NCBI GenBank assembly: GCA_042408215.1
Contig: JAYFMW010000017.1
Span: 1-64,000, forward strand
Direction: 5' to 3'
DNA: 64,000 bases
Source of the DNA: Microcoleus sp.
GTDB taxonomy: Bacteria > Cyanobacteriota > Cyanobacteriia > Cyanobacteriales > Microcoleaceae
This document shows, one piece after another, positions 1-64,000 of this stretch. How positions within the stretch are numbered: position 1 is the stretch's first letter; each line of letters starts with the position of its first letter. Below the pieces are notes generated by a model. That model had not been told where the DNA came from and ran no database searches. It saw nothing but the letters and a program-made list of their open reading frames with translations. The position numbers and the translations under genes were made by a program.

Positions 1-552
1 GCGGGATATGAAGTGGTGGAAGTTTTCAGGGAGACTGCCAGCGGTGCCAAATCCGATCGCCCGGAGCGCCAAAAAATTATGGCGGCAGCGCAGGCACGAA
101 AAGTTTCGGCGGTGCTGGTGACTGAGGCTAGTCGATGGAGCCGCAGCACGATCGACCTGCTGGGAACTTTGCAAAGCTTGAATGCTTGGGGCGTGTCGCT
201 GGTTACGCTGTCTGGAATAGGGTTAGATTTGAACACGCCGCAGGGCAAGTTGATGGCGGCGGTTATTTCGGCGATCGCTGAATTCGAGCGGGATTTAATC
301 CGGCAGCGGGTGAAGAGCGGGATGGCGGCGGCGAAGGCGAAGGGTCAGAAGTTTGGGCGGCCGCGAGTGTCGGAAAGTGCGATCGCCCTTGTTCACCAGT
401 TGAGGGCGCAAGGCAAAAGTTATTCGCAAATTGCTGAAATTTCTGGAATCAGTCGGACTAAGGTTTTTGAGTTGTGCCGCGCCATGAATGAATCACAGCT
501 ACGACCTGTACCGGCGACATTCCAGCGAGTAGGGCCGATCGCACTTCTTTAA
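1..552 (+). CDS. Serine recombinase/resolvase family protein, 5' end outside window
   Basis: ETASG...RPE, V-x-E-x-SRWSRS, TPQGKLM..I.AIAEFERDLI.QRV..G...AKAKG..FGRP motifs and a C-terminal HTH; the frame is open back to base 1. Confidence 0.9.
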   Translation, partial: AGYEVVEVFRETASGAKSDRPERQKIMAAAQARKVSAVLVTEASRWSRSTIDLLGTLQSLNAWGVSLVTLSGIGLDLNTPQGKLMAAVISAIAEFERDLIRQRVKSGMAAAKAKGQKFGRPRVSESAIALVHQLRAQGKSYSQIAEISGISRTKVFELCRAMNESQLRPVPATFQRVGPIALL

Positions 553-1393
553 GTCTCGCTTGTGCTATCTCAGAATCGATGTTGCCACCGGGAATGTGAA
601 CGTGCCGCATTCGGGAGCCGTCGCGATAAGAGAATCGGAAATATTCCCCGCTGCGGGCCGTGCCACGAGGCCGGTAAGTAGATATTGCTCGTGATACAGA
701 ATCATCCTCAGCAACCTCGACAATGTATTCTGTATCAGCAACCTCGACAGTGTATTCTGTATCAGCAACCTCGACAGTGTATTCTGTATCAGCAACCTCG
801 ACAGTGTATTCTGTATCAGCAACCTCGACAGTGTATTCTGTATCAGCAACCTCGACAGTGTATTCTGTATCAGCAACCTCGACAGTGTATTCTGTATCAG
901 CAACCTCGACAGTGTATTCTGTATCAGCAACCTCGACAGTGTATTCTGTATCAGCAACCTCGACAGTGTATTCTGTATCAGCAACCTCGACAGTGTATTC
1001 TGTATCAGCAACCTCGACAGTGTATTCTGTATCAGCAACCTCGACAGTGTATTCTGTATCAGCAACCTCGACAGTGTATTCTGTATCAGCAACCTCGACA
1101 GTGTATTCTGTATCAGCAAATGTAGAGGCTGGTGATACAGAATCAATTTCCGGCGGCGCGGGTGCGAGCTTGACTTCATCGGGATAGAGAAAATCCCACT
1201 GGTTGATGTGAGGGTTCCAAAATCGAAGGCGGCCGTCGATCGGATGAACTGCGTTCACTTTGAAAATTTCGCCGCGCTTCACCCAAGCAGCGATCGCCGG
1301 TTTCCTTCGCAGCTTCACCCAGTCGCCAGCTTTGTAAAGGCTGCCTACTTCGGCGGTCGCGGTGTCAAAAAGTGAAAGTTGAGCATTGACCAT
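458..1393 (-). CDS. Hypothetical protein with about 15 ADTEYTVEV repeats and a C-terminal HIPGGN-containing domain
   Basis: ATG start with GGAG upstream; non-repetitive flanks are open in the same frame. Confidence 0.7.
   Translation of the reverse strand: MVNAQLSLFDTATAEVGSLYKAGDWVKLRRKPAIAAWVKRGEIFKVNAVHPIDGRLRFWNPHINQWDFLYPDEVKLAPAPPEIDSVSPASTFADTEYTVEVADTEYTVEVADTEYTVEVADTEYTVEVADTEYTVEVADTEYTVEVADTEYTVEVADTEYTVEVADTEYTVEVADTEYTVEVADTEYTVEVADTEYTVEVADTEYTVEVADTEYTVEVADTEYIVEVAEDDSVSRAISTYRPRGTARSGEYFRFSYRDGSRMRHVHIPGGNIDSEIAQARLKEVRSALLAGMSPVQVVAVIHSWRGTTQKP
709..1118. repeat. 27-bp tandem repeat (CAGCAACCTCGACAGTGTATTCTGTAT), about 15 copies
   Basis: Near-perfect head-to-tail copies with no spacers. 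Confidence 0.97.
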
Positions 1394-1647
1394 ATCGGCA
1401 CTAACTCCTTTGTCAATCGATTTTAGATTTTAGATTTTAGATTTTAGATTTACTTCATCGACGTATTCTTTCAGATCGGGATATTTCATGATTGTTTGTC
1501 TAGCATTGGTAATTGGTAATTGGTAAGTGCTGATCTCTCCCGGCTGTCACTCCACTTTTTGGCAGGTGTCGCCAGTTTTGCAACTAATGCCTTAATGCAC
1601 TGCTACACATAAATGGGCTTCCATAGAAAGTCATTTATCTGTAGCAC

Positions 1648-1923
1648 TCATTTGTTGACGGCTTCTCTAAACTGCTTACCGGCCGAGAATGCCGGAACTA
1701 CCGCAGCGGGGATATCCATCTTCTCCCCGGTCTTAGGGTTGCGGCCTTCACGGGCCTTGCGCTCTTTCGCTTCAAAGGAGCCGAAACCTACCAGCGTTAC
1801 TTTCTCACCGTCGGCAACCGCTTGGGTGATGGAATTTATCAGAGCATCCAACAGAGCATTTGCAGCTTTCTTGGTGGTCTCAGCTTTGGTGGCGGCTAGT
1901 TCTACAAGTTCAGATTTGTTCAT
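1648..1923 (-). CDS. hup: HU family DNA-binding protein (element-borne copy)
   Basis: MNKSELV, VTLVGFGSF, REGRNPKTG, VPAFSAGK signatures. Confidence 0.95.
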   Translation of the reverse strand: MNKSELVELAATKAETTKKAANALLDALINSITQAVADGEKVTLVGFGSFEAKERKAREGRNPKTGEKMDIPAAVVPAFSAGKQFREAVNK

Positions 1924-1968
1924 AAGTGCGATCGGTTTCGGTAATTAGTCATTAGTCATTAGTAACGC

Positions 1969-2001
1969 AAAACCAGCCCCCGTAAGGAGTGCTGGCTTTT
2001 T
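1969..2001. terminator. Hairpin flanked by A/T tracts
   Basis: AAAACCAGC...GCTGGCTTTTT. Confidence 0.45.
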
Positions 2002-2158
2002 GGTTCAGTGGCGGTTTCCTCCTGTCGTTGTTAGATCTCTTGCTGCTGTTGCTGCACTTTGTTCCGCTGCATGTTTTGCTGATGCTTTCTGCGTTCAACC
2101 TCTGTTAATCTCCGTTGGAGCTCAACGATGAACTCCATTTGCACCTGCTTGCGATATC

Positions 2159-2371
2159 TCAACGTGGCTCAAGGATTCTCCCCAACTGCTTTTCTCGTCG
2201 ATAATGTCTCTCCGGGCTTGATATTTCCACTGCTAGCGTCTGAGCAACTCGTCCGAGCTTCTCTCCCAGCCGCTCCGCTTCTCTCGAGTGCCTCGCTCTC
2301 CGTCCGTCTAGTCGGACTTTGTCATCTTCCCCGTACTTCTGTTTCCTGACTTTGCATAGCTTTCGAGTCAT
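2159..2371 (-). CDS. Small basic protein, possibly a degenerate DNA-binding regulator
   Basis: ATG preceded by an AG-rich RBS; divergent from the 2523 operon. Confidence 0.35.
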   Translation of the reverse strand: MTRKLCKVRKQKYGEDDKVRLDGRRARHSREAERLGEKLGRVAQTLAVEISSPERHYRREKQLGRILEPR

Positions 2372-2394
2372 AACTTCTCTCTCTAAATAGATGA

Positions 2395-2439
2395 ACGTCT
2401 ATGAGATCTTGACAGTTATCTCATTAAGACGTCTATGAT
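2395..2439 (+). promoter_or_regulatory. Putative sigma70 promoter with operator-like repeats
   Basis: TTGACA 2409-2414 and TATGAT 2434-2439; ACGTCTATGA at 2395 and 2429; ATGAGAT/ATCTCAT inverted repeat around the -35. Confidence 0.4.
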
Positions 2440-2522
2440 GACTTCAATGTCTGTAATGTAAAAGACTGCACTGCATACCCCAAACATTGATGGGTGGGCA
2501 ACTCCCACCCTTTCCCTAACCT

Positions 2523-4436
2523 ATGTACACCCTAGAAAGCCTTCAACAGAAGAATCTCAAGGAACTCAAGGAAATCAGTCGGCAGCTCAACGTGCTCCCA
2601 TTGGGCGATCGACGGTGCCGCCAAAACTGGATTAATGTCCTCATCGGCACTCAGCCCCCCCTGCTGCAACTGCTGGAAGTTCCCCCCGGTGTCGAACCGG
2701 TTGCTGAGGCGAAACGCAAGCTAGAAGTTCAATCCCAGGAGCCGATCGAAGTTCAAGCCCAGGAGCCGATCGAAGTCGATCAAGTCCAGGAGCCGCCGAT
2801 CGAGTCCAAGTTTGGCCGCATCATTTATCCCAAACCGGCCGTTAAGCCGATCACACAAAATGCAGAAACTAGACCCCAACTCGACAGAACAGAAAGTGCT
2901 GATGTACATAACTGGCGCTCTCATCCCGCCGACTCAGTTCGAGATAGCAGCAGCGCTAAAGCTGAAGCACTGGGAAGCAAGGAAGGCGATCGGGTATTGG
3001 CGCTGTCGGGGAATAGTGAAGCAGTTCGAGGGGGAGTTTTACCCCGTCAGCCAATTGAACTAGCGGCCACATTCAATGACGAACAACCCCCGAAGCTGAA
3101 CGAATATTCCCCAACAGGGTTTGGGTGTCCGAAATGTGGTGCTGCTTACGGCTTGTACATCGGGAAAGACTGCTTGGGTATATCGGAGATTAAATGCTTG
3201 CACTGCGATTTCTCCGAAGGAACACTTGATTGTCCGAGATGTGGCGCTGCCCACGGCTTGTACACCACAAAGGACTACTTGGGTAGAGAGATAATTAAAT
3301 GCTTGCACTGCTGGTACTCCCGAAGAAAACACTACCCCGGCTCGATCTTACTTGAAGCCGAAGAGCCGCCGATCTATGTGCCAGATACGCAAGATGGGAT
3401 TGATTTACAGGATTCTGAGTTTCAAACCACCGAGCCGCCGATCGAGTCCAAGTTTGGCCGCATCATTTATCCCAAACCGGCCGTTAAGCCGATCACCCCA
3501 GCGACCGAAACTTCCCCCGGTGTCGAAAATTTCAAAGACGATCGACCGCCGAACCGTGGCGACGACAATGGCAGAGACAGACTGGAAGTTGAGCCAAAAT
3601 TGAGCCAAAGTGCGATCGTACCAGCGGTCAAAAATTCCCCCGGTGTGAGTCGCAAAACTTCAACAGCCCATCAACTTTTGGAGCTGTTCAAATCCTCGGC
3701 AGTCATTCTTGGGGATTCCCCCGCTGCCGAAACTGAGGCAGAAACGCTCGAAAGTGCGATCGGCTTAGCGGCCAAAAATCTCCTCGATGCTGAAGCCGAT
3801 CAGAATCCGATCTTGACCAACATCACCTTTTCTCCTGGCTTTCTCGCTCGCTATTCCCCGCCCCAGCCTGAGAACATCCACTATCAATCCGACGCTGACG
3901 GGCAACTGAGCCTGCTTGATTTTGAGGTGGAATCGGTAGACGAACCGCCAGACCCGGATGATTTTGAAACCCTCAATGCGTTCCGTGAGGCGATCGCACT
4001 TTGGGATGCTGAACACCCCGAACCGCTAGAAGTGTCTCTGAATTCGATGTCCGAGTGGGCCCCGTGTCCTGATGACTGGTACGAACCCGACATTTTGCTC
4101 GAACTGTCTGAAGTGTTGGAACTCTCACCGGCGATCGAAAGTTCCATCACTTGCAAATTCCTGATTCCTGTTTTTGACGCTTGGTGCGATCGCGCAAACC
4201 GACAAAACGACACCGATGAACCGCCCGACACAGGGATTTTCGCCCGCTTGCCGGGGCCCAAACCGCCCAAATTTCCTCCAATGGCGATCGCGTTGATCGA
4301 CACCGCCAAAAAGTGCTTTAACGCAAATCGGCATACTACACGCATTACAATTGCAGCCCAAGCTCACATTACTCGCATCGCCGCCGGCAGTAGCAGTAAG
4401 TCACCGCGATCGCCTCCGGGAGGTGATGCCATGTAG
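2523..4436 (+). CDS. Hypothetical protein: Rho-N-like N-terminal helix, two tandem CxxC...CxxC zinc ribbons, acidic/Pro-rich body
   Basis: LQQKNLKELKEISRQLNV; CPKC..CLHC and CPRC..CLHC; EPPDPDDF motif. Confidence 0.75.
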   Translation: MYTLESLQQKNLKELKEISRQLNVLPLGDRRCRQNWINVLIGTQPPLLQLLEVPPGVEPVAEAKRKLEVQSQEPIEVQAQEPIEVDQVQEPPIESKFGRIIYPKPAVKPITQNAETRPQLDRTESADVHNWRSHPADSVRDSSSAKAEALGSKEGDRVLALSGNSEAVRGGVLPRQPIELAATFNDEQPPKLNEYSPTGFGCPKCGAAYGLYIGKDCLGISEIKCLHCDFSEGTLDCPRCGAAHGLYTTKDYLGREIIKCLHCWYSRRKHYPGSILLEAEEPPIYVPDTQDGIDLQDSEFQTTEPPIESKFGRIIYPKPAVKPITPATETSPGVENFKDDRPPNRGDDNGRDRLEVEPKLSQSAIVPAVKNSPGVSRKTSTAHQLLELFKSSAVILGDSPAAETEAETLESAIGLAAKNLLDAEADQNPILTNITFSPGFLARYSPPQPENIHYQSDADGQLSLLDFEVESVDEPPDPDDFETLNAFREAIALWDAEHPEPLEVSLNSMSEWAPCPDDWYEPDILLELSEVLELSPAIESSITCKFLIPVFDAWCDRANRQNDTDEPPDTGIFARLPGPKPPKFPPMAIALIDTAKKCFNANRHTTRITIAAQAHITRIAAGSSSKSPRSPPGGDAM

Positions 4437-4602
4437 GATAAATTGCTTGCTTAAGGCGTTTGAACAACTTATCTCCCTTCTGAATCTGAACAGTGCGATC
4501 GTCCCTCGAACCGGTCGATCGCTTCCTCTACCAACCATCATCAAACGTATAAAGATCTATGACTTTTCTGAAAATTTCCCTTCCCGTTTACAAAAGAGAT
4601 AA

Positions 4603-4977
4603 ATGGGACACCTTGAGAAAGACGGCAGAATTGAAGTTAGCAGCGACGTAGATAATCTTTCGGAAGGTTATCAATCTTTAAGACTTGAAATTGAAGAACT
4701 GATTTCAGAACTGAAAGCTGAAAGCCGTTTAGCAGAAGAGGCGTACACATTAGAATGCCAGATCGAAAAAAAAGCTTCCGAGCTAAAAAGACTTCTCAAA
4801 GATATCGAGAGAGCCACAGCACATTATGAAAGCTTGAAATTCTTTTTAATGAATTTGGGCATCGCTCCAACTTCGTCTAGGCTGACATTTGACAAGCAGT
4901 TCTTGCCACAGGACGCATCGCTATCTCAAGTAGAAGTTGTGCCGCTTGAGTCGAGATACCCCGACGACGTTATTTAA
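4603..4977 (+). CDS. Hypothetical coiled-coil protein
   Basis: 124-aa ORF with heptad pattern, in operon-like array. Confidence 0.6.
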   Translation: MGHLEKDGRIEVSSDVDNLSEGYQSLRLEIEELISELKAESRLAEEAYTLECQIEKKASELKRLLKDIERATAHYESLKFFLMNLGIAPTSSRLTFDKQFLPQDASLSQVEVVPLESRYPDDVI

Positions 4978-5035
4978 TCATCAACAAAGAAGCGATTTTC
5001 GGTGACTGAGAATCGCTTCCTACCAACAACTAATT

Positions 5036-5858
5036 ATGGAAATAACCGCCGATTTCAACGACATTTTTTGGAAACCCCCAGAAACAGAATTCCAACCGCT
5101 CCTAGACTTTGAATCCGAAGTTTCCGACGAAGCGCCGTACAACGACATTGCCGTACTCACCAAGAGCCTCAAGCTTAGCTTCCTTGACTACGTGCGACAA
5201 GGAATCATGCTCCACACCGTTCGCCGCTACCGCCTTTATAAACAGCAGTACAAAGATTTTGCCGAATACTGCAAACTTGCTATAGGGCGATCGCACTTCT
5301 ACTGCAAAAAGATTATCCAAGCCGCTCAGGTTTGTTTGGAACTCATCAAGTCCAAATTTGCAACTTCTGCCCAACATCGGTAGCGCAAGCACTCCCAACT
5401 GGTGAAGTTTGCAAAAATTGACGCTTACGGTCAGCAACCAATTAGCGGACAAGTGGCAAACTGTTCTCGATGGATTCCCAGACCACCAAATCACAGCGGC
5501 CAAAATCCAAGAAACTCTTGATGAGAACCCAGAGGACAGAGCCAAGCAAGTCCGCATTGGTGGCAAAGCTTATCAAATACTGGAACAAAAAGCAGCAGCA
5601 GCGGGCATGACAGTCTCTAAGTATCTCGAAATGCTCATCGGCGGCACCGAACCGCCTGACGAAGAACCGCCCGACGATGAATACTGCGGGGAAGGAGAGG
5701 AGTTAACACCAGAAAAAGAGGAAATCTTGGACGATTTAGAGAAGTCTTGGGCCAAAACCAAACCCGCGTCAGATTTCGGCAAAAAGAAACCCTCAAGAAG
5801 CCATAAAAAAGCTATCAACCCCACCATTAGATCGGGCGAAGCGTCCGATTCATCCTAG
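5036..5858 (+). pseudogene. Hypothetical mobile-element protein split by frameshifts near 5360-5435
   Basis: ORFs 5036-5383 and 5409-5858 join into one plausible protein (LYKQQYKDFAEYC...SVAQALP-LVKFAK...KWQTV...ITAAKI) if several single bases are removed. Confidence 0.55.
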
Positions 5859-5874
5859 TTAGTTTTTTAAAACC

Positions 5875-6381
5875 ATGTCTCATAATACTTTCACCTATAG
5901 GCATTCTGACTTACCCGTGTTTCGCCCTGAAATCAAAGCAGAAATTATTGCCTTGGGTCTTCATGCCGATGACTTGATTCTCAAGAGCCACGGCAACTAC
6001 CGGGAGCTTGAAGAGTTGGCAGAAACTCTCGACAACTGTCTGAATACTTGCGAGCTAAACCTTAACTCGATCCGAATAATCCCCGACGACAGCCCACAAC
6101 CCGCAACTGTCAGCTTGCGAGATTTGCCAATTGAACAAAAACAACTTATTTATTCTTGTTCAAGAACCAATTCGATTTTGCTGAATTTGCTGAGTGAACT
6201 TCTTAATCAACCTTGCGAACAAATAGCCCGCGACATAGCAGAACAAGTCGCTTTGCGTCAAGAACCAGTAGATACAAGCGAAATAGAAAATTTCATCGAC
6301 AACGTAATGCTGCCGCTCGTTCAACAAACCGAAAAAAATCCTTCCGCTACAGGTCATTACGTTTTTAAACGAATCGACTAA
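5875..6381 (+). CDS. Hypothetical protein
   Basis: 168-aa ORF followed by a terminator. Confidence 0.65.
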   Translation: MSHNTFTYRHSDLPVFRPEIKAEIIALGLHADDLILKSHGNYRELEELAETLDNCLNTCELNLNSIRIIPDDSPQPATVSLRDLPIEQKQLIYSCSRTNSILLNLLSELLNQPCEQIARDIAEQVALRQEPVDTSEIENFIDNVMLPLVQQTEKNPSATGHYVFKRID

Positions 6382-6386
6382 GCGCA

Positions 6387-6425
6387 AAAAAAAAGCGGTT
6401 GAATCCCGACTTCAACCGCTTAATT
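6387..6425. terminator. Intrinsic terminator-like hairpin
   Basis: A-tract, AAAGCGGTTGAA-loop-TTCAACCGCTTT. Confidence 0.7.
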
Positions 6426-6473
6426 CCAAGCTGTCTCGACTATTTTTTACACAATGGCATCTATTAATTTACC

Positions 6474-6773
6474 ATGCACCAACCTCAAAATCGACAGATT
6501 GCTGATTTAGTGCAATCCGCCAAAGAACAATATGGCGATTTTAGCGACGCAAAAAAACGAGAAATCTTTGAAATCATCAAAGAAGCCAAATCGCGCGGCT
6601 TGTTGCGAAAGCAGCCTCACGACAAATGTTTGAGCGATTATGTCAACGCCGCCAACCACCTACTGAGAAGCTATCCAACTGAAGAATTCACAGCAGCGTT
6701 GAATCGAAATCTTGATTACGTATATGTGTACGTTGCCCTTGTCGGCACCAACTCCATCCTCACAACCGCCTGA
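6474..6773 (+). CDS. Hypothetical protein directly upstream of the bridge-like RNA
   Basis: 99-aa ATG ORF. Confidence 0.6.
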   Translation: MHQPQNRQIADLVQSAKEQYGDFSDAKKREIFEIIKEAKSRGLLRKQPHDKCLSDYVNAANHLLRSYPTEEFTAALNRNLDYVYVYVALVGTNSILTTA

Positions 6774-7020
6774 CGAGGGCCGCCTATGGAATCAGCGGCT
6801 GAAACTCCCCTTATTAAGGGGGGTAGCGGATCGATTCCAACCCGAACCGCCACAGCATCGCGGCCGACTTAAGGCTTTCATAATGAAACAAGCTCTATAG
6901 GGCTTTTAGCTTTTCATAAGCTTGGTCGGGTTTGCGCGCTGTAGCCCTGCGTGCTTTAAGAGTGAATTAGGCTCATTTTATTGCGGCCTTTGGGTGATTC
7001 ATAAGCACTTTGTTCCAGGG
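6774..7020 (+). ncRNA. Putative IS110 bridge RNA (5' hairpins, target-binding loop 6852-6942, donor-binding loop 6945-7020)
   Basis: Two hand-folded stem / internal-loop / hairpin modules sharing GCTTT...TGAA and TTCATAAGC; loop strands match the element end and flank at 8254-8268. Confidence 0.8.
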
Positions 7021-7041
7021 AGTAAACCTCACCCTATAAAC

Positions 7042-8262
7042 ATGAAAATACTAGGCGTTGATATTAGCAAAGCCTCCATTTCTGCGTGCCTGCTTTTAGA
7101 AAAAGCCAACGCAAACGCCGATGCGCGCGATACTTTGTACGAAACCAAATTTCATAAATTTTATGCAGATGCCGCTGGAATTTGCGGACTGCTCGATCTG
7201 ATTGGTGATGGCGAGGCGATCGCAATAATGGAGCCGACCGGCATCAATTATCAGAAATTGTGGGGAACTCAACTTGCCAGAGCCGGCGTTGAAGTGCGGC
7301 TTGTGGGACACGCAGAATTAAGATCTTTTCGCCACCACCACCTTGGTTTGCCTGATAAAGACGACGACGCCGATGCTCTAGCACTGGCGCTGTACGGCTG
7401 GGAATATCTCGATTTGCCTCGCAGGTTTTTGCAGATTCGAGAAGGAGCGATCGTAAAAATCCGCGAGTTCGCTTTGCGGTTGGCACACCTGAACAGGGTG
7501 CAAAGTCCCATAATTAACCGGGCGAGGCAAGATTTAGCTTGGCAATTCCCCGAAATTGCGCTGATCCGCTCAGTGCGTTACGGCGAAAGAGTACCTTTGC
7601 TGTGGGGTTGGCTTTCGGGCGAAGGACCAAGCAAAAAATACGATCGCCTTTATGCCGAATCGATCGGCTTAGGCCTCACCGAATCTGTACGCCAGCACGC
7701 CGCCAGACTTTGCAGCTTGCAGCGCGAAGAAATGGTAATTGAACAAGAACTTTTTAAATTGCTTGCCGCTCCGCAGTTTGCCCGCTACCGAAAAGTTTTC
7801 GTCCGGTTTGGATTTGGACAACGAGTCGAAGCGCTGCTGCTAAGTCAAATTTACCCGCTGCAAAATTATCTTGCAGCCGACGGCACGCCAGAAGTAAAAA
7901 TCGCCAAAGGTCGCAAATCCGGCAAGCCAACCAAGCGATACCTTTCTCTGCGGCGGTTCATGAAAGCTTTAGGGTGCGCGCCCTCGCAGGAAAGTAGCGG
8001 TGATTTGCAAAAGTCTAAAGTTATGGGAGGTTCCGCGCTATGTCGGAAAGCGCTTTGGCAATGGATTTTTACCAGAATCGAGCCCAAGAATCGCCGGCTA
8101 TCAAACGACATAGGCTGCTACCTTGGAGAAATTTTAGATTCTGAAAAAGCCAGCGGTCGGCCGGTGAAGCTTGCCCGATCGCGCGTCGCGGCCAAAGCCG
8201 TAAAAATGCTCTTTAAAGAGCTCGTCAAGGCGCTCGCTCAGGATAAAAAAATGTTAGAGTGA
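7042..8262 (+). CDS. IS110-family (DEDD RuvC + Tnp serine) recombinase, 406 aa
   Basis: MKILGVDISK, MEPTG, KDDDADA, LGCAPSQESSG, GG..LCRKALW; ATG 7042 preferred over TTG 6922. Confidence 0.9.
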   Translation: MKILGVDISKASISACLLLEKANANADARDTLYETKFHKFYADAAGICGLLDLIGDGEAIAIMEPTGINYQKLWGTQLARAGVEVRLVGHAELRSFRHHHLGLPDKDDDADALALALYGWEYLDLPRRFLQIREGAIVKIREFALRLAHLNRVQSPIINRARQDLAWQFPEIALIRSVRYGERVPLLWGWLSGEGPSKKYDRLYAESIGLGLTESVRQHAARLCSLQREEMVIEQELFKLLAAPQFARYRKVFVRFGFGQRVEALLLSQIYPLQNYLAADGTPEVKIAKGRKSGKPTKRYLSLRRFMKALGCAPSQESSGDLQKSKVMGGSALCRKALWQWIFTRIEPKNRRLSNDIGCYLGEILDSEKASGRPVKLARSRVAAKAVKMLFKELVKALAQDKKMLE

Positions 8263-9078
8263 AAATCTTTGCGTTGCCTTGCTATTTTTTGATGATGTTT
8301 AGCAAGGCGTTTAACAGCTTTGGGTCTGCGATTACTGCCTTTCTTTTTGCGAGAAACAGCCTTATTTCGCAGCTTTTTATCAATCTCAGCTTTTCTAGCA
8401 AACTGAGGGATAGATACGGTTTCACCATCACTGGTAATCAAGAAATCCTTCAGTCCCATATCAATACCGACAACATTATCAAGATTGACATCAGGACTAA
8501 TTGTAGGAACCGTTACATCTTGCAATGTCAGCACCACATACCAGCCATCAGCGTTCTTGACGATCTGAGCAGTTTTAATTTTGAATCCATCGGGAATAGG
8601 GCGGTGCAAGATAATCTTCACATCGCCAATCTTAGATAGAGTTGATGCGATTACCTTTGATGCAGTCTTGCGACATCTGAGTATAGGTAAAACTGTGATA
8701 TCTACCACGACCTTTAAATCTTGGCTTACCAGAGCGTTTACCTGCTTTGTCAGCACTGATATAACGGTCAAAAGCTTTCTTGACTCTAGCAATGCAATCC
8801 TGAAGCACTTGAGAATGAATGTTTTTGTACTCAGGAAATAGCTTTTTGGTATTGAGTAGATCTCGCTTTTGCCAGTAATAATCAGGCTGTTCAACTATGG
8901 GAGCAATGCTACATAATACGAGAGAGCATGAATTAACAGGACTACGAGTAGACTCATACCAGTTAAATCTCTCTGCCAGCCTATAGTTGTACTGCATACG
9001 CAACAAGTCAAGCCACTCATCGAATTGATGAGCTTGGGCTTTGTTAGGGCGTAATTTGTACTTGTAGGCTGTTATCAT
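8259..9078 (-). pseudogene. tnpB: IS200/IS605 TnpB, frameshifted near 8640 and truncated after RKDFH
   Basis: AYKYKLRPN HTH, SQVLQD, GKPRFK, GIDMGL (RuvC-I), KKKGSNR; RuvC-II, Zn finger and RuvC-III absent. Confidence 0.92.
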
Positions 9079-9351
9079 GCCATAATTGTACCATAAGATA
9101 GATGGTATATAGTAATGAAAAAAATAACTTTTCATCTGGCAGATCAAGAGTTTGATTTGCTTGAATCCTACTGTGAGCAGACCGAAAGAGGTAAGACTGA
9201 AGTGTTGAGAGAATTGATACGCAGTTTAAAGATTAGCTCTAAAAGCAAAGATAATTGTTAATCAACGGGGTATCGAACCCCGTTGATTAACACGCTTACA
9301 TCCCGTCACTCAAGGTCGTACCGTTAGAGTGCGGGGCTTTCGCTTAGTAGC
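8260..9351 (-). mobile_element. Left half of an IS200/IS605-family (RHH + tnpB) element
   Basis: tnpB, divergent RHH gene, hairpins at 9258-9290 and 9302-9335 resembling a left end; outer boundary approximate. Confidence 0.7.
9115..9261 (+). CDS. Ribbon-helix-helix (CopG-like) protein divergent from tnpB, 48 aa
   Basis: MKKITFHLADQEFDLLESYCEQTERGKTEVLRELIRSL...; not in the ORF track. Confidence 0.8.
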   Translation: MKKITFHLADQEFDLLESYCEQTERGKTEVLRELIRSLKISSKSKDNC

Positions 9352-9531
9352 TAACGATTCCTGGTACACTGACTCTAAAAATCCTGGCCCCGTCGCCGTT
9401 TTAGTCCTAGATTCTAGAATAATTCTAAGTTTTCAACCTAGTTTTGTCGTTTCAGCCGTTGAGTACGCTAAGTTTACATGAGTTTGCTTACTAGACAGTT
9501 TCTAGATTTCATCCAGGAATTCCGGTGAGGC

Positions 9532-9570
9532 TTGACAAAAACACAAATTAACCCTAAATTTAGGGTTAAT
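9532..9570 (+). promoter_or_regulatory. Promoter with a perfect 24-bp palindrome over the -10
   Basis: TTGACA 9532-9537, 17-bp spacer, TAAATT; ATTAACCCTAAATTTAGGGTTAAT 9547-9570. Confidence 0.55.
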
Positions 9571-9912
9571 CATTAAGTGATTAAGCGGATAGTTACAGGA
9601 AGTTTTGCATCGCAGTACGCTTTAAGCGGTGCGACTGAGCCGATGCACCTCAATCGCCGCTCCAATCGCTCTATAGGCTAACTGTTCTACCTGTTCGCCC
9701 AATTGTCTCATTCTTCTTTCTTCTTCCTTCGCGTCCTACCCTACGGGAACGGCTTCGCCGAACGCGTCTTCGTGGTTCATTCGTTCTTTCCTCTCAATGT
9801 GTCGATCGCACAAATATCATATCCCCTCTTCGCTACTGAGACAATAATCCCGATCGCACCCCAGCCGTTCTAAAATCAAAGGTAATTCACCTAAATTTGA
9901 CATAGGCACCGC

Positions 9913-11118
9913 ATGGATACTAAAGCTTTTAAGCGATCGCTACAACAGTCGGCAAATTACCACCGCAAGGGTTTCGGGCACGAAGCTGAGGTTACGGAGG
10001 TGATGAAGACGGCTTATCAAAGCAGTCTGATTCAGCAAATTCGGGACAATAATTACAGACTGGAACGCAACGGCGTCACGATTCGGCTGGCGGAGTCTTT
10101 TGGTTTTTGCTGGGGTGTGGAACGCGCCGTAGCTATTGCTTACGAAACTCGCCAGCATTTCCCAACGGAACGGATTTGGATTACGAATGAGATTATTCAC
10201 AATCCCTCAGTAAACCAGCATTTGCGGGATATGGAAGTTGGTTTTATTGCGGTTGATTCGGGGCAGAAAGATTTTTCGGTTGTCGATAGTGGCGATGTGG
10301 TAATTTTACCTGCTTTTGGGGCGAGCGTGCAAGAAATGCAGTTGCTCAACGATAAAGGCTGCAAGATTGTTGATACAACTTGTCCTTGGGTTTCTAAGGT
10401 TTGGAATTCTGTTGAGAAGCACAAAAAGAAGGATTATACTTCGATTATTCACGGTCAGTACAAGCATGAAGAAACTGTTGCGACGAGTTCTTTTGCTGAT
10501 AAATATTTGATTGTACTGAATTTGCAGCAGGCTGAATATGTCAGCAATTATATCATATATGGGGGCGATCGCAATGAGTTTATGGCGAAGTTTAGCAATG
10601 CTTATTCGGCTGGTTTTGACCCAGATGTGGATTTAGAAAGAATTGGCATTGCTAACCAAACTACTATGCTCAAAACTGAGACGGAGCAGATGGGCAAGTT
10701 GTTTGAAAAGACGATGATGCGGAAGTTCGGCCCGGCTCAGTTGAACGAACATTTCTTGAGTTTTAATACTATTTGCGATGCGACTCAAGAGCGGCAAGAT
10801 GCGATGCTGAGTTTGGTGGAGGAAAAGTTGGATTTGATGGTGGTAATTGGGGGTTTTAATTCTTCTAATACGACGCATTTGCAAGAGATTGCGATCGACA
10901 ACACTATTCCGTCTTATCACATTGACTGTGCGGAACGCATTTTACCAGGAAATCGGCTCGAACACAAGCCTTTGGGGGGTGATTTAGTCATCGCACAAAA
11001 CTGGCTACCGTCGGGCAAAATTGTGGTGGGGGTGACTTCTGGTGCTTCGACGCCGGATCAGGTTGTGGAGGATGCGATCGAGCGCATTTTTGCCGTAAAA
11101 GCAGCGCTTGTCCTTTAA
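9913..11118 (+). CDS. ispH: 4-hydroxy-3-methylbut-2-enyl diphosphate reductase
   Basis: [43 protein letters not shown]. Confidence 0.97.
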
Positions 11119-11258
11119 TCTTTGCTGGTAGAGACGCGAAAGTGCATCTTTACAAGTGGGCGGATATATAGCTTGTAAAAGTATAGTCATCTATTACAGT
11201 GCCGTGGGAGGCATGAAGTCCCTCCCCTTTCTTTTTTACTTCGAGCGGATTGACCCTT

Positions 11259-12470
11259 CTAAAGCTGAACTACGCAGCTCTCTATCCCATTGCACAAGGC
11301 ATTTGGGATTGCTTTTCGCATAATATTGTAAGACCCATTAACATCGGCATTAATTAATTGACCGCAGGATGTTTTGTACAATCCTCTCTTAATTCGTTGA
11401 CCACTAAATGTGACATCCATGTCACCAATACTCCCGTATACAGGAATTGGATCTAAATTCAGAAAACTGGATTGAGAAGTATATGATTCTTCCTGCACCA
11501 TCACTCTTATTCCAACCAATACAGCCTTATATTCCAACATCTCAATTAATCGAGCATGAGGAACTGTTACGAAGTTCTGATTAGTTTTTTTTCCCAAATT
11601 AATCTCGTTTTTCCATTGCACATTTTTCCCTATTACCAGAGTCCCAATCTTTTCTGAACTTAAAAGATTGATGATGGAACGACTGGCCTGGTGTAAGTAA
11701 TTCTCGATTTTTTGGTTTCTACAACGAGTCAAGCGCTGAATCCTACGCGATGTTTTGCGACTCTCTTTCAATTGAGATTGTAGATGTGCTTTACGCTTGT
11801 TGTAAAACTGATTAATTGATTTTAATGGTCGTCCGTTAATCAGTAAAGGGACAAATCCCGGCTGATTTGAAGTTAACGCCACTAAATTATTTAGCCCTAA
11901 ATCGATACTAGCTACTAATTGTTTCTGATTTTCATCAATGGTGGACTCCGGCTCATCATAAATTACCTCAATTACATAACAATCACACTTAGGAACTAAC
12001 CTAACTTGACAAATTTGCTCTGGTTTTACCTTGGTCTTAATCAAGATGTTAGTCCCGGACAGATGGATAATTCCTTTCTTTAGTTGCTTGGTACTAATCG
12101 CCTGAATCGTATAAACGAGAATGTTTCGCCCTTTGACTTTATCTTTGTACTTGGGTAACTTTGGGCTACCAGTAAATTTTGTTGGCTCAATATTGTAAGC
12201 TTTAACGGCTTCAAAAAAAGATTTCCAATTCTTGTCCAATATCATCAAGATTTGTTGACTTACCTTGGCTGGTAAGTCCTTGTATGCTTGATGAGATTTC
12301 ATCAAACAGTTCATTTCGTTGTAATTGATATAACCCCATCCATAGACAAAACTCTGACGAATAACGTAGTTAGCGACGTTGTAGAGATTTTTGGATTTAA
12401 AGGCTAATCCGTCAATTTCAACAAAACGATTCTCGGTGGATTTAATGATGTGTCTCTCTGCTAGTTGCAT
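11259..12470 (-). CDS. tnpB: IS200/IS605 TnpB RNA-guided nuclease, apparently intact, rearranged RuvC-II type
   Basis: SIDLGLNNL, LVIGKN, QEESYTS, INADVNGSYNI; no tnpA adjacent. Confidence 0.93.
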   Translation of the reverse strand: MQLAERHIIKSTENRFVEIDGLAFKSKNLYNVANYVIRQSFVYGWGYINYNEMNCLMKSHQAYKDLPAKVSQQILMILDKNWKSFFEAVKAYNIEPTKFTGSPKLPKYKDKVKGRNILVYTIQAISTKQLKKGIIHLSGTNILIKTKVKPEQICQVRLVPKCDCYVIEVIYDEPESTIDENQKQLVASIDLGLNNLVALTSNQPGFVPLLINGRPLKSINQFYNKRKAHLQSQLKESRKTSRRIQRLTRCRNQKIENYLHQASRSIINLLSSEKIGTLVIGKNVQWKNEINLGKKTNQNFVTVPHARLIEMLEYKAVLVGIRVMVQEESYTSQSSFLNLDPIPVYGSIGDMDVTFSGQRIKRGLYKTSCGQLINADVNGSYNIMRKAIPNALCNGIESCVVQL

Positions 12471-12582
12471 TCAGACTCTCCATTTTTTAACAATCGCAAT
12501 AATTATCTCAGTTGAGCCTTCTGACTATATGATACTACCATTGCTTACTACTGCTTACAAACTTAATAAAGTTTTATAATAC

Positions 12583-12631
12583 TATGTCATTGCGAACCCT
12601 GCGATTGCTTCGCGAAGCTGGCAATGACATA
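12583..12631. repeat. REP-like hairpin
   Basis: TATGTCATTGC...GCAATGACATA. Confidence 0.6.
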
Positions 12632-12715
12632 GATGTTGCTAGTTCCAGAAAAATCAAATATTGCTATATAGTTTAAGTTAAAATACTGAAATACTCAAAA
12701 AACTATGGTAATTAG

Positions 12716-13213
12716 GTGGACAGATTTCAGGCAGACATAGAAGCAATTTGCTCTCAGATTGAGACCCTGCGACGGGAACGCCAGCAGATTAGTATTGCCG
12801 CCGCCGCCCCAGTCGGCGATTCGCCACAAGCGATCGCGGATGCTTACCGCCGTCACGCGAGGGAAACAGCACAAGTTTCGGCAGAAGTCAAGGGGATAGA
12901 TGATGCGATCGCCGCTTTGTCAGCTCAATTGAGTCAAAAACAGCAGCAGTCGGGAAACTTGCCAAAAATGAGTCCGATGGAGCAGCAGGTTGAAGAGGGA
13001 AGAGCCCAGGCTCGCGGACACGCTGAGCGGATCAATGTACTGGCGGCGGAACTAGCAAGGGAGGTCAAGGGACTTAAGGCGATCGCTGACCAAATCAGCC
13101 CCAGCTACTGGCAGGTTTATTATAAGCCTTTTATTACTGGTTTTAAGAGTATTTCAGTGCCTTATGTGCGATCGGACGGCGATGTTTGGACTATTGTCAA
13201 CCGAATAGTTTAG
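12716..13213 (+). CDS. Hypothetical coiled-coil protein
   Basis: 165-aa GTG ORF. Confidence 0.7.
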   Translation: MDRFQADIEAICSQIETLRRERQQISIAAAAPVGDSPQAIADAYRRHARETAQVSAEVKGIDDAIAALSAQLSQKQQQSGNLPKMSPMEQQVEEGRAQARGHAERINVLAAELAREVKGLKAIADQISPSYWQVYYKPFITGFKSISVPYVRSDGDVWTIVNRIV

Positions 13214-13278
13214 GAGGCTGTGGGAGCAGAAATAGGAAGTACCTCAGCCGATTTTTCCAGTCGCTATCCCCGTCAGCC

Positions 13279-13644
13279 TCAACCCCGCAGCAGTTGCTTA
13301 ATCGTGCCGACCAATTCCTGGGGGTGAAATGGCTTAGCGATGTAAGCATCAGCTCCTTGCTTCATTCCCCAGTAGCGATCGAACTCTTCGCTTTTGCTAG
13401 AACACATAACCACCGGCAAATTTTGAGTTTTGGGGTCGCTTTTGAGTCGCCGACAGACTTCGTAGCCGTTCATCCGCGGCATCACGATATCTAGAACGAC
13501 TAAATCGGGGCGGTTTGCTTTTATTTGCTCGAGAGCCTCGACGCCATCGCTTGCTACAGTGACGTTCAGTCCTCTACCTTTGAGCAAGTCGGCGATCATC
13601 TCCCGCAGAGTTACGCTATCATCAACAACCATAACTGTACTCAT
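13279..13644 (-). CDS. CheY/PilH-like single-domain response regulator
   Basis: VMVVDDS, LDIVMPRMNG, WGMKQGADAYIAKPF; ATG at 13644. Confidence 0.93.
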   Translation of the reverse strand: MSTVMVVDDSVTLREMIADLLKGRGLNVTVASDGVEALEQIKANRPDLVVLDIVMPRMNGYEVCRRLKSDPKTQNLPVVMCSSKSEEFDRYWGMKQGADAYIAKPFHPQELVGTIKQLLRG

Positions 13645-13955
13645 AGAATAGTCCTTACCAAGTTTCTGGGTTGAAACGTTCACAATCAAGGGTGTCTTGG
13701 GCTGATTGAAATTGCACTCTGTTAAAAGTAGTTTACCCACTTTTGCTCAGTTCCCAATCATTTTCTGAATAATTAACACGAAATAAAGATCCGCGAAATC
13801 TCGGTTGACACACCATGCTTTGTCCGTTATTATATCATTTTCTTTATAAAATGGTAGTTTTGTCAAAAAATGATGATTTAGCTTGGTTGTGCGGGGAGGG
13901 CCAGCCGGAACGGACTGAAGCCCGAAACGGCAACTGGGATGACCGAAAACTTGGG

Positions 13956-16277
13956 CTAATTATGGTTTTTAGTGCCTAGAATCGGTAGTTTTTGGTCGTA
14001 GACAGTCTCTAAACTGATTGGGCGCTGGCGGTAGTTGTTACTGGAGCCTTTGTAACCGTTAGCAACGATTCCTAAGACGGAAGCTCCAGAAATTTTTAAA
14101 TCTTCTAATGATTTGCGAACTTGCGCTCTGTCTGTTTGTGCAATTTTTACCACCATGATTGTGCCGTCTGTGTGAGCCGCGATCAAGTGTGCGTCAGCCA
14201 AGCCGACTAGGGGCGGTGAGTCATAAATCACTAAGTCAAAAAACGCTTGAAATTGCTCCATCAGATACTGCATTTTTTGGGAGGAGAGGAGCTTGATGGG
14301 ATCGGAGGGAATTTTGCCTGCGGTTAGTATGAAGAGATTGTCTTCCGAGGGCGCACGCTGAATGGCGTCGTTGAGGCTGATGTCGGTGGAGATGGCATCG
14401 GCCAGGCCGCGCACGTTCGGCAATCCTAACTTAGCGTGCAGTTGCGGACAGCGCAAATCGGCATCTACTAACAATACTCGCTGGCCGACTGCTGCTGCTG
14501 TGGCGGCTAGGTGGAGTGCTACTGTAGATTTTCCGTCTCCGGCTACGGCTGAGCTGACTAAGAGCGATCGAATCGCCCGGCCGGCACTGAGCAAGTGAAT
14601 GTTGGTATAGAGCGAGCGAAATGCTTCTAAAAATTGATAGTCAAAGTCGTTAAAAATACTTCTACTTCCGAGCATCGGAGCCGTATCTTTAGCTGGCATC
14701 TGAGTGGCAACTTCCACTTTAACGAAGGCCCGTTTTTTTGTTCTAACAGGCCGTTGGCGCTTGACTTTTTTGGTAAACGGAATCACCCCGATCAGTGGCA
14801 ATCTTGTTGCGATTCTCACTGCTTCTGGAGTATGAAAAACCGTATTTAGCACTTCTACGAGCAAGCCGATTGCTAGGCCCAACAAACTGCTTAAAATTAC
14901 TGCCAGCACTAATTGTTTTTTAGTTTGTTTGACCGTAGCAGTTATAAACCTGCCGGATTTGTCTAGGGGAATTTCGGGAGGATTGATCAGTACCCAAGGT
15001 ATTTGCTGCTGAGCCGCATCGATCCGCAGCGCTTCTCGTTTGGCCAAGAAGTCCGACAAACTCTTAGTAATTACTTGCAGTTCCCGCTGTAAATTGTCGT
15101 ATTGTCTGGTGGTTACTGAAAAGTTTCTGATTTTTTGGTTGAGATCTGTTTGAGCTTGAGTCATTTCGCGATCGCGCGCTTCAACTTCGGCGATTTGGCC
15201 AGATAAATTTGCCATCACCACTTGTTTTGCTTGTTGACTTGCAGTTAGTATCAGTTCTTCCCGGCTTTTTCGCAGTGCTTGAACTGGCAAACTGTCGTCT
15301 CTATACTGAGCTAATTTCAGGGATAGTTCTGAGTCTACTTTTTGGATTTGACCTAAGAGTCCACCGTAAGCTTGTCCTTGGGTCATCAGCACGCCGACTG
15401 GATTATTTTGATTGACTAATTTTTCATAGTTTTGGTAGAGGGTACGCATCCCTTTTAGTTGTACTCGGAGTGCTACTTGTTGTCCCCGAATGCTTTGAAC
15501 TTGTTCTGACAGAGATTTGCCCTCTAGCTGGGGGTCAAACAAGTTTTTCTGCTGCCGCAGCCTTTGGACTTGCAGTTGCAAGACTTCTACTCTTTCTCGG
15601 AGCTTGGGCAGCTCCATATCTATAAATTTAACACCTTGATTAATACCATTCAGTCGTTGTTGCAAGCTGTACTCTAGATAAGCTTTAGAAATTTTATCTA
15701 AGACACCGTAAATTTTTTTAGGTGCTGAATCTTTGTAGCGCACTTGTAAAATTTTTGTGCCTTGTTGTTTGCCATCTTTTGTGTAACTGATGCGGCTAAT
15801 TGACATTTTTTCCATCAGTTCTGTGTAGGTTATTTTAGGATACCAAGCTCGCAATTCCTGAATCACTGGCTGCATCATTTTGGGGCTACGCAAAATCCTA
15901 ATTTGGGTTTCGTAGTCTACTAAGCTAATGCCTTCTATATTGAATTTTGCTAAGTCTGTCGTAACGGTGTTGTCTAATTGTTTGGACAGTAAACCTTCAG
16001 CGGTGGCTGGTTCTACTAACATAGAAAAGGAGCCTTCATAATCGATCGTCATAGTTTTAGAACTGGTGACGATCGCGGCTCCGGCGAGGGCGCTCAAGGC
16101 AATGGTGGTGGCGGCCATGACGAAGATGCGGCGACGCACGACGCCAAACAGCCAGGACAAGTCGAGTTTTTCTGACTCGGCCTCCTCAAACTGATCTCTG
16201 TAGTTCTGAGCCGACAAGGATGGCAGTTTGCCATGAGATTTGGGTATGAAGGGTTGGTAATCTTGTCTGTTATCCAT
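13956..16277 (-). CDS. wzc: Wzc/GumC polysaccharide co-polymerase, tyrosine autokinase
   Basis: Two TM segments, periplasmic coiled coil, GDGKST, VDADLR, DSPP. Confidence 0.9.
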   Translation of the reverse strand: MDNRQDYQPFIPKSHGKLPSLSAQNYRDQFEEAESEKLDLSWLFGVVRRRIFVMAATTIALSALAGAAIVTSSKTMTIDYEGSFSMLVEPATAEGLLSKQLDNTVTTDLAKFNIEGISLVDYETQIRILRSPKMMQPVIQELRAWYPKITYTELMEKMSISRISYTKDGKQQGTKILQVRYKDSAPKKIYGVLDKISKAYLEYSLQQRLNGINQGVKFIDMELPKLRERVEVLQLQVQRLRQQKNLFDPQLEGKSLSEQVQSIRGQQVALRVQLKGMRTLYQNYEKLVNQNNPVGVLMTQGQAYGGLLGQIQKVDSELSLKLAQYRDDSLPVQALRKSREELILTASQQAKQVVMANLSGQIAEVEARDREMTQAQTDLNQKIRNFSVTTRQYDNLQRELQVITKSLSDFLAKREALRIDAAQQQIPWVLINPPEIPLDKSGRFITATVKQTKKQLVLAVILSSLLGLAIGLLVEVLNTVFHTPEAVRIATRLPLIGVIPFTKKVKRQRPVRTKKRAFVKVEVATQMPAKDTAPMLGSRSIFNDFDYQFLEAFRSLYTNIHLLSAGRAIRSLLVSSAVAGDGKSTVALHLAATAAAVGQRVLLVDADLRCPQLHAKLGLPNVRGLADAISTDISLNDAIQRAPSEDNLFILTAGKIPSDPIKLLSSQKMQYLMEQFQAFFDLVIYDSPPLVGLADAHLIAAHTDGTIMVVKIAQTDRAQVRKSLEDLKISGASVLGIVANGYKGSSNNYRQRPISLETVYDQKLPILGTKNHN

Positions 16278-16290
16278 ATTCAGCCTGTGT

Positions 16291-16419
16291 ATTTGAGAGA
16301 TTGATATTTGAGAGATTGATATTTGAGAGATTGATATTTGAGAGATTGATATTTGAGAGATTGATATTTGAGAGATTGATATTTGAGAGATTGATATTTG
16401 AGAGATTGATATTTGAGAG
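16291..16419. repeat. 15-bp tandem repeat ATTTGAGAGATTGAT, 8 copies plus a partial
   Basis: Perfect copies ending 13 bp before the wzc start codon. Confidence 0.97.
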
Positions 16420-16572
16420 TCGGCTGTGACTGTTGGAAAATCCTAGGACTTTTATTCTCACCTTTGGCAGGAATTATCAACCCGGAAAGCCGATAGCCAA
16501 CTGTATTGACCGAGCGCTGGAAACGGCAGTAACAAATAGGATTTGCTCAAATTTTACCAAGAGCGATCGTCC

Positions 16573-18051
16573 TCACCTAAATAGGTTTTTGAGAACGTTT
16601 ATAAAATTTAACACTCCGGTAGCAGGCCCTACAGGCCCGACGACAGCGTTCATGCGATCGAGCAATTTGACTAGACCACTGCGGGATACGATAATCATGT
16701 CGTTGTTGCGAAGTTGAGGATTTTTTTCCTCATTAATTCCTTGAGTTAAATCGACTTCGATCGTGCGTTTAGTTGCGGTGCCGTCGGTATTGAGGCGAAC
16801 TAGCTCAACTTTTTCCCTGGTAGCTCTATTATTGTCATAGCCAAAAAAACCTCGGGAGATCAAAGCTTGATTCAGGGTAGCATTCGCTGGTAGCTTGACG
16901 GGATCGACGGACGTTCTGACTTCTCCCACCACAAAAACATTGATGGCGGGGGGAGCAAAGTTAGTGGTAGCCAGCAAGCCAGCTTCGGCGGGGTTGACGA
17001 TACTGGCTTTGGGAACAACAATCGTGTCTCCCTGCTGGAGGATGGTGTCTTGGGCACCGTCGCCGGACTCCAGGAATTGCCAGAGGTTGACTGGGATAAT
17101 TTGTTCGCCTTTTCTGGTGAGGCGGCGCACTTGGATTTGGCGGATGTCAGCTTCGGAGGTAATTCCGCCGGCTAGCTGAATGGCGCGGATGACGGTGGGG
17201 AAGCCTTCTCGGCTGAGGTCATTTGTGGTATTGCCGCCGATGACTACGTAAGCACCCGGACGGGTGACTTGGCCGACGATGGAGATCGATCGAGGTTTTT
17301 CAGGGGGCGGCGAAAAGTTGGCGATCGCGAATTGGCGGGATTCTGCTTGGTTGAAGTTGGCGACAGTCGGGATCACAATTGTGTCTCTGTCTTGCAAAAT
17401 GATGTCTTGAGAGATATCTCCTTCTTGGAGGAATTTCCAGAGGTTGACGCTGAGCACTTGGTCGGGCCCGTCCGGCTGGGGGCGGCGCACGCGGATGTTG
17501 CGGAGATCCGCGATGCCGGTAACGCCTTCTGCGAGTCTGATCGCTTGGGTGACAGTGGGATACTGAACTGAGGGGGCGACCCCTGGGCCTGGGGTGAGGG
17601 ATATGATGAAGTTTCCGGGCCTGGTGACTTCTCCGATGACACCGACGTTGAGGGGGCGGGCGGCTACGAGGCTGACTGTGACTATGGGGTCTTTGAGGAC
17701 GCGGCGGTAGGCGTTGCGGATGATGTTGGTGGCTTCTACTAAGGTGCGGCCGCGGATGGAAATTAAACCAATCAGGGGTAGGTTGACGGAACCATCTGAG
17801 AGGACTTCGTAGCCACGGCTGAGTTCTGGTACTTCGAGTATTTCTACTTGGATGCGATCGCCCCCGCCGAGTTTATAGCTTTCGGGCGTTTTCCTAACCG
17901 GTATAACGGTCGGGAGTTGGTCTGCTCCTGGTCTGATGGGCAGTTGTGCCGGGGTGCGAGAGGGGCAAGCGATGACTGTCAAAGCAAAGAAAACCATACC
18001 CACAACCGACGGGGTGAACTGCCTGGGAAAATGGGTGTTAACCATTGGCAA
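16573..18051 (-). CDS. wza: Wza/SLBB polysaccharide export protein
   Basis: YKLGGGD, DGSVNLPLIG, repeated GEVxRPG SLBB domains. Confidence 0.9.
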   Translation of the reverse strand: MPMVNTHFPRQFTPSVVGMVFFALTVIACPSRTPAQLPIRPGADQLPTVIPVRKTPESYKLGGGDRIQVEILEVPELSRGYEVLSDGSVNLPLIGLISIRGRTLVEATNIIRNAYRRVLKDPIVTVSLVAARPLNVGVIGEVTRPGNFIISLTPGPGVAPSVQYPTVTQAIRLAEGVTGIADLRNIRVRRPQPDGPDQVLSVNLWKFLQEGDISQDIILQDRDTIVIPTVANFNQAESRQFAIANFSPPPEKPRSISIVGQVTRPGAYVVIGGNTTNDLSREGFPTVIRAIQLAGGITSEADIRQIQVRRLTRKGEQIIPVNLWQFLESGDGAQDTILQQGDTIVVPKASIVNPAEAGLLATTNFAPPAINVFVVGEVRTSVDPVKLPANATLNQALISRGFFGYDNNRATREKVELVRLNTDGTATKRTIEVDLTQGINEEKNPQLRNNDMIIVSRSGLVKLLDRMNAVVGPVGPATGVLNFINVLKNLFR

Positions 18052-18290
18052 CCTAACTTTTTTACTATGATTTATATAAGTTTAGCCTTTTTAGTGCGGG
18101 GCAAAAAGCTGATCATTTTAAGCGATCGCCAAAAAATGGAGCCTGTATTTTTGCTTGATGGCTAATTTCTGTGCTAGCTTGGTTGCGGGTTGATGGCTAG
18201 ATTTTAGATCAAATCCGCTAGCATCGGAATTACAAAGTCAAGTCAAGTGGCCACCCAAGCATCAGCGCAATTTTCAGTTTTTCGACTCAC

Positions 18291-18351
18291 TGTCAACTGT
18301 CAACCGTCAACTGTCAACAATCATCTCCAAGAGTGCAACCGGAATCGATAT
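18291..18351 (+). repeat. About 60-bp dispersed repeat; inverted partner at 34000-34058
   Basis: (GTCAACY)n-AATCATCTCCAAGAGTGCAACCGGAATYGATAT. Confidence 0.85.
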
Positions 18352-18395
18352 TAGAGATAAATAACTCATCCTGTTTTTGACAAAGGAAAGTAATT

Positions 18396-19817
18396 ATGAC
18401 TCAACCAGTGTCTAAAGCGAGAATGCTGAAGGAGCTGATTTTCGGAAATTATTCCTTGACATGGATACTGCTCGCTATTGTAGTGGTCGCGAGTTTGATA
18501 TTATTTCAATTAGCCAGCAGAAAAAAAATCGGTTTGGCTTTAGAAAAAAGCTTTGCTTGTCTTTATATTTTTATTTCTCCCAACCTAACACAGCCTCCTT
18601 TTAATTACCTGCATTTTAGTAATTTAAAAGACGCAGATGGTGGGATTCTCAAGCTAGTACCTTATTTTTTTTACCCCTGGGTGGTATTAATTTTATTTTC
18701 TAGATTTCAAGTTTTCGGCAGCAAATTTATAGATTTATTTGCCAAAGTTTTGAGCATGAATCCATTTTTTCTGCTTTATACCTTACTGCCATCACTATCT
18801 ACATTTTGGTCGATAGTTCCTGAAGAAACCCTGAGAGCAAGCCTAGCTTTTTCAGCATTTACTGCTTTCGCGTTTTACATTGCAGCCCAATATAAATGGG
18901 ACTATCTATCTCGTTTTTGGCGGTGGGGATACACGGCAATCGGTTTGGCAAGTTTTGTAATGAAACCCCCTGGAGCAGGCGATTTTGTAGGCTTAACCCA
19001 ATCTAAAAATTCTTTGGGGGGAGTCTTGGCTTTATGTACGGCATTTTGGTATTTGCATTATTCTCAAGGAGCTAAAACTCAGAAAGAACGCTGGATTGCC
19101 TTGGGAATGATGTTCTTTTCATTTTACCTAGTGAGAGCTAATAAGTCGGGCTCGGCTCTAGTGATTACTATCATATTAATAATTGCAGTGTCCTCGCTAA
19201 ATTTTATAAAAAAGTTAAGTTTTCAGTGGGCATTTACTGCGATTATATGTTTCCTGGTGGTCAGCATCATTGCGACTGTTTATGTAGTAGATAACCTAGA
19301 GGCTATAGTTGTAGGGGGATTGGGTAAGGATTTGACACTGACTGGGCGGACTGAATTCTGGCCGCAGTTAATCGCTGCGGTCAATCAGCGCCCCTGGTTT
19401 GGCTACGGATACGATGGCTTTTTTAAACAAGCTAAGTTAGGTCCAGCTACTCCTGCTTATTTCATCTATACTGCGAATGGATTTCAACCAAAAAATCCTC
19501 ACAATGGCGCGATCGGGATCTTGTTAGCCTTCGGTTGGCCGGGATTAATTTTAATGATGACTTCCTTGCTGCTCAATTTAGCTTACGCAGTCCGGTATTT
19601 GAGTCGTAGCAGGCTGGAAGAAGCGGGAATGCCTATTTGTTTTCTAGTGTCTATTATTATCAGCAACATCACAGAAGGTTATATTATAGATATAGCAAAT
19701 CCTTGGCTGAGTTACGTAATGTTGACGGTTCGACTTGCCATAGATAATGCTAACAATACTTCCAACAGTAGCAGCAGCAACCCTGCAAAGCTTTCCGACG
19801 ATCGCGCTCTCCACTGA
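18396..19817 (+). CDS. O-antigen ligase/Wzy-like polymerase
   Basis: Multi-TM; KN.LG, TLTGRT..W, RPWFGYG, PHNG. Confidence 0.88.
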   Translation: MTQPVSKARMLKELIFGNYSLTWILLAIVVVASLILFQLASRKKIGLALEKSFACLYIFISPNLTQPPFNYLHFSNLKDADGGILKLVPYFFYPWVVLILFSRFQVFGSKFIDLFAKVLSMNPFFLLYTLLPSLSTFWSIVPEETLRASLAFSAFTAFAFYIAAQYKWDYLSRFWRWGYTAIGLASFVMKPPGAGDFVGLTQSKNSLGGVLALCTAFWYLHYSQGAKTQKERWIALGMMFFSFYLVRANKSGSALVITIILIIAVSSLNFIKKLSFQWAFTAIICFLVVSIIATVYVVDNLEAIVVGGLGKDLTLTGRTEFWPQLIAAVNQRPWFGYGYDGFFKQAKLGPATPAYFIYTANGFQPKNPHNGAIGILLAFGWPGLILMMTSLLLNLAYAVRYLSRSRLEEAGMPICFLVSIIISNITEGYIIDIANPWLSYVMLTVRLAIDNANNTSNSSSSNPAKLSDDRALH

Positions 19818-19951
19818 AGTAAGCTTTCTTGGGCGCATCGTCGATGTGTCAAGCTGTGGTATGTTGTTATAGGATCAACCAGTCTAGTTTTGCTAGATTG
19901 CCGACCCTGCCAGAACCGCGTTTGTGTTTTGTAAAGATTTAAAATATTCTA

Positions 19952-21289
19952 ATGCTAGATAAGTTAACTGCGGTCAGTCAAAAGCTCGGCCCTGGTCTGC
20001 GCCAGGTACTAAGCAACATAGCTTGGCTGTTCACTGACCAAATCTTGCAGATGGGTATAGGTCTGTTTGTAGGCCTTTGGGTGGCTCGCTATCTTGGCCC
20101 GACACAATTTGGATTGCTCAACTACGCGATCGCCTTTGTGTCGCTGTTTAGTTCGGTGGCATCAATGGGGTTGGGTACTCTGGTAGTGCGGGATATCGCT
20201 CGCAACCCCGAATGCAAAAATGAGACCCTGGGAACTGCCTTCGGACTGCAATTTACTGGTGGCTGCATCACTTTGTTGTTAACTGTCACCGTGATTGCGC
20301 TACTCAAGCCCAACGACAGTCTGACTCGGTGGCTGGTAGGTATCATCGCTGCGGGCACTATCTTTAATGCTTTTGAGGCGATCAATTTTTGGTTTCAGTC
20401 CCAAATCCAGTCAAAATATACAGTGTTGGCGAAAAATTCGGTATGTTTTTTCGTTGCTGCTGTCAGAATTGGGTTAGTGACAATTAAAGCCCCCCTGCTT
20501 GCCTTCGCTTGCATTCGATTGGCAGAGGTGGCATTGGTAGGAATGGCTTATGTATATTTTTATCGGCTTACTGGCAATAAAATTAAGGATTGGCAATTCA
20601 GTTGGGAGCGGTGTAAGGAACTGCTCTCGGAGAGTTGGCCGATAGTTTTGTCGGGATTGGCAGTTTATGTGTACTCAAAAACCGATCAGATCATGCTCGG
20701 TGCGATGAATAAAAATGCTGAACTGGGATATTATGCTGCCGCCGTTAAAATTTCGGAAATCTGCGATTTCTTGCCGATGATCCTATCCAGCTCTATTTTT
20801 CCCAAATTAGCAAATTTGAGAAAGACAAATTATGAAGAATATCTAAATAAATTTCAAATTTACTCGGATATTATGATATTTTTATGGTTGGGAGTGGCAA
20901 TACCGATATCCTTACTTTCTCCCTGGATAGTGCATCTGCTTTATGGGGAAAAATATGCGAAGTCAGCAGCGGTACTGGCAATCTATGTTTGGGCGCAATT
21001 TGGGAGTAACTTTGGAGTAGCGCGGAGCACATATTTGAACATAGAAGGTCAGTTGCGCTACGGTCTTTACCTGACTGTAGTCGGCTCTATTTTAAATGTA
21101 GGGTTGAACTTTTTGCTGATTCCTAAGTATGGAGCTTTTGGAGCAACGGCGGCTACTCTGATCACTTATTTTTACGTGATTATATTAGTCAATTTCTTGA
21201 TTAAGGAATTGCGCCCTTTCGGAAAATTCATCTGGCGATCGCTTAACTTGTACAAGGCAGCTTCTCGGCTCATAGGATTAGTAAGATGA
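19952..21289 (+). CDS. wzx: Wzx flippase
   Basis: VARYLGP..FG, D.IMLG, GYY.AA, LIPKYGA.GA. Confidence 0.92.
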   Translation: MLDKLTAVSQKLGPGLRQVLSNIAWLFTDQILQMGIGLFVGLWVARYLGPTQFGLLNYAIAFVSLFSSVASMGLGTLVVRDIARNPECKNETLGTAFGLQFTGGCITLLLTVTVIALLKPNDSLTRWLVGIIAAGTIFNAFEAINFWFQSQIQSKYTVLAKNSVCFFVAAVRIGLVTIKAPLLAFACIRLAEVALVGMAYVYFYRLTGNKIKDWQFSWERCKELLSESWPIVLSGLAVYVYSKTDQIMLGAMNKNAELGYYAAAVKISEICDFLPMILSSSIFPKLANLRKTNYEEYLNKFQIYSDIMIFLWLGVAIPISLLSPWIVHLLYGEKYAKSAAVLAIYVWAQFGSNFGVARSTYLNIEGQLRYGLYLTVVGSILNVGLNFLLIPKYGAFGATAATLITYFYVIILVNFLIKELRPFGKFIWRSLNLYKAASRLIGLVR

Positions 21290-22482
21290 TTGAAATTAAA
21301 CCAAATATTCAGCATAAATCTAATTGCCCTTATTCGGATCGGCCACTCACGCCGCTCAGCGTATTCTGGCCAGGAATGCAAATTTGTGTAATCTCTAAGT
21401 GCGTTGACTGCGATTGTGAATTCATCGAAGGGTTGAGAGTGGGTCACTCGGTTCATAATCCCTACCAAATTGATTTAGCAAAAAAAGTAATTTGGTCTCA
21501 CAAACACTACAAAGAATGGTTTGTGAAACCCCTTCTAGAAGCTCTCCAAAATCCTGAAACTGAAAAACTAGAAATTCATAAAGAGGTTTTCCGGGAGTGT
21601 AAGCGGATCATCGTCTTAAACTGTCTTGATTATCTTTACGGACACTGCTTGTTAAAGCTGCTGAATGCCCAAAGGCATTTAGATTCTCACTCGGATTATG
21701 GCTTAGTTGTCATAGTACCAAAGTTTCTCAGGTGGATGGTTCCCGATGGAGTAGCAGAAGTATGGACGGTGAATATATCCCTAAAAAAAGGTTCATGCTA
21801 TTATCCCAGCTTTGAGAATTTCGTTGCCGAAGAATTTCACCGTTATGATGAAATTTACGTGAGTAAAGCACATTCACATCCCAGCCAATTCGACATCACA
21901 AGATTTACGAGAGTTCCCAAACATAGTTTTGAGGAAAAAGAATTTAAAATCAGCTTTGTCTGGCGTGAGGATCGGCTGTGGTGCAATAGTTTTCTGTTCC
22001 GAGTTCTCAGAAAGCTCAAAATGCTTGATCTGGGAATCGCCATCCAAAATTGGCAAGTGCGGAGGTTATTTGAAAAAATGCGTAATCGCCTTCCTGAAGC
22101 AAAATTTGCAGTGGTAGGTATAGGCAAAAAAACTGAATTTCCTGAATGGATTGAAGACTATAGAGTAGATAAGTTTGATGCCAAAACGGAAATAGAAATG
22201 TGTAAAGTTTACGCGACGAGCCGTCTAGTAATTGGTTTGCATGGCTCTAATATGCTGCTGCCTTCTGCCCATGCCGGCATGACAGTTGATTTGATAGATG
22301 AGCGGTGGGGTAACTTGGCCCAAGACATCCTTTACCAAGAAACAGATCCTCGGGTTGCTAGTTTCCGCTATCGATTTCTGCCAGTTCAGATGCAGATTTC
22401 AGTGTTAGCCAACATAGCAGCTTGGATGATTCTGACTTGCGGTGACTTTAAATCGCACATGACTGCTGATGTTGTTGACTGA
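21286..22482 (+). CDS. Hypothetical polysaccharide-locus protein
   Basis: 4-bp overlap with wzx; YGH and IGLHGSNM motifs reminiscent of GT61-like proteins. Confidence 0.7.
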   Translation: MIEIKPNIQHKSNCPYSDRPLTPLSVFWPGMQICVISKCVDCDCEFIEGLRVGHSVHNPYQIDLAKKVIWSHKHYKEWFVKPLLEALQNPETEKLEIHKEVFRECKRIIVLNCLDYLYGHCLLKLLNAQRHLDSHSDYGLVVIVPKFLRWMVPDGVAEVWTVNISLKKGSCYYPSFENFVAEEFHRYDEIYVSKAHSHPSQFDITRFTRVPKHSFEEKEFKISFVWREDRLWCNSFLFRVLRKLKMLDLGIAIQNWQVRRLFEKMRNRLPEAKFAVVGIGKKTEFPEWIEDYRVDKFDAKTEIEMCKVYATSRLVIGLHGSNMLLPSAHAGMTVDLIDERWGNLAQDILYQETDPRVASFRYRFLPVQMQISVLANIAAWMILTCGDFKSHMTADVVD

Positions 22483-22714
22483 GTTGCTGGAGAAGAGTAG
22501 AGAAGAGGAAGTGGCGAAATTTTAAGGTGCGCTTGTGGATTTATATTGTCAACTGCACATTTTTTTGCTATAGTTAAGCTAAGGTGTATCTAATTTTCCA
22601 AGGCGATTCCTGTGCTACAAAAGTTTCCAGCCCTAAAAAGTGCTATTTAGATGGGCGATCAATTACCGACGCTAAAAGTTTTACAGTAAAGTAAAGTTTT
22701 ACTAAGGAGAAGCG

Positions 22715-23692
22715 ATGGAGTCTCTAAAAGCGAAGTTAGTTCGCAAATGGTTACAATTAGCGAATCAGAGGCACGAGCAAAAAATACAGAAAAAAGTCAC
22801 CAGTTCTAAAACTTCTGAACCAAGCTCAATTTACACAAGCAGCCCCAAAATTTCACTCATTGTGCAATTTTTCAATAAAAAACCTAATATTAAGAGTATC
22901 ATCAATGCACTAAGGTTAACATCGGCTGAAGAACTGATCGTCATTGATGATGGCTCTAGTGATGGTTCTTACGAAGAGTGGATGAAATACCTGGATAGGC
23001 GCAATGACTTTCTACTGCGCTGCAATGACTTATTCGAGGTAAGAACCTACGATCGAGCGATCGGGATGGCGAAAGGCGAGTTTGTTTGCTTACTGCAAGA
23101 TGATGATATACCACCCTATAATAATACTTGGGTAGAGCACGCACTCTCTTTGTTTGAAGCTTTACCTAGTTTACTAATATTAGGTGGCAGAGAAGGCTTG
23201 GACTTTTTGACCCCAGATCCAGTGAATCCAAATGAAGAGCCTACCTATAAAAGAATTGGAGACATAATTACTCGACCAGGACTTTTTAAGAAACGGATTT
23301 ATGAAAGGCCACACTACATAGAACCTCAGTCTGGTCTACCATTTATGTTTGCTACATCTGTTAACAGGGCTCCCACATTTCTGAGGAGAAAGCCTTTCCT
23401 GGAACTAGGAGGAATCAATCAAGATTATGCTCCGTTTCAGTTTGACGATGACGAGGCGAGCGTGAGAGCTTGGTTGGCTGGATATCAAGTAGGTTTATAT
23501 CCCTGCCCATTTGTGAGAAATGTGGGCGATGGTGGCATGAGAATCTTTAATAGCGAAAGAGTGAAAAAACAATCGGTTATTAATGCGAAAAAGTTTTATG
23601 AGGCTTATGCTCCTATTATTGCCAGTGGCGAACTCCAAAATATGATAGATAGTGCCAATCAGCAATTAATCAATGCTCCCAACAAAAACTAA
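22715..23692 (+). CDS. Glycosyltransferase family 2
   Basis: IDDGSSDGS, LLQDDD. Confidence 0.88.
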   Translation: MESLKAKLVRKWLQLANQRHEQKIQKKVTSSKTSEPSSIYTSSPKISLIVQFFNKKPNIKSIINALRLTSAEELIVIDDGSSDGSYEEWMKYLDRRNDFLLRCNDLFEVRTYDRAIGMAKGEFVCLLQDDDIPPYNNTWVEHALSLFEALPSLLILGGREGLDFLTPDPVNPNEEPTYKRIGDIITRPGLFKKRIYERPHYIEPQSGLPFMFATSVNRAPTFLRRKPFLELGGINQDYAPFQFDDDEASVRAWLAGYQVGLYPCPFVRNVGDGGMRIFNSERVKKQSVINAKKFYEAYAPIIASGELQNMIDSANQQLINAPNKN

Positions 23693-23794
23693 ATAATTTG
23701 AACTCACCCTGAGCGAGATATCACTGATGGACTTTTCCTAAAATTGGGCTGAGTCAGTCTCTAGGATACCTAAACTATAAGCAGAGTCTAAGAA

Positions 23795-24727
23795 ATGTCC
23801 AATTATAAAATCCAAACACCCGTCGCTTTTATCATCTTCAAACGTCCAGATACAACGGCTAGAGTATTTGAGGCAATTCGTCAGGCCAAACCTCCCAAAT
23901 TGCTAGTCATTGCTGACGGGCCACGTCCAGATAGACCTGGAGAATATCAAGAATGTGCTGCCACCAGAGCTATTATTGACCAAGTAGATTGGGACTGCGA
24001 AGTTCTGAAAAATTACGCAGACGTAAATCTCGGTTGTCGGCTGCGGGTTTCTAGCGGTATGAATTGGGTGTTTGATACGGTTGAAGAGGCAATTATTCTT
24101 GAGGATGACTGTCTCCCTCATCCTACTTTTTTCCGCTTCGCTGAAGAATTGCTGGAGCGTTACCGAGACGATCGGCGGATTCTGTCAATCTCTGGTCAAA
24201 ATGTTCAGTTTGGGCGGAAAAGAACTGATTATAGTTACTACTTTTCTCGCTACAATCACTGCTGGAGCTGGGCGAGTTGGAGGCGAGCTTGGCAGCATTA
24301 TGATTTAGATATGAAGTTGTGGCCGGAAATTCGGGATGGTAATTTTTTGATGGATGTACTGGGAGACTCCCATGCTGCAAAAGTTTGGACAAATACTTTT
24401 CAGCTTTGTTATGAAAAGAAATTACAGAGTTGGGCTTTTCAGTGGACATTTGCTAGCTTTATTCAAAATGGTATGAATATTCTGGCGAATGTCAATTTAG
24501 CTTCTAATATAGGACATGGTTTCGGAGGAACTAATACGGAGGATGTCAACAGTCCTTACAGTAATATGCCTGTAGAAGCTATAACATTTCCGATGAAACA
24601 CCCAACCTTTGCAATTCGGGATGTGCAAGCAGATAATTTTACTGAAAACAGTTTATATGATTACGATCCGCCCTTGCTAAGAAAGGTGCAAAAAAAAGTC
24701 AATAGACTTTTGAAACAAATCAGGTAA
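23795..24727 (+). CDS. GT-A fold glycosyltransferase (HlpA-like)
   Basis: FKRPDTT, ADGPR, NLGC, IILEDDC. Confidence 0.85.
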   Translation: MSNYKIQTPVAFIIFKRPDTTARVFEAIRQAKPPKLLVIADGPRPDRPGEYQECAATRAIIDQVDWDCEVLKNYADVNLGCRLRVSSGMNWVFDTVEEAIILEDDCLPHPTFFRFAEELLERYRDDRRILSISGQNVQFGRKRTDYSYYFSRYNHCWSWASWRRAWQHYDLDMKLWPEIRDGNFLMDVLGDSHAAKVWTNTFQLCYEKKLQSWAFQWTFASFIQNGMNILANVNLASNIGHGFGGTNTEDVNSPYSNMPVEAITFPMKHPTFAIRDVQADNFTENSLYDYDPPLLRKVQKKVNRLLKQIR

Positions 24728-24761
24728 AGTCAGCTATAAATCTAGAGTATAGGCAGGGGAA

Positions 24762-26024
24762 ATGAAGGTTGTACTTCTCAATAGTTCTGATAGTGAAGGG
24801 GGGGCTGCCCGCGCCGCTTATCGACTGCACCAAGGTTTGCAGGGGATTGGTGTGTCTTCGCAAATGCTGGTAAAAAATAAGAGTAGTGGCGATCGAAATG
24901 TAGTTTCGTCACAGAATAGTATTGCGAATAAGTTTGACAAGATTATTTCAACTTTATCTAACTCGCCATTGCGACTTTACCCTGAGAGAAACCCCGTTAT
25001 ATTTTCTACAGAATGGCTGCCAGACTCTCTCCCTGGTCAAGTTGCCAAAATCGATCCGGATATTATTAATTTGCACTGGGTTTGTGGGGGTTATTTACAA
25101 GTAGAAAGTATTCCGAAGTTTAATCAACCCTTAGTCTGGACGCTGCACGATATGTGGCCTTTTACAGGTGGATGTCACTACAGTGAAGATTGCGATCGCT
25201 ATATTCAGTCTTGTGGTAGTTGTCCGCAACTTCACAGTAATAAAGAGTCGGATCTGTCGCGGTGGGTGTGGCAGCGGAAAGCTAAAGCTTGGAAAAAGCT
25301 GAACCTAACTCTGGTTAGCCCTAGTGTTTGGTTAGCGAAATGCGCTAATTCTAGTTCTTTATTCAAAGATTTTCGAGTTGAAGTAATTCCTAATGGCATC
25401 AATACTCAAAAGTACAAACCCATAAATCGTCACTGGGCGCGAGCAATCCTGAATTTACCTCAAGATAAACAAATTGTACTCTTTGGAGGTGCAGGTGGAA
25501 CGGGCGATCGCTGGAAAGGATTTAACTTGCTCGTACCCGCTTTACAAAGCCTCAGTAAATCAGGCTGGAAAGATCGGATAGAGTTGCTGGTTTTTGGCTC
25601 TTCTGAACCGGAAAATCCGATTGAACTTGGTTTTAAAACTCACTATTTGGGGAGACTCGCAGATGATATTTCCCTAGCCACTGTTTATGCAGCAGCAGAT
25701 ATTTTTGTCGCCCCTTCCGTGATAGATAACTTGCCAAATACAGTGATGGAAGCTCTTGCTTGTGGCATCCCCTGTGCCGCATTTAATATTGGGGGAATGC
25801 CCGATCTGATCGAACACTGCTCAAATGGCTATTTAGCTAAACCTTATGAAACAGAAGACTTGGCGCGAGGAATTGCTTGGGTTTTAGAAGATGCGGAGCG
25901 ACACCAAAAGCTTTGTCGCAGCGCTCGCCTGAAAGTTGAAGAGAAATTTACATTAGAAGTGCAAGCTCGCGAGTACAAAAACCTATATGAAGAAGTCTGC
26001 CAAGCAGCTAATGGTGTTTCTTGA
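24762..26024 (+). CDS. Glycosyltransferase family 4
   Basis: GGAARAAYRL, WTLHDMW, DNLPNTVMEA. Confidence 0.9.
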   Translation: MKVVLLNSSDSEGGAARAAYRLHQGLQGIGVSSQMLVKNKSSGDRNVVSSQNSIANKFDKIISTLSNSPLRLYPERNPVIFSTEWLPDSLPGQVAKIDPDIINLHWVCGGYLQVESIPKFNQPLVWTLHDMWPFTGGCHYSEDCDRYIQSCGSCPQLHSNKESDLSRWVWQRKAKAWKKLNLTLVSPSVWLAKCANSSSLFKDFRVEVIPNGINTQKYKPINRHWARAILNLPQDKQIVLFGGAGGTGDRWKGFNLLVPALQSLSKSGWKDRIELLVFGSSEPENPIELGFKTHYLGRLADDISLATVYAAADIFVAPSVIDNLPNTVMEALACGIPCAAFNIGGMPDLIEHCSNGYLAKPYETEDLARGIAWVLEDAERHQKLCRSARLKVEEKFTLEVQAREYKNLYEEVCQAANGVS

Positions 26025-26358
26025 ACAAAAGCCAGGATGACTGGTATATTTGCGGAGAGTGCGAGGTGCTGATTTTGACAATGATCTCTTACGCAATTCT
26101 GCTCATTGCCAAGTTTGGAAATCAGAAAATAAATTAGCAAATTGGGTATCTGAGCGAATATTGCGGGGTACTGAGCGATCGATAATACAGTTGGTAAGGA
26201 TTCTGATGGTGGCCGGGTTTTAAGATAAATAAATTTCTAATTAAATCTCTTGATGGTGTGGTCAAGTTAAGTTAATAATTGAATAGGACTCGAACTCGAT
26301 CGCCCATGCCGATCGTCCGAGGACAATTTTTCACTCCTGGGCCCAATCTTTTAGATAA

Positions 26359-27276
26359 ATGGAGCAAACCACTATAGCAGTCCTGATGACTTGTCACAAC
26401 CGCAAGTTAAAGACGTTGGTCACTCTAGAGTCGCTGTTTAAGCAAACATTAACAAGTGAAATTGCACTCAGCGTTTATCTGGTAGATGACGGGAGCACTG
26501 ATGGCACGGCCGAAGGAGTACAGCAAAAATATCCTCAAGTCAAGCTTTTTTCTGGAGATGGCAATTTATTTTGGAATGGAGGAATGCGGATAGCTTTCAC
26601 CGAAGCCATGAAAGACGAGCCGGATTACTACCTCTGGCTCAACGACGATACGGTACTGGCTCCAGAGGCTTTAAATACGCTGCTGACAACCAGCCGCCAG
26701 TTATTTGAACAAGGAGAAAAAAAGGCGATCGTTGCCGGCTCTACTTGTGACCCGGATACTGGTGATTTTACTTACGGCGGTATAGTTAAAATTACCCCGT
26801 TGCTTCCCTTTAAATTTCGCTTTCTCAAACCTACAAAAGTACCTCAATCTTGTGACAGTATGAATGGTAACTGCGTGCTAATTCCCCGCAGCGTCGTTGA
26901 CATTGTTGGCAATCTCGATCCAGCCTTTATTCATTATTTATCAGACTGGGAATATGGCTTGCGCGCCAGACAAAAAGGCTGTACAGTTTGGATAGCTCCG
27001 GGTTATCAAGGAACTTGTTCGCCCAATCCGCAGTCTACAAAAGTAGCTGCTGCTAATATGAGTGAAGGCTTGCAAAAAATGAATCAACCCAAAGGTTTAA
27101 CTTTTCAAGATGCTACCCTTCAACCCTGGGAAGAATGGAAAGTATTTGCTCAGCGTCACGGTGGTTTATTCTGGCCGATTTATTGGTTGCTACCTTACAG
27201 AAGGTTAGTTTGGTTTTCAGTTTTGAGCAAACTGGGATTAACTAAAAACAAAACGCAAGGTGAGAGCGATGGTTGA
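26359..27276 (+). CDS. Glycosyltransferase family 2
   Basis: TCHNRK, VDDGSTDGT, WLNDD. Confidence 0.9.
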   Translation: MEQTTIAVLMTCHNRKLKTLVTLESLFKQTLTSEIALSVYLVDDGSTDGTAEGVQQKYPQVKLFSGDGNLFWNGGMRIAFTEAMKDEPDYYLWLNDDTVLAPEALNTLLTTSRQLFEQGEKKAIVAGSTCDPDTGDFTYGGIVKITPLLPFKFRFLKPTKVPQSCDSMNGNCVLIPRSVVDIVGNLDPAFIHYLSDWEYGLRARQKGCTVWIAPGYQGTCSPNPQSTKVAAANMSEGLQKMNQPKGLTFQDATLQPWEEWKVFAQRHGGLFWPIYWLLPYRRLVWFSVLSKLGLTKNKTQGESDG

Positions 27277-28438
27277 TCGAGGTGAATTGCGCGTCGCTTG
27301 GCTGGTGCCCGAAGTAGAATTGGGTGCATATTGGCAGCCAGTATTGAGAGAATTCACAAAAGTGTTTAAAAATACTGTATTCTATACTGGTCGCGTTTGG
27401 TCTGGTTTCGATCCGACACTCCCGGGAGCATCAGCAATTAAGTTGGTAGGAGAGACTAAATTTGTCGAGACGGAAAAGATCGAAACAGGGTACGATCGCG
27501 GTTTCATCGCTGTATCGCCCAGCATCATTGGTCATTTGCTAAAATTTAGACCTCAGATAGTTTTTCCTCAAGCTTTTTCGCTGTGGACTGTCTTGGTGGT
27601 GCTGCTCAAACCTCTCTGTGGCTGGAAAATTGCAATTATTTATGATGGTAGTTCCCCGAATACAGATTTTCGAGATTCTAGTTTTCGGACATTTGTCAGA
27701 CGCATATTAGCTAAATTTGCTGATGCTTTTGTTTCTAACAGCCAAGCCGGAAAAAGATATTTGGTAGAAGCGCTGAATGTACCGGAAGCGGAAGTTTTTA
27801 CTAGAACTTATTTAGTTCCCGATGCGGAAACGCTGCTGAAACCTTTGTCAACAACTAAGGTTAAAAATTTAGACCTCAAGCAGCCAATTTTTTTATATGT
27901 GGGGCGGATTACAGCTAGAAAAGGAATTAAGACGCTTTTAGAAGCTTGTGCCCTGCTCAAAAAGCAAGGATATTCTGATTATAGTTTACTGATTGTTGGC
28001 AAGGGAGACCAGCAAGAGGAATTAGAAGCTTTTATTAGAGAGCAAGATTTTTCTGAACAAGTAAATTGGGTGGGATGGGTAGACTACGGAAGTCTGGGTG
28101 CTTACTTTCAGCAAGCTGATATTTTTGTGTTTCCTACTTTTGAGGATGTCTGGGGAATGGTTGTACCAGAAGCAATGGTGTTTGGGAAACTGGTATTGTG
28201 TTCAAATGGTGCTGCTGCTTGTGAGTTAATTCAGTCAGGGGAAAACGGTTATATTTTCGATCCAAGTAATGCTAAGGAGTTAGCAGAAAAAATGCAAGTT
28301 TTTCTAGATAATCCTGATTTGGTTGAGTCGATGGGTGAGCGATCGCGACAGCTAATTTCTCAAAAAAATCCTGAAACGGCAGCCAAAGGTTATGTCGAAG
28401 TTATATCTTTTTTGATGGGAGAGGGAAGAAGTCATTAG
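27269..28438 (+). CDS. Glycosyltransferase family 4
   Basis: LYVGR...KG, EDVWGMVVPEAM. Confidence 0.9.
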   Translation: MVDRGELRVAWLVPEVELGAYWQPVLREFTKVFKNTVFYTGRVWSGFDPTLPGASAIKLVGETKFVETEKIETGYDRGFIAVSPSIIGHLLKFRPQIVFPQAFSLWTVLVVLLKPLCGWKIAIIYDGSSPNTDFRDSSFRTFVRRILAKFADAFVSNSQAGKRYLVEALNVPEAEVFTRTYLVPDAETLLKPLSTTKVKNLDLKQPIFLYVGRITARKGIKTLLEACALLKKQGYSDYSLLIVGKGDQQEELEAFIREQDFSEQVNWVGWVDYGSLGAYFQQADIFVFPTFEDVWGMVVPEAMVFGKLVLCSNGAAACELIQSGENGYIFDPSNAKELAEKMQVFLDNPDLVESMGERSRQLISQKNPETAAKGYVEVISFLMGEGRSH

Positions 28439-28660
28439 TTACTTGTTACTTGTTAGTTGTTACTTGTTAGTTGTTACTTGTTAGTTGTTACTTGTTAGTT
28501 GTTACTTGTTAGGGGAATAACCAATCACCAATAACTAATAACCAATCACCAATCACCAATAACTAATAACTAATAACTAATAACTAATAACCAATAACTA
28601 ATAACCAATAACCAATGCCCAATGCCCAATGCCCAATTCCCAATGCCCAATTCCCAATAA
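28435..28660. repeat. Composite heptamer STRR tract
   Basis: TTACTTG/TTAGTTG, AACTAAT/AACCAAT and CCCAATG/CCCAATT runs. Confidence 0.9.
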
Positions 28661-28663
28661 CTG

Positions 28664-29893
28664 ATGAAAGTTCTATTATCTGCTTTTGCTTGCGAACCAA
28701 ATCTCGGCTCCGAAGAGGGAGTCGGATGGAATACTGCGATCCAAGCTGCTAAATATCACGAAACTTGGGTATTTACTCGCACCTTTTGTCGATCGTACAT
28801 TGAGGCAGAATTAGAACGCAACCCTGTCCCCAATTTGCACTTTGTTTACTTCGATCCATTTGGGTGGAGCGAAGATTGGAAGGGGAGACAAGGATTGTTG
28901 CAACTGCACTATTATTTGTGGCAAATTTGGGCTTATTTTATCGCTCGGAAACTCGATCGCGAAATAAGTTTTGACATAGTACAACACGTAACTTATGTCA
29001 AACATTGGTCTCCCAGCTTCCTAGCATTATTACCGCACCCTTTCATTTGGGGGCCTGTGGGGGGCGCAGAAGCGGCACCAAAGCCTTTTTGGCAAGATTT
29101 TAGCCGCCGGGGCAAAATTTACGAAACTCTGCGGGAGTTGGCTCAAGGATTGGGGGAACGCGATCCGTTTGTGGGGTTGACGGCGCGTCGCAGTGCGATC
29201 GCCCTTGCAACTACGGAAGAAACGGCGGCTAGACTGCGATTTATGAAAGCAAAAAACGTGAAGATTTTCTCGCAAGTCGGTTTGTCGCAGCCGGAAATTC
29301 AACAGCTAGAACAATCTGCAACTCCGCCGGAAAAACCAATTAGATTCATCAGTGTGGGCCGTCTTTTGCACTGGAAAGGAGTACATTTGGGACTCCGTGC
29401 ATTTGCGGAGGCGAAGCTGGAACAATCGGAATACTGGATTGTCGGAGATGGCCCGGAAAGAGAGCGTCTAGAAGCGTTAGTTACAGAATTGGGACTCGGA
29501 AATCAGGTACATTTTTGGGGAGCTTTACCTCGCGCTGAAACTCTTTCTAAAATGGGGGAATCTCACGTTCTACTTCATCCCAGTTTGCATGATTCGGGCG
29601 GCTTTGTCTGCACCGAAATGATGGGGATCGGTCGTCCGGTAATTTGTTTGGATTTGGGTGGCCCAGCTACTCAAGTGACTGCTGAAACGGGGATTAAGGT
29701 GCCTGCTACCGACCCCGATCGCGCTGTGCAATGTCTAGCGGAAGCTATAGTATGTTTAGCGATCGATCGTGAATTGCGATCGCGCTTGGGTGAAGCAGGT
29801 CGAAAGCGCGTCAGGGAAGTATATGATTGGGATGTCAAAGGTAAATTCTTTGCCCAATTGTGCGAAGATCTAGTGGAGCGGCAGTCTGGATAA
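28664..29893 (+). CDS. Glycosyltransferase family 4
   Basis: SAFACEP..GSE, VGRLLHWKG, PSLHDSGG. Confidence 0.9.
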   Translation: MKVLLSAFACEPNLGSEEGVGWNTAIQAAKYHETWVFTRTFCRSYIEAELERNPVPNLHFVYFDPFGWSEDWKGRQGLLQLHYYLWQIWAYFIARKLDREISFDIVQHVTYVKHWSPSFLALLPHPFIWGPVGGAEAAPKPFWQDFSRRGKIYETLRELAQGLGERDPFVGLTARRSAIALATTEETAARLRFMKAKNVKIFSQVGLSQPEIQQLEQSATPPEKPIRFISVGRLLHWKGVHLGLRAFAEAKLEQSEYWIVGDGPERERLEALVTELGLGNQVHFWGALPRAETLSKMGESHVLLHPSLHDSGGFVCTEMMGIGRPVICLDLGGPATQVTAETGIKVPATDPDRAVQCLAEAIVCLAIDRELRSRLGEAGRKRVREVYDWDVKGKFFAQLCEDLVERQSG

Positions 29894-29952
29894 CTTCCGC
29901 TCTATTCGACCAAACAAAACCACAAAAACTCTATTTTTTAAGGCTGTGAAAT

Positions 29953-31032
29953 ATGGGCGTTGCAATCATTACTGGATCGGCGGGTTTAATTGGCTCTGAA
30001 GCCTGTAAGTTCTTTGCACAACAAGGCTTCGATATTGTTGGAATTGACAATAATATGCGCCAGTTCTTTTTTGGTGCAGATGCTTCTACAAATTGGAACC
30101 GCCAACAACTAGAAAAATCCCTGGGGACAAAGTATTTCCATTTAGATGTTGATATTCGCGACTATGAAGCGATTACTAATATCTTTCAGCGGTACGGTGA
30201 GGATGTCGAATTAGTGATTCACACGGCTGCCCAGCCTAGCCACGATTGGGCAGCCCGCGCTCCTAAAATAGATTTTACCGTCAATGCCAACGGTACTCTC
30301 AATCTTTTAGAAGTAACTCGCTTGTACTGTCCCAAAGCTGTTTTCATTTTCACTTCTACCAACAAAGTATACGGCGATACACCCAACAGTTTGCCTTTAG
30401 TGGAATTAGAACACAGGTGGGAAATTGAACCGGGTCATACTTACGAAGGCGGCATTAGGGAAGATATGTCGATCGACCAGTGCTTGCACAGTTTGTTTGG
30501 TGCTTCTAAGGTGGCTGCTGATGTTTTAGTTCAAGAATACGGTCGCTATTTTGATATGAAAACCGCTTGTTTTCGCGGTGGCTGTCTGACGGGGCCGAAT
30601 CATTCTGGAACTCAATTGCACGGCTTCCTCGCCTATTTGATGAAGTGTGCCGTGACGGGAACTCCCTACACCGTGTTTGGCTACAAAGGCAAGCAAGTCC
30701 GCGATAACATTCACAGTGCAGATTTAATTTCGGCATTTTATGAGTTTGTTAAAGCTCCCAGAAGTGGAGAAGTTTACAACACAGGAGGCGGCAGGTACAG
30801 CAATTGTTCGATGATAGAAGCGATCGCAATGTGCGAGGCAATTGCCGAGCGCAAATTCTATTGGACTTATGCTGAAGGTAATCGGATTGGCGATCACATT
30901 TGGTGGATTAGCGACAATTCAAAATTCGCTAGTCACTATCCAGACTGGAAAATGAAATATAACGTCAAACAAATTCTACAGGAGATTTATGAGTGTAACC
31001 GCGAGCGTTGGCTAAAAGAGATTCCGGCTTGA
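29953..31032 (+). CDS. NAD-dependent epimerase/dehydratase (CDP-paratose 2-epimerase-like)
   Basis: [28 protein letters not shown]. Confidence 0.88.
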
Positions 31033-31218
31033 AATGTGCCGATTTTCACTCAATTTTTAGGCTAATAACTGTTGAATTTGACTCTCTATCAAAAGTCAAA
31101 AGTGAAATTTTTGCAAAGATAGGAATTGCACAGCAGATATAAATAAGCCTGTTCTGCTGGGGCAATTCCCCTGTAGTTGGCTTTCAATAAAAGTGATGTT
31201 GCGTAATTTCTACAGCTC

Positions 31219-32184
31219 TTACTTTTGGGATAATTTGCCTTTAAATTGCTTAAGCTTCTTGCGAATTTTGTTTTTGTACAAGAAGTAATATCGTTTTAAA
31301 TCTTCGGCTTTGAGGAGGACTTCTGCTGCTAAACCTTGAGAGTTCCAAGCGTCGTGCAAAAATTTTCTGCGAAAAAAATTCATCGGCTTTCCATAAACTG
31401 TTGTGGACAAAGGTGCGGGTTTCGGGCCAGCCCAGTGGATTAGCGTTACATCTTCGTCTTTACAAACAGGGCCATTTTCATCAAAAGGAAAACGTTTTTT
31501 AATGTAATCCATGTCAAAATCTGGCATCAAAAATTGAATATCCTCTTGACATAGCTTGATTCTGCCTTCGTCCACAGCCCGAAAAATCAAAAAATTCAAA
31601 AACCCCATATCTCCCATTTTAAATAATCCGGGATGACTGGAGTTAAACTCTAGGAGTTCCTTGTATTCATCCAAACTGAAAATATCCCGTTTGCCAAAGA
31701 TGACACCAGGACAAACATAATCATTTCGGTGAGCTTTCCAGTTAAAATTAGGAAAGTGCTTTTCTAGTTGAGGTAGATCGAAAAACCACCGACAAATATC
31801 TTCATCAGAATATTCATAATTCGGTCGGTCTATTACCATATCGTATTCTTTTAAATGGGGAACTTTATTAAGAATATTTCCCCAAGCATTGGTATCTGAG
31901 TCCATGTAAAGGAAGTGTTCCCAAGGACTTTCCCAAAAACAAATCATTTTGTTTAAAGCCCAGCCAAAGCTGTGCTTTTTCAAAAAGTCACTGGAGATAT
32001 TGATGTGATTGAGTACAGAAACGCCATAGGTTCTTTCCATTGCCCGTACTTCAAAGGAAGAGATCCCATCCACCAACAAGCAAATAGGAACATCCTCCAT
32101 AAAATACCTAATGCTGGCACAAACTCCTTCGGCAAAATTGTAATCCTGATTACAACAGCCAACTATGACACCAAAGTCTTTCAT
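31219..32184 (-). CDS. Putative GT-A (GT8-like) glycosyltransferase
   Basis: FLYMDSD, D.GFLNF, IHWAGPKP. Confidence 0.65.
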   Translation of the reverse strand: MKDFGVIVGCCNQDYNFAEGVCASIRYFMEDVPICLLVDGISSFEVRAMERTYGVSVLNHINISSDFLKKHSFGWALNKMICFWESPWEHFLYMDSDTNAWGNILNKVPHLKEYDMVIDRPNYEYSDEDICRWFFDLPQLEKHFPNFNWKAHRNDYVCPGVIFGKRDIFSLDEYKELLEFNSSHPGLFKMGDMGFLNFLIFRAVDEGRIKLCQEDIQFLMPDFDMDYIKKRFPFDENGPVCKDEDVTLIHWAGPKPAPLSTTVYGKPMNFFRRKFLHDAWNSQGLAAEVLLKAEDLKRYYFLYKNKIRKKLKQFKGKLSQK

Positions 32185-32520
32185 AATTCATTTTTCTGCA
32201 AGTCATTTAGCCTCTGATTATAGCACAAAAGTAGAAATGTAAATAAAATCAGACTGAACAGATCTCAAAAAACAGGAATAATGCTATTGTTAGATAATAA
32301 ATGTAAACTCCAGCAATTTTGTTTCTCTAGGCAGATTAAAATAGAAGCCAAAGGATGAAAGTCAACTCTAGTATGTTGTCTAGCGAACGCTAGCAGATCG
32401 CAAGCTCGCTTTCGTAGCTAAATTGCTAGAAATCTACGATCATTACAAGAGTTTCAGATTATACTGTCATCAGAGTCGCAGAAGATAGCTAGATTTTAAG
32501 TCCGTAGGACAGGTGGCGTA

Positions 32521-33327
32521 ATGATAGATCAAGGAAAGAAAAACATCATTGGCGTTTTGGTCAATTCACTAGACTATGAAGCGGCTGTGAATAAAATTAT
32601 TACAGCAGCACACCAACAACAACCATGCTCTGTTTCGGCTTTAGCTGTTCACGGGGTAATGACTGGAGTGCTTGACAGCACTCACCGCTATCGTCTCAAT
32701 CACATTGACTTAGTATTGCCAGATGGACAACCAGTCAGGTGGGCAATGAATTTGCTCTACAATACGGGATTGCCCGATCGCGTTTGCGGGCCGGCTGCGA
32801 TGTTAGATATCTGCGAACGCGCGGCCGAAGAAGGGTTGTCTATCTATTTGTACGGTTCTCAAGCTTCTGTACTAGAGGTTTTATCTCAAAATCTTTGCAA
32901 GCGTTTTCCCAAGTTAATTATTGCAGGGACTCAGCCTTCTAAATTTAGGCTGGTTTCCCCGAAAGAGAAACAGGAAATTGCCCAGGAAATTCGCAATAGT
33001 GGTGCGGCAATTACTTTTGTTGGTTTGGGGTGTCCGCGACAAGAAGTCTGGGCTTATGAATACCGGGACGATTTATCAATGCCGCTGATTGCTGTAGGTG
33101 CTGCCTATGATTTTCATGCGGGTAATTTGGCGAAATCTCCTGAGTTTTTATCGAGAATAGGTTTGGAATGGCTGTTTCGACTGATCGTGGAACCAGGGCG
33201 TCTTTGGCAGCGCTATGTGTTGTTGAATCCACTTTATATCTGGCTGTTTTTGCTACAAGCTTTGAAATTAAAACAGTTCGATCCTAAAGACGCCACGGCA
33301 CCTAGGGAAGAAGTGCTGTACGGTTGA
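32521..33327 (+). CDS. WecB/TagA/CpsF glycosyltransferase
   Basis: PDGQP, VGLGCPRQE, VGAAYDF, GLEWLFRL..EP.RL. Confidence 0.93.
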   Translation: MIDQGKKNIIGVLVNSLDYEAAVNKIITAAHQQQPCSVSALAVHGVMTGVLDSTHRYRLNHIDLVLPDGQPVRWAMNLLYNTGLPDRVCGPAAMLDICERAAEEGLSIYLYGSQASVLEVLSQNLCKRFPKLIIAGTQPSKFRLVSPKEKQEIAQEIRNSGAAITFVGLGCPRQEVWAYEYRDDLSMPLIAVGAAYDFHAGNLAKSPEFLSRIGLEWLFRLIVEPGRLWQRYVLLNPLYIWLFLLQALKLKQFDPKDATAPREEVLYG

Positions 33328-33494
33328 AATTTCAAGATTGCTTGTGAATTATGGGTGCTCACAAGTAAAAAGTAAAAAAGCAACAAGTACAGAGCATCAC
33401 TAATTGTTTAGACTGGGAACTGGGAAAGTTTGAGTTGGTCCATCGATAATTAAGGGCTTGTTTTCTGTGAATTCAATTTGCCTGATTATCTAGA

Positions 33495-33791
33495 TTACTG
33501 AGGAACTGTCAACCGTCCTTGTTGGAGCGTTTGGATTACTTGAGTTCGACAGCCATTACAGTCGCAGCCTAAAGTCAGGGTAGCAAGGTTTACGATTTTT
33601 TAAGAATTCATTTATGGCAGCGACGATTGGCTCTCATCTTGAGTTATTCCTGCATTGACTGCGATTTGGCTAGTCTGTTTAATGCCTGCATCTTGGGAGG
33701 GTTTTGTGCTAGCATTAGCGGGATTGACGCTAAGTAGAATCTAGGCTAAAGAGCCAGATGTGCCTAGTAAAGTCAGTAGGTTTTTGTTCAT
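33495..33791 (-). pseudogene. Small secreted GCDCxxC protein with three in-frame stops
   Basis: MNKNLLTLLGTSGSLA*ILLSVNPANA...LP*MNS*KIVNLATLTLGCDCNGCRTQVIQTLQQGRLTVPQ*. Confidence 0.7.
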
Positions 33792-33999
33792 AGTTAACCT
33801 GAAAATAGACGACATAAATTTTAGTTTAACAGAGCCAGCAATTTATTTTTACAGATTGCATGAAAGGTTAATGTTTATTTGATAGTGCTGATTTTTATTG
33901 GTAGTTTAATGTGATGTTCGTGTTAAAGTTAAAGATATATGAACCCATAGACCGCGCTGCTATATCATTGATTTTTTGGCTGAGTTTGGCGATCGGGTT

Positions 34000-34058
34000 A
34001 TATCAATTCCGGTTGCACTCTTGGAGATGATTGTTGACGGTTGACGGTTGACGGTTGA
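34000..34058 (-). repeat. Inverted copy of the 18291-18351 repeat
   Basis: ATATCAATTCCGGTTGCACTCTTGGAGATGATT(GTTGACG)n. Confidence 0.85.
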
Positions 34059-34602
34059 TTAACTGTTAACTCAAATTTACTATTCCGATGAAGAGAGGAT
34101 TTGATATTATTGGTCATAGGGGGCGATCGCCATGTACCAAAAATCAGAGATTTTAGCTGGCAAAACAAAGTTGTATGGGCGAGAGATACTGCTTTTATCA
34201 TAACTGTTAGTCGTCCAATGGATCGGGCAAGCGTAGAGTAAAATTTGCGAATAGAACCTGCACTGCCAGGAAAAATTAGTTGGTCGGGGCGACGGCTGGT
34301 ATATACTCTAATAGCTGCGTCACTGTACTTACCACCATATTCTCGCCTACCTCAAATTGATTGAGCGTGAAGAGTCTTGGTTAAAGAGTCGAATCCGCAA
34401 ACAACTGGAACAGTTTGATTGTTTGCGAAATGCGAGCAAGTATGTCTTACGCAGGCGCGTCATAACCGCCTGGGCGGTTGCTATACATAAAGCAGGCATC
34501 TTGCCTGTATGCACTCCTGTAATACATAAATTATAAAATTAATATCTTCGCCTAAAATTAGGGAAGGTATTAATTTTATAACCTATTCAACTGGAGAGCT
34601 TA

Positions 34603-35274
34603 CTATGCAGCTTTTTGGGCGCGTCTTTGCTTGATTTTAGCAAACAAGCCTAAAGCTAAGACCGATCCTAACATGGTTGTAGGTTCAGGTACAGGTTCAG
34701 CAACGTAAGAATCACTTGCGCCATTTGGCAACGCTTGGACGTGCAAACCTAATCTTAAAGAACCATTATTCAGAGCGCTAACTACGCTATTATAATTACC
34801 ATTAAAGGCAATTCCTAAAGATTCCCCACCTTGAACACCCCATTTGTTTCCACCACCATTGTTGCTGCTAGCAGAAAAATCTGTCGAGAAAGAAGTAGCA
34901 AGATTAGCAGCTTGAGGTAGATTGCCGGGGCTGCTATCTTTAGTAAACCCAACCGTACCACTGTTACCACTATTAGTTATCAGATTCGATAGCAAATTGG
35001 CGTTAGAACCTGTGTCAAAGAAAACTCTGCTGATAAACATACTAGAGGCTGCTGCATTGCCAGAGTTAAATATGTTAAACAAAACTGAATTGGCCTCACC
35101 AGCAGTTACATTAAACCCAAAGCTACTTTGATAGGCATCTCCAACTGTATCCCCGCCCGCAATATTACCAAAGCTAAAATCGGCGGCGGTGGCGGAATTG
35201 GCACTCATTGTGGCGATCGCAACTACACTACTAGCCACTAAGATAGATTTAATTAAGGATAATTTGGCTTTCAT
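34603..35274 (-). CDS. PEP-CTERM sorting domain protein
   Basis: Signal peptide; VPEPTT, TM segment, basic tail. Confidence 0.93.
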   Translation of the reverse strand: MKAKLSLIKSILVASSVVAIATMSANSATAADFSFGNIAGGDTVGDAYQSSFGFNVTAGEANSVLFNIFNSGNAAASSMFISRVFFDTGSNANLLSNLITNSGNSGTVGFTKDSSPGNLPQAANLATSFSTDFSASSNNGGGNKWGVQGGESLGIAFNGNYNSVVSALNNGSLRLGLHVQALPNGASDSYVAEPVPEPTTMLGSVLALGLFAKIKQRRAQKAA

Positions 35275-35942
35275 ATTCAGCCCCTAGGAATTTTGTGTTT
35301 GTTTCTATTGACATCAGGAACGATCTATTGACCAATCGCCTGAACTCGATAGCTGCATTAATTGGACTTTTTTTCTTTCCTGTTTTTATTATAAGAGGGG
35401 ATCGATTGAATATTTATAAATCTTTGGTAAACAATTGACCATTTTGTGTAAAGGTTCTGTAAAGTTTGATACAAATACCCAGTGGCTACTAGGACATAGA
35501 GCCTTGTGTGCAGGCTCTAGGGGTGCCGTATTAACTGCCACGCCAGCCAAAGCCTTCAGTTTGTCCGCAGCTCCTCAGTTCGATAGTACCAATGGGATCG
35601 GCACTGGTGCTGGGGATGGGGTTAGCAAGTTTAGTAACAGCCCGCCACAAGCAGGCTCAAAAGACGATCGCCTAAATTTTCTCAGGGGCGATCGCTTGTA
35701 TAGGAAAAAAAACCCGCCCCGATTCCTCAAAATTAAGGTTAATTACCAAAAAGAGCCAGAGATGCGATCGCGCCTCTAGCTCTTTTGTTGGCTGATGGGC
35801 TATCTGAAGAATTACCCGGAGTCAGGAGGAGGAAGTAAAATGCAATACAAACAATGGTTTCAGCAATTAAAAACGTCCTAATCCTCTGGGCGGTTGCTAG
35901 ATAAATTGTCAGTTTTACCCCATAAATCCTCAGCTTTACTGC

Positions 35943-36290
35943 TTGTTAACTAGGCGGAAGCCAGGGAAAAATTTTTCCGAGAAACTCACCTTTGAAGCAA
36001 TAGATTTGAAGACATTTCAAGTAAAACGGCTGTTATTTTTACCCGCTCAAATTGAAAGAAAAATGAGTTTTTCCCCCGATGGTTTAGAGTTGCTGTTGGA
36101 TCGGGTAGTTGCCCAGAAAACGGCACCAGTCAAAGGAGACTTGAGAACCGATTTGAGAACCAATGGAGGAAGTGCGATCGCCGAGTCGAGTTGGATGCTA
36201 TTAAGTTTGAAAAAAACATCTAAATCTCATGGCGATCCATCACCTCAACCGCCTTTACAAGGCTTCCGACCTCAGTGGCTACCTGAATAA
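35943..36290 (+). pseudogene. Probable C-terminal remnant of a beta-propeller/TolB-like protein
   Basis: SFSPDG.LLLD and terminal G..PQWLP; no convincing start. Confidence 0.45.
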
Positions 36291-36339
36291 AACTTGTTGA
36301 TCTCAATCATAGGCAGCAGGATGCTTAAGGAAGTTGGCA

Positions 36340-37587
36340 TTACGCAAAAATCGGATTTGTATCATCGGATAATTGACTTGCGGTGGCTTGATTAGCCTGC
36401 CTTGAGTGGGCAATAACCTGCTGCATATGTTCTACGCGAGCTTTAAAAGTGTTTTCAAAAGTGTGCTGTTGAGCAAACTTCAGCGACTTGAACGACATCG
36501 ATTTAATTGCTTCCCGGTTGTTGCTGAGCTCTGCAATTTTCTTCGCCATCAGTTTAGGTTGATTCATTGGCACAACCCATCCTGTTTCGGACATTGCTGA
36601 AATTCCCTCGAATGCTTCGTTAGCATAGCCAACAATCGGCACGCCACAAGACATAGTTTCTATGTAAGTACAGGAAGGATCGCCCTGGCGGTGACAGCAA
36701 ACAAACAAATCAATATTCTGCTTGACGAATGGGAAAAACTCTGTCTTAAAGTCTGGTACGCCGAGCATTTTCACGCAGTTCTGAAGTTGATTAGCTGCTA
36801 TTGTCTCGTGCATCGTCTTTTCTAAATCGCCGGCACCGCTGATGAACATTTCAAAGTTTACTTTCATTTGCTTCAGTTCTTGAGCAACTGAAAGTAAATG
36901 ATCGGCTCCTTTCATTTTAATCAGACGACCTGAGAACAACAACCGCAGAGGCTGATCTGGCGTGCTGTTTTCTGTCCGCCTTTCAATGTCAGCTTCTGTG
37001 GCTAACATATCCTCGCTAATCCGCGTGTCTAAGAAAAATAGTGGATTGCGATTGAGACCCTTGTAGGCTTCGTAGGTAGGAGTGCCGTTGCACTGCAATC
37101 CATCTGCCATTGCGATCGCCTTGCGCTGCTTGATTTCCTGATTCTGCTCCCAGAGCATTTTCCGCAGGCGTATAATCGGATTGCTCGCACTCACAGTGGC
37201 AATTTGTTGGCGAGTTTTCAAAGTGTATTCAGAAACATAGATACAAGGCACTCCAGCTAAACGACAGACTTGAGCGATCTGGTTTTGTCGGTATCCCAGC
37301 ACTGCCAATACTAGGGAAGTTTTGTGCTTTTGCAGTAGAGCAGGCGTGATTTGATCGAAAGAAATTACTTCTAAGTTGAAAGGCAATTCATGAAGATTGA
37401 AGATTTTTTGATCGATATTGCCGTTGTCGAATTTGGATTCTTCCATCATCACAGTGATGGAGCGATACCGATAATTATTGAACTCTTCTACCGCTTCTAT
37501 TAACTTGCGAGTGAGTAAAACTTGGCCGTTTGGCAATAGCTTCGCTTGTAGAGGTTGTAGGATTGTCAGGTTGCTGTTAGTAGGCAT
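36340..37587 (-). CDS. Glycosyltransferase family 4
   Basis: LFSGRL..KG, DPSCTYIETMSCGVP. Confidence 0.85.
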   Translation of the reverse strand: MPTNSNLTILQPLQAKLLPNGQVLLTRKLIEAVEEFNNYRYRSITVMMEESKFDNGNIDQKIFNLHELPFNLEVISFDQITPALLQKHKTSLVLAVLGYRQNQIAQVCRLAGVPCIYVSEYTLKTRQQIATVSASNPIIRLRKMLWEQNQEIKQRKAIAMADGLQCNGTPTYEAYKGLNRNPLFFLDTRISEDMLATEADIERRTENSTPDQPLRLLFSGRLIKMKGADHLLSVAQELKQMKVNFEMFISGAGDLEKTMHETIAANQLQNCVKMLGVPDFKTEFFPFVKQNIDLFVCCHRQGDPSCTYIETMSCGVPIVGYANEAFEGISAMSETGWVVPMNQPKLMAKKIAELSNNREAIKSMSFKSLKFAQQHTFENTFKARVEHMQQVIAHSRQANQATASQLSDDTNPIFA

Positions 37588-38181
37588 ATGCTATATATTC
37601 CTTGGTTTGAAGTTTTTACTGTTGATGTGGTAGTGAATCGTTGGCGTAATTGAAAACGAATGTCGATCGCCATAACAGACATCGACAAAATTTAGGTTTC
37701 CACGCCTGATACGACAAGCGTTTCAGACGCTGTTTCGGAGATCTTTAATATTATAAAATGGATACAGGAACTGGATTTGAGCTTTAAACTTTTATACCAT
37801 ACCTGTTTGATATATCGCAATCATCTTGCAATCTACGTATAAATGTCAATCAGCTTTTTCGAGCTTTACTGATTCTTTACAATTGATCGGTCAATTATAA
37901 ACATTAGCGCAATTTTAGGGTGAATTTGGTTAAAATCAACTGTTTTATAAGTATTTATATTTAAGTAAAATCCTCAAGCTGCTTCGAGCTAGCTCGAATA
38001 GCAAGAGCGATCGCGATTTCCGAATACGGCGAGACAAATGCTTTAAACCATAAGATTTATGACAAAGTTAGTGAAATTTTACCTAAATATATATCTTGTA
38101 ACATAGCCATCATATTTCTTCACAATTAACAATGGGAACGGGAAGGAATAAAAAAAAGAAATTTTACCCCTTCTCGATTCG

Positions 38182-39141
38182 CTAATGGGAAGCCTTGATG
38201 CTGAACTTTTCTTTAATCAACCGGATATAAAAGTGCTTGAAGGCCGACTTAATGACGCGGGGCATACCAAAGTCGATCGGCATCATATTTTCCGGCAATT
38301 TCCAATCCAAAATTTTCACATCTTCCGGCTGCAAAAGCGGAAAATCAATAGCCTCTAAATTCGAGCAAAGTCCCAACTTCATCGCCGCAGCTACAGTCGG
38401 AACACTAGCCGGATTAGCATTAATAATTTCAACTACCGTTCTATCCAAAGCAAACACATCACTCGACGCGCCCAAAATTCCCAAAAACTTAGGTTCGCCG
38501 CCGCTTGGGCCGTTACCTTCATGACCAATAATTCCATCCAAAATAGTCAAATTTGGGTTAATTGTGCGTGCAGTTTCTACCAGCATTTGACCAAATCTGG
38601 CGCTATCTTTGCCAGCTTCCATATGCCACCAAGCCTTCATTTTGCCGGGAACACAGCCAAACAAATTTTTGACGCCCATTGTCACGGTTAATTGGACGTG
38701 AGATTTCAATTTTGGCAAATTAATTACGACATCTGCTTCCATTGCTTCCTTGCAAAGTCGGAGATGATTAAAGTCTTTGCTGACAGTTTCATAACGTTTT
38801 CCCTGAAATTCTACTACTGGCAAATTCAGTTCTTCTAGCAGCGGCAAGTACCCGTTGGCTTTGGCTACGCCCATTGCACTACCAAAGGCCGGACTATCGC
38901 CTAAAAACGGTTTTCCTCCTGCTTCGATCACCATTTTCGCCACACAGTAAACCAATTCTGGGCGGGTGACGCATTCTTTGGTAGGGCGAGAACCTGTGAG
39001 GAGATTGGGTTTGAGAAGAACGCGATCGCCCTTTTTCACAAAAGCTGAAATTCCGCCAAGAGGTGCCAGTAAACTTTCTAAAGATGCTTGTAAGATTTGG
39101 CGATCGTATGAATTGGCACGAATTAAACTAACAGCAGCCAT
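38182..39141 (-). CDS. DUF362 domain protein
   Basis: [27 protein letters not shown]. Confidence 0.9.
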
Positions 39142-39143
39142 AG

Positions 39144-39327
39144 TGGGAATGGGGAATGGGGAATGGGGAATGGGGAATGGGGAATGGGGAATGGGGAATT
39201 GGGAATGGGGAATGGGGAATGGGGAATGGGGAATTGGGAATGGGGAATTGGGAATTGGGAATGGGGAATGGGGAATTTGGAATGGGGAATTGGGAATTGG
39301 TAATGGGGAATTGATAATGGGGAATTG
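39144..39327. repeat. Heptamer STRR (GGGAATG/GGGAATT)n
   Basis: About 26 heptamers immediately upstream of the DUF362 start. Confidence 0.95.
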
Positions 39328-39529
39328 CTATTAGTGATTGGATATTGGCTATGGGTTATGGGTTATTAGTTATGAGGAGAAGGAATAATTATATAGCAGT
39401 TCTCAATCTTGGTGAGGTATGCCCTATGCCCTATGCCCTATGCCCTATGCCCTAGATCCGAGAACACCGCACTGTTACTGAGAAAGGCTATATATTCCCC
39501 ATGCCCAATTCCCCATGCCCCATGCCCTC

Positions 39530-39856
39530 TTATGTATCCATCGGTAATCTACCAGAAGCAGCCCGCTGCATGGTACTAACTCGCTGGGAGTTAGGGAATA
39601 TTCCTTGACCTTGAAGTTCAGGAATCGGCGGTTTGACTTCGACTTTTACCAATCTGGCGGTACAGATAAAAACGGTTTGATCGTTTAAATGAAAAGTCAA
39701 CCAAGGTTGGTTTAACAAATTCAGCACTAGCTCTTGAAACTCTCGTGCAGGCATCGGAAGAGTAAACGTTTCTGTGTGACCTTCCACATAATGAAATGTC
39801 ACTTGTGTTGTATTCTCTCTATCTGGAGTTATTTTTCCAAAAGAACCCGCGCGCAT
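39530..39856 (-). CDS. Hypothetical protein
   Basis: ATG at 39856 with AGGAG upstream; the longer ORF-track N-terminus is REP sequence. Confidence 0.7.
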   Translation of the reverse strand: MRAGSFGKITPDRENTTQVTFHYVEGHTETFTLPMPAREFQELVLNLLNQPWLTFHLNDQTVFICTARLVKVEVKPPIPELQGQGIFPNSQRVSTMQRAASGRLPMDT

Positions 39857-40081
39857 AAATGTTGCTCCTAAAATTGAGACTATCAAAGAATAACGTAAGA
39901 CGCGATATCTGTTAGATACCCGACTTCTTAAAGAAGTCGGGTATCTGCGTATTCTGTTTTTTAAGTTGAACTTGCAGTTTGAGACGCACTCAACCCAAAA
40001 AACCCGGTTTCTCGTTTTCATCCTCAATCTAAAATGACGCAATTAGGTTAAGAAACCGGGTTGAGTGTGTCCAGGACTAGC

Positions 40082-41503
40082 TTACTTAGCAGAAGATGTC
40101 GGCATCTGACTCATTTTCTCTAAATCGAGAACTTTTGCCAAGTCTTCTGCACTCATTAAACCACGTTCTAGCACAATTTGCCGCAAAGATTTGCCAGTGT
40201 CTAGGGATTCTTTAGCGACGGCGGCGGCGTTGAGATAACCGATGTGGGTGTTGAGGGCGGTAACGAGGGCGAGACTACCTTCAGCATAAGCGAGACATCG
40301 ATCGCCCTTAGCTTCAATTTTTTCGAGGCATTTTGTGGTAATGGCGCTAATCGTATTGCCCAAAATTTCGATGCTGTGAATCAGATTGTAGGCGATGAGG
40401 GGCATCATCACGTTCAATTCTAATTGTCCCGCTTGGGCGGCCAGGGCGATCGCACTATCATAACCCATAACTTGAAAACAAACCATCGAGGTCATTTCCG
40501 CCATCACAGGATTGTATTTTCCCGGCATAATTGACGAACCAGGTTGCACAGGAGGCAGTTGAATTTCTTTCAAACCCGTTTTCGGCCCAGAGTCCATCAA
40601 ACGCAAGTCATGGGACATTTTAACGCAATCCTGAGCGAGATTTCGCAGTGCGCCAGACACATTTACAAACGGTGCCATACTCTGCATAGCAGCCATTAAA
40701 TGCCTTGCTGGTTTCAGGGGTTGATCGATTAATTCCGAGAGAATTTCAGCAACTTTTTGACAATATTCAGGGTGAGTATTTAAGCCTGTTCCTGCCGCAC
40801 TTCCCCCCAATCCCAGGGATGTCAAATCATCGGATGCCCTGTCAATTCTCAAGGTATGTTCTCGGAGAATTTGTGCCCAAGCGCCGAAGGTATCGCCGAG
40901 TCGAACCGGCACAGCATCTTGCATATGAGTGCGGCCGGATTTAACAATATCTTTGAATTCTTCGGCTTTGTTTTCAAGGGCGACTACGGCATCCGACAAA
41001 GCCGGAAAAAGAGTTGTTTCTAAGGCCAACAATCCGCCGATGCGAATCGCAGTCGGAATCACATCATTGGTCGATTGACCGTAGTTTACATGATCGTTAG
41101 GACTAACGCGCTTGTAGTTGCCTTTTTCATCGCCCATAATTTCCAAAGCGCGATTAGAAAGAACTTCATTAACGTTCATGTGGTGAGAAGTTCCGGCCCC
41201 GGCTTGGTAGACATCTACCACAAATTGATCGCGCAATTTTCCGGCTAGGATTTCGTCGGCGGCTTGGACAATGGCTTGACTGATATCTTGGGGAATGCAG
41301 CCGAGTTCACCATTGGCGATCGCCGTTGCTTTCTTAATGAAAACACAAGCATCAACATAAGTCGATAAAGGTTTAATCCCGCTGATTGGGAAATTTTCTA
41401 TAGCGCGCAGAGTTTGGATGCCGTAGTAGACATTAGATGGGATTTGTTTGTCTCCCATCGAGTCGCTTTCAGTGCGGTAGGTTGCGGTTGGCTGTTGAGT
41501 CAT
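40082..41503 (-). CDS. aspA: Aspartate ammonia-lyase
   Basis: YYGIQT.RA.ENF, QSTND, GRTH.QDA, GSSIMPGK.NP. Confidence 0.9.
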   Translation of the reverse strand: MTQQPTATYRTESDSMGDKQIPSNVYYGIQTLRAIENFPISGIKPLSTYVDACVFIKKATAIANGELGCIPQDISQAIVQAADEILAGKLRDQFVVDVYQAGAGTSHHMNVNEVLSNRALEIMGDEKGNYKRVSPNDHVNYGQSTNDVIPTAIRIGGLLALETTLFPALSDAVVALENKAEEFKDIVKSGRTHMQDAVPVRLGDTFGAWAQILREHTLRIDRASDDLTSLGLGGSAAGTGLNTHPEYCQKVAEILSELIDQPLKPARHLMAAMQSMAPFVNVSGALRNLAQDCVKMSHDLRLMDSGPKTGLKEIQLPPVQPGSSIMPGKYNPVMAEMTSMVCFQVMGYDSAIALAAQAGQLELNVMMPLIAYNLIHSIEILGNTISAITTKCLEKIEAKGDRCLAYAEGSLALVTALNTHIGYLNAAAVAKESLDTGKSLRQIVLERGLMSAEDLAKVLDLEKMSQMPTSSAK

Positions 41504-41548
41504 TCGATTTTAGATTTTAGCTTTTAGATTTTAGATTATCGCACGTTT

Positions 41549-41716
41549 ATACCAATTTAATGGGTCGTTGCACAGATCTCGATCCCCCTAAATCCCCCTT
41601 AAGAAGGGGAGTAGGGGGTGACTTTGAGAAGAATCTTGTCCCCCCCTTATTAAGGGGGAGTAGGGGGCAAGCTAAGGGGGGATCAGATTCTATGCAGCCT
41701 CATAAAAAATTGGTAT
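41549..41716. mobile_element. MITE, TIR ATACCAATTT, with CCCCCTTAAGAAGGGG core
   Basis: Terminal inverted repeats; sibling copy at 53781-53925. Confidence 0.8.
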
Positions 41717-41947
41717 TAGAGGTAGTTTAATTAGTCCTGGACGCATAAATACCCAAGAAACCGGGTTTTTCACCAGTATTCAAGCGTCAAATACAGTATG
41801 TCCGTAAAAAACCCGGTTTCTGCGTCTAGGCTATCAATGCTGAAATTAAATCTAAAAAGCAACCAGTGCAGAATATCTGGCAACCATCCGAATTATACCT
41901 CCTAAGATCCTGCTACACTATTAACAACCATATCCTCACCCACATCT

Positions 41948-44380
41948 ATGATCGCAAAAGCAATCCTCGCCATCGCGCCCTACATATTGGAAGTGCTCTC
42001 ACCCATCGCTAGAAACATCGGCTACAAAGTCGGAGAAGCCTTCGGCAATAAATCTCAAAAGTACCGAGATATCCTGATTCCCGATCCCAATAATTCATCA
42101 GATTCGACTGAGATAGAGCAAGCAAAACAGCGTTATTCCCAAGAAATGCTGGAATACGCGAAAGCGAAAGATGCCAGAGATAACGAATTGTTAAAGCTGA
42201 CAATAGCACAAACGGCACGTCGCATTGAGTTGCAGGAACAGGAACAGCAAGATAGACTAAATCTGGCCGCCTTGCAGCGGGATTTGATGCGGGAATTGCC
42301 AGCGAAGGATATTCAGAATTCCCAAGAAATGCTCGAATACGCGAAAGCGAAAAATGTCAGAGATAACGAATTGTTAAAGCTGACATTAGCACAAACAGCA
42401 CGTCGCATTGAGTTGCAGGAACAGCAACAGCAAGATAGACTAAATCTGGCCGCCTTGCAGCGGGATTTGATGCGGGAATTGCAAGCAAAGGATATTCAGA
42501 TAAAGCTGACTGAAATTCAAACAATTTGGGATAAAGATACTTGGTTTTCTAAGTTGAATCGAGAGGAAACTAAGCAGATTTTACTTGAGCAGCAACATCG
42601 CCTCTTAATCTTACTATCACCGCCCAAAATTAGCAAGCGATGCCCGGAAACTTTCTGTGAAGATTTGCCAATTGAGATCAGAAGTGTGGGAGATTTTCTC
42701 AGACAGCATTATCCTCAACAGGATGTCTTACGCCCAGTTAAGTTTTATAGCGACTATTTCACTGAGTCGATTGGTGATATTGATGTGGAACGCTTGCAGC
42801 GAATTTTATCTCCGGTTCCGACTACAATTTTATATAGCGATATCAGCGATTATGCCGTAACTTTTCGCGTCGGCTTTTGGGGATTCCTGAATAATCAGGA
42901 AGTCTCCCTGTTTTCTACCAAAGTTTTTGACTGGGAAGAGGCAAAAGATGCACTTTTAGCATCTGGGATAAGTGAGAAAAAAGCCCTCCGCATGATTCGG
43001 CAGTTGATTGTGGCGATTCACAAGTTGCTGGCGGGATTTTTAGCAGATTTGTATTATCTGAATATTGACCCCTGCTATGAACCTCAGTTGTTTAATTTAA
43101 AGGATGAATTGGCTGAAGATGGGTTGGCAGAAGAATGGGTGAAACCTTATTTTGATATTCTTCAGGATATTCAGCGGCGACAGGGAGAACAGTATGAAGA
43201 GGAGTTGAAAAAGCTGATTGAGCAAGTAGAAGCGGAACGTCTATCTCAAGCATCTGCCAAAGCTGAAGCACAACATAAACAACCAATAGAAAAAGCTGCC
43301 AAAGCTGAAGCAAAAAGCAGACAAGAAATACAAGAAGCATCTGCCAAAGCTGAAGCCCAACGCCAACAACAAATAGAAAAAGCTGCCAAAGCTGAAGCAC
43401 AACGCAAACAACAAATACAAGAAGCGTCTGCCAAAGCTGAAGCACAACGCCAACAACAAATAGAAGAAAAATTCCTGAGAAAATCTCACTCTTTCAAATG
43501 TGTAAAAACTCTTAATGGCGTATGTGTTTCATCTGTTGACTGCGTAGTTATTAGTCCAGACGGCAAGACTTTTGCTAGTAACAGCAGTGCCAATTTCAGC
43601 CAACTTTGGAATCTCCATACAGGAGAGCTGATTCGTACTTTTTCATGGCATTCAGGTGCGGTTAATTGCGTTGCAATTAACCCTAATGGAACAACTTTAG
43701 CTGGTGGAAGTTATGACCAACAAATTAAGCTGTGGAATCTGGAAACTGGACAAGAAATTAGCAGCATAAAAGGTCACTCATCTTTAATTTGGTCTCTTGC
43801 TTTTAGTCCAGACGGAGAAACTCTTGCTAGTGGCAGTCGAGACAATACTATCAAACTGTGGAATCTGAAAAATGGAGAGGAAATTCGCACTCTCACAGGG
43901 CATTCAGAGTCGGTTTTTTCCGTTGTCATCAGCCCGGATGGAAACACTCTTGCTAGTGGCAGTTATGACCATACAATCAAACTGTGGAATCTGAAAAATG
44001 GAGAGGAAATTCGCACTCTCACAGGCCATTCACAGTCGGTTTATTCTGTCGCCTTCAGCCCGGATGGACAAATTCTTGCTAGTGGTAGTGGAGACAACAC
44101 TATCAAGCTTTGGAATCTGAAAACCGGACAGGAAATTCGCACTCTTACAGGGCATTTACAGTCGATTTTTTCCGTTGTCATCAGCCCGGATGGAGAAATT
44201 CTTGCTAGTGGTAGTGGAGACAACACTATCAAGCTTTGGAATCTGAAAACCGGACAGGAAAATCGCACTCTCACAGGGCATTCAGCCAAGGTTAATTCTG
44301 TCAGTTTTAGCCCGGATGGAAACACTCTGGTTAGTGGCAGTTTTGATGGGAGTATTAAGATTTGGCGGTGTGATGGGTGA
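41948..44380 (+). CDS. WD40 repeat protein with coiled-coil N-terminus
   Basis: About 7 GH...SPDG..LASGS.D.TIKLW repeats; internal 183-bp duplication; AKAEAQ repeats. Confidence 0.93.
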   Translation: MIAKAILAIAPYILEVLSPIARNIGYKVGEAFGNKSQKYRDILIPDPNNSSDSTEIEQAKQRYSQEMLEYAKAKDARDNELLKLTIAQTARRIELQEQEQQDRLNLAALQRDLMRELPAKDIQNSQEMLEYAKAKNVRDNELLKLTLAQTARRIELQEQQQQDRLNLAALQRDLMRELQAKDIQIKLTEIQTIWDKDTWFSKLNREETKQILLEQQHRLLILLSPPKISKRCPETFCEDLPIEIRSVGDFLRQHYPQQDVLRPVKFYSDYFTESIGDIDVERLQRILSPVPTTILYSDISDYAVTFRVGFWGFLNNQEVSLFSTKVFDWEEAKDALLASGISEKKALRMIRQLIVAIHKLLAGFLADLYYLNIDPCYEPQLFNLKDELAEDGLAEEWVKPYFDILQDIQRRQGEQYEEELKKLIEQVEAERLSQASAKAEAQHKQPIEKAAKAEAKSRQEIQEASAKAEAQRQQQIEKAAKAEAQRKQQIQEASAKAEAQRQQQIEEKFLRKSHSFKCVKTLNGVCVSSVDCVVISPDGKTFASNSSANFSQLWNLHTGELIRTFSWHSGAVNCVAINPNGTTLAGGSYDQQIKLWNLETGQEISSIKGHSSLIWSLAFSPDGETLASGSRDNTIKLWNLKNGEEIRTLTGHSESVFSVVISPDGNTLASGSYDHTIKLWNLKNGEEIRTLTGHSQSVYSVAFSPDGQILASGSGDNTIKLWNLKTGQEIRTLTGHLQSIFSVVISPDGEILASGSGDNTIKLWNLKTGQENRTLTGHSAKVNSVSFSPDGNTLVSGSFDGSIKIWRCDG

Positions 44381-44485
44381 AGTAACAGGGAAAGATGAAA
44401 ATTATGGCGCGATTTGCAAGTATGGTTCTACAAAACTTGACTGCGTGAGAAATAAACCTAGAAACACTTAAGGAAGGTAATTCAA

Positions 44486-44827
44486 ATGGCAGAAACAATT
44501 AATTTTGAGCAAGCAGTGTTAGAGAATCTGCGACAGTTGCCAACGGAAAAACAACAAGAAGTGCTCGACTTTGCACAATTCCTCGTGCAAAAAGCGGAAC
44601 AGAAAAAGCAGTTACCCAGCGAAAGTTCTGAGTCTAACATTTCGTCAGCAACCGCACCTACTCTCAAGCTATCACTTAGAGAAATTGCTAGCCTGCCGAT
44701 CGCAGAACGCCATAAAATACTAGCACCATTTATACCTGCCACAGCCGAAGATTTTTTGACCGATATTGAATTAACCGAGTTTTCCGTACTCGATGGCGAA
44801 GACTGGGAGGCTGAGTATGACTGCTAA
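44486..44827 (+). CDS. DUF2281-like antitoxin-type protein
   Basis: LRQLPTEKQQEVLDFAQFL. Confidence 0.75.
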   Translation: MAETINFEQAVLENLRQLPTEKQQEVLDFAQFLVQKAEQKKQLPSESSESNISSATAPTLKLSLREIASLPIAERHKILAPFIPATAEDFLTDIELTEFSVLDGEDWEAEYDC

Positions 44828-44852
44828 CCCAAAACGAGGAGATATCTTGTAG
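44817..44852 (+). pseudogene. Stub of a PemK/MazF toxin
   Basis: MTANPKRGDIL* overlapping the upstream stop. Confidence 0.5.
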
Positions 44853-44863
44853 TAAATCAACTT

Positions 44864-44927
44864 GTAGGGTGCGTCAGAAATTGATTATTTCGATTTCAAC
44901 AGGTTTTCCCGATCTGACGCACCCTAC
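44864..44927. repeat. REP-like element GTAGGGTGCGTCAG...CTGACGCACCCTAC
   Basis: Inverted repeat; related copies near 62491-62555 and 63748-63810. Confidence 0.8.
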
Positions 44928-44968
44928 AGTTTAAAGAAGTCGCGGTTCTGGGTGTTTTTAGATACAAT

Positions 44969-47149
44969 CTAAAAGTTATAAATGATGTTGAAGTAAAGGC
45001 CGGAATCTTGGAGATTGTCTCCTTTATCGCTAATTCCTACCAAAGGAAAAGCGTATTCTACGCGGACGTTCACCCGCTGTATGGGTTCCCAGATTGCCGC
45101 TAAACCCGCACCTGCTAAGAATCTCTGATTGGTTAATTTATTAGGATTGTTGGGTAGGTTCCAGACAGTGCCCGCATCGAAAAACGGAGCTAATTGAAAT
45201 TTGGGATTCCCAGAAGAATCTCGCTGCAAAGTAATCCGATCCTCGATGGAAAATCGGAAGCCGTTGTCGCCAGAACGGACATTTTGTCGGTAGCCCCGCA
45301 AAGATTGTCCGCCGCCGATTACGAATTGCTGGGAAGCCAATAAACTATTAGCTGATAACTGCAAGTCTCCCTGCACAATTAATAAATGTTGGTCGTTCAA
45401 TCGCTGCACTCGCTGCACTTGACCTAGCCAACTCAAAAAGAGCCCGTCTGGATCGGAACCTTCGTTGATTGTTGCATCAAACAAGCTAGTGCCGATCGTG
45501 AATTGCGATCGCAGAGTCCAAGCCCCTTGTCGATCGCGCCGAATATAATCCTGTCCCAGTTTAATTGCACTCGTAGTGCTGACACCTTTGGCGTCGGGGC
45601 CGACACCAAACGGAAAGGGTTCGCCGGCGAGAAAAGTGCGGCCTCTCTGATAGGTAAAACCGGCAGATAGGGCAAATTCTTCGATCGGCGATCGTACTAG
45701 CGGCTGGCGGTAACTAACTTCAAATAAATGGGATTTTCCCGAAATATCAAAACTGTCGAAAGGTGCTTGCACGATACTGTTGCGGTTGGGTGCCGCCCTC
45801 AATTGCAAGGTGCCGTTCATCGCATTTAGGGGGAGGCGGTAGCTGAAATCGAACAAGTCAGAATCGCCGATCGCTCTGTAATAAGCCGCCGCAAGTTCGT
45901 CACCATTTCCTGTAATATTGCGGTGGCGCAAAGTAACTCCCAATCTTTCGGAACCGACGCTCGGAGGCGAGTAATTGTCAAAGCTGAAACTACCTTGAAA
46001 CGGATTAGCTTCCGTGACGCGAACTATCAGAATGCTCTCCCCTTCGCGATCGCCAGCCCGCAAGCTAGCTTCTACATTGTCAAATAAAGGATCGACTCGC
46101 AGCAGCCGGAGTTGATCTTCTAATGAAGCTGTGCTTAAAGGTATTCCGGCACCGAGTCGAAGCCGACTGCGGATGTAACTTTGATGCAATCTCTTAGTTC
46201 CTTCTACCTCAATTCTGGCGAGCTTGCCTTCGATGACTTGAATTTGGACTACCCCTGCGGTGAGAGTTTGGGGCGGCAAGACGGCTCTCGAAGTGATGTA
46301 GCCTCGATTGAGGTAAATTTCGGTAATTTTGTCGGCTACCTGTTTGAGTTCTTCCAGGGTGCTAGAACGCCCCTCTAGTGGCTTGACTAAGGCATTAATT
46401 TCCTCCTGGCTCAGAATTGTGCTGCCAACTACTTGAATTTTCTGAACCGGAATTGCCTCAGAAGGTAGTGGCTGGGGCACTGGCGCAGGTGGCTGGGGCT
46501 TAACTGTTGGTGGCGCTTGGGGAGGTTCCGGTTCTGGCTGCGGGGCTGGTTGTAAAAACCGATCGCGATTTGGATCTGGCCTCGTCGATGGCGGTGGCAG
46601 ATTTTCTGGCCCAGTCTGCCGGTTCTGGGCTAAAAAATCGCAATTTAGCTGATTCTGGCATTTTGGCTCCTTCTCAACCTGTTGTTTTGCTACGAGCAAG
46701 ATGTCCGCACCACAAGCAGTTTCATTGATTGTGGCACAGGCATCTTGGCTGTTCCCGATCGGGCTGCCCGATCCAAGCTGGTTGTGAGATTTTTCACTAT
46801 TCTCAACTAGCTGAGTTAAGTCTGTTGCAGTTTCATCCTGCTGGATTTCCGGTTTTTCAGCACTTACGCAGCTATTGTCTGTCATGCTGAACTTTCCACA
46901 GTATAGTGAAACATCTGTGAGATTCTTCGCTTCGCTCAGAATGACAGAATTAGGTTGAAATGCGTAAGTCCTGTTTTGCAGTGCTAATGGGGAGTGCCCG
47001 GTATCAACCGAGTTGGCCGTGGCGGCGGGCAAATCTGAAAGATCGGAAGTTTGAGATCTAGCTTGATTGGCAGATAAGCAAGCGATCGAGACTGCACTCA
47101 GCAGTGAGACCCCAAACCGAAATATTACAATATTTACAGTGCGACGCAT
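44969..47149 (-). CDS. ShlB/FhaC/HecB (TpsB) outer-membrane transporter
   Basis: POTRA Y..RGYITSRA, IEG; LRGY loop 6; terminal Phe. Confidence 0.92.
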   Translation of the reverse strand: MRRTVNIVIFRFGVSLLSAVSIACLSANQARSQTSDLSDLPAATANSVDTGHSPLALQNRTYAFQPNSVILSEAKNLTDVSLYCGKFSMTDNSCVSAEKPEIQQDETATDLTQLVENSEKSHNQLGSGSPIGNSQDACATINETACGADILLVAKQQVEKEPKCQNQLNCDFLAQNRQTGPENLPPPSTRPDPNRDRFLQPAPQPEPEPPQAPPTVKPQPPAPVPQPLPSEAIPVQKIQVVGSTILSQEEINALVKPLEGRSSTLEELKQVADKITEIYLNRGYITSRAVLPPQTLTAGVVQIQVIEGKLARIEVEGTKRLHQSYIRSRLRLGAGIPLSTASLEDQLRLLRVDPLFDNVEASLRAGDREGESILIVRVTEANPFQGSFSFDNYSPPSVGSERLGVTLRHRNITGNGDELAAAYYRAIGDSDLFDFSYRLPLNAMNGTLQLRAAPNRNSIVQAPFDSFDISGKSHLFEVSYRQPLVRSPIEEFALSAGFTYQRGRTFLAGEPFPFGVGPDAKGVSTTSAIKLGQDYIRRDRQGAWTLRSQFTIGTSLFDATINEGSDPDGLFLSWLGQVQRVQRLNDQHLLIVQGDLQLSANSLLASQQFVIGGGQSLRGYRQNVRSGDNGFRFSIEDRITLQRDSSGNPKFQLAPFFDAGTVWNLPNNPNKLTNQRFLAGAGLAAIWEPIQRVNVRVEYAFPLVGISDKGDNLQDSGLYFNIIYNF
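46859..46972. mobile_element. In-frame 114-bp MITE inside the TpsB gene
   Basis: TIR AG(C/G)ACTTACGCA; internal GATTCTTCGCTTCGCTCAGAATGAC REP motif. Confidence 0.75.
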
Positions 47150-47324
47150 AATTAATATGATCTCTTAAATAAGTCTGTCTGCTGGTTTAACACGCCAGTG
47201 GATCGTTTAGTATTATAAAGATTGACATATTTTATAGTCTAGTCTATATTTATATAAACTAGATAAGTCTTTAAGCTTTATGTACTACAATAATCATACC
47301 CAGTAAAAACCACAATTAAAAGCT

Positions 47325-47990
47325 GTGCAATTAGCAGACCGTCATATTATAAAGCTCCGCAGCCCTAGGTGGGCTGAGCTAGACCTGCTTGCTTTTAAGT
47401 CTAAGAATCTTGACAATCTAGCCAACTATCATATTCGTTAGGCTTTTATTAAAGATGCTGAGTTATTAAACTACTCACAGATGGCGGGTTTGCTTAAAGC
47501 TGAAGACTGTTATAAAGACATCCCAGCTAAAGTGAGTCAACAAGTCCTTCGTAAGTTAGAAACAAACTGGAAGGCGTTCCGATCGGCAATTCAAGCTGAT
47601 CGGAGTAATCCATCTAAGTTTTTAGGTATACCTAAATTACCTAAATACAAAGATCGAGAGAAACGACGTAATCTTCATGTCTCCATTCAAGTTATCAGTA
47701 AGCCTGGACTTAGATTAGGTTGGATTAAATTCTCAAAAACTCATATTAAAGTACCTGTATTACATAGAAATACTTGCGAGGTACGGATTGTTCCCAAGTT
47801 AGATCGCTATGTAATTGAGGTTGTATATGAACAAGAAGAAACTCAACACGAGTTAAATCCCAAGTGGTCTGCGGCCGATATTGGGATAGATAACTTAGCA
47901 GCGTTAACATCCAACAAGCCTGGGTTTATACCAGTTCTTGTTGGACGACCACTAAAAAGTATCAACCAATACTACAAACAAAACATCTAG
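47325..47990 (+). pseudogene. tnpB: TnpB remnant (internal stop, 3' truncated)
   Basis: GTG start MQLADRHII..AFKSKNL; in-frame TAG; PAKVSQQ; DIGIDNL; similar to 11259-12470. Confidence 0.9.
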
Positions 47991-48099
47991 TTTGACTAGA
48001 TTTGACTAGATGTTTTGGAAATCTCAGGAACATCAGCAAAATTGCCGATCAACTCCAAGCGATCGGTGATCGGCTACAATCGGGTTTTCTGTACAGTAC

Positions 48100-48352
48100 G
48101 GGCAGTATATTCACAGTCAGTAACTCAGCCCTAAAGGGACTGAGCTTGTAAGAGAAATCTCTCGCGAGCTATACTGACCAGCTATCGTCTTAACTGACTA
48201 CGTTATTTGAGTCACGACACTCCTTGAATGCGACGCCAGTTTTGGGCTCTGTCGCTAGTGGTTAAACAGTCTTAAAGTCACGCTCGACAGTGCTGCTAGC
48301 CTAAAAAGCTTTTATAACATTGGCGAGGCGAACATTACTCTCGCAAGGGAGA
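48100..48352 (+). ncRNA. HEARO/IscB omega-RNA with 5' guide drawn from the flank
   Basis: TGACCAG, CTACGTT, GACAC..GAATGC..GCCAGT..GCTCTGTCG, TTAAACAG, ACAGTG, AACATTGGCGAGGCGAACATTAC blocks recalled as typical of this scaffold; ends approximate. Confidence 0.8.
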
Positions 48353-48488
48353 TCGAGGCAACCATACCTCACCGGAGGGGCAACCATACCCCTCCAACCC
48401 CGCAAGGGGATTCAAGGCGGTTGAAACCGCCGGGTCGTTTCCCTCTCAGGGCTGAAGCCACTGAGTTTCCCACTTACCGAACTTTTTT
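48116..48488 (+). mobile_element. Non-autonomous IscB-type IS200/IS605 mini-element
   Basis: Starts GTCAGTAACTCAGCCCTAAAGGGACTGAGC, ends with hairpin CTCAGGGCTGAAGCCACTGAG and T-tract followed by ATGAA; no iscB ORF. Confidence 0.8.
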
Positions 48489-50181
48489 ATGAATCTAGAT
48501 TCATCAGTTCTCTCGGATAAACAGCCTTCGGGGCTGCGGACGGTAAGACCGATCGGGGTCTCTGGAGTGCATGGCATTGCGTTTTTAGGCAATAGGTTGT
48601 TCGCTGTCGATCGGAACGAAGGGCTGCTATTGGAGATCGATCGAGAAAGTGACAACACGACTGTTTTGAATCCCGATCAAACGGCTAAGTTTGCGGGTGC
48701 AACTGGGCTGGCTATTTGGGAAGATACCCTTTGGTTTGCACGGGATGAGGATATTTGTTGCTGTCGGGGCGCAATTCAGGGACGGGGCGATCGCTGAACT
48801 GAAACCGGAACACTTTGTTTCGCTTTCTTATCCTGCTGACGGGATTGCTGTTTGGGAATCTACGCTGTATGTGACTTGTCAGAGACTGGGCTATATTCTG
48901 GTTTTTGACTGCAATACGGGCCGGGAGATTACTCGATTGTACGCTCCCGGTATTGGGGTAGAAAATATTACTGTGCGGGATGAAGAAATTTGGGTTTGCG
49001 ACAAGACTGAGCAAACTGTTTATTGTTTGGAGCGGGCCAATGGGGATCTGAAATTTAGCGTGTTAACGCCATTTGAGTACCCCTCTGGCTTGGCTTTTCA
49101 CAAGGATTCTGAAACTGGGGAAGAAGTTCTTTATGTGGCTTATTCGGGCGAGGAACTTTACATCCGGGATGACCCGAATGCGGCCGATCCTTTTCAGTTG
49201 ACCAAGCGCGCTCGCACTTTTGTTCACCCTTTGTATTTTCATTACAATCAGGCCGATGGCTACGCTCTGTCAAATGGTTTTTTGATGGAAATGTCTTATG
49301 TTGAGGAACTCGCTCCTCTCGATGACGTAAAAATCGAAAATTTGGAGTGGCGGATTGCTTTACCGTCGGAAACTCACAGGCAAAAAGTGAGGAAAATTAC
49401 GCCGATTGGGATGCCTTTTACTGAGGAAATTCAGGAGGGGGAACGGGTAGCGGTGTTTAAGTTCGATCGGCTTCACAAGCACGAACGGCGAATTTTTGGC
49501 TGGAAGGCTTTGTTGGAGGTGCGAGCAATTAAGTATCAATTGTCGCCTCGGGATGTGGAAAAGATTCCTAAGCTGTCGCCTGAGTTTGAAGCTAAGTATT
49601 TGGTGGACAATGACAATTTGGCGATGGATACGGAGATTGTGCGATCGGCAGCCAAGGCGGCTATTGGCTCGGAAACTAACATTCTCAGGCAATTGCTGAG
49701 CATTCGCAATTTTGTTTACGACCAACTTGCTTACGGAATTAGACCTCACATTGACACGCCCGATATTGTGCTGCGCCGGGGTATTGGTTCCTGTGGCGAA
49801 TACGTGGGGGTTTTGTTGGCTTTAGCAAGGTTAAACGGGATTGCTTGTCGCACGATTGGGCGCTACAAGTGTCCGGCTTTTGCTGACAGAAAAGGTTTGC
49901 CGCTGGAGCCGGATTTCAATCACGTTTGGCTGGAGTTTTACATTCCGGGTTTTGGCTGGGTACCGATGGAATCGAATCCTGATGACATCCAAGAAAGAGG
50001 CCCTTATCCTTTGCGATTTTTTATGGGTTTGGCCTGGTATCACGTCGAAATTGGCAAGGGAGTTCGGTTTCAAAGTCTCACAAGTGGCGGTGTTCCTTTG
50101 AAGAAGGATGAGGTTTCTGTGGGCACGCTGGCAATTAATCATGTGAGGTTTACAATTTTGTCAGAGTTGCCAGCAGTGTGA
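48489..50181 (+). pseudogene. Transglutaminase-like domain protein with N-terminal beta-propeller, frameshift near 48780
   Basis: N-terminus in ORF 48489-48797, remainder in 48691-50181; GSCGEY, NHVWLE, GWVPME. Confidence 0.8.
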
Positions 50182-50226
50182 AGTCATTGGTCATTAGTCA
50201 TTAGTCATTAGCCATTAGGAGGCGTT

Positions 50227-50367
50227 GTGGAATTTTCTATTGCTAATATTCTGGTTTTGCTGGCCTTTGTACTGCTGGTGACTGTTACTGGTGGCGTCGC
50301 TTATTTGACGGCTCTTGAGTGGCGCGATCGCAGACGGTTAGATGAGGCTAAACGGAAAAAGAAATAG
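50227..50367 (+). CDS. Small single-TM membrane protein, 46 aa
   Basis: AGGAGG RBS + GTG; MEFSIANILVLLAFVLLVTVTGGVAYLTALEWRDRRRLDEAKRKKK; not in the ORF track. Confidence 0.8.
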   Translation: MEFSIANILVLLAFVLLVTVTGGVAYLTALEWRDRRRLDEAKRKKK

Positions 50368-50403
50368 CTATTTGCTATTGACAAATTGCTGCTTTTATGA
50401 TAT

Positions 50404-50437
50404 AGAGCCCCGACTTCTTAAAGAAGTCGGGGCTCTA
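50404..50437. terminator. REP/terminator hairpin between convergent genes
   Basis: AGAGCCCCGACTTCT-TAA-AGAAGTCGGGGCTCT; related hairpin near 39915-39945. Confidence 0.65.
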
Positions 50438-50457
50438 ACTATGTTGACCTACTTATT

Positions 50458-50641
50458 TTGACATACCTCCCCGTCTATCAAGTCCGAGGATTCCTTGACG
50501 CTTCATAGCAACGCGCTCCGCAAGCGGTAGTCTTACCGTCGCTCCACGTCCGTTTAGAGTCTCCCAATGCCCGCGAGGCGACTATCTGTATTCTAGCAAA
50601 AAGCCGTCCTTCTAGGACGGGGCTTGTATCCCAGTTTTTTG
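50458..50641 (-). mobile_element. Non-autonomous IS605-type mini-element with TnpB omega-RNA-like right end
   Basis: On minus strand TTGAC|CAAAAAACTGGGATACAAGCCCCGTCCTAGAAGGACGGC ... GAATCCTCGG...GGGGAGGTATGTCAA; excision restores an in-frame stop for the host gene. Confidence 0.82.
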
Positions 50642-51529
50642 GTCAATTATCCACTCACGAATCAGTTCGTTGATCTCTTCTGGTACTTCGTCGTGGGGAC
50701 AGTGCCCGGCTTTGATGAAGTGTTCTGTTAACTGTGGATAATATTTGCGAAATTTGGCGCTTCTTTCTGTAGAATTCATCCAAGGATCGCCAGAGCCCCA
50801 CAGCATTAGCAGCCCACAAGTTAATTGACTCAGTAATATGTCTATTTTTTCGCCTTGGGGCGTTCTGAATACGGAGGCGAATACTTTGGGAGCACCCCGA
50901 TCGCAGGATGGTTGATAAATTTCCTCTACTAATTGGTCTGTGACGGCGCTTTGGTCGAGATAAACTTTTTCTAGGGTTTTCCGAATTGTCGATCGCCGCC
51001 GCACGTATTGGAACAGTAGAAAACTGGCCCAATCTTGCCGAAAAAGGGCTTTAGCTACCGCAGATATGGCTTTTTGCACTGGTGGGGCTTCGGGTGCGGG
51101 TTGGGGTTCGCTGAAGGGGCCGGCGCTGTTGATTAAGATTAACCCGGCGGCTGACTGGGGACGCTGGGCCGCTGTGCACAAGGCGGCGTAACCTCCGAGG
51201 GAGTTTCCGGCTAATACGGCGGGCCGGCAGATGACTTCGGTAATGAAGTCGTGGAGTTGGTCGCGCCAGAGGTCGCCGCTGTACTGCATTTCGGGTTTTG
51301 CCGATCGCCCGAATCCGATCAGGTCGATCGCCCACACTTCAAAATCTTTACTGAGTCCGCTGATATTTTTGCGCCAGTGGTCTGTGGATGCTCCAAAACC
51401 GTGAATTAACAGCAGCGGAGGGCGTTGGGGATGCCGATCGCCAGATCGAACATAATACACAGAATGGCCCCGCCACTGCCAGTAAGTGCCTGGAATGGGG
51501 GCTGCGGTGATGGCCGGGGTTGTTTGCAT
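50612..51529 (-). CDS. Alpha/beta fold hydrolase
   Basis: IHGFGAS, DLIGFG, GNSLGG, AGHCPHDE. Confidence 0.93.
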   Translation of the reverse strand: MQTTPAITAAPIPGTYWQWRGHSVYYVRSGDRHPQRPPLLLIHGFGASTDHWRKNISGLSKDFEVWAIDLIGFGRSAKPEMQYSGDLWRDQLHDFITEVICRPAVLAGNSLGGYAALCTAAQRPQSAAGLILINSAGPFSEPQPAPEAPPVQKAISAVAKALFRQDWASFLLFQYVRRRSTIRKTLEKVYLDQSAVTDQLVEEIYQPSCDRGAPKVFASVFRTPQGEKIDILLSQLTCGLLMLWGSGDPWMNSTERSAKFRKYYPQLTEHFIKAGHCPHDEVPEEINELIREWIIDQKTGIQAPS

Positions 51530-51632
51530 AATGTAAAGAATTAATTATTTATATTAATTATTGTATCGCGCTGTTTCGATTACTGAAGGAGAGGGTTCCG
51601 TGGGTTCCGGGGGAGAATTTTGATGCTGACAT

Positions 51633-51672
51633 CGGACAACGGACAACGAACAACGGACAACGGACAACGGAC
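51633..51672. repeat. Heptamer STRR (CGGACAA)n
   Basis: 5-6 copies. Confidence 0.85.
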
Positions 51673-52192
51673 TATCAATTTGTCATGAGACGATGACTAT
51701 CCCACCAATGTGGGCCCAAACAGAAGTCGGATTGCGCCATACACCAGGGCATGATGTTTGTGTTTTTTTGGCGGGGAGCGCGAATTCTGGGCCCGGAGGC
51801 GATCTTTGGCGGGCGAGGGATGTTCCCGCGAGGCGATCGGTAAAGGGATCGACTCTTTTATATATATTTCCTAGCCGTTCGAGGTGGGGATCGTTTAGTG
51901 GTCGGGCTGTTGAGGTATCGCAGATGGGCCCTAGAGCTTTGGGATCTGCCAAAAGTAGACACAAAAATTTTGCCCCGGGCGGTGGTTATAAGTAAAATTA
52001 CTGAGAGTGGCTGGGGCGATCTTTCAGAGAGTCGCAGAATATTTTGTGAGGTTATTTGCTGTTCTTAACTGCTTTAATACTCTAAAATATAAGTAGAGCA
52101 GCGCCGCTCAATTAATTAGCATTTTGAATACTAGGGGAGCCAACTATGCAGGGTGTGAAAATTATCCACCTGAAAGTTAGGGAGTTTTCTGA

Positions 52193-52669
52193 GTGATTGC
52201 TATTTCAGCCCGTCCGGTCGGACGCAATTGGATTACGATTAGTTTCGCATCTACTCTATACCTTTGTCCTATTTTGGATCTGCTCCTAGCAGAGGTTCCG
52301 GCTCACTGGCAAGCGGAATTGCGGTTAGGACTTCAAGAAGCTTTGGTAAATGCTGCTAAACACGGAAATAAGCTAGACCCCAATAAAACTGTTGGAGTCC
52401 GTTTTTCGATTGTACAAAATCAATATTGGTGGGTGATATCGGACGAAGGTTCTGGCTTTGATGCCCCTTGTCGTTGCAACTTGGATGCCGATAATTACGA
52501 CAGTCATGTTGCAGAGCACTCTGAACTCCCCCACGTTGAAAATGAATGTGGCAGGGGGTTGTTTATTCTTTACCAGATCTTCGATCGGGTTGAGTGGAAT
52601 TCTCAGGGTACAGAGTTAAGGGTATGCAAAGAAATTCCCGGTCGATATCGGTTGCCTCGCTTGCGCTAA
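52193..52669 (+). CDS. pmgA: Anti-sigma-like HATPase_c protein, PmgA-like
   Basis: SFASTLYLCPIL, LRLGLQEALVNAAKHGN, D.G.GF, GRGL. Confidence 0.75.
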   Translation: MIAISARPVGRNWITISFASTLYLCPILDLLLAEVPAHWQAELRLGLQEALVNAAKHGNKLDPNKTVGVRFSIVQNQYWWVISDEGSGFDAPCRCNLDADNYDSHVAEHSELPHVENECGRGLFILYQIFDRVEWNSQGTELRVCKEIPGRYRLPRLR

Positions 52670-52996
52670 AACTACCATTCTTTGGCAGAATTTTCAACCT
52701 GAGACAGAGCCTCGAATTTTTTGTTTCCCTGCTCAACCGGGCAACGATCGTTTGCAAGCTCTGTCTATAGATGGTCGATCGTACTACCAAATGTGAGTTT
52801 TGATTGAGAAAGATCTAAACTTTTTTTTACTTACCATCGCGCCGCAATCCAGCGACGCGATGGTTTAAGTTTTAGGGCATCGGCCTCATAGGGCATTGGC
52901 CTCATAGGGTATCGGGCCTGGTCGGAGAAAAGTATCATAACTATTCAACCGGACATGATATTTAGATATTTAATTGGCTTACTCGTTCGCTCAAAA

Positions 52997-53278
52997 CTAT
53001 TTGCCGTGTCCGTGGGTGGGGCAAGGAGGAGCTGAGATCGATCGATCTAGCCATCCTGCGGCTTGATTCAAGCGGGGGAGAGCTTCTTCTGGCTGATTTT
53101 TGAGCAAAAAGACCAAAGCAGCTCCAGCTTGCTCACAGGCGCGAGCGGAACGGTTAGCTTTGAGGCGGTGCCAATCTTTTTCGGAAATGGCGAGGCGGGC
53201 GGCTAGAGCTTGGGCTAGTTCTACTGTGCTAAGCTCGTTGAGGTTGACAGTTTTAGGCGTTTGTGTAGTTTCAAGCAT
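52997..53278 (-). CDS. Conserved cyanobacterial hypothetical protein
   Basis: DWHRLK.NR..RA.EQ, PPCPTHG. Confidence 0.8.
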   Translation of the reverse strand: MLETTQTPKTVNLNELSTVELAQALAARLAISEKDWHRLKANRSARACEQAGAALVFLLKNQPEEALPRLNQAAGWLDRSISAPPCPTHGHGK

Positions 53279-53393
53279 AATTGGTAATTATAGCGATTTG
53301 GCTACAGTTCCTTAATTTAGAAAATATACTGCATATAATAGCAACTAAATTGTAAATTGGCTTTTTTAATTCTTGTCAAGTTTACGGATCAAA

Positions 53394-53765
53394 ATGCCTC
53401 AACAGCCGTCAGAGTTAAATCCAGAGACGCCGGGAGATGAAAGGGAGTTTGTTCAAGCGCTGGAAACTGTGGAGCGATCGCTCGCGGCAGTCAAAGAACG
53501 GTACACTCAAATTCAGGTCGATCGCCAGCGCCAAGCCGAACTCGGTAATCTACGGGAAGATGTCCGCAAATCAGTGCGCCAAAATCCCCTACCGCAACTT
53601 AAGCAGGAATTGCGGCAAATTGAGCAAGAATTGGCTGCGATCGAGTTAAATTTAGAAAGCAGTCTGTTTTCCTGGGGAAGCATAAAACAACCTTTTTGGC
53701 AAGCTGTTCGCTTTGGGGGACTTGGCATTTTGCTCGGTTGGATTTTGAAATCCTATGCAGGTTGA
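53394..53765 (+). CDS. Coiled-coil protein with C-terminal TM anchor
   Basis: LES.LFSW...PFWQAVRFGGLG; ATG at 53394. Confidence 0.8.
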   Translation: MPQQPSELNPETPGDEREFVQALETVERSLAAVKERYTQIQVDRQRQAELGNLREDVRKSVRQNPLPQLKQELRQIEQELAAIELNLESSLFSWGSIKQPFWQAVRFGGLGILLGWILKSYAG

Positions 53766-53780
53766 ACTCTGTTGGGAGTG

Positions 53781-53925
53781 ATACCAATTTAATGTGAAGT
53801 TGCACATATCTCGATCCCCCTAAATCCCCCTTAAGAAGGGGGACTTTGATCGGACTCTTGTCCCCCCCTTATTAAGGGGGGCTAGGGGGGATCGGATTCT
53901 ATGCAGCCTCACAAAAAATTGGGAG
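53781..53925. mobile_element. MITE, sibling of 41549-41716
   Basis: Same left TIR, core and right arm. Confidence 0.8.
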
Positions 53926-54009
53926 TTAGGATTTTTTTTATTAACCGCAGAGGGCGCAGAGGAAGAGAAAAACAGAGATAATATGGTGCAAAATATTAAA
54001 TAAACGGGA

Positions 54010-55407
54010 GTGGATATGATAAATCAACGAATTGCTGCTATTTTGCGGGCTGGTGAACCTGACCAAAATGTAATTGTTCAAGGCTGGGTTCGGACTAAGC
54101 GCGAATTGAAAGAGTTTGCTTTTGTGGAAGTCAATGATGGTTCGGCGATGGCTAATTTACAAGTAGTCATCAATGCTGATTTGCCAGATTTTGAAAATGT
54201 ACTCAAACAATTAAATACAGGTGCGTCTGTCGAGGTTTCGGGGGTGTTGGTAGCATCTCCGGCGAAGGGACAACGAATTGAGTTGAAAGCATCCGCTGTT
54301 CAAGTTTACGGAGATGCTGATCCGCAAAGTTATCCGCTCCAAAAGAAGCGGCATTCCTTGGAGTTTTTGCGAACAATCGCTCATTTGCGGCCGCGCACCA
54401 ACACTCACGGTGCTGTTTTTCGTGTTCGCAATGCTTGTTCCGCAGCTATACACCAATTTTTTCAAGAACGCGGTTTTTTGTGGGTGCATACTCCGATTAT
54501 TGCTGCTAGCGACTGCGAAGGTGCGGGGGAAATGTTTGCTGTTACTAATTTTGATTTGAAAAATATCCCGCGCACTGATTCCCAAGAGGTTGATTATGCT
54601 AAAGACTTTTTTGGAAAACGTGCTTATTTAACAGTAAGTGGCCAGTTGGAAGCGGAAATTATGGCGATGGCTTTCGGGAATGTTTATACTTTTGGGCCGA
54701 CTTTCCGAGCGGAAAATTCTAATACTTCGCGGCATTTGGCTGAGTTTTGGATGATTGAACCTGAGATGGCTTTTTGCGATTTGCAGGGAGATATGGATTT
54801 GGCTGAGGCGTTTTTAAAGTATATCTTTAAATACGTGCTGGATCATTGCCCGGAAGATATGGAGTTTTTCAATGAGCGCATTGATCGGACGGTTTTGGCG
54901 ACTGCGGAAAATATCATTAATAATCAGTTTGAGCGGATTACTTATACGGAGGCGATCGCACTTTTGGAAAAATCTGACAAAAAGTTTGAATTTCCCGTAA
55001 GTTGGGGTTTAGATTTGCAGTCGGAACACGAGCGCTATTTGGCTGAGGAATTGTTTCAAAAGCCGACAATTGTTACAGATTATCCAGTCGGAATTAAAGC
55101 ATTTTATATGCGTTTAAATGAAGACGAAAAAACCGTGCGAGCAATGGATATTCTGGCTCCTAAACTGGGCGAAATCATCGGTGGTTCCCAGCGGGAAGAA
55201 CGGTTGGATGTCTTGGAGAAACGCATGGAAGCTCAGGGTATGAATAAGGAGGAATTGTGGTGGTATTTGGATTTGCGCCGCTACGGTACTGTACCTCACG
55301 CTGGCTTTGGTTTGGGCTTTGAACGGCTGGTGCAGTTTATGACGGGAATGGGGAATATTCGTGATGTGATTCCGTTTCCGAGAGCTCCTTTGAGTATTGA
55401 TTTTTAG
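54010..55407 (+). CDS. asnS: Asparagine--tRNA ligase
   Basis: [45 protein letters not shown]. Confidence 0.97.
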
Positions 55408-55444
55408 GATTGTGTGACAAAACGTAGGGACACTCCAAGAACCC

Positions 55445-55649
55445 ATTGGTGTCAACTTAAGCCTGAAAGCCATGAGAAATCTCGCTTTCACCCCAGTCTA
55501 GATCCCCCTAAATCCCCCTTAAGAAGGGGAGTAGGGGTTGACTTTGAGAAGATTCCTGTCCCCCCCTTCTTAAGGGGGGCTAGGGGGGATCTAGGCTTAA
55601 TGGTCAAACAGCAGTCTCTGACTAAGTTTAACGTTAAGTTGACACCAAT
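55445..55649. mobile_element. MITE, TIR ATTGGTGTCAACTTAA, nested in a REP-like hairpin (55424-55701)
   Basis: 16-bp perfect TIR; same CCCCCTTAAGAAGGGG core. Confidence 0.8.
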
Positions 55650-55742
55650 AGGCTCTTGGAGTGTCCTTACCCGGAGGACACTCCAAGAGCCGTGTCCCTA
55701 CTAAGAATGGTTAGTAGTAAGGACTTTAGTCCTGATTATTGA

Positions 55743-57224
55743 TTAACTGGCTGAGGGAATTGTGATATCAATAGATTGCACTTTCACCGAAGTTCCCAAA
55801 CTCGATAATGGTGGTTGAATTCCCGCAGTATTTCCCACTACTAATGTCACCAAATTCTCCGGTTTCAAGTAAGTGTTTGCGACGCGCTGTACGTCAGCAA
55901 TTGTTGCTGCTTCGACGCTTCGACGGTAGCTAAAAATGAAATCTTGCGGATAACCGTAGTATTCGTAGTTCATTACGCGGGACAAAGTTTGACTTGGATC
56001 TTCAAATTTGAAGATGAAGGAATTGATTTTTGAATCTTTAGCAAAAGCTAATTCTTCCGGGGTAATTGCTTCGGTGCGAATGCGATCGATTTCGGTGCGA
56101 ATTGCCTGAATAAACGGTAATGTTGCTGCCGATCGCGTTTGTCCTCCTGCGACAAACACCCCTGGATAGTCAAACCTCGGACTCCAAGCAGCATACACTG
56201 AATAAGCTAAACCTTGGCGCGATCGCACATTATTGAACAAACGCCCGCCAAAACCGTTCAAAACCCCATTCATTACATCCAAAGCACCGTAATCTGGACT
56301 ATTTAACATTCCGCCCAAATGTCCCATTAGCACATAACTTTGAGTTAGTTGTGGCTGATTTACCAAAAATATGCCACCTTGATTGGCTGCTGATACCGTT
56401 GGTAACGGCGGCATTTCTGCACTCTGCATCGGTTCCCAGTTGCCGAATTTTGACTCGATGAGCGATCGCATTTTTGCAGTATCAAAGTCGCCGGAAATAC
56501 CCAAAATCATATTCTTGGGATGGAAATATTTCTGGTAGAAACTCACCAAATCGTCGCGGGAGATATTCGCCAGAGTTTTGTATTCTACCGTGCGGGCGTA
56601 AGGACTGCGATCGCCATAAATCAGCTTTTGAAATTCCCGGCTGCTAATGGCGTTGGGATCGTCATTGCGGCGCGCGATTCCACCTTGCTCTTGTTTCTTA
56701 GCTAAATCCAACTTTTCCTGAGCAAATATTGGCTGTTGAATGACTTCCGCAAACAAGTCAAATACCGGCTCAATATCTTCAGCTAAAGCGCTAAAATTAG
56801 CGCTCCCAGAAGTAGTGCTAATCCCCGTTTCTACCGAAGCAGCGCGGCGCTCTAGCAACTGATTTAGTTCGTCTGACGAATGCTGTTTAGTGCCGCCAGT
56901 TCGCATTACTTCTCCCGTCAAATTTGCCAAGCCAATTTTATCGATCGGCTCAAATCTTTCTCCCGTGCGAAATAGCGCAGTTCCACCGACTAGCGGCAGT
57001 TCTTTGTCTTCCATTAAATAGACTCGCATCCCGTTTTTTAGTTCAAAGCGAGTGTATTTAGGTAGTTTTAATTCTGGTAGTGCGGGGAATGTTAATTCGT
57101 CGTAGTGCTTCGGTGTCGCCGCGAAGGAAGGTAACAAATTCAATGTTGAAAATGAAACAGTAAAAAAGCAAAGCGCCAGCAGAAATAACTTGACTTTTTT
57201 CAGTTTCAATTTAGTCCTTTTCAT
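55743..57224 (-). CDS. M16 peptidase, non-catalytic subunit
   Basis: LKNG, GLA.LT..M..GGT, RLF..VR..QGLAYS; no HxxEH. Confidence 0.9.
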   Translation of the reverse strand: MKRTKLKLKKVKLFLLALCFFTVSFSTLNLLPSFAATPKHYDELTFPALPELKLPKYTRFELKNGMRVYLMEDKELPLVGGTALFRTGERFEPIDKIGLANLTGEVMRTGGTKQHSSDELNQLLERRAASVETGISTTSGSANFSALAEDIEPVFDLFAEVIQQPIFAQEKLDLAKKQEQGGIARRNDDPNAISSREFQKLIYGDRSPYARTVEYKTLANISRDDLVSFYQKYFHPKNMILGISGDFDTAKMRSLIESKFGNWEPMQSAEMPPLPTVSAANQGGIFLVNQPQLTQSYVLMGHLGGMLNSPDYGALDVMNGVLNGFGGRLFNNVRSRQGLAYSVYAAWSPRFDYPGVFVAGGQTRSAATLPFIQAIRTEIDRIRTEAITPEELAFAKDSKINSFIFKFEDPSQTLSRVMNYEYYGYPQDFIFSYRRSVEAATIADVQRVANTYLKPENLVTLVVGNTAGIQPPLSSLGTSVKVQSIDITIPSAS

Positions 57225-57468
57225 TCTTTCTCCTAAGTTTCCTATTGTGACATAGCATAGGGGCGGTGCTCCTTGCCCGCCCTAGATGCGAGTCTATCTC
57301 TTAGTCTGCGGAGGCAGACTTCGTTTGTGTAGAAGCGGTTTCAACCGCCGAGTCTAAATCGAGGCAGAGCCTAGGAACGAGTCTTAATCGCTCAAAAATT
57401 GTGATCCTTGCGTCTAGGACTGCTTTTTATCCGTTACATCCGTTACACAATCCGTTGCCGAACCTTCC

Positions 57469-59040
57469 TTAAAGTGGTAAAAGCTTACCAATTGTCTTAT
57501 TTTCTGGGCGGAAAGTTTTCTGGGCGACTCGCTGAATATCGGTAGGATCAACTTTTGCGATCGCATCCAATTGTTTGAACAAATTTCGCCAAGAACCAGT
57601 TTTTACTTGATAATCCAGTAGGGAAAATGCCATGCCCATGTTAGAATTGAGCGATCGCAATAAACCAGCTCTCGCCTGAGTTTTCACTTGCTCCAATTCC
57701 GCAGCAGAAACCGGCTCATTTTTCAATCTCTCCATTTCCTGACTCAAAGCCACCGCCACCTCATCAACCGTGCGACCAGGAGCAGTTTGAGCGTAAAATA
57801 ACATCAAATTCGGATACTTTTCCCCCGGATAACCGCTCAAACCTTGAGCCACCAAAGCTAATTCCTTTTCTACTACTAAAGATTTGTAAAGTCGAGAAGT
57901 GCGACCATCGCTGAGCAAAGAACCAATTATTTCATAAACCGCATTGTCAGGATGATTCATCCCAGGCCTATGGTATCCTTCCAAATACCAAGGTTGAGTT
58001 TGCAATTTCAGCGTTACTTCCTTAGTTTTAGTTTGGGGAGGTTCGACAATTTGCAATTTAGGAGCGGCTGGCTTCGCCTTGTAGCGGCCGAAATAAATTT
58101 GAGCGAGTCGCTTCACCTCCGAGGCTTTCACGTCTCCTACGACCGCAACAGTGAGGTTGCTGGGGACGTAGTGAGTGTCAAAAAACTTCTGCACATCGCT
58201 GCGGGTGAGGTTTTGAATGTCTTGAGTGTAGCCAATTACGGGGCGGCGATAGGGATGGACTGAGAAAGCTTTGTCGGCAAAAAGTTCAACCATCTGTCCG
58301 ATGGGGGAATTTTCGGTTCGCATTCGGCGCTCTTCTAGAATTACCTGTTTTTCTTTGTAAAATTCCCGAAATACTGGTTCTAGAAATCGCTCTGATTCCA
58401 GCGACATCCACAGTTCTAATTTATTAGCTGGCAGGCTATAAAAATACATGGTGGCGTCGATAGAAGTTGCAGCATTTAGCCCGACACCGCCTGCTTGTTC
58501 GACTATTTTTCCGAATTCGTTGCGTTTGACAAATTGCAATGCTTCGCCTTCAACTTGGTCAAATTCTGCTTTGAATTTGGCGACTTCTTCGGTTTTACCG
58601 CTGGCTTGGGCTGCTTGGATTTGCTCGAAGAGTTTGTCTTGTTTTTCTAAGAGCGGTTTTTCGGCTTTGTAGTCGGTAGTGCCGATTTTTTGCGTGCCTT
58701 TGAAGGCTAAATGTTCTAGGTAATGGGCGACTCCTGTTTGCCCGTCTGGCTCGTTTGCTCCTCCCACGTCAGCATGAATTAGAAACGATGTTACGGGTGC
58801 TCTTGGCCTTTCGAGCACGATGAATGTCATGCCGTTGTCGAGCTTAAATTCTGTGACTTGGCGGATTACTCGATCGAGCGAGGGCACAACAGACGCTGCT
58901 GGGGAGCCGTTAGCGGGGTTCTCGCGGGCGATCGCCATTTGGGGCGAAATTCCCCACCACAGCAGAACAGCGGCCAGCAGGGATGCTAGGAATCGAGTTT
59001 TGCGATCGGTCGATCGAGGTTTTTGAGACGGCGGGGTCAT
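57469..59040 (-). CDS. M16 zinc peptidase, catalytic subunit
   Basis: GVAHYLEH, NAATS.D, EERR.R, HPY; ATG at 59040. Confidence 0.92.
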   Translation of the reverse strand: MTPPSQKPRSTDRKTRFLASLLAAVLLWWGISPQMAIARENPANGSPAASVVPSLDRVIRQVTEFKLDNGMTFIVLERPRAPVTSFLIHADVGGANEPDGQTGVAHYLEHLAFKGTQKIGTTDYKAEKPLLEKQDKLFEQIQAAQASGKTEEVAKFKAEFDQVEGEALQFVKRNEFGKIVEQAGGVGLNAATSIDATMYFYSLPANKLELWMSLESERFLEPVFREFYKEKQVILEERRMRTENSPIGQMVELFADKAFSVHPYRRPVIGYTQDIQNLTRSDVQKFFDTHYVPSNLTVAVVGDVKASEVKRLAQIYFGRYKAKPAAPKLQIVEPPQTKTKEVTLKLQTQPWYLEGYHRPGMNHPDNAVYEIIGSLLSDGRTSRLYKSLVVEKELALVAQGLSGYPGEKYPNLMLFYAQTAPGRTVDEVAVALSQEMERLKNEPVSAAELEQVKTQARAGLLRSLNSNMGMAFSLLDYQVKTGSWRNLFKQLDAIAKVDPTDIQRVAQKTFRPENKTIGKLLPL

Positions 59041-59321
59041 TGGATTTGAGATTTTAGATTTGAGATTTTGGATTGTCAAACAAAAAATGTTTGCGCTAAA
59101 TGCCAAGGATTCTACTTTAAGTATAAAGATTTTTTGAGGCATAAGTTATCTGTGGCGTCGCAAGTGCTACGCTGATACAGCAAAGCTCAAAAATGGTCTA
59201 TGGTTGAACAAGGAGTTTTGAGTTTAAGATTAAAGTCACGCACCACTTAAAACTTAACATTATTTTAGTCCCTCAGTCCCGCTCCTGCTGTTCCAAGTCG
59301 CCAATTACCGATTGCAAAGCC

Positions 59322-59939
59322 ATGCGAATTTTTCATCAGTCTCCTCCATCTGAAACCGAAACTAAGAAGCGGATTTTACAAGCGGCTCAAAAGTTGTTTG
59401 CCCGCAGTGGATACGACGGTACAACAACTCGCGACTTAGCAGCGGCAGCGGGGGTGGCCGAGGGTACGCTGTTTCGGCATTTTGTTAATAAAAAAGCAAT
59501 TTTGGTTGAGGTAGCGACAGAAGGATGGGTGGAATTATTAACAGATTTGCTGACGGAATTAAGCGAGATGGGCAGTTACAAAGCTGTGGCTCAGGTGATG
59601 CGGCGGCGGATGCTAAATATCCGCGATAATAGCGACATGATGCGGGTGTGTTTTTTGGAGGCGCAATTTCACCCGGATTTGCGCGATAGAATTCAGTTAG
59701 AAGTAATCGGAAAAATGAGTGATGTGGCTGAGGCTTTTTTTGAAACGGCGATGGAAAAAGGAGTTTATCGGAAGATGAATCCGAAGATTGTGGCTCAGGT
59801 ATTTTTGGGAATGTTTGCAATCGCGGGTTTTAGTCAAAATACGATTATGGCTCCCAATGCTTCTCCGCAGCAAATGCAGGAAATGGCAGAAGGACTCGCA
59901 GATATTTTTCTGAATGGGGTTTTAGTCAAGGATGAATAA
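59322..59939 (+). CDS. TetR/AcrR transcriptional regulator
   Basis: ILQAA..LF...GY.GTT..LA..AGV..GTLFRHF.NK. Confidence 0.93.
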   Translation: MRIFHQSPPSETETKKRILQAAQKLFARSGYDGTTTRDLAAAAGVAEGTLFRHFVNKKAILVEVATEGWVELLTDLLTELSEMGSYKAVAQVMRRRMLNIRDNSDMMRVCFLEAQFHPDLRDRIQLEVIGKMSDVAEAFFETAMEKGVYRKMNPKIVAQVFLGMFAIAGFSQNTIMAPNASPQQMQEMAEGLADIFLNGVLVKDE

Positions 59940-60104
59940 TTAGGATGTTGAAGGAAGAAGGAAGTTCAGCAACGGATTCTGTAACGGATGTAACGGATGT
60001 AACGGATTGAAGGTCCTTCGACGGAGTTTATCCTGAGCGTAGCCGAAGGGCTCAGGAACCGAAGAAGGAAGAGGGAAGAGAGAAGAAGGAAGAAAAAGAA
60101 ACTA

Positions 60105-60259
60105 TTCCCAATTCCCAATTCCCAATGCCCAATTCCCAATGCCCAATTCCCAATTCCCAATGCCCAATTCCCAATGCCCAATTCCCAATTCCCAATTCCC
60201 AATTCCCAATTCCCAATGCCCAATTCCCAATTACCAATCCCCAATTCCCAATTCCCAAT
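60105..60259. repeat. Heptamer STRR (CCCAATT/CCCAATG)n
   Basis: About 22 copies between convergent genes. Confidence 0.95.
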
Positions 60260-60621
60260 TACTCGATAAACTCGTACATTTCTTGCACCCAATTCTCCCG
60301 ATTATCCTGCCATTCATCCGTCACTACTTCCCAAGTTGTATTGCTTTCAAGTTCCAGCAATAGACTTGATACTTCTTCAAGCGTCGATGCTACGTGACAT
60401 TCTTCTACCCAACTTTCCCGGAGCATTTTCCATTGACTTTGTACCGCTTCATGCTGAAACTTTGATTCTAATTCAACTAGCAATTCTGCTAGCTGTTCTT
60501 CGTCAATTGCTGCTGACACCTCGCTCGCCCAGTCGTCGCGTCGTTCTTTCCATTCTTCCGTCACTGCGTCCCAGTTTAGGTGGGCTTCAAACTCTAACAG
60601 TAATTGGTTTAGTTCTACCAT
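60259..60621 (-). CDS. Acidic Trp-rich protein with three about 41-aa repeats
   Basis: LL.ELE....W.AV...W...R..W..EV x3. Confidence 0.8.
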
Positions 60622-60696
60622 ATTAAATTTTGTCTTGTTTGCAGTTTGTGCTAAAATTATACAACTTTTATTTATTAAGAATGTTAATTATTTATA

Positions 60697-61458
60697 ATGA
60701 TTAATGAATTTACTTTAGAGCGACTAGATATTCCCTGCGGTTGGATTCGCGGCGAGGGTGACTGGGCTGGAGTCGCGGCGGCTATTGCTAGGGGGGAAAC
60801 GGTAGAAGTTATTCAAGAAGTTGGTTCTACTTTGTGGAAAACTACTCTACCAGAAGGACATTCATTGTCTTGGAATGGTGATAATTTATCAACTATCAAA
60901 GCTATAATTTGGATTAGTTTCACCCAGAGAAGATTTGCGCCAGAATCTGCTTTGCCAAAAGTTCAGTGGCATCCGAGAGTGTTGTGGGTAGGGATAGGTT
61001 GCGAAGGCGGAACATCGAGAGAATTAATCGAAACTGCGATTACACAAGTATGTCACGCCTATGATTTAGCGTCAAGTGCGATCGCAGGTATTGCGACAAT
61101 AGACACTAAAGCCAATGAAGCCGGAATTATCGAACTTTGTCAAGGGCGAAACTGGCCTTTAAAAACCTTTGCTGCTAATATTTTAAATTCTGTAGAAGTT
61201 CCCAATCCTTCAAATATTGTAGCGCAAAAAGTCGGGACATCCAGTGTAGCAGAAGCCGCAGCACTTTGTGCAGTTAGGGAAGAATTTTTAACCGCTGATG
61301 AACGCAAATATACGCAGATATCCATCCATCAGCGTTCATCTGCGTTTATCTGCGGTTCAAATCCCCTCTTAGTTCCTAAAAAAATATTTCGATCGGGAGA
61401 AAAACCAGGCTCTGTAACAGTAGCCGTTGCGGTTTGTGCGATCGAATATCTGGGATAA
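60697..61458 (+). CDS. cbiG: CbiG-like cobalamin biosynthesis protein (C-terminal part only)
   Basis: WHPRVLWVGIGC..G, IATID.KA.E, VPNPS, VGT.SVAEAAAL, VTVAVA. Confidence 0.75.
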   Translation: MINEFTLERLDIPCGWIRGEGDWAGVAAAIARGETVEVIQEVGSTLWKTTLPEGHSLSWNGDNLSTIKAIIWISFTQRRFAPESALPKVQWHPRVLWVGIGCEGGTSRELIETAITQVCHAYDLASSAIAGIATIDTKANEAGIIELCQGRNWPLKTFAANILNSVEVPNPSNIVAQKVGTSSVAEAAALCAVREEFLTADERKYTQISIHQRSSAFICGSNPLLVPKKIFRSGEKPGSVTVAVAVCAIEYLG

Positions 61459-61462
61459 TATA

Positions 61463-61822
61463 TTACTGATCGGCATTCACAAATTGACCAATCAAGCCCG
61501 AAACAAACGACAAAACAATTGAACCAAACAAAGCAGGCCAAAAACCGTTAACCGCAAAACCGATACTGAACACACCCGCCAACCACGAAGCCAGGGACAG
61601 CGAAATCGCGTTCACAACGAATAAAAACAAACCCAAAGAAAGAATGCTCAAAGGCAGAGTCAGCAATGTCAGAATCGGTCTGACAACCGCATTCACAAAT
61701 CCGATCACCACCGCAGCCAGCATCGCCGCCGGAAAGCTAACCACCGTGATACCTGGTACAATGTTAGCTGTAATCACTAGCGAAACCGCTGCTACTACCC
61801 AAGTTAAGAAAAAACTTAGCAT
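61463..61822 (-). CDS. YvlD/phage holin superfamily membrane protein
   Basis: NAVVRPIL..LTLP..ILSLGLF..VVNA, GFW.AL.GSI. Confidence 0.9.
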   Translation of the reverse strand: MLSFFLTWVVAAVSLVITANIVPGITVVSFPAAMLAAVVIGFVNAVVRPILTLLTLPLSILSLGLFLFVVNAISLSLASWLAGVFSIGFAVNGFWPALFGSIVLSFVSGLIGQFVNADQ

Positions 61823-61931
61823 ATCGTTTTTTTCATCTCCATCACTATTAATTAAGATTGTAACTGTTTAGTCGATCGCCCAAAGTTCGGGATACACTAC
61901 CAAATATCCACCTTGCGAGAATATCAGATTT

Positions 61932-62429
61932 ATGAAACTCCGGCAACTAGCTGCATTCCTATTGACGCTCACTATCTTAATCTTCCCGCTACCAGCCTGG
62001 GCGCAATCTAAATATTATCCACCTCCCCTGTCGTTTAGCAACGCCGAACTGACAAGGCGCGATTTTTCCGGTCAGGTTTTGCGGGCTGCGGAATTTTCTA
62101 ACGCTAATATGGATTTGACCAACTTTTCTCAGGCCGATTTGCGAGGAGCAATTATGAGTGCTTCGGTGATGACTCAAGCGAATTTGCACGGAGCAAATTT
62201 AACTAATGCTATGATCGATCAAATTAAATTCACGAAGGCTGATTTAAGCGATGCAATTTTAGTGGAAACAATTTTGCTGCGTTCTACTTTTGATGGAGTT
62301 GATATCACCGGCGCTGACTTTACCGACGCAATTATGGACGGTGCACAAGTTAAAGAATTGTGCAAAATAGCTAGCGGAATTAATTCTCAAACAGGAGTTT
62401 TTACTCGCGATTCTTTGGGATGTCGCTGA
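61932..62429 (+). CDS. Pentapeptide repeat protein with signal peptide
   Basis: A(D/N)Lxx repeats; C-terminal LC..A.G.N..TG..TR.SLGC. Confidence 0.92.
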   Translation: MKLRQLAAFLLTLTILIFPLPAWAQSKYYPPPLSFSNAELTRRDFSGQVLRAAEFSNANMDLTNFSQADLRGAIMSASVMTQANLHGANLTNAMIDQIKFTKADLSDAILVETILLRSTFDGVDITGADFTDAIMDGAQVKELCKIASGINSQTGVFTRDSLGCR

Positions 62430-62575
62430 TTTATTTCACCCTCAAAATTAGAATTTGCTAAGTCATAAATTTAACTGTTTCCCAGTAGTTAGTAGGGTGC
62501 GTTAGCTCTGAGACGATCGATGCTCGACACGATCGTAATCTGTTGACGCACCCTAGGAGATTTACTTAGGACTAA

Positions 62576-62737
62576 GGCGTGTTTTCAAACCCGGAGCTCT
62601 CCCTAAATCCCCCTTAAGAAGGGAGTAGGGTGTGAGTAGGGGTTGACTTTGACGCTCATTCTCCCCCCTTAATAAGGGGGGCCGGGGGGGGATCTTCTTC
62701 GCAACAGACAGGTAAATATAGACTTTGAAAACACGCC
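62576..62737. mobile_element. MITE, TIR GGCGTGTTTTCAAA
   Basis: 14-bp TIR; same core; related left arm at about 63824. Confidence 0.78.
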
Positions 62738-62901
62738 CTAATGCCAAAAAAAACCGGTTTCTCCGAACACTTCGGCTACCCTTCGGCTACGCTCAGGGGG
62801 CCGCTCAGTGCGCCGATGCGCGGTTCCTGAGCGAAGTCGAAGGGTAGTGCAACGCTTCGCTCAACCACCAGGGTTTTTGGCCCCGCGTGCGTCCAGGACT
62901 G

Positions 62902-63606
62902 TTACTCAAAGGTAGGAACTGTTAAAGCTGCGTCATCCAAGCCGATCGCCGGTTCCAGATGATCCGCCCGCGAGCCGTTAATTCTCTCACTGTAGGCAAA
63001 AGCTAGGTTATTTTGAGTTTGAGCAAACTTTTCGCTCCCCGGTTCCCGATTATTTAAAACTATTTGATAACCAGTAATTGCAATTTCCAGATTATTTGCC
63101 CTATTACCGGGAATTTGACTAATATGATTACTCAAATTTTCAATGAGGCCGACAATTGAGCTAATTGTTTCTGGATTTTCACCGGCAATTAACTTCTGTG
63201 CCACTTGCTGTAAAATCTCGGCAAAACGGGGATTGAGGAGATCTTGTCGTTGAGCGAGCATGGGGTCAATTACTGCAATATCGCTATTGCTAGCTTGTTC
63301 TGCTTGCAATAATTCTAGGATAAAATTTGCATACTCTTGTGATTTTTCACCTGGAGAGTTATCGCTATCTCCCTCATCATTCATCCCCAAGAATTGCCAT
63401 AGCTGACTGGCAACATTTCGCAAGAAATTAGCTCCATTCTCCCCTCCTTGCTCTGCCAAACTTGCCGCTACTAACTCGCAAGTTTCCAGAAATCCTCGAT
63501 CGAGCAATTCTGAGTTATCCTGTAAAATCTGCGGTTCCTCACCGTTGGGGCAATTCAGCAGGGTGTGAATTAATTGCAGATAGGCTTGGGCGCGGTTTTC
63601 ATCCAT
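62902..63606 (-). pseudogene. N-terminal fragment of a TPR(/CHAT) protein
   Basis: RAQAYLQLI..LL.CP.GEE, AQTQNNLA.AY..RI.G.RA; ends after about 2 TPRs next to REP sequence. Confidence 0.65.
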
Positions 63607-64000
63607 TGTGGGGAGTAGTCAATAACACCGAAATTCATTTTAGCATTATTTATGGTTGGGTGGGGGCGGGTTTTTGAGATTGTTTGTTTCAGGCGATTAT
63701 TGTTGGTGAACCCGCCCCTAGGAAACCATATTTTGTAGCACCAGTTTGTAAGGTGCGTCAGCTTCTAGTTGCTAGACGATCAACGATCATACTCTGCTGA
63801 CGCACCTTACGGGAATTACTATCGCGTGTTTTTAAACCCGGAGATCCCCCCTAACCCCCCTTAAGAAGGGGGGGACAAGAGCCTTCAAAGTCAACCGCTA
63901 CTCACACCCTACTCCCTTATTAAGGGGGATGCGAGGGGGATCGAGACTCGGCTACAACCGTTGTTAAATTGCGATCATTTAGGTGCTTTTTTCTGGGCTG

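Follow-up and report, generated by a model that had tools for sequence, protein, structure and literature searches.

A bridge recombinase at the end of a multigene region

IS621 and other IS110-group insertion sequences have been described as using a bridge RNA to direct their movement (Durrant et al. 2024, PMC11208160). An IS110-family recombinase gene lies near the start of the 64,000-nt stretch of Microcoleus sp. DNA analyzed here (hereafter the window), preceded by a series of other genes. The question raised by this locus is whether the recombinase belongs to a compact insertion sequence that merely adjoins these genes, or is the integrase of a larger element that carries them as cargo. 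We place the probability of the second reading at roughly 85%: a bridge recombinase and its RNA, located at the extreme right end, would be the only integration machinery of a large element that inserts as a whole unit. The relevant features are as follows.

1..552, plus strand: serine resolvase / DNA invertase (Pfam PF00239, E 1.2e-31; PHROG_125 DNA invertase, E 8e-40)
458..1393, minus strand: 311-aa VNTR protein with ~15 tandem copies of a 9-aa unit
1648..1923, minus strand: HU-type DNA-binding protein (Pfam PF00216, E 6.5e-32)
2523..6381, plus strand: co-oriented cargo ORFs p637 (CxxC pairs), p124, p115, p149 and p168
6474..6773, plus strand: p99, the last cargo ORF, with homologues in five loci
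6766..6829, plus strand: type-I hammerhead ribozyme motif, predicted cut 6825/6826 (core conservation, stem III covariation)
about 6826..7035, plus strand: bridge RNA with two loops (consensus fold, guide-flank matches)
7042..8262, plus strand: IS110-family (bridge) recombinase, 406 aa, intact (NCBIfam NF051857)
8254..8268, plus strand: right junction, comprising right end TTAGAGT (8254-8260), core GAA (8261-8263) and right target AATCT (8264-8268)
8264..9354, minus strand: 5' part of an IS605-family tnpB element (Pfam PF12323, PF01385; 97% identity to C3:135936-137035)

The recombinase scores 509.9 bits on NF051857 ("IS110 family transposase"; cutoff 180) over residues 2-396 of 406, and this match places it in the family. 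Its scores fall slightly below cutoff for the two Pfam IS110 domains, PF01548 (26.6, cutoff 29) and PF02371 (19.5, cutoff 21.3), and it reaches 64 bits on NF033542, whose cutoff is 140. Relatives number 906 at E<=0.001. By tblastn, this gene is the sole full copy in its genome, and one full-length copy each is present in G002, G003 and G004.

The right junction and the guides of the bridge RNA

The minus-strand tnpB gene (9147 down to 8264) is truncated at the IS110 right end, and the tnpB DNA is the right flank of the insertion, outside the element. Its remnant ORFs are frameshifted (9147-8632 and 8894-8238). An intact 432-aa tnpB copy on another contig (C3:135531-136829), 97% identical over window positions 8254-9354, reads TATAAT-GAA-AATCT, compared with CATAAT-GAA-AAGCT as predicted by the guides. 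An initial annotation of this DNA had recognized that the tnpB 3' half was missing from the left side, and blastn of the 30-contig assembly found it nowhere else. The same annotation had proposed a TG crossover core and a left-end motif TG-AATCA, both of which must be replaced: the core is GAA, and the left end carries the motif GAA-TCCCCA. A sequence resembling the proposed TG-AATCA, TGGAATCA at 6787-6794, forms the loop of stem II of the hammerhead and not a junction.

The bridge RNA comprises a 5' hairpin, then a target loop, then a donor loop; its 3' end at 7035 is approximate. The target loop carries a left guide CATAAT-GAA (6879-6887) and a right guide AGCTT-TTC (6908-6915), and the donor loop carries AAGAGT-GAA (6958-6966) and GGGTGA-TTC (6992-7000). 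An RNAalifold consensus of 49 sequences has double (compensatory) changes in 21 of its 47 pairs. Among relatives the donor-loop letters are constant and the target-loop letters variable, and the variable letters match each element's own two flanks. The target loop reads a site composed of five to six letters, GAA and five further letters, and the donor loop reads the joined element ends, TAGAGT-GAA-TCCCCA. On the left, the donor guide AAGAGU-GAA faces the element end TAGAGT-GAA. The right arm does not fit perfectly: GAA-TCACCC is expected from the guide, the element ends carry GAA-TCCCCA, and the two agree only with one bulged RNA base. In the 68 related loci with readable guides, the expected right junction is (C/T)TAGAGT-GAA and then the locus's own 5-letter guide in reverse complement; 46 loci have it exactly and 56 with no more than one mismatch.

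A hammerhead motif directly upstream of the bridge RNA

It had been suggested that the RNA is internal and lacks a junction promoter. This holds: over 10 kb separates the RNA from the left end, so that it cannot be served by a promoter formed at a circle junction. Transcription would proceed together with the co-oriented cargo genes upstream, or would begin ahead of p99. A hammerhead motif immediately precedes the bridge RNA and overlaps the stop codon of the upstream gene; it is made up of stem I (CCGC/GCGG), the core CUGACGA, stem II (6777-6800), GAAA (6801-6804), stem III (6805-6823) and U6824 A6825. The TGA stop of p99 (6771-6773) coincides with U4-G5-A6 of this core. Cleavage at 6825/6826 by a type-I hammerhead would generate the 5' end of the bridge RNA, and a hammerhead core in this position would thereby explain how an internal guide RNA acquires its 5' end.

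The conserved 60 bases could also be a hammerhead-like structure that does not cleave, serving instead as a 5' structural part of the RNA, as a terminator-like element or as a site for protein binding. At E<=10 the window site is matched by none of the Rfam hammerhead models, and it is absent from the hits of an RF00163 search of the complete genome; one related locus, L018, has a weak RF02276 match of 11.4 bits. Stem I is short: of 54 loci, 30 have four pairs and eight have two. Some copies have U instead of G at position 10.1, and core positions deviate in nine of 56 distinct sequences recovered with a loosened pattern. Against such an element stands the pattern of conservation. When 49 sequences are aligned with MAFFT, the hammerhead core coincides exactly with the positions that 47-49 sequences retain; its invariant letters are C3 U4 G5 A6, G8 A9, G12 A13 A14 and A15.1-U16.1. 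Within the core only N7 and H17 vary, and H17 is C in 46 of 56 sequences, A in ten and never G. The three helices follow the type-I order, and stem III covaries, each pair being canonical in 48-56 of 56 sequences and pairs 3-7 each occurring as four to seven pair types. Stem II covaries as well, with a register shift in some Microcoleus copies. We therefore regard a non-cleaving element as unlikely, though far from negligible.

Compared with type-I hammerheads in general (RF00163, clan CL00010), the predicted ribozyme has the same arrangement (stem I strand, CUGANGA, stem II, GAAA, stem III, UH, stem I strand) and the same invariant letters, with H17 being C or A. It differs in that the site falls below every Rfam hammerhead threshold, and its stem II and III hairpins span 15-24 bases compared with a 45-position model. 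Our literature search turned up no paper that connects a hammerhead with a bridge RNA, nor one in print describing a hammerhead directly 5' of a bridge RNA with stop-codon overlap. The adjoining of the two is the new aspect of this locus.

Left junctions and empty sites in relatives

If the recombinase integrates a large element, the guides should predict a left junction far upstream. Such a junction was found in seven of nine loci that were extended upstream, 11.7-20.3 kb before the recombinase start; in the other two (E042 and E079) the predicted junction was not found after extension. In six elements the junction consists of the left target, GAA and TCCCCA, and in one CCCGAT replaces TCCCCA. 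Exact guide matches are seen in E012 (TATAAG-GAA-TCCCCAG) and in the Nostocales elements E038 (TGCTCA-GAA-TCCCCAC), E076 (TACTAT-GAA-TCCCCAG) and E025 (GTTAGT-GAA-CCCGAT). E003 reads TAGATT-GAA-TCCCCAC where its guide is CAGATT, and E002 reads TAAAAC-GAA-TCCCCAC where its guide is CAAAAC. The contig of E016 begins at GAATCCCCAG, and its left flank, taken from L126, is TATAAG-GAA-TCCCCAGAAATAATATG. The seven elements measure 21.8, 17.2, 18.0, 19.0, 13.0, 14.8 and 14.7 kb.

Crossover at GAA leaves a GAA on either side of the element, and an empty site should hold only one. The initial annotation had proposed a comparison with empty-site strains, and this comparison yields the exact predicted target with a single GAA in other Microcoleus genomes. 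For E003, all nine other loci read ...TAGATT-GAA-ACCAAAAACC...; for E012, ten of 11 read ...TATAAG-GAA-GTCCGATG..., and the 11th is occupied. Guide-predicted left junctions far upstream, together with precise empty sites, indicate that the bridge recombinase is the integrase of a 13-22 kb element. They support the earlier proposal that this IS110 gene is the terminal integrase of a multikilobase cargo element.

The left end of the window element

The window begins where its contig (C17) begins, without further upstream DNA, and the stretch 1-6773 occurs once in the genome. The sequence ATAATGAATCCCCA also occurs once, on contig C11 (86623-86636), where TATAAT-GAA-TCCCCAG forms the left end of the window element, with the core at 86628-86630 and element DNA from 86631. 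The first gene inside this end has ~66% protein identity to the first gene in the elements of all four Microcoleus relatives, and C17:1-8262 is colinear with the right halves of those four elements. The two ends lie on separate contigs without overlap, the middle being unassembled. Window positions 1-8263 are the right two-thirds, approximately, of a large integrative element.

The left flank on C11, downstream of a phosphoketolase gene, differs from the tnpB 3' half expected from the right side. In a 97%-identical relative (G013) the same site reads ...CTATAAT|TGATTAAATG, without the GAA core or a right-target match, and in G011 and G012 the two flanks are on separate large contigs. Because the flanks in the window genome are mismatched and those of G011 and G012 lie on separate contigs, the present arrangement needs a second event. 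In the window genome, the tnpB 3' half was probably exchanged for other DNA on the left side by a later rearrangement.

Cargo genes and competing origins

The resolvase gene has lost its 5' end at the contig start and is an internal cargo gene, with homologues at the same place in relatives (E003_el 8830-9621, E012_el 8959-9438). The VNTR of the 311-aa protein has a 27-base unit and covers about 708-1119 by translation and self-matches; homologues of the N- and C-terminal parts are present in L079, L065, L061 and E003/E012/E016. The HU-type gene is also kept in relatives' elements. Upstream of the recombinase, homologues of the genes at 2523..6381 are colinear in L002, L003, L004, L012 and L016, and stand in changed order in L010, L011, L014, L017, L065 and L079. 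These genes lack family matches except for weak ones to PF21983 and NF041264, and p149 has a weak NikA/MobA-like ribbon-helix-helix match. The p99 homologues, found in the same five loci as the colinear set, are 58-68% identical and share the same end point.

The initial annotation had called these genes plasmid- or ICE-like. The resolvase, HU protein, VNTR protein and CxxC protein are indeed present in 1-6773, along with five small ORFs, but the label itself is unsupported: no replication, relaxase or conjugation gene was recognized. Searches of the window, the C11 end, E003, E038 and E076 with Pfam, PHROGs and NCBIfam recognized no capsid, portal, terminase, relaxase, type IV secretion or replication initiator gene. 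The only phage or mobile-element hints, some faintly phage-like, are tail-fibre-like domains (E 4e-15 and 5e-12), an invertase or tyrosine recombinase, HU and weak NikA/MobA-like matches. The elements carry a second recombinase, which is the serine resolvase in the window and, in Nostoc, a tyrosine recombinase of 193 aa.

Such a region might also have grown stepwise at an IS110 boundary through half-site recombination, leaving the whole unit immobile and only the recombinase end functional. The cargo is wholly different between Microcoleus and Nostocales elements and partly different within Microcoleus, and the window's own left flank resembles a half-match, to the left target only. A preprint on cargo-bearing IS110 loci reports half-matches and no whole-unit mobility above ~20 kb (Hu, Xie, Yang and Rubin, August 2026 preprint, bioRxiv 10.64898/2026.08.14.744561). 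Yet seven elements match their own guides at both left and right targets, two have exact single-GAA empty sites, and at least five target sites are used by elements with a common p99-type backbone, which implies relocation of whole units with retargeted guides. Accretion is accordingly improbable.

The view that a compact IS110 of ~1.5 kb (roughly 6764-8263) entered tnpB, with the DNA to its left arriving separately and the cargo unrelated to the recombinase, draws on DNA similarity to many relatives that starts at 6764-6800, on three copies in one Microcoleus genome that share just ~1.5 kb at the DNA level, and on a left side without the tnpB 3' half, but it is largely refuted and very improbable: the boundary at 6764 marks where the hammerhead begins and not an element end, seemingly compact loci have the same cargo-gene homologues upstream, left junctions and empty sites delimit 13-22 kb units, and a predicted left junction near that boundary occurs in none of the 68 loci, within the 332-4000 bases examined upstream. 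Copies of 6770-8261 alone with unrelated upstream flanks, which the initial annotation had named as the finding that would overturn its proposal, were sought in these loci and not found, and the window locus is not a unit of ~1.2-1.6 kb with its RNA beside the left end.

Comparison with known mobile elements

Beside its IS110-family recombinase, IS621 reportedly has an upstream noncoding RNA whose target loop varies and whose donor loop is constant, the loops being said to read the left arm in sense and the right arm as reverse complement around a common core. After insertion this core reportedly lies on both sides of a moved unit of about 1.3 kb. The cyanobacterial elements share the recombinase family, the upstream two-loop RNA, the common core and its presence on both sides. 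They differ in that the moved unit is 13-22 kb, the core is three letters (GAA), the RNA lies too far from the left end to use a junction promoter, a hammerhead motif precedes the RNA, and the recombinase falls under a different NCBIfam model, NF051857.

The preprint describes a continuum of additions to IS110 loci, mostly plasmid-derived DNA and resistance genes (Hu et al. 2026). Those expanded loci resemble the present elements in being far above 1.5 kb, in being bounded by comparison of occupied and empty sites, and in having target guides that match the flanks; their half-match behavior may explain the odd left flank of the window. In contrast to what is described there, the whole clade here is large (up to 21.8 kb), a genome typically holds one full-length copy, the backbone is conserved in part, and there are full matches on both sides. 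Cyanobacteria, Microcoleus and Nostoc do not come up in a text search of the preprint, and it is not among the three papers that a text search finds to contain both "hammerhead" and "IS110."

The elements described here also resemble temperate phages, satellites and integrative elements with tyrosine or serine integrases, in being units of 13-22 kb that occupy a specific site bounded by a short repeat, in typically occurring as one full-length copy per genome, and in carrying a small invertase or resolvase, HU and a tail-fibre-like protein. Unlike those, they lack recognized capsid, portal, terminase, relaxase and replication genes, and have an attachment site that is set by RNA guide letters and varies from one relative to another.

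Implications

The combined evidence supports the view that the IS110-type gene is the right-end integration module of a larger mobile element found across filamentous cyanobacteria. The whole element would integrate by means of its bridge recombinase, guided by the bridge RNA, probably through a circular intermediate. We lean slightly toward a broader picture, in which an old lineage of 13-22 kb elements in these organisms, typically with one full copy per genome and possibly virus-related, uses an RNA-programmed bridge recombinase in place of a conventional integrase and a guide released by a built-in hammerhead from the long transcript of the element itself. If this is true, the lineage would be a natural counterpart of the ribozyme-flanked guide cassettes built by engineers, and a natural case of retargetable whole-unit insertion of ~20 kb.

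Recombinase gene and interrupted target

The window, the opening 64 kb of contig C17, belongs to a cyanobacterial assembly of 7.36 Mb in 30 contigs. The initial annotation had proposed an IS110 recombinase that acts as the terminal integrase of a multi-kilobase cargo element, and its underlying observation was correct: the IS110 ORF, the cut tnpB gene without its 3′ half and the cargo genes to the left were all confirmed.

Features of the right end of the element
7042-8262: intact IS110-family recombinase gene, 406 aa (NCBIfam NF051857, 509.9 bits; cutoff 180)
8254-8260: TTAGAGT of the right junction
8261-8263: GAA core of the right junction
8264-8268: AATCT of the right junction

Both Pfam IS110 domains of the recombinase score slightly below cutoff. 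To its right, a minus-strand tnpB gene is broken off precisely at the recombinase stop. Contig C3 of the same assembly carries an intact tnpB (432 aa) that is 97% identical across window 8254-9354 and reads ...GATTTATAAT-GAA-AATCTTTGCG... at the breakpoint, and the missing tnpB 3′ half is absent from the rest of the assembly. In loci L002, L011, L012, L014, L016, L051, L060 and others, the right end lies 270-1650 bases past the recombinase stop without overlap, and these relatives therefore hold extra DNA or a small ORF between the recombinase gene and the end.

A second intact TnpB of 403 aa, with OrfB_IS605 and Cas12f1-like TNB domains, is encoded at 11259-12470 on the minus strand, just past a 401-aa ORF (9913-11118). 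A HEARO RNA (Rfam RF02033; 130.5 bits, gathering score 83) at 48116-48338 on the plus strand is the sole Rfam match in the whole window at gathering thresholds. Outside the window, at C3:444,200-457,300 of this assembly (G000), lies a second element of the same kind, rearranged and decayed, in which p168, p637, the VNTR protein and left and middle genes have counterparts at 37-67% identity (p-numbers name window cargo ORFs by length in amino acids). Its IS110-like part is a 247-aa ORF, a distant C-terminal fragment (26% identity) that directly follows an intact-looking 375-aa tnpB. In that element it was apparently the recombinase gene that was cut, by tnpB, the reverse of the arrangement in the window.

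Guide code of the bridge RNA

Among the best 80 of 197 related stretches from a genome contig collection, the 280 bases preceding the recombinase start codon align well. The consensus fold consists of a long covarying stem around one internal loop and a second stem around another, with double changes in 21 of its 47 pairs. The first loop has the form GGGCTTT-[6 variable]-GAAAC ... GGCTTT(T/C)-[5 variable]-TTC, and the second is invariant among the relatives (AAGAGT-GAA ... GGGTGA-TTC). Permissive Rfam scans of window 6400-8500 and 6735-6880 returned no bridge RNA family.

Downstream from the ORF, (C/T)TAGAGT-GAA precedes the element's own 5-letter guide in reverse complement, exactly in 46 of 68 parsed loci and with at most one mismatch in 56. 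This places the core at GAA. A TG core with a left end near 6787 (TGGAATCA) had also been considered and was dropped; the flanking hairpin covaries with the element in the alignment. The target predicted from the window's guides is CATAAT-GAA-AAGCT; the sequence in the intact tnpB copy is TATAAT-GAA-AATCT. Position 1 often differs, with C in the guide and T in the target, and this letter may lie outside the guide proper.

Left ends and empty sites

The proposal of a large element would have been contradicted by compact copies spanning only about 6770-8261, and none were found: the left guide followed by GAA occurs near the RNA in none of the 68 loci, across the 332-4000 upstream bases available for each. 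Some loci had appeared compact by DNA similarity. These were rejected as such, for they carry upstream protein homologues of p637, p124, p115, p149 and p168 in different orders. Window 2480-6800 has colinear counterparts in five Microcoleus loci. When nine loci were extended by up to 20 kb further upstream, a left junction was present in seven; the other two (E042 and E079) show none up to the contig end.

Left junctions of the extended elements
E012: TATAAG-GAA-TCCCCAG, exact guide match
E003: TAGATT-GAA-TCCCCAC, guide CAGATT
E002: TAAAAC-GAA-TCCCCAC, guide CAAAAC
E016: contig starts at GAATCCCCAG; left flank visible in locus L126
E038 (Nostocales): TGCTCA-GAA-TCCCCAC, exact guide match
E076 (Nostocales): TACTAT-GAA-TCCCCAG, exact guide match
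E025 (Nostocales): GTTAGT-GAA-CCCGAT, exact guide match

The seven units measure about 21.8, 17.2, 18.0, 19.0, 13.0, 14.8 and 14.7 kb. For two of them, other genomes carry the empty site, a comparison that the initial annotation had suggested. The flanks of E003 are directly joined in all nine corresponding loci of other Microcoleus genomes (...GGGAAAATATCTAGATT-GAA-ACCAAAAACCTT...), and those of E012 in 10 of 11 (...CCAAATCTATAAG-GAA-GTCCGATG...), the remaining locus being occupied. Both empty sites are exactly the guide-predicted targets with one GAA, and the whole 17-18 kb is therefore a single insertion by the bridge mechanism. Full-length copies number one each in three relatives and in this genome. 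The target of E012 and E016 lies inside a local duplication, whose copies (E012 2361-2933 and 22789-23361, about 84-89% identical) fall on both sides of the insertion.

The element in the window

The left part of the window's own element is found on another contig. The only genomic occurrence of ATAATGAATCCCCA is at C11:86623-86636, with 3.4 kb of contig C11 beyond it. The first gene inside this end (142 aa, at C11:86.7 kb) has about 66% protein identity to the first gene in the elements of all four Microcoleus relatives, and C17:1-8262 (the start of the window's contig) is colinear with the right halves of those elements. Together these observations define the element as C11:86631-90031, a gap and C17:1-8260. 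The matching middle in the relatives is about 5-6 kb and holds a tail-fibre-like gene and three large ORFs. There are no contig-end overlaps among C11, C17 and other contigs.

The left flank at C11 is the region 3′ of a phosphoketolase gene, not tnpB. At this site a 97%-identical relative (genome G013) reads ...GGATCTATAAT|TGATTAAATG..., and its continuation is missing from this genome. On the right, upstream of the 401-aa ORF, similarity to relatives stops at window 9638. The two flanking genes lie on separate large contigs in genomes G011 and G012. From these flanks we infer a two-step history. A canonical insertion into tnpB, with both target arms matching, would have come first. A later event would have linked the left end to a site with a match to the left arm alone (CTATAAT) and eliminated the tnpB 3′ half. 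A circle junction of this element would read TTAGAGT-GAA-TCCCCAGC.

The phosphoketolase spacer also contains a repeat of about 80-110 bases (locus L087, about 10041-10150, equivalent to C11 about 86,040-86,150), with dozens of copies, 80-95% identical, both here and elsewhere in the genus; it looks like a small dispersed repeat.

Cargo genes

The stretch left of the recombinase, unique within the genome, opens with a resolvase gene truncated by the contig start and continues with genes for a VNTR protein, HU and a CxxC protein of 637 aa, followed by five small co-oriented ORFs. Within one cargo gene, window 708-1119 is a perfect 27-base tandem repeat of about 15 copies encoding ADTEYTVEV units, and its copy number varies among relatives.

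Most cargo ORFs have no family match. Microcoleus elements carry an invertase-type serine recombinase, whereas a 193-aa tyrosine recombinase occupies the same place in Nostoc elements, and in tblastx comparisons the recombinase module is the only part common to Microcoleus and Nostocales elements. Further hints come from HU and from weak NikA/MobA-like ribbon-helix-helix matches. The initial description of the cargo as plasmid/ICE-like is not established, because no relaxase or replication gene was recognised among the element cargo and a plasmid collection yielded only two distant matches to the recombinase (58% and 50% identity). Capsid, portal and terminase genes were likewise not recognised. 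Two proteins have a tail-fibre-like domain, one of 448 aa encoded by E003 (E 4e-15) and one of 823 aa encoded by E076 (E 5e-12). IMG/VR contains no relative of the recombinase, a phage collection no match to a 576-aa cargo protein, and the ESM Atlas no usable match to two cargo proteins. A relationship of these elements to viruses is a lead only.

A candidate hammerhead ribozyme before the bridge RNA

Conservation extends leftward to AACCGCCTGA at window 6764. This position was considered as an element end and dropped; a type-I hammerhead layout begins here.

Predicted parts of the hammerhead
6766-6769: stem I, 5′ strand, CCGC
6770-6776: C3-A9, CUGACGA
6777-6800: stem II hairpin
6801-6804: GAAA
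6805-6823: stem III hairpin
6824 and 6825: U and A
6826-6829: stem I, 3′ strand, GCGG

When 49 sequences are aligned with plain MAFFT, the positions conserved in 47-49 of them are exactly the hammerhead core letters, and N7 and H17 vary. Pattern searches place the layout 270-310 bases 5′ of the start codon in 54 of 80 loci, or in 60 with a looser pattern. Among 56 distinct sequences, stem III pairs are canonical in 48-56, with 4-7 pair types at pairs 3-7, and H17 is C in 46, A in 10 and never G. Several observations speak against a hammerhead. Stem I is short, the stem II register is shifted in some copies, and core deviations occur in 9 of the 56 sequences of the loosened pattern set. No Rfam hammerhead model matches the site, including in permissive scans of 6400-8500 and 6735-6880, and a whole-genome scan with RF00163, a model of only 45 positions, does not list it; the hairpins here are long.

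The p99 stop codon (6771-6773) forms U4-G5-A6 of the hammerhead core. The predicted cut would start the bridge RNA at G6826, with its own 5′ hairpin. The initial annotation had argued for an internal RNA that lacks a circle-junction promoter, and a candidate hammerhead directly 5′ would, if it cuts, answer this point, although cleavage and co-transcription are only what we infer from the sequence: the bridge RNA would be co-transcribed from upstream as a precursor and then freed by self-cleavage. Promoter and terminator counts across 2300-8400 do not exceed shuffled expectation, and a single weak promoter-like site lies 5′ of p99 (6446-6475). In one metatranscriptome run, contigs account for a fraction of 0.65 of the words sampled from 6300-8300; they give no strand or ends and could derive from DNA.

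The stem II loop (6787-6796; UGGAAUCAGC here, UGACUCACC in Nostocales) resembles the bulge-free donor right arm predicted by the guide (GAA-UCACC) which makes it complementary to the right donor guide of its own transcript. Chance or intramolecular pairing may explain this.

Relation to known elements and implications

IS110 loci of up to about 100 kb have already been reported in an August 2026 preprint, whose available text describes mostly plasmid-derived cargo, half-match boundaries and half-match recombination by IS110, and no units larger than about 20 kb that moved as a whole (10.64898/2026.08.14.744561). The left-only rejoining proposed for the window resembles that recombination. Cyanobacteria, Microcoleus and Nostoc are absent from the available preprint text, and its supplement may include such loci (10.64898/2026.08.14.744561). 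A literature search found no published link between hammerheads and IS110 or between ribozymes and bridge RNA processing; one preprint, in the text available, mentions both hammerhead and IS110, but separately. What this analysis adds is a conserved clade of large elements whose guides match fully on both sides, together with a guide RNA that is a candidate for processing by a ribozyme.

Bridge recombinases are under development for programmed insertion of large DNA, and natural elements reveal the unaided capacity of such an enzyme. This clade moves units of 13-22 kb with both target arms matching and single-core empty sites, and its guides have been retargeted to different sites among relatives on an unchanged backbone. 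The dozens of guide-target pairs with a three-letter GAA core constitute a clean data set for the recognition rules of one divergent branch of IS110. Should the hammerhead cleave, it would be, as far as our literature search shows, the first natural connection of a self-cleaving ribozyme with a bridge RNA. A promoterless guide RNA within a long transcript would then be matured by a ribozyme, a compact part of about 60 bases.

Follow-up and report, generated by a model that had tools for sequence, protein, structure and literature searches.

IS621, among the closest described systems, encodes a bridge RNA immediately before its recombinase gene; the RNA has a target loop and then a donor loop, and the core is CT, as reported by Durrant et al. 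(2024, PMC11208160). Published accounts also describe IS110/IS1111 members that are aimed at mobile DNA or repeats, namely IS4321/IS5075 in the inverted repeats of Tn21, IS1111-attC, and ISPpu10 in REP sequences (PMC11208160; 10.64898/2026.03.19.712850), and a recent preprint reports large, cargo-bearing, plasmid-like IS110 loci far above 1.5 kb and also describes IS110 half-match recombination (Hu, Xie, Yang and Rubin, bioRxiv 10.64898/2026.08.14.744561).

Here we analyse a 64,000-nt stretch of Microcoleus sp. DNA (the window), which opens contig C17 of assembly G000. We find that it contains a further member of the known bridge-RNA IS110 type, and that positions 6766-8262, the bridge RNA gene and recombinase, are probably the right-hand engine of a long element that bears cargo and whose right junction was guide-made at a near-cognate site in a tnpB gene that is not a preferred target. 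As far as IS621 and ISCro4 are described (structures 8WT6 and 9T56), the locus shares with them the DEDD/Ser fold, a bridge RNA directly upstream of the recombinase, the order of target and donor loops, 5' strands in top-strand sense with complementary 3' strands, a core in every guide, and guides that covary with the flanks. It differs from these accounts in having a fixed T, not matched by the guide, at position -6 of LT and LD, a bridge RNA ~16-17.5 kb from the left end in complete relatives rather than in a short left end, and a right end that can coincide with the stop codon; compared with IS621 as reported, the core is GA(A) and not CT and the protein has 406 residues and not 326.

Recombinase, bridge RNA and right end

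The recombinase matches NCBIfam NF051857 (transpos_IS110_2) over 393/393 positions at 509.9 bits (cut-off 180), while its match to Pfam PF01548, 26.9 bits, falls under the 29-bit cut-off, and PF02371 is not detected in the Pfam search. A search of the PDB by sequence gives no match, as the protein is too diverged from IS621 and ISCro4, and the top Foldseek matches of its AlphaFold2 model (pLDDT 83) are ISCro4 (9t56) and IS621 (8wt6), with E 3e-9 and TM 0.54. Residues D7, E64, D105-D111 and S319-G320-D321 are invariant among 20 homologues and are probably the counterparts of the IS621 catalytic residues; the protein has the DEDD (RuvC-like) N-terminal and C-terminal Tnp domains that define the IS110 family.

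Table 1. Features of the long element and of the adjoining tnpB unit, in window coordinates
Feature	Position	Strand	Basis or remark
Cargo of the long element; contig opens inside element	1..6765	+	synteny, collinearity
Cargo: resolvase cut by contig start	1-552		Pfam Resolvase, 110 bits
Cargo: repeat protein	458-1393	-	
Cargo: HU-like gene	1648-1923	-	Pfam Bac_DNA_binding, 110 bits
Cargo: 637-aa ORF	2523-4436		
Cargo: weak NikA/MobA-like ORF	5409-5858		NikA-like and MobA matches below cut-offs
Cargo: 99-aa ORF	6474-6773		
Bridge RNA gene	6766..7041	+	conserved block opens at AACCGCCTGA (6764-6773)
Loop strands	TCATAATGAAAC 6878-6889; TTAGCTTTTCAT 6906-6917; TAAGAGTGAA 6957-6966	+	read from window
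Left target guide (LTG), T-CATAAT + core GA, 5' strand of target loop	6878..6886	+	family alignment
Right target guide (RTG), AGCTTT + TC, reverse complement GA-AAAGCT	6908..6915	+	5/6 to right flank GA-AAATCT
Left donor guide (LDG), TAAGAGT + GA	6957..6965	+	matches element end TTAGAGT-GA (8254-8262), mismatch at -6
Right donor guide (RDG), GGTGAT + TC, reverse complement GA-ATCACC	6993..7000	+	5/6 to left end GA-ATCCCC
IS110-family (DEDD/Ser) bridge recombinase, intact, 406 aa	7042..8262	+	ATG 7042, TGA 8260-8262
Right end, LD TTAGAGT (8254-8260) + core GA (8261-8262)	8254..8262	+	stop TGA = last T of LD + core
5' part of tnpB, cut after ...QRKDFH, adjoining recombinase stop	8263..9078	-	ORFs, Pfam, paralogue alignment
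Remnant left end of IS200/IS605-type unit carrying tnpB	9079..9354	.	identity with C3 copy stops at 9354
Small RHH-like ORF in that remnant	9115-9261	+	

Upstream of the recombinase, homology with relatives begins at 6764 in many loci. The RNAalifold consensus of 31 sequences contains 43 base pairs, of which 21 show compensatory changes, and the single-sequence fold has a z of -2.5; Rfam, searched over 6000-10000, returns only chance-level miRNA-like matches and no family for the bridge RNA. Alignments and RNAalifold place two internal loops, target then donor, before the recombinase, as is characteristic of the IS110 group, and this architecture is kept in 99/160 relatives, the 99 being those that sequence patterns could parse. 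An earlier note on this DNA had described such a bridge RNA, its three loop strands, and a recombinase abutting an antisense tnpB cut after QRKDFH; all of these are present, and the architecture is conserved with covariation in relatives. Two of its details are corrected here: the shared core, given as TG, lies within GAA in the 99 parsed relatives and is GA(A) at 8261-8263, and the element does not start near 6774, where only the conserved bridge-RNA block begins (6764-6766).

The junction at 8254-8268 reads TTAGAGTGAAAATCT. In relatives, the motif YTAGAGTGA lies -5 to +1638 nt past the stop codon and is followed by the flank that the guide predicts: the RTG, the 3' strand of loop 1, matches the six bases past the element end at 6/6 in 42 of 73 distinct pairs and at 5/6 in 12 more, against a permutation null (n = 2000) that averages 0.78 matches at 6/6 and never exceeds 5. 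Target guide and flank covary, as expected of the IS110 group. On the other side, LTG and LT agree 5/5 from -5 to -1 in all four left junctions found (G000, G001 and two in G098) and in an intact tnpB paralogue; the LTG matches T-TATAAT-GA in that paralogue and T-ATAAT-GA at the G000 left junction, with position -6 mismatched. The LDG is kept in every aligned relative, and the donor-loop guides correspond to the joined ends (RE-core-LE), with LDG AAGAGT-GA against RE TAGAGT-GA. Pairing is imperfect, with RDG-RD at 5/6 and both LT and LD mismatching their guide at -6.

A long element with a distant left end

Window positions 3600-6773 are syntenic upstream of the recombinase in nine Microcoleus loci, and the cargo region is collinear with a 17,177-bp element of G001 that reads TAGATT-GA-ATCCCC ... 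CTAGAGTGA-AACCAA. The complete genome G098 contains two such elements (19,019 and 18,822 bp), each opening with an exact LT-GA-ATCCCC left junction, so that complete relatives measure 17.2, 18.8 and 19.0 kb; in G001 and G098 the bridge RNA has the distant position given above, and in G000, where the assembled part comes to at least 11.7 kb, the left end is on another contig. GA-ATCCCC is the actual left end in G000 (contig C11), in the metagenome contig L115, in G001 and in both G098 copies. Classical IS110 elements are compact, at about 1.0-1.6 kb, and have their bridge RNA within a long non-coding left end; the present element departs from this and agrees with the expanded class described in the 2026 preprint. 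With the large loci described there the element shares cargo, LTG and RTG matching the flanks, half-match boundaries and rearranged junctions; it differs from them, as the preprint presents them, in being cyanobacterial (Microcoleus, Nostoc), with no resistance cargo seen, a conserved 17-19 kb unit and one fixed left end.

The model of a long element is based on four left junctions in three genomes and on L115, which is 97.8% identical to window 5712-8263 and then runs on as TTAGAGTGA-ATCCCCAGC..., its tail matching G000:C11:86627-86814 at 94.7%. L115 contains the joined RE-core-LE form TTAGAGTGAATCCCC, and this donor-type junction is the one observation that would speak for RNA-dependent recombination or a circular intermediate.

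Inside the window, a search for a left end (TGAATCACCC, up to two mismatches) gives 58 matches where 52 are expected, none usable. Within 2.5 kb upstream of 63 relatives, LT is found at 6/6 at two loci (null 2.46), and LT together with RD is found nowhere in the 245,847 nt upstream of the 99 parsed relatives (null 0.57). G005 has the exact LT-GA-ATCCCC 14-mer on a scaffold other than that of L059, without homology to the G000 left end. Two candidates were rejected: AGAGTGAATCACC on G000:C6 resembles a donor junction, yet it falls within an ordinary protein-coding gene and is thus a chance match, and GAATCACCC, with which two G001 contigs open, reflects only a 77-nt contig overlap that they have in common. 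PHROGs gives nothing informative for the cargo, and a plasmid collection yields two weak protein matches only; 14 metagenome sequencing runs contain at least half of the words of window 1-9400.

The tnpB junction and its hybrid flanks

The truncated tnpB retains HTH_OrfB_IS605 (43 bits) and only a portion of OrfB_IS605 (51 bits), and is frameshifted by +1 nt near 8640 in the alignment with an intact paralogue. Unlike a full TnpB of IS200/IS605, which has HTH, OrfB_IS605/RuvC and C-terminal Zn-finger/TNB in one ORF, it has lost everything past ...DFH, including the Zn-finger/TNB, and the insertion separates RuvC-I from the remainder, as the earlier note had stated. The paralogue, a full-length gene at G000:C3 (L002 1095-2393, minus strand), is 97-98% identical, with 98% mean column identity over the alignment. 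It reads ...TTTATAATGAAAATC... at the site, which encodes D-F-H-Y, and the predicted target ATAATGAAAA does exist in it; the site is ...QRKDFHYKSVKQ, or ATAATGAAAATC on the window's + sense, and aligns as T-ATAAT-GA-AAATCT. The guides fit it at 5/5 paired positions of LT, at the core and at 5/6 of RT, a match that exceeds chance.

Mechanistically, a free circular element would carry the donor site TTAGAGT-GA-ATCCCC, with which the donor loop of the bridge RNA would pair while the target loop pairs with DNA resembling T-ATAAT-GA-AAAGCT; the recombinase would then exchange strands in the shared GA(A) core and integrate the entire circle. This chemistry is presumed by homology to IS621. The right junction probably arose in this manner, at the near-cognate site in the D-F-H-Y codons of tnpB, and the left junction on C11 has the expected LT-GA-RD form, yet it is joined to another locus. 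The order of events at the locus is likewise put forward provisionally.

This left junction, TATAAT-GA-ATCCCC, is found as ATAATGAATCC, which nearly bears out the sequence anticipated for it but not its partner, since the flank on C11 (L1) is intergenic DNA after a phosphoketolase gene, without the tnpB 3' half. The two flanks thus come from different loci, which calls for a second exchange or for DNA missing from the assembly. In this assembly at least, no orphan tnpB 3' half is found outside the intact C3 copy, an outcome that the earlier note had itself named as speaking against its reading, and with hybrid flanks and no 3' half, simple insertion into tnpB is not demonstrated. Contig C11 is continuous from L1 through 3.4 kb of element sequence, and C17 passes from the element without a break into tnpB. 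The end of C11 and the start of C17 both fall within the element, with no assembled join between them, so that the two could belong to different copies, and neither the missing resolvase 5' end nor contig overlaps were found in G000. Neither of two relatives supplies an unambiguous empty site for comparison with the hybrid locus: G013, whose homology with the window begins at 9351, diverges directly after TATAAT into unrelated DNA, and in G019 the homologous L1/R1 site reads TATAATGGAAAAGTT.

The earlier note had read the bridge RNA as programmed for the conserved D-F-H-Y motif of tnpB, a multicopy RNA-guided element that would serve as a safe landing pad and be disabled in the process. The guides do fit the D-F-H-Y DNA of the paralogue, the cut does take away RuvC-II/III, and one other relative (L033, ortholog L244) is also in a tnpB. 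We nevertheless regard this reading as highly improbable, because L129, whose guides are identical, occupies a GA-AAATCT site ahead of an epimerase gene, because tnpB forms only 2/55 right flanks (1/54 among the others, L033, at a different position and in the opposite orientation), and because the left junction is not joined to tnpB. G000 itself retains only four sites with ATAAT-GA and RT of at least 5/6, one of them in the sole intact tnpB paralogue, and the subfamily's site is confined to its two copies there. Most relatives lie just upstream of co-oriented host genes, in 5' regions. Of the two expectations, guide-flank covariation and recurrent tnpB flanks, only the former is borne out. 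Relatives occur in 22 of 78 other genomes of the genus, at about 71% nucleotide identity or below apart from one partial 75% match, and none of the 78 has the same guides. Occupancy of intergenic TATAATGAAAAGCT sites by same-guide elements would count further against a tnpB-programmed RNA. On these comparisons, tnpB is an incidental near-cognate site, neither programmed nor preferred.

An unlikely alternative history places the first integration at the intergenic L1/R1 site, the right junction being swapped later onto tnpB by half-match recombination of the kind reported in the preprint; the donor loop would bind LD and the target loop the tnpB site, and tnpB would have been struck by rearrangement rather than insertion. 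The L1 left flank fits such a swap, as does the RT of the homologous G019 site (AAAGTT, 5/6 to the guide), but that site has an additional G between LT and the GA core, and contig C9 begins TAATGGAAAAGTT, which means that R1 retains LT-side bases and is not joined to RE; an exchange at the left junction is the better fit. A tnpB 3' half joined as TTTATAATG-GAAAAGTT on the left side of C9 would point to an insertion into tnpB and a later exchange of left flanks (an inversion), whereas L1 in that place would indicate a mixed population. That two copies or genotypes were collapsed into one contig set, through an assembly artefact or a mixed population, we consider quite unlikely: contigs do break inside the element (C11 end, C17 start), C9 starts no more than 5 nt from the site, assembly contamination is 2.55%, and the smallest contig is 20 kb, so that short linking contigs may have been dropped, but C11 and C17 are each unbroken across their junctions, the element interior is single-copy in the assembly, and the first bases of C9 do not fit an RE-R1 junction. 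We thus retain a guide-made right junction at a near-cognate tnpB site as the probable reading.

Target choice and meaning for the family

It is possible, though we hold it doubtful, that this 17-19 kb cyanobacterial lineage is aimed at the -10 hexamers of host promoters. The consensus of its left target guides is T-A-n-A-a-T followed by GAA, the element's own end, (TGn)TAGAGT-GA, resembles a -10, and extended -10 triplets, read in register, occur in 23/54; a promoter scan gives no signal above shuffles. Were this so, integration would put the element end exactly in register in place of the host hexamer and leave the downstream gene transcribed, the host -10 captured on the left side would drive transcription into the element, and tnpB would have been hit because D-F-H-Y-K reads, by chance, as TATAATGAAAA in antisense.

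As with IS4321/IS5075, IS1111-attC and ISPpu10, an RNA-guided insertion sequence can land inside another mobile element or repeat; in those systems, as published, the target is conserved and recurrent, whereas here we see a single near-cognate tnpB event. Since the idea that one RNA-guided element hunts another fails against the relatives, the locus is not to be quoted as an example of it. With its hybrid flanks, it may record a natural guide-directed chromosomal rearrangement. What emerges is a well-supported natural bridge-RNA family of filamentous cyanobacteria, built around a GA(A) core, with an unpaired T fixed at -6 and 10-11 positions that can be programmed, in which complete elements of 17-19 kb, both ends obeying the guide rules, represent natural, very large payloads for a bridge recombinase. 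The apparent tendency to insert just ahead of co-oriented host genes would, if real, be relevant to the way in which these elements limit damage to their hosts.

Recombinase, bridge RNA and core

The recombinase, element-tnpB junction, loop strands and cut tnpB described in the earlier note are all found as it described them in the sequence 6400-9600 and its ORFs. Pfam assigns HTH_OrfB_IS605 and OrfB_IS605 to the two tnpB pieces and scores DEDD_Tnp_IS110 on the recombinase below threshold (26.9 bits vs a 29-bit cut-off); the full-length NCBIfam match to NF051857 (IS110-family transposase), at 509.9 bits (cut-off 180), is decisive for the predicted assignment to IS110. An AlphaFold model of the recombinase (pLDDT 83) best matches the structures of the bridge recombinases ISCro4 and IS621 (E 3e-9), and a PDB sequence search with the protein gives no match. 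The recombinase family is large (906 matches among 8000 candidates scored), and the element is single-copy within its own genome, G000.

Features of the window and of the conserved bridge RNA
Feature	Position	Strand	Basis
Bridge RNA part 1: 5' hairpin			alignment
Bridge RNA part 2: long stem around internal loop GGGCTT-T[N6]GAA ... [N6]TC[RY]-AAGCTC			alignment
Bridge RNA part 3: second stem around TT(A/G)AGAGT-GAAT ... GGGTGAT-TCAT			alignment
Loop strands of upstream RNA	6878-6889, 6906-6917, 6957-6966	+	sequence reading
Recombinase ORF, 406 aa	7042-8262	+	ORF listing
Element-tnpB junction string TTAGAGTGAAAATCT	8254-8268	+	sequence reading
tnpB, ending ...QRKDFH	9078 down to 8263	-	ORF listing
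311-aa ORF with tandem units	458-1393 (units ~724-1119)	-	
99-aa ORF	6474-6773	+	
RHH/CopG-like ORF	9115-9261	+	
Perfect hairpin	9258-9291		
ispH	9913-11118		
Second TnpB-like ORF, 403 aa	11259-12470	-	

We fetched 160 relative loci, 80 from genomes (the best of 191) and 80 from metagenomes (the best of 160), and find in the alignment of regions upstream of their recombinases that the bridge-RNA architecture is conserved; an RNAalifold consensus of 31 sequences contains 43 pairs, and compensatory changes occur in 21 of these. In the IS621 rules as set out in PMC11208160, the partner of the 5' guide strands is the bottom strand and that of the 3' strands the top, and the core lies within every guide; guide orientation follows the same rules in the window family. 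GA(A) are the only bases common to both strands of both loops across all parsed relatives, and the base that precedes them in the target loop varies (T 37, A 23, G 13, C 10, among 83 distinct guide pairs), so the core lies within GAA and not at TG, as had been proposed; that T precedes the core on both sides in the window is happenstance. At position -6 the DNA base is T and the guide base differs at all four left junctions, in an intact tnpB paralogue and in the element right end (LD), and this position is probably unpaired. Upstream of the RNA, the 99-aa ORF overlaps the bridge-RNA block, its stop codon falling within the bases where conservation begins (AACCGCCTGA); it adjoins the block in at least six relatives and is absent in others, and a module boundary therefore falls exactly at 6764.

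Left end and extent of the element

A match to the left target guide is not found beside the conserved RNA block; searching for the left target (LT) upstream of 63 relatives gives two loci at 6/6 vs a null of 2.46, and upstream sequence from 99 relatives, totalling 245,847 nt, contains no left-junction match. A long element is indicated instead, because the genes of window 3600-6773 are syntenic upstream of the RNA in nine Microcoleus loci and homology between copy pairs reaches well past the RNA. Metagenome contig L115, 97.8% identical to window 5712-8263, runs on after TTAGAGTGA as ATCCCCAGCAATGAAC..., and this join has the form that the donor loop (reverse complement GA-ATCACC) predicts for the donor. 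The L115 tail matches another contig of the window's genome (G000:C11:86627-86814) at 94.7%, and C11 there reads ...GGATCTATAAT-GA-ATCCCCAGC..., the left junction; the junction ATAA-TG-AATCA foreseen in the earlier note is present on C11, though set one base off. Since C11 stops 3.4 kb past this junction and the window contig, C17, starts inside the element, the assembled part of it comes to at least 11.7 kb.

In genome G001, 17,177 bp separate the left junction TAGATT-GA-ATCCCC from CTAGAGTGA-AACCAA, and this element and the G000 pieces are collinear. The complete genome G098 carries two copies, of 19,019 bp (C1:2334468-2353486) and 18,822 bp (C1:5705114-5723935), with identical guides and exact AGGGT-GA-ATCCCC left junctions; their right flanks match at 6/6 and 5/6. 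As judged from these sequences, G001 and G098 confirm the long-element model. The G098 pair is also a natural example of near-cognate site use. In G005, an exact 14-mer joining the LT given by the guide of locus L059 to GA-ATCCCC (C14:4644856) lies on another scaffold than the L059 recombinase; ~0.1 is expected by chance, and it may be a chance match or another rearranged or unlinked left junction.

The cargo includes a resolvase and an HU-like protein, with weak matches to NikA/MobA-like and Tlde1-like proteins. Its 311-aa ORF contains ~15 tandem 27-nt units (ADTEYTVEV); a single unit occurs in the homologous region of the G001 element. The ORF nearest the left end within the element is 142 aa long (fetched locus L224 45-473, minus strand, = G000:C11 ~86644-87072), has a weak Tlde1-domain match (24 bits, below cut-off) and is conserved at 70% in the G001 element; small membrane ORFs come next.

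Guide-flank covariation and an apparent preference for insertion upstream of genes

Patterns could be parsed at 99 of the 160 loci, while pattern failure or contigs ending early excluded 61; 82 of the 99 have at least 6 bases after the first YTAGAGTGA past the recombinase, giving 73 distinct guide/flank pairs. Scoring the reverse complement of the loop 1 3' strand against these 6 bases, we find 42 pairs at 6/6, 12 at 5/6, 2 at 4/6, 5 at 3/6, 7 at 2/6 and 5 at 1/6, against a permutation mean of 0.78 and maximum of 5 pairs at 6/6 (2000 permutations); guides thus covary with flanks in the homologues, as had been anticipated. The window itself scores 5/6 (AAAGCT predicted, AAATCT present). Among 63 parsed loci the right-end motif YTAGAGTGA sits -5 to +1638 nt past the recombinase stop, and in the window and 11 others the final T of LD and the core together make up the stop codon. 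Many relatives (L019-L098) have extra DNA between recombinase and right end, with the motif up to 1638 nt off.

Pfam-recognisable genes beside the right end are co-oriented with the element at 24 loci and opposed at 5; of 54 flanks classed by their longest ORF, 37 run with the element, 10 run against it and 7 lack an ORF, and 21 of those 37 have their first ATG/GTG no more than 100 nt from the junction. The left target guide consensus, T(44) A(56) n A(46) a/t T(37) followed by GAA in 83 guide pairs, resembles a -10 hexamer, and the first base of the right target (RT) is A in 83/83. The element ends in TAGAGT; in 23 of 54 flanks a TG stands before it at the extended -10 position. Co-orientation, guide consensus and element end together suggest that the element may integrate just past host -10 boxes and would then supply a replacement hexamer; scanning the window for consensus promoters brings out nothing special. 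In the IS110 family, some members, IS900 among them, are said to insert between ribosome-binding site and start codon in one orientation.

The tnpB junction and its hybrid flanks

An intact tnpB on G000:C3, 97-98% identical to the window copy, reads ...QRKDFHYKSVKQ (CACCGATTTATAATGAAAATCTTTGCG on the window's + sense) and contains the predicted target ATAA-TG-AAAA. The frame of the window tnpB is broken by a one-base insertion near 8640. Upstream of tnpB, within the IS605-type unit, lies the small ORF with an RHH/CopG-like match (Pfam E 1e-3, under the cut-off), followed by the perfect hairpin; both are also in the C3 copy. The second TnpB-like ORF, intact, 2 kb downstream and past ispH, belongs to another subfamily and is without the target motif.

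The left junction was expected to join the tnpB 3' half; C11 instead joins intergenic DNA downstream of a phosphoketolase gene, not tnpB, and a second tnpB 3' half is not found in the G000 assembly. The homologous site in genome G019 reads GCTATAATGGAAAAGTT, in which an extra G separates LT from the GA core and RT scores 5/6, and contig C9 of G000 starts exactly at this site, with TAATGGAAAAGTT. In G013, the closest relative, the left neighbour of the tnpB/ispH site corresponds to the end of G000:C10 plus ~2.7 kb absent from G000, and on the phosphoketolase side the sequence past TATAAT is unrelated. At the end of C10 stands a long tandem repeat of heptamers (AGTCATT/GGTCATT), which G013:C249 has ~2.7 kb from the tnpB/ispH site. 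Short linking contigs were possibly dropped, as the smallest G000 contig is 20 kb.

The element could have entered the intergenic site first, its right junction being exchanged afterwards in a half-match swap, or these flanks could reflect a mixed population or collapsed copies. Alternatively, the element would have inserted into the tnpB site in the correct register (LT 5/5, core, RT 5/6), and its left junction would then have exchanged with a second site sharing TATAATG, an exchange that would place the tnpB 3' half beside C9. Of these, tnpB insertion followed by left exchange appears to fit the first bases of C9 best.

A programmed attack on tnpB, the biological claim of the earlier note, is not supported by the guides of a second lineage, the right-flank survey, the site count or the genus survey. 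Locus L129, of another lineage (78% protein identity), has the same guides, AATAAT / AAAGCT, and its site is GA-AAATCT upstream of an NAD-dependent epimerase gene. Among 54 distinct right flanks with RT at 5/6 or better (77 ORFs surveyed), tnpB occurs at locus L033 only, at another position and co-oriented; repeated cutting of tnpB at one codon had been envisaged, and 2 of 55 flanks including the window are tnpB, at differing positions. Four ATAAT-GA sites with RT at 5/6 or better remain in G000, one of them the intact paralogue, vs 7.5 expected from composition. Relatives occur in 22 of 78 other genus genomes, all at ~71% nucleotide identity or less bar one partial 75% match, and none carries the window's guides.

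Literature searches on IS110 insertion into tnpB and on this cyanobacterial IS110 lineage found no paper. Bridge RNAs are established, as described in PMC11208160, and a 2026 preprint (10.64898/2026.08.14.744561) describes IS110 loci that grow to 100 kb, carry cargo derived from plasmids and show half-match boundaries. The original observation and its sequence predictions are right, the biological claim apart, and the window element belongs to an already known kind of system.

Follow-up and report, generated by a model that had tools for sequence, protein, structure and literature searches.

A probable bridge RNA gene behind a predicted hammerhead motif in a cargo-carrying IS110-type element of Microcoleus

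The window, by which the whole analysed stretch of 64,000 nucleotides of Microcoleus sp. DNA is meant (contig JAYFMW010000017.1, positions 1 to 64,000), begins inside a mobile element that extends past the contig start and ends at position 8263. The features of this region are listed below, with both strands given for each stem.

1..8263, forward strand: mobile element, the part within the window
1..552, forward strand: cargo gene, serine resolvase/invertase (Pfam Resolvase, E 1.2e-31, and HTH_7; PHROG DNA invertase, E 8e-40)
6474..6773, forward strand: last cargo ORF, 99 aa, with no family match; stop TGA at 6771-6773
6766..6829, forward strand: predicted hammerhead motif, open at stem I (alignment, covariance model R1, pair counts, centroid fold)
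6766-69/6826-29: predicted hammerhead stem I
6770-76: predicted hammerhead core CUGACGA, with an extra G at 6777
6778-83/6795-6800: predicted hammerhead stem II, then GAAA at 6801-04
6804-10/6818-24: predicted hammerhead stem III
6825: A at position H17, with predicted cleavage between 6825 and 6826
6788..6793, forward strand: loop II segment GGAAUC, predicted by covariation to form a pseudoknot with 6833-6838 (GAUUCC)
6826..6850, forward strand: bridge RNA 5' stem-loop (GCGG...CCGC), folding at -8.6 kcal/mol, with 0 of 200 shuffles as good
6852..6942, forward strand: module 1 of the bridge RNA, the target-binding loop
6945..7020, forward strand: module 2 of the bridge RNA, the donor-binding loop
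7029..7034, forward strand: UCACCC box within the 5' UTR of the recombinase, the complement of the right-donor guide GGGUGA
7042..8262, forward strand: IS110-family bridge recombinase (DEDD/RuvC-like plus Tnp domain), 406 aa (Pfam, AlphaFold2, Foldseek)
8254..8263, forward strand: element right end, made of the left donor TTAGAGTG (8254-8261) and the core AA (8262-8263)
8264..9354, strand not given: right flank, consisting of a TnpB/IS605-like element in truncated form (97% identity to the intact copy on contig C3)
8264-8268: right target AATCT, within that flank

The ORF at 7042-8262 encodes a divergent IS110-family recombinase, the predicted fold of which is closest to that of the IS621 recombinase. 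In the window protein itself, both Pfam domains score below their gathering thresholds (PF01548, N-terminal DEDD/RuvC-like, 26.9 bits, E 4.6e-6, threshold 29; PF02371, C-terminal Tnp, 19.8 bits, threshold 21.3). Among the 27 aligned members of the family, PF01548 matches all 27 at E up to 0.01 (best 6.4e-12) and PF02371 matches 19 (best 7.6e-7). Searches of the PDB by sequence gave no match, either with the recombinase alone or with the 27-sequence profile. When the AlphaFold2 model (pLDDT 86.8) was compared by Foldseek, the top ten matches were recombinases of IS621 and ISCro4 in complex with bridge RNA (chains of 8wt6, 8wt9 and 9t56), with E values from 9e-10 to 6e-8, TM scores on the target of 0.50-0.57 and 16-18% identity over the structural alignments; Nop5-like proteins, TasR and RuvC came next. 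Residues D7, D107, D108 and D111 are invariant in the 27 sequences, with E64 nearly so, and the invariant serines include S293, S302, S319 and S331; by position only, they are candidates for the DEDD residues and the nucleophile, respectively.

Upstream of this gene, a sequence-only reading had described an RNA of two related modules, each with a stem, an internal loop and a hairpin. All the helices that it named are present in the sequence, namely ACAGC/GCTGT (6852-56/6938-42), CCGACT/GGTCGG (6864-69/6924-29), AGGCTT/AAGCTT (6872-77/6918-23) and the cap AAGCTC-TATA-GGGCTT (6890-6905) in module 1, and CCCTG/CAGGG (6945-49/7016-20), GTGCTT/AAGCAC (6951-56/7003-08) and the cap AGGCT/GGCCT (6969-73/6985-89) in module 2, as is the repeat of TTCATAAGC at 6913-21 and 6998-7006. 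Three further hairpins that it had pointed out also exist (6778-6800, 6804-6824 and 6826-6850); the third is the 5' hairpin that precedes the two modules in the bridge RNA, and the first two, which had gone unrecognised, correspond to stems II and III of the predicted hammerhead.

Both modules were recovered in the minimum free energy and centroid folds of 6852-7020; the thermodynamics of this single sequence are within chance (z = -1.5; 16 of 200 shuffles fold as well). When 28 homologous leaders, the compact-architecture subset of 72 distinct ones, were aligned by MAFFT without regard to structure, RNAalifold independently predicted both modules, with compensatory changes in 12 of 25 pairs. 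Over the modules and the 5' helix, 96.3% of the cells pair versus 90.9% after shuffling, and 14 of 30 pairs change on both sides versus 6.6 in the shuffles, values that none of 500 shuffles reached; pairing falls to 18-58% when the partners are slid by 1-3 columns. As judged from these alignments, the stems covary, and the comparative support for the structure of the bridge RNA exceeds chance. The loops of module 1 vary among homologues and track the flanks of the insertions.

In module 1, the 5' loop strand consists of 6 nt followed by AA, and the 3' loop strand is the reverse complement of the core plus the right target (TT + 5 nt). In the window, the left-target guide ATAATG (6880-6885) and the core AA (6886-6887) equal the left target, and the right-target guide AGCTT (6908-6912), with the core complement TT (6913-6914), is complementary to the right flank, at 4 of 5 positions only. 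A right end could be recognised at 71 loci. There, the variable 5-nt segment of the 3' loop, once reverse-complemented, matched the first five flank bases completely in 42 and at four positions in 13. A total of 283 of 355 bases matched, whereas 2000 permutations averaged 102 and never exceeded 139. The left target matched at all six positions in 11 of the 14 elements with at least 17 kb of upstream sequence.

In module 2, the left-donor guide AGAGTG (6959-6964) and the core AA (6965-6966) equal the right end of the element (8256-8263). The right-target match gave an independent means of locating right ends; at 44 of the 56 found in this way, the loop is identical to the 6 nt that precede AA, in the covarying classes AGAGTG (35), AGACTG (7), AGAATG (1) and GGAGTG (1). 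The right-donor guide GGG(U)GA (6992-6997), with the core complement TT (6998-6999), pairs with the element left end AA-TCCCCA; this pairing with TCCCCA, plus the core, was found in 11 of 11 left ends, needs one bulged U, and is without covariation because all 11 read TCCCCA.

AA thus follows both 5' guides, TT follows both 3' guides, and AA is found at both junctions. As read from these matches, the crossover core is AA, usually GAA, and not TG or an extended TGAA as had been suggested; TGAA is the conserved end of the donor guide. The target code, read from dozens of natural insertions, is 6+2+5 nt, of the form NNNNNN-AA-NNNNN. Stem covariation and the matching of loops to DNA both support the earlier proposal of a bridge RNA of two related modules before an IS110-type recombinase, and the window from 6826 to about 7020 almost certainly encodes such an RNA, with the loops assigned as above.

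The recombinase and the bridge RNA would jointly mobilise an element of about 12 kb that carries cargo. Owing to this size and cargo, the RNA does not lie at the left end of the element. The right boundary (8263|8264) was set by an empty site on contig C3 of the same genome, where an intact TnpB paralogue reads TTATAATG-AA-AATCT and the window reads ...TTAGAGTG-AA-AATCT; contigs from the RNA-library runs X1 and X6 part from the window at precisely 8264. The left end is probably located on contig C11 of the same assembly (C11:86623-86636, ATAATG-AA-TCCCCA), the terminus of which carries the RBS-like AAGGGGAAG followed by ATGGGAC, and the window begins about 30 residues into a resolvase. With a gap of roughly 85 nt between the end of C11 and the contig start, the element would measure 11.8 kb. 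In its donor form, the RE-LE junction would read ...CTAGAGTG-AA-TCCCCAGC.... The left and right flanks of the element derive from different loci, and when the left half of the interrupted TnpB copy was sought in the genome, only the intact copy on C3 was found. The resolvase/invertase gene (1..552) has lost its 5' end at the contig start, and the right end of the element overlaps the stop codon of the recombinase (8260-8262).

In other genomes, the left junction (6-nt loop word + AA + TCCCCA) was found 10.9-16 kb upstream in 11 of the 14 elements with sufficient upstream sequence (at least 17 kb). In G001, a 5/6 match with TCCCCA lies at -10440, and in L007 no left junction was found within 20 kb. 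Three other candidates were rejected. An exact 9-mer at -13438 in G001 is without the TCCCCA end and is probably due to chance. The conserved AACCGCCTGA at 6763 is not the left boundary, as the left-target word is absent from up to 1.5 kb upstream at every locus; it corresponds to stem I and the core of the hammerhead motif. Searches for a left end of AA-TCACCC, the exact complement of the loop, gave chance-level matches, a near-miss among them being the true AA-TCCCCA junction on C11.

Elements of this lineage measure about 11-17 kb, cargo included. As 11 of 14 elements share the AA-TCCCCA left end at a distance of 11-16 kb upstream, the large size is a conserved state across the whole lineage. 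The cargo contains a resolvase (in the window) or a tyrosine recombinase (in other genomes) and otherwise mostly unknown genes, with no resistance genes among the ORFs scanned; by tblastx, the element in the window shares almost no cargo with four others.

Directly 5' of the bridge RNA lies a predicted hammerhead self-cleaving ribozyme motif, positioned to cut out the 5' end of the guide. The centroid fold of the region is a three-way junction. Covariance model R1 has a single match in the 64-kb window (68.8 bits, E 2.6e-15), and in 78 of 81 sources it has one match at each locus, which in every case lies on the strand of the recombinase. In 51 aligned sequences, C3, G5, A6, G8, A9, G12-A14, A15.1-U16.1 and C15.2-G16.2 are invariant, U4 is kept in 49 and replaced by C in two, and H17 is C or A; the GUC/GUA triplet always falls exactly at the junction with the first guide base. 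The window itself carries the complete core (CUGACGA, GAAA, A-U and GUA). Among 76 distinct hammerhead sequences, 93.9% of the cells pair versus 70.4% after shuffling, with a covariation score of 0.575 versus 0.158 when shuffled and at most 0.114 when slid, in an alignment that had been fitted to the model. Both sides change in 4 of 5 pairs of stem II and 5 of 7 pairs of stem III (9 of 12 in total). The conserved stem I (4 bp; in the Nostoc clade, 2 bp) has no compensatory changes.

A pseudoknot of 5-6 bp is predicted between loop II and the tail, which are fully complementary in 45 of 72 sequences, compared with a permutation mean of 25 and a maximum of 33. Its covarying classes are GACUC/GAGUC, GACCC/GGGUC, GAAUC/GAUUC, GACAC/GUGUC and GAGUC/GACUC, with two more in divergent loci (GACGC/GCGUC and GACGU/ACGUC). 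When 151 cyanobacterial genomes were sampled, 16 of 19 further R1 matches were found to have a recombinase homologue within about 180-360 nt downstream, and some of these homologues share only 27-40% identity with the window protein. The stop codon of the last cargo ORF (6771-6773) is also U4-G5-A6 of the hammerhead core; this ORF has homologues in the nearest relatives only, and an ORF of at least 60 codons ends at that TGA in 17 of 72 loci.

These patterns of conservation suggest that the hammerhead is catalytically active and defines the 5' end of the guide, which we regard as probable. For the whole account, the bridge RNA of an IS110 element of about 12 kb processed by a hammerhead, we estimate a probability of about 0.78.

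A different explanation accepts the bridge RNA and holds that the hammerhead-like domain does not cleave, being either a conserved structured 5' extension that serves, for example, in protein binding or in folding, or a one-time ribozyme retained for its structure, with the 5' end of the guide made by a promoter or by a host RNase. It is in agreement with the Rfam results, as every hammerhead model stays below its threshold: scans of 5500-9500 and 6740-7060 gave no relevant family at E up to 10, no hammerhead reached the gathering score in 20 loci, and the best scores elsewhere (L025) were 16.4 bits versus 48.5 for Hammerhead_3 and 12.1 versus 56.3 for RAGATH-1. The very short stem I without covariation and the additional base between A9 and stem II in the window and its nearest relatives point the same way; an insertion after A9 occurs in some natural hammerheads. 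Contigs from the RNA libraries span the predicted cut (X1, 6719-6855; X5, from before 6818 to 6979), and these could derive from uncleaved precursor or from DNA, the four sequencing runs being assembled contigs that cannot show RNA ends or strand. The guide RNA is kept without an intact hammerhead at at least two loci, L066 (no R1 match) and L010 (a 24.5-bit fragment), and therefore the ribozyme is not indispensable. However, a structural domain would not need an invariant catalytic core while its stems change freely, nor does this explanation account for a GUC/GUA triplet exactly at the first base of the guide, or for a loop II pseudoknot, of the type that stabilises natural hammerheads, covarying in at least seven classes. 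We consider a non-cleaving domain unlikely. The absence of any X1 contig from 6856-7025 at 90% likeness is no proof either way.

An ordinary structured leader that regulates the recombinase by attenuation or translational control, and not a guide, would fit the location directly upstream of the gene, the UCACCC box near the start codon with its complementarity to the module 2 loop, and the weak z-score of the single-sequence fold. A leader has no reason to carry loop strands that spell or complement, locus by locus, the DNA flanking each insertion and the element's ends, and this flank matching already contradicts it, leaving it a very small probability. Translation from TTG 6922 as an N-terminal extension of the recombinase, with module 2 as coding sequence, can be practically discounted: in the window no stop interrupts the frame from 6922 on, but this frame is not conserved across 80 loci (a stop lies at most 20 codons upstream of the start in 67 of 80, the median is 5.5 codons, and at least 40 codons are open in 3), the alignment contains indels of lengths not divisible by three, and the Pfam domain starts at residue 4 counted from ATG 7042.

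IS621 (Durrant et al. 2024, PMC11208160; Hiraizumi et al. 2024, PMC11208158; structures 8WT6 and 8WT9) resembles the hammerhead-associated element in its recombinase fold (Foldseek E 9e-10), in an RNA encoded on the recombinase strand, upstream of that gene, in a dinucleotide core present in all four guide strands and in a similar target geometry (here 6 + 2 + 5 nt). It differs in the core (CT there, AA here), in size (about 1.5 kb there, about 12 kb here) and in the protein, with an identity of 16-18% only. The 177-nt RNA of IS621 begins at a sigma-70 promoter reconstituted by excision across the RE-LE junction (PMC11208160), whereas in the present element more than 10 kb separate the RNA gene from the left end, and a hammerhead motif stands before it.

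Large IS110 elements, in which a recombinase and a bridge RNA mobilise many kilobases of plasmid-like DNA, are described in a preprint in which half-match recombination is proposed for odd boundaries (Hu et al., bioRxiv 10.64898/2026.08.14.744561). Half-match recombination would also explain the mismatched flanks of the element in the window. The terms cyanobacteria, ribozyme, resolvase and promoter were not found on searching that text; compared with the elements described there, the large size is here conserved lineage-wide, and the cargo includes a resolvase or a tyrosine recombinase.

The predicted motif shares with known hammerheads (Rfam clan CL00010; RAGATH-1, RF03152) the conserved core, the three-helix junction, the GUH triplet and a tertiary contact of loop II. 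It differs from them in scoring below every Rfam threshold, in its open stem I of 2-4 bp, in a tertiary contact formed as a pseudoknot with the strand lying 3' of the cleavage site, and in a 3' product that is predicted to be a guide RNA. In the literature searched, no paper was found that links a natural hammerhead to a bridge RNA. In engineered ribozyme-gRNA-ribozyme designs, a self-cleaving ribozyme trims the guide from a longer transcript. An HDV ribozyme was placed after a synthetic bridge RNA, as stated in the Methods of the IS621 work (PMC11208160). These ribozyme-flanked guides are laboratory constructs, in contrast to the present arrangement, which would be natural and is kept among recombinases as divergent as about 27% identity.

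Natural making and trimming of guides is known solely for IS621-like elements, through the junction promoter, and a 5' end defined by a hammerhead would be a second route. Bridge recombinases are under development as programmable genome-writing tools, for which this route would offer a ready-made cassette to produce bridge RNAs from long or polymerase-II transcripts, and the divergent recombinase, its core being AA and its target code 6+2+5, would be a new programmable variant. The role would also be new for bacterial hammerheads, which are mostly without known function. The lineage shows that an IS110 recombinase can serve as the stable integrase of a conserved plasmid-like element of 11-17 kb, and not of a minimal insertion sequence.

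As in IS621, the recombinase-RNA complex would synapse the RE-LE junction of the circular element with an NNNNNN-AA-NNNNN target, and strands would be exchanged at the AA core. The RNA gene lies just after the cargo genes, at a distance from the left end (10.9-16 kb in 11 elements) such that an IS621-style promoter rebuilt at the circle junction cannot drive it. A promoter/terminator scan gave one promoter-like site, compared with 2.6 expected from shuffles, and nothing usable. As suggested by sequence and covariation, self-cleavage after A6825 would separate the guide from the upstream transcript and leave a 5'-OH at G6826, and the freed 5' end would then refold into the 5' hairpin of the guide. 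Because this stem-loop (6826-6850) takes up the 3' strand of hammerhead stem I and shares bases with the pseudoknot partner, it competes with the ribozyme fold.

Tentatively, and with more doubt than for the preceding points, an IS110-type lineage of filamentous cyanobacteria may have swapped the circle-junction promoter for a ribozyme. The guide would form the tail of a cargo-operon transcript and be released by the hammerhead, refolding of the stem I 3' strand and the pseudoknot partner into the guide 5' hairpin would act as a one-way switch, and pairing of the right-donor guide with the UCACCC box might couple maturation or occupancy of the guide to translation of the recombinase. If true, such an arrangement would be the first ribozyme-guide cassette found in nature for a DNA recombinase that is guided by RNA. 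CACC is found at most 45 nt from the start codon in 74 of 80 loci, and the sole variant of the guide, GGGCGAUU in L082, is matched by AAUCGCC.

What is new here is the arrangement as read from the sequence, in which a guide RNA lies deep inside a conserved element of 11-17 kb with a hammerhead motif at its head. A full-text literature search turned up no paper in which a bridge RNA or an IS110 element is associated with a natural hammerhead. Sun et al. (bioRxiv 10.64898/2026.10.21.760802) described clusters of bridge RNAs and also, as a separate matter, a divergent cluster of hammerheads; term searches of that paper gave no passage connecting the two, and its figures and supplements could bear on this point. 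IS110 elements of up to ~100 kb with plasmid-derived cargo were described by Hu et al. (bioRxiv 10.64898/2026.08.14.744561), and therefore large size as such is already known. The guide-plus-hammerhead arrangement is worth testing at the bench.

All the stems that the sequence-only reading had placed in a two-module RNA at 6852-7020 were found in the window, and both the minimum-free-energy and the centroid folds gave the two modules. As a single sequence, this fold was unremarkable (z = -1.5, with 16 of 200 shuffles equally stable), and the evidence therefore has to come from relatives. Leaders of 300 nt preceding the homologues could be aligned from a sharp boundary, AACCGC-CUGAYGA, to the start codon. 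When 28 compact leaders out of 72 distinct ones were aligned with MAFFT, RNAalifold recovered both modules unaided, with compensatory changes in 12 of 25 pairs. With the 5' hairpin included, 96.3% of the cells were paired compared to 90.9% in shuffles, and two-sided changes were detected in 14 of 30 pairs compared to 6.6 (0 of 500 shuffles reaching the observed value in either case), whereas pairing dropped to 18-58% in slid controls. Translation of the region from TTG 6922 as part of the protein is very unlikely, as the frame is not conserved: a stop codon lies at most 20 codons upstream of the start in 67 of the best 80 of 197 loci, the frame being open for at least 40 codons in only 3 of these 80. 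The guide RNA is real, and it is a new and divergent bridge RNA.

The features beside the guide are as follows.

7029-7034: CACC(C) box, complementary to the right-donor guide GGGUGA at 6992-6997
7042-8262, plus strand: recombinase ORF, 406 aa from ATG 7042, with IS110 transposase Pfam domains
8264-9354: right flank of the element, a truncated TnpB gene

Both Pfam domains of the recombinase scored just under their gathering scores (PF01548, 26.9 bits versus 29; PF02371, 19.8 versus 21.3). Its homologues, taken as the best 80 of 197 encoding stretches with 57-77% identity, came from cyanobacterial assemblies throughout; among those aligned, PF01548 was present in 27 of 27 and PF02371 in 19 of 27. 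Searching the PDB by sequence, family profile included, gave no match for the recombinase. When its AlphaFold2 model (pLDDT 86.8, pTM 0.80) was compared with Foldseek, the top ten matches were structures of the IS621 and ISCro4 recombinases in complex with their bridge RNAs (E 9e-10 to 6e-8), followed by Nop5-like proteins, TasR and RuvC. These matches place the modelled protein within the bridge-recombinase fold, as a divergent member with 16-18% identity.

The 5' loop strand of module 2 is GAGAGUG-AA, and the right end of the element is CTAGAGTG-AA, at the recombinase stop codon or shortly past it. When right ends were located independently, via the right-target match, the six bases before AA were those of the module-2 loop in 44 of 56, and variants of this donor word covaried with the right ends (AGACTG in 7, AGAATG in 1, GGAGTG in 1; at locus L078, GAGGCUGAA goes with TAGGCTGAA). 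With one U bulged out, the 3' strand of module 2, UGGG(U)GAUU, pairs with AA-TCCCCA at the left end; left ends show no variation, so this pairing of the right donor is without covariation support. By these matches, module 2 is assigned as the donor-binding loop. The core had been proposed as TG; matches between loop and DNA place it instead at AA, which is GAA in nearly all cases, and give a natural code of 6 + 2 + 5. Base -7 was T in targets and right ends alike, without a match in the loop (seen at loci L008, L017, L074, L082 and L066, in genomes G002 and G004, on contigs C11 and C3 of the same assembly, and at window 8254-8257), which hints at a part of the site that is protein-read or otherwise unprogrammed. 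TCTA or CTAG at -9 to -6 often accompanied this unguided T, in targets and in the right end.

In module 1, the 3' loop strand carries a variable 5-nt word and then UU. With the first donor-word match used as the right end, the reverse complement of the 5-nt word equalled the first five right-flank bases in 42 of 71 loci and matched four of five in 13, three loci being shortened by contig ends. This amounts to 283 of 355 bases, whereas 2000 permutations gave 102 on average and 139 at most; in the window, AAGCT was predicted and AATCT is present (4/5). The 5' loop strand is a variable word plus AA, for which none of the loci had a match in the 1.5 kb upstream, and the conserved boundary at 6763 was therefore ruled out as the end of the element. 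On C3, an empty site reads ...CACCGATTTATAATG-AA-AATCTTTGCG, its window counterpart being ...TTAGAGTG-AA-AATCTTTGCG, and an intact TnpB/IS605-like element there matches window 8254-9354, over part of its own length, at 97% identity. The C3 site reads as the target without the interruption; its left half, ATAATG-AA, matches the module-1 word (6880-6887) exactly. By these flank and target matches, module 1 is assigned as the target-binding loop.

The stretch 6766-6829 has, by its predicted pairing, the core and topology of a hammerhead open at stem I, with the following parts; a second, hammerhead-like motif elsewhere in the genome is listed last.

6766-6769 with 6826-6829, plus strand: stem I, CCGC paired with GCGG
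6770-6776, plus strand: core CUGACGA, then an extra G at 6777
6778-6783 with 6795-6800, plus strand: stem II, then GAAA at 6801-6804
6804-6810 with 6818-6824, plus strand: stem III, closing pairs A-U and C-G
6825, plus strand: A of the predicted cleavage triplet GUA, then GCGG at 6826-6829
6788-6793 with 6833-6838: predicted loop II pseudoknot, GAAUC/GAUUC
C3:447667-447728 (locus L119, ~1500-1562), minus strand: second hammerhead-like motif, 33.1 bits with covariance model R1, E 1e-4

The centroid fold of 6762-6832 was the three-way junction of a hammerhead, and the core was invariant in 51 aligned sequences, except for U4 being C in two. The clade of the window carries an extra base after A9; natural hammerheads with an insertion at this point exist. 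No Rfam hammerhead model was over threshold on the scanned window and loci. The covariance model built on the motif (R1) gave a single match in the 64-kb window. In 78 of 81 sources each locus had one match, located in every case a short way upstream of the recombinase and on its strand. In an alignment fitted to R1, and so somewhat favourable, pairing was 93.9% of cells versus 70.4% shuffled, the covariation score was 0.575 versus 0.158 shuffled and at most 0.114 slid, and two-sided changes affected 4 of 5 pairs of stem II and 5 of 7 of stem III. Stem I is short and conserved (4 bp in the window, 2 bp in the Nostoc clade). GACUC-like words in loop II can pair with the strand that begins a few bases past stem I on its 3' side, with full complementarity in 45 of 72 (permutation mean 25, maximum 33); other classes were GACUC/GAGUC, GACCC/GGGUC, GACAC/GUGUC and GAGUC/GACUC, with GACGC/GCGUC and GACGU/ACGUC at divergent loci.

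Scanning 151 sampled cyanobacterial genomes with R1 gave matches in 12 genomes and 10 of 79 genera. A recombinase homologue was found ~180-360 nt past the motif in 16 of the 19 matches other than that of the window, including recombinases at only 27-40% identity with different-looking guide RNAs. Among the exceptions, locus L135 ends 196 nt after the motif and L133 has no recombinase within 1.5 kb. The C3 motif, likewise with no recombinase within 1.5 kb, starts at the stop codon of an ORF with a C-terminus like that of ORF 6474-6773 and is followed by a GGGTGATTT remnant; this is probably a relative of the element that has decayed. At L066 and L010 the guide is kept without an intact ribozyme motif. 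One Nostocales group (L031, L032, L040, L047, L050-L052, L056, L057, L060, L065, L073, L081-L083) has a 30-40 nt insert between A9 and stem II, with GCGATCGC palindromes and one or two extra hairpins.

Comparison among relatives supports both the guide code and the ribozyme-like architecture. In the window, the UGA stop of the last cargo ORF is U4-G5-A6 of the hammerhead core. Transcription would enter from the cargo side and the predicted hammerhead would cut after A6825, so that the ribozyme body would stay with the upstream RNA and the guide would start at G6826. The first four guide bases, together with the partner strand of the pseudoknot, would refold into the 5' hairpin 6826-6850 (-8.6 kcal/mol, 0 of 200 shuffles as stable), which would render the switch from ribozyme to guide irreversible. 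Contigs from RNA libraries cross the predicted cut, although contigs do not reveal RNA ends and DNA may have been carried over. The recombinase-guide complex would then join the circle junction CTAGAGTG-AA-TCCCCA to the target NNNNNN-AA-NNNNN, a step modelled on IS621 with the reference points given by Durrant et al. (PMC11208160). Pairing of the box with the guide may couple the guide to translation; in the sole right-donor guide variant, L082 (GGGCGAUU), the box has AAUCGCC and the left end of the DNA is still TCCCCA. In 74 of the best 80 of 197 loci, the 45 nt before the recombinase start contain a CACC(C) box.

For the left junctions, 17-40 kb upstream of the recombinase were taken from other genomes. 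In 10 of 13 elements of other genomes, the 6-nt loop word followed by AA-TCCCCA was present at a distance of 10.9-16 kb upstream, and the own-genome junction, C11:86623-86636, raised the total to 11 of 14. As to the exceptions, the L021 contig starts exactly at AATCCCCA, G001 matches the loop word at 5/6 with TCCCCA, and L007 has no left junction within 20 kb upstream. C11 ends with an RBS-like AAGGGGAAG and ATGGGAC, 3.4 kb past its junction, and the window starts ~30 residues into a serine resolvase/invertase gene (1-552), which argues that the two contigs are probably adjacent, ~85 nt apart, in an element of ~11.8 kb. The assembly break falls within the element, ~85 nt into this gene, and an invertible or heterogeneous segment could be its cause. 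A tyrosine recombinase, not a serine resolvase, is common to the elements of four other genomes; in the element of the window, the cargo ORFs other than the resolvase had no family matches except weak NikA-like and Tlde1 ones.

On C11, the left flank follows a phosphoketolase gene and is not TnpB, and the assembly lacks the other, left half of the TnpB copy that was interrupted, which argues that the flanks come from different loci rather than being halves of one site. A guide-directed deletion or rearrangement after insertion is suggested, in which a second recombination between the right junction of the element and a TnpB target would delete the intervening DNA; Hu et al. (bioRxiv 10.64898/2026.08.14.744561) discussed half-matched events of this type. 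In contigs assembled from two sequencing runs (X1 and X6), the same right end is joined to other DNA from 8264 on, which confirms the boundary and fits mobility; therefore, the element or close relatives are at different sites in other samples. The loose end of X6 past 8264 resembles the right flank of L010, and X6 also carries an uninterrupted TnpB site. The interrupted TnpB (8238-9147, minus strand) is split into two ORFs that overlap (8238-8894 and 8632-9147). Its paralogue on C3 is one ORF of 432 aa, and therefore a frameshift is present besides the truncation.
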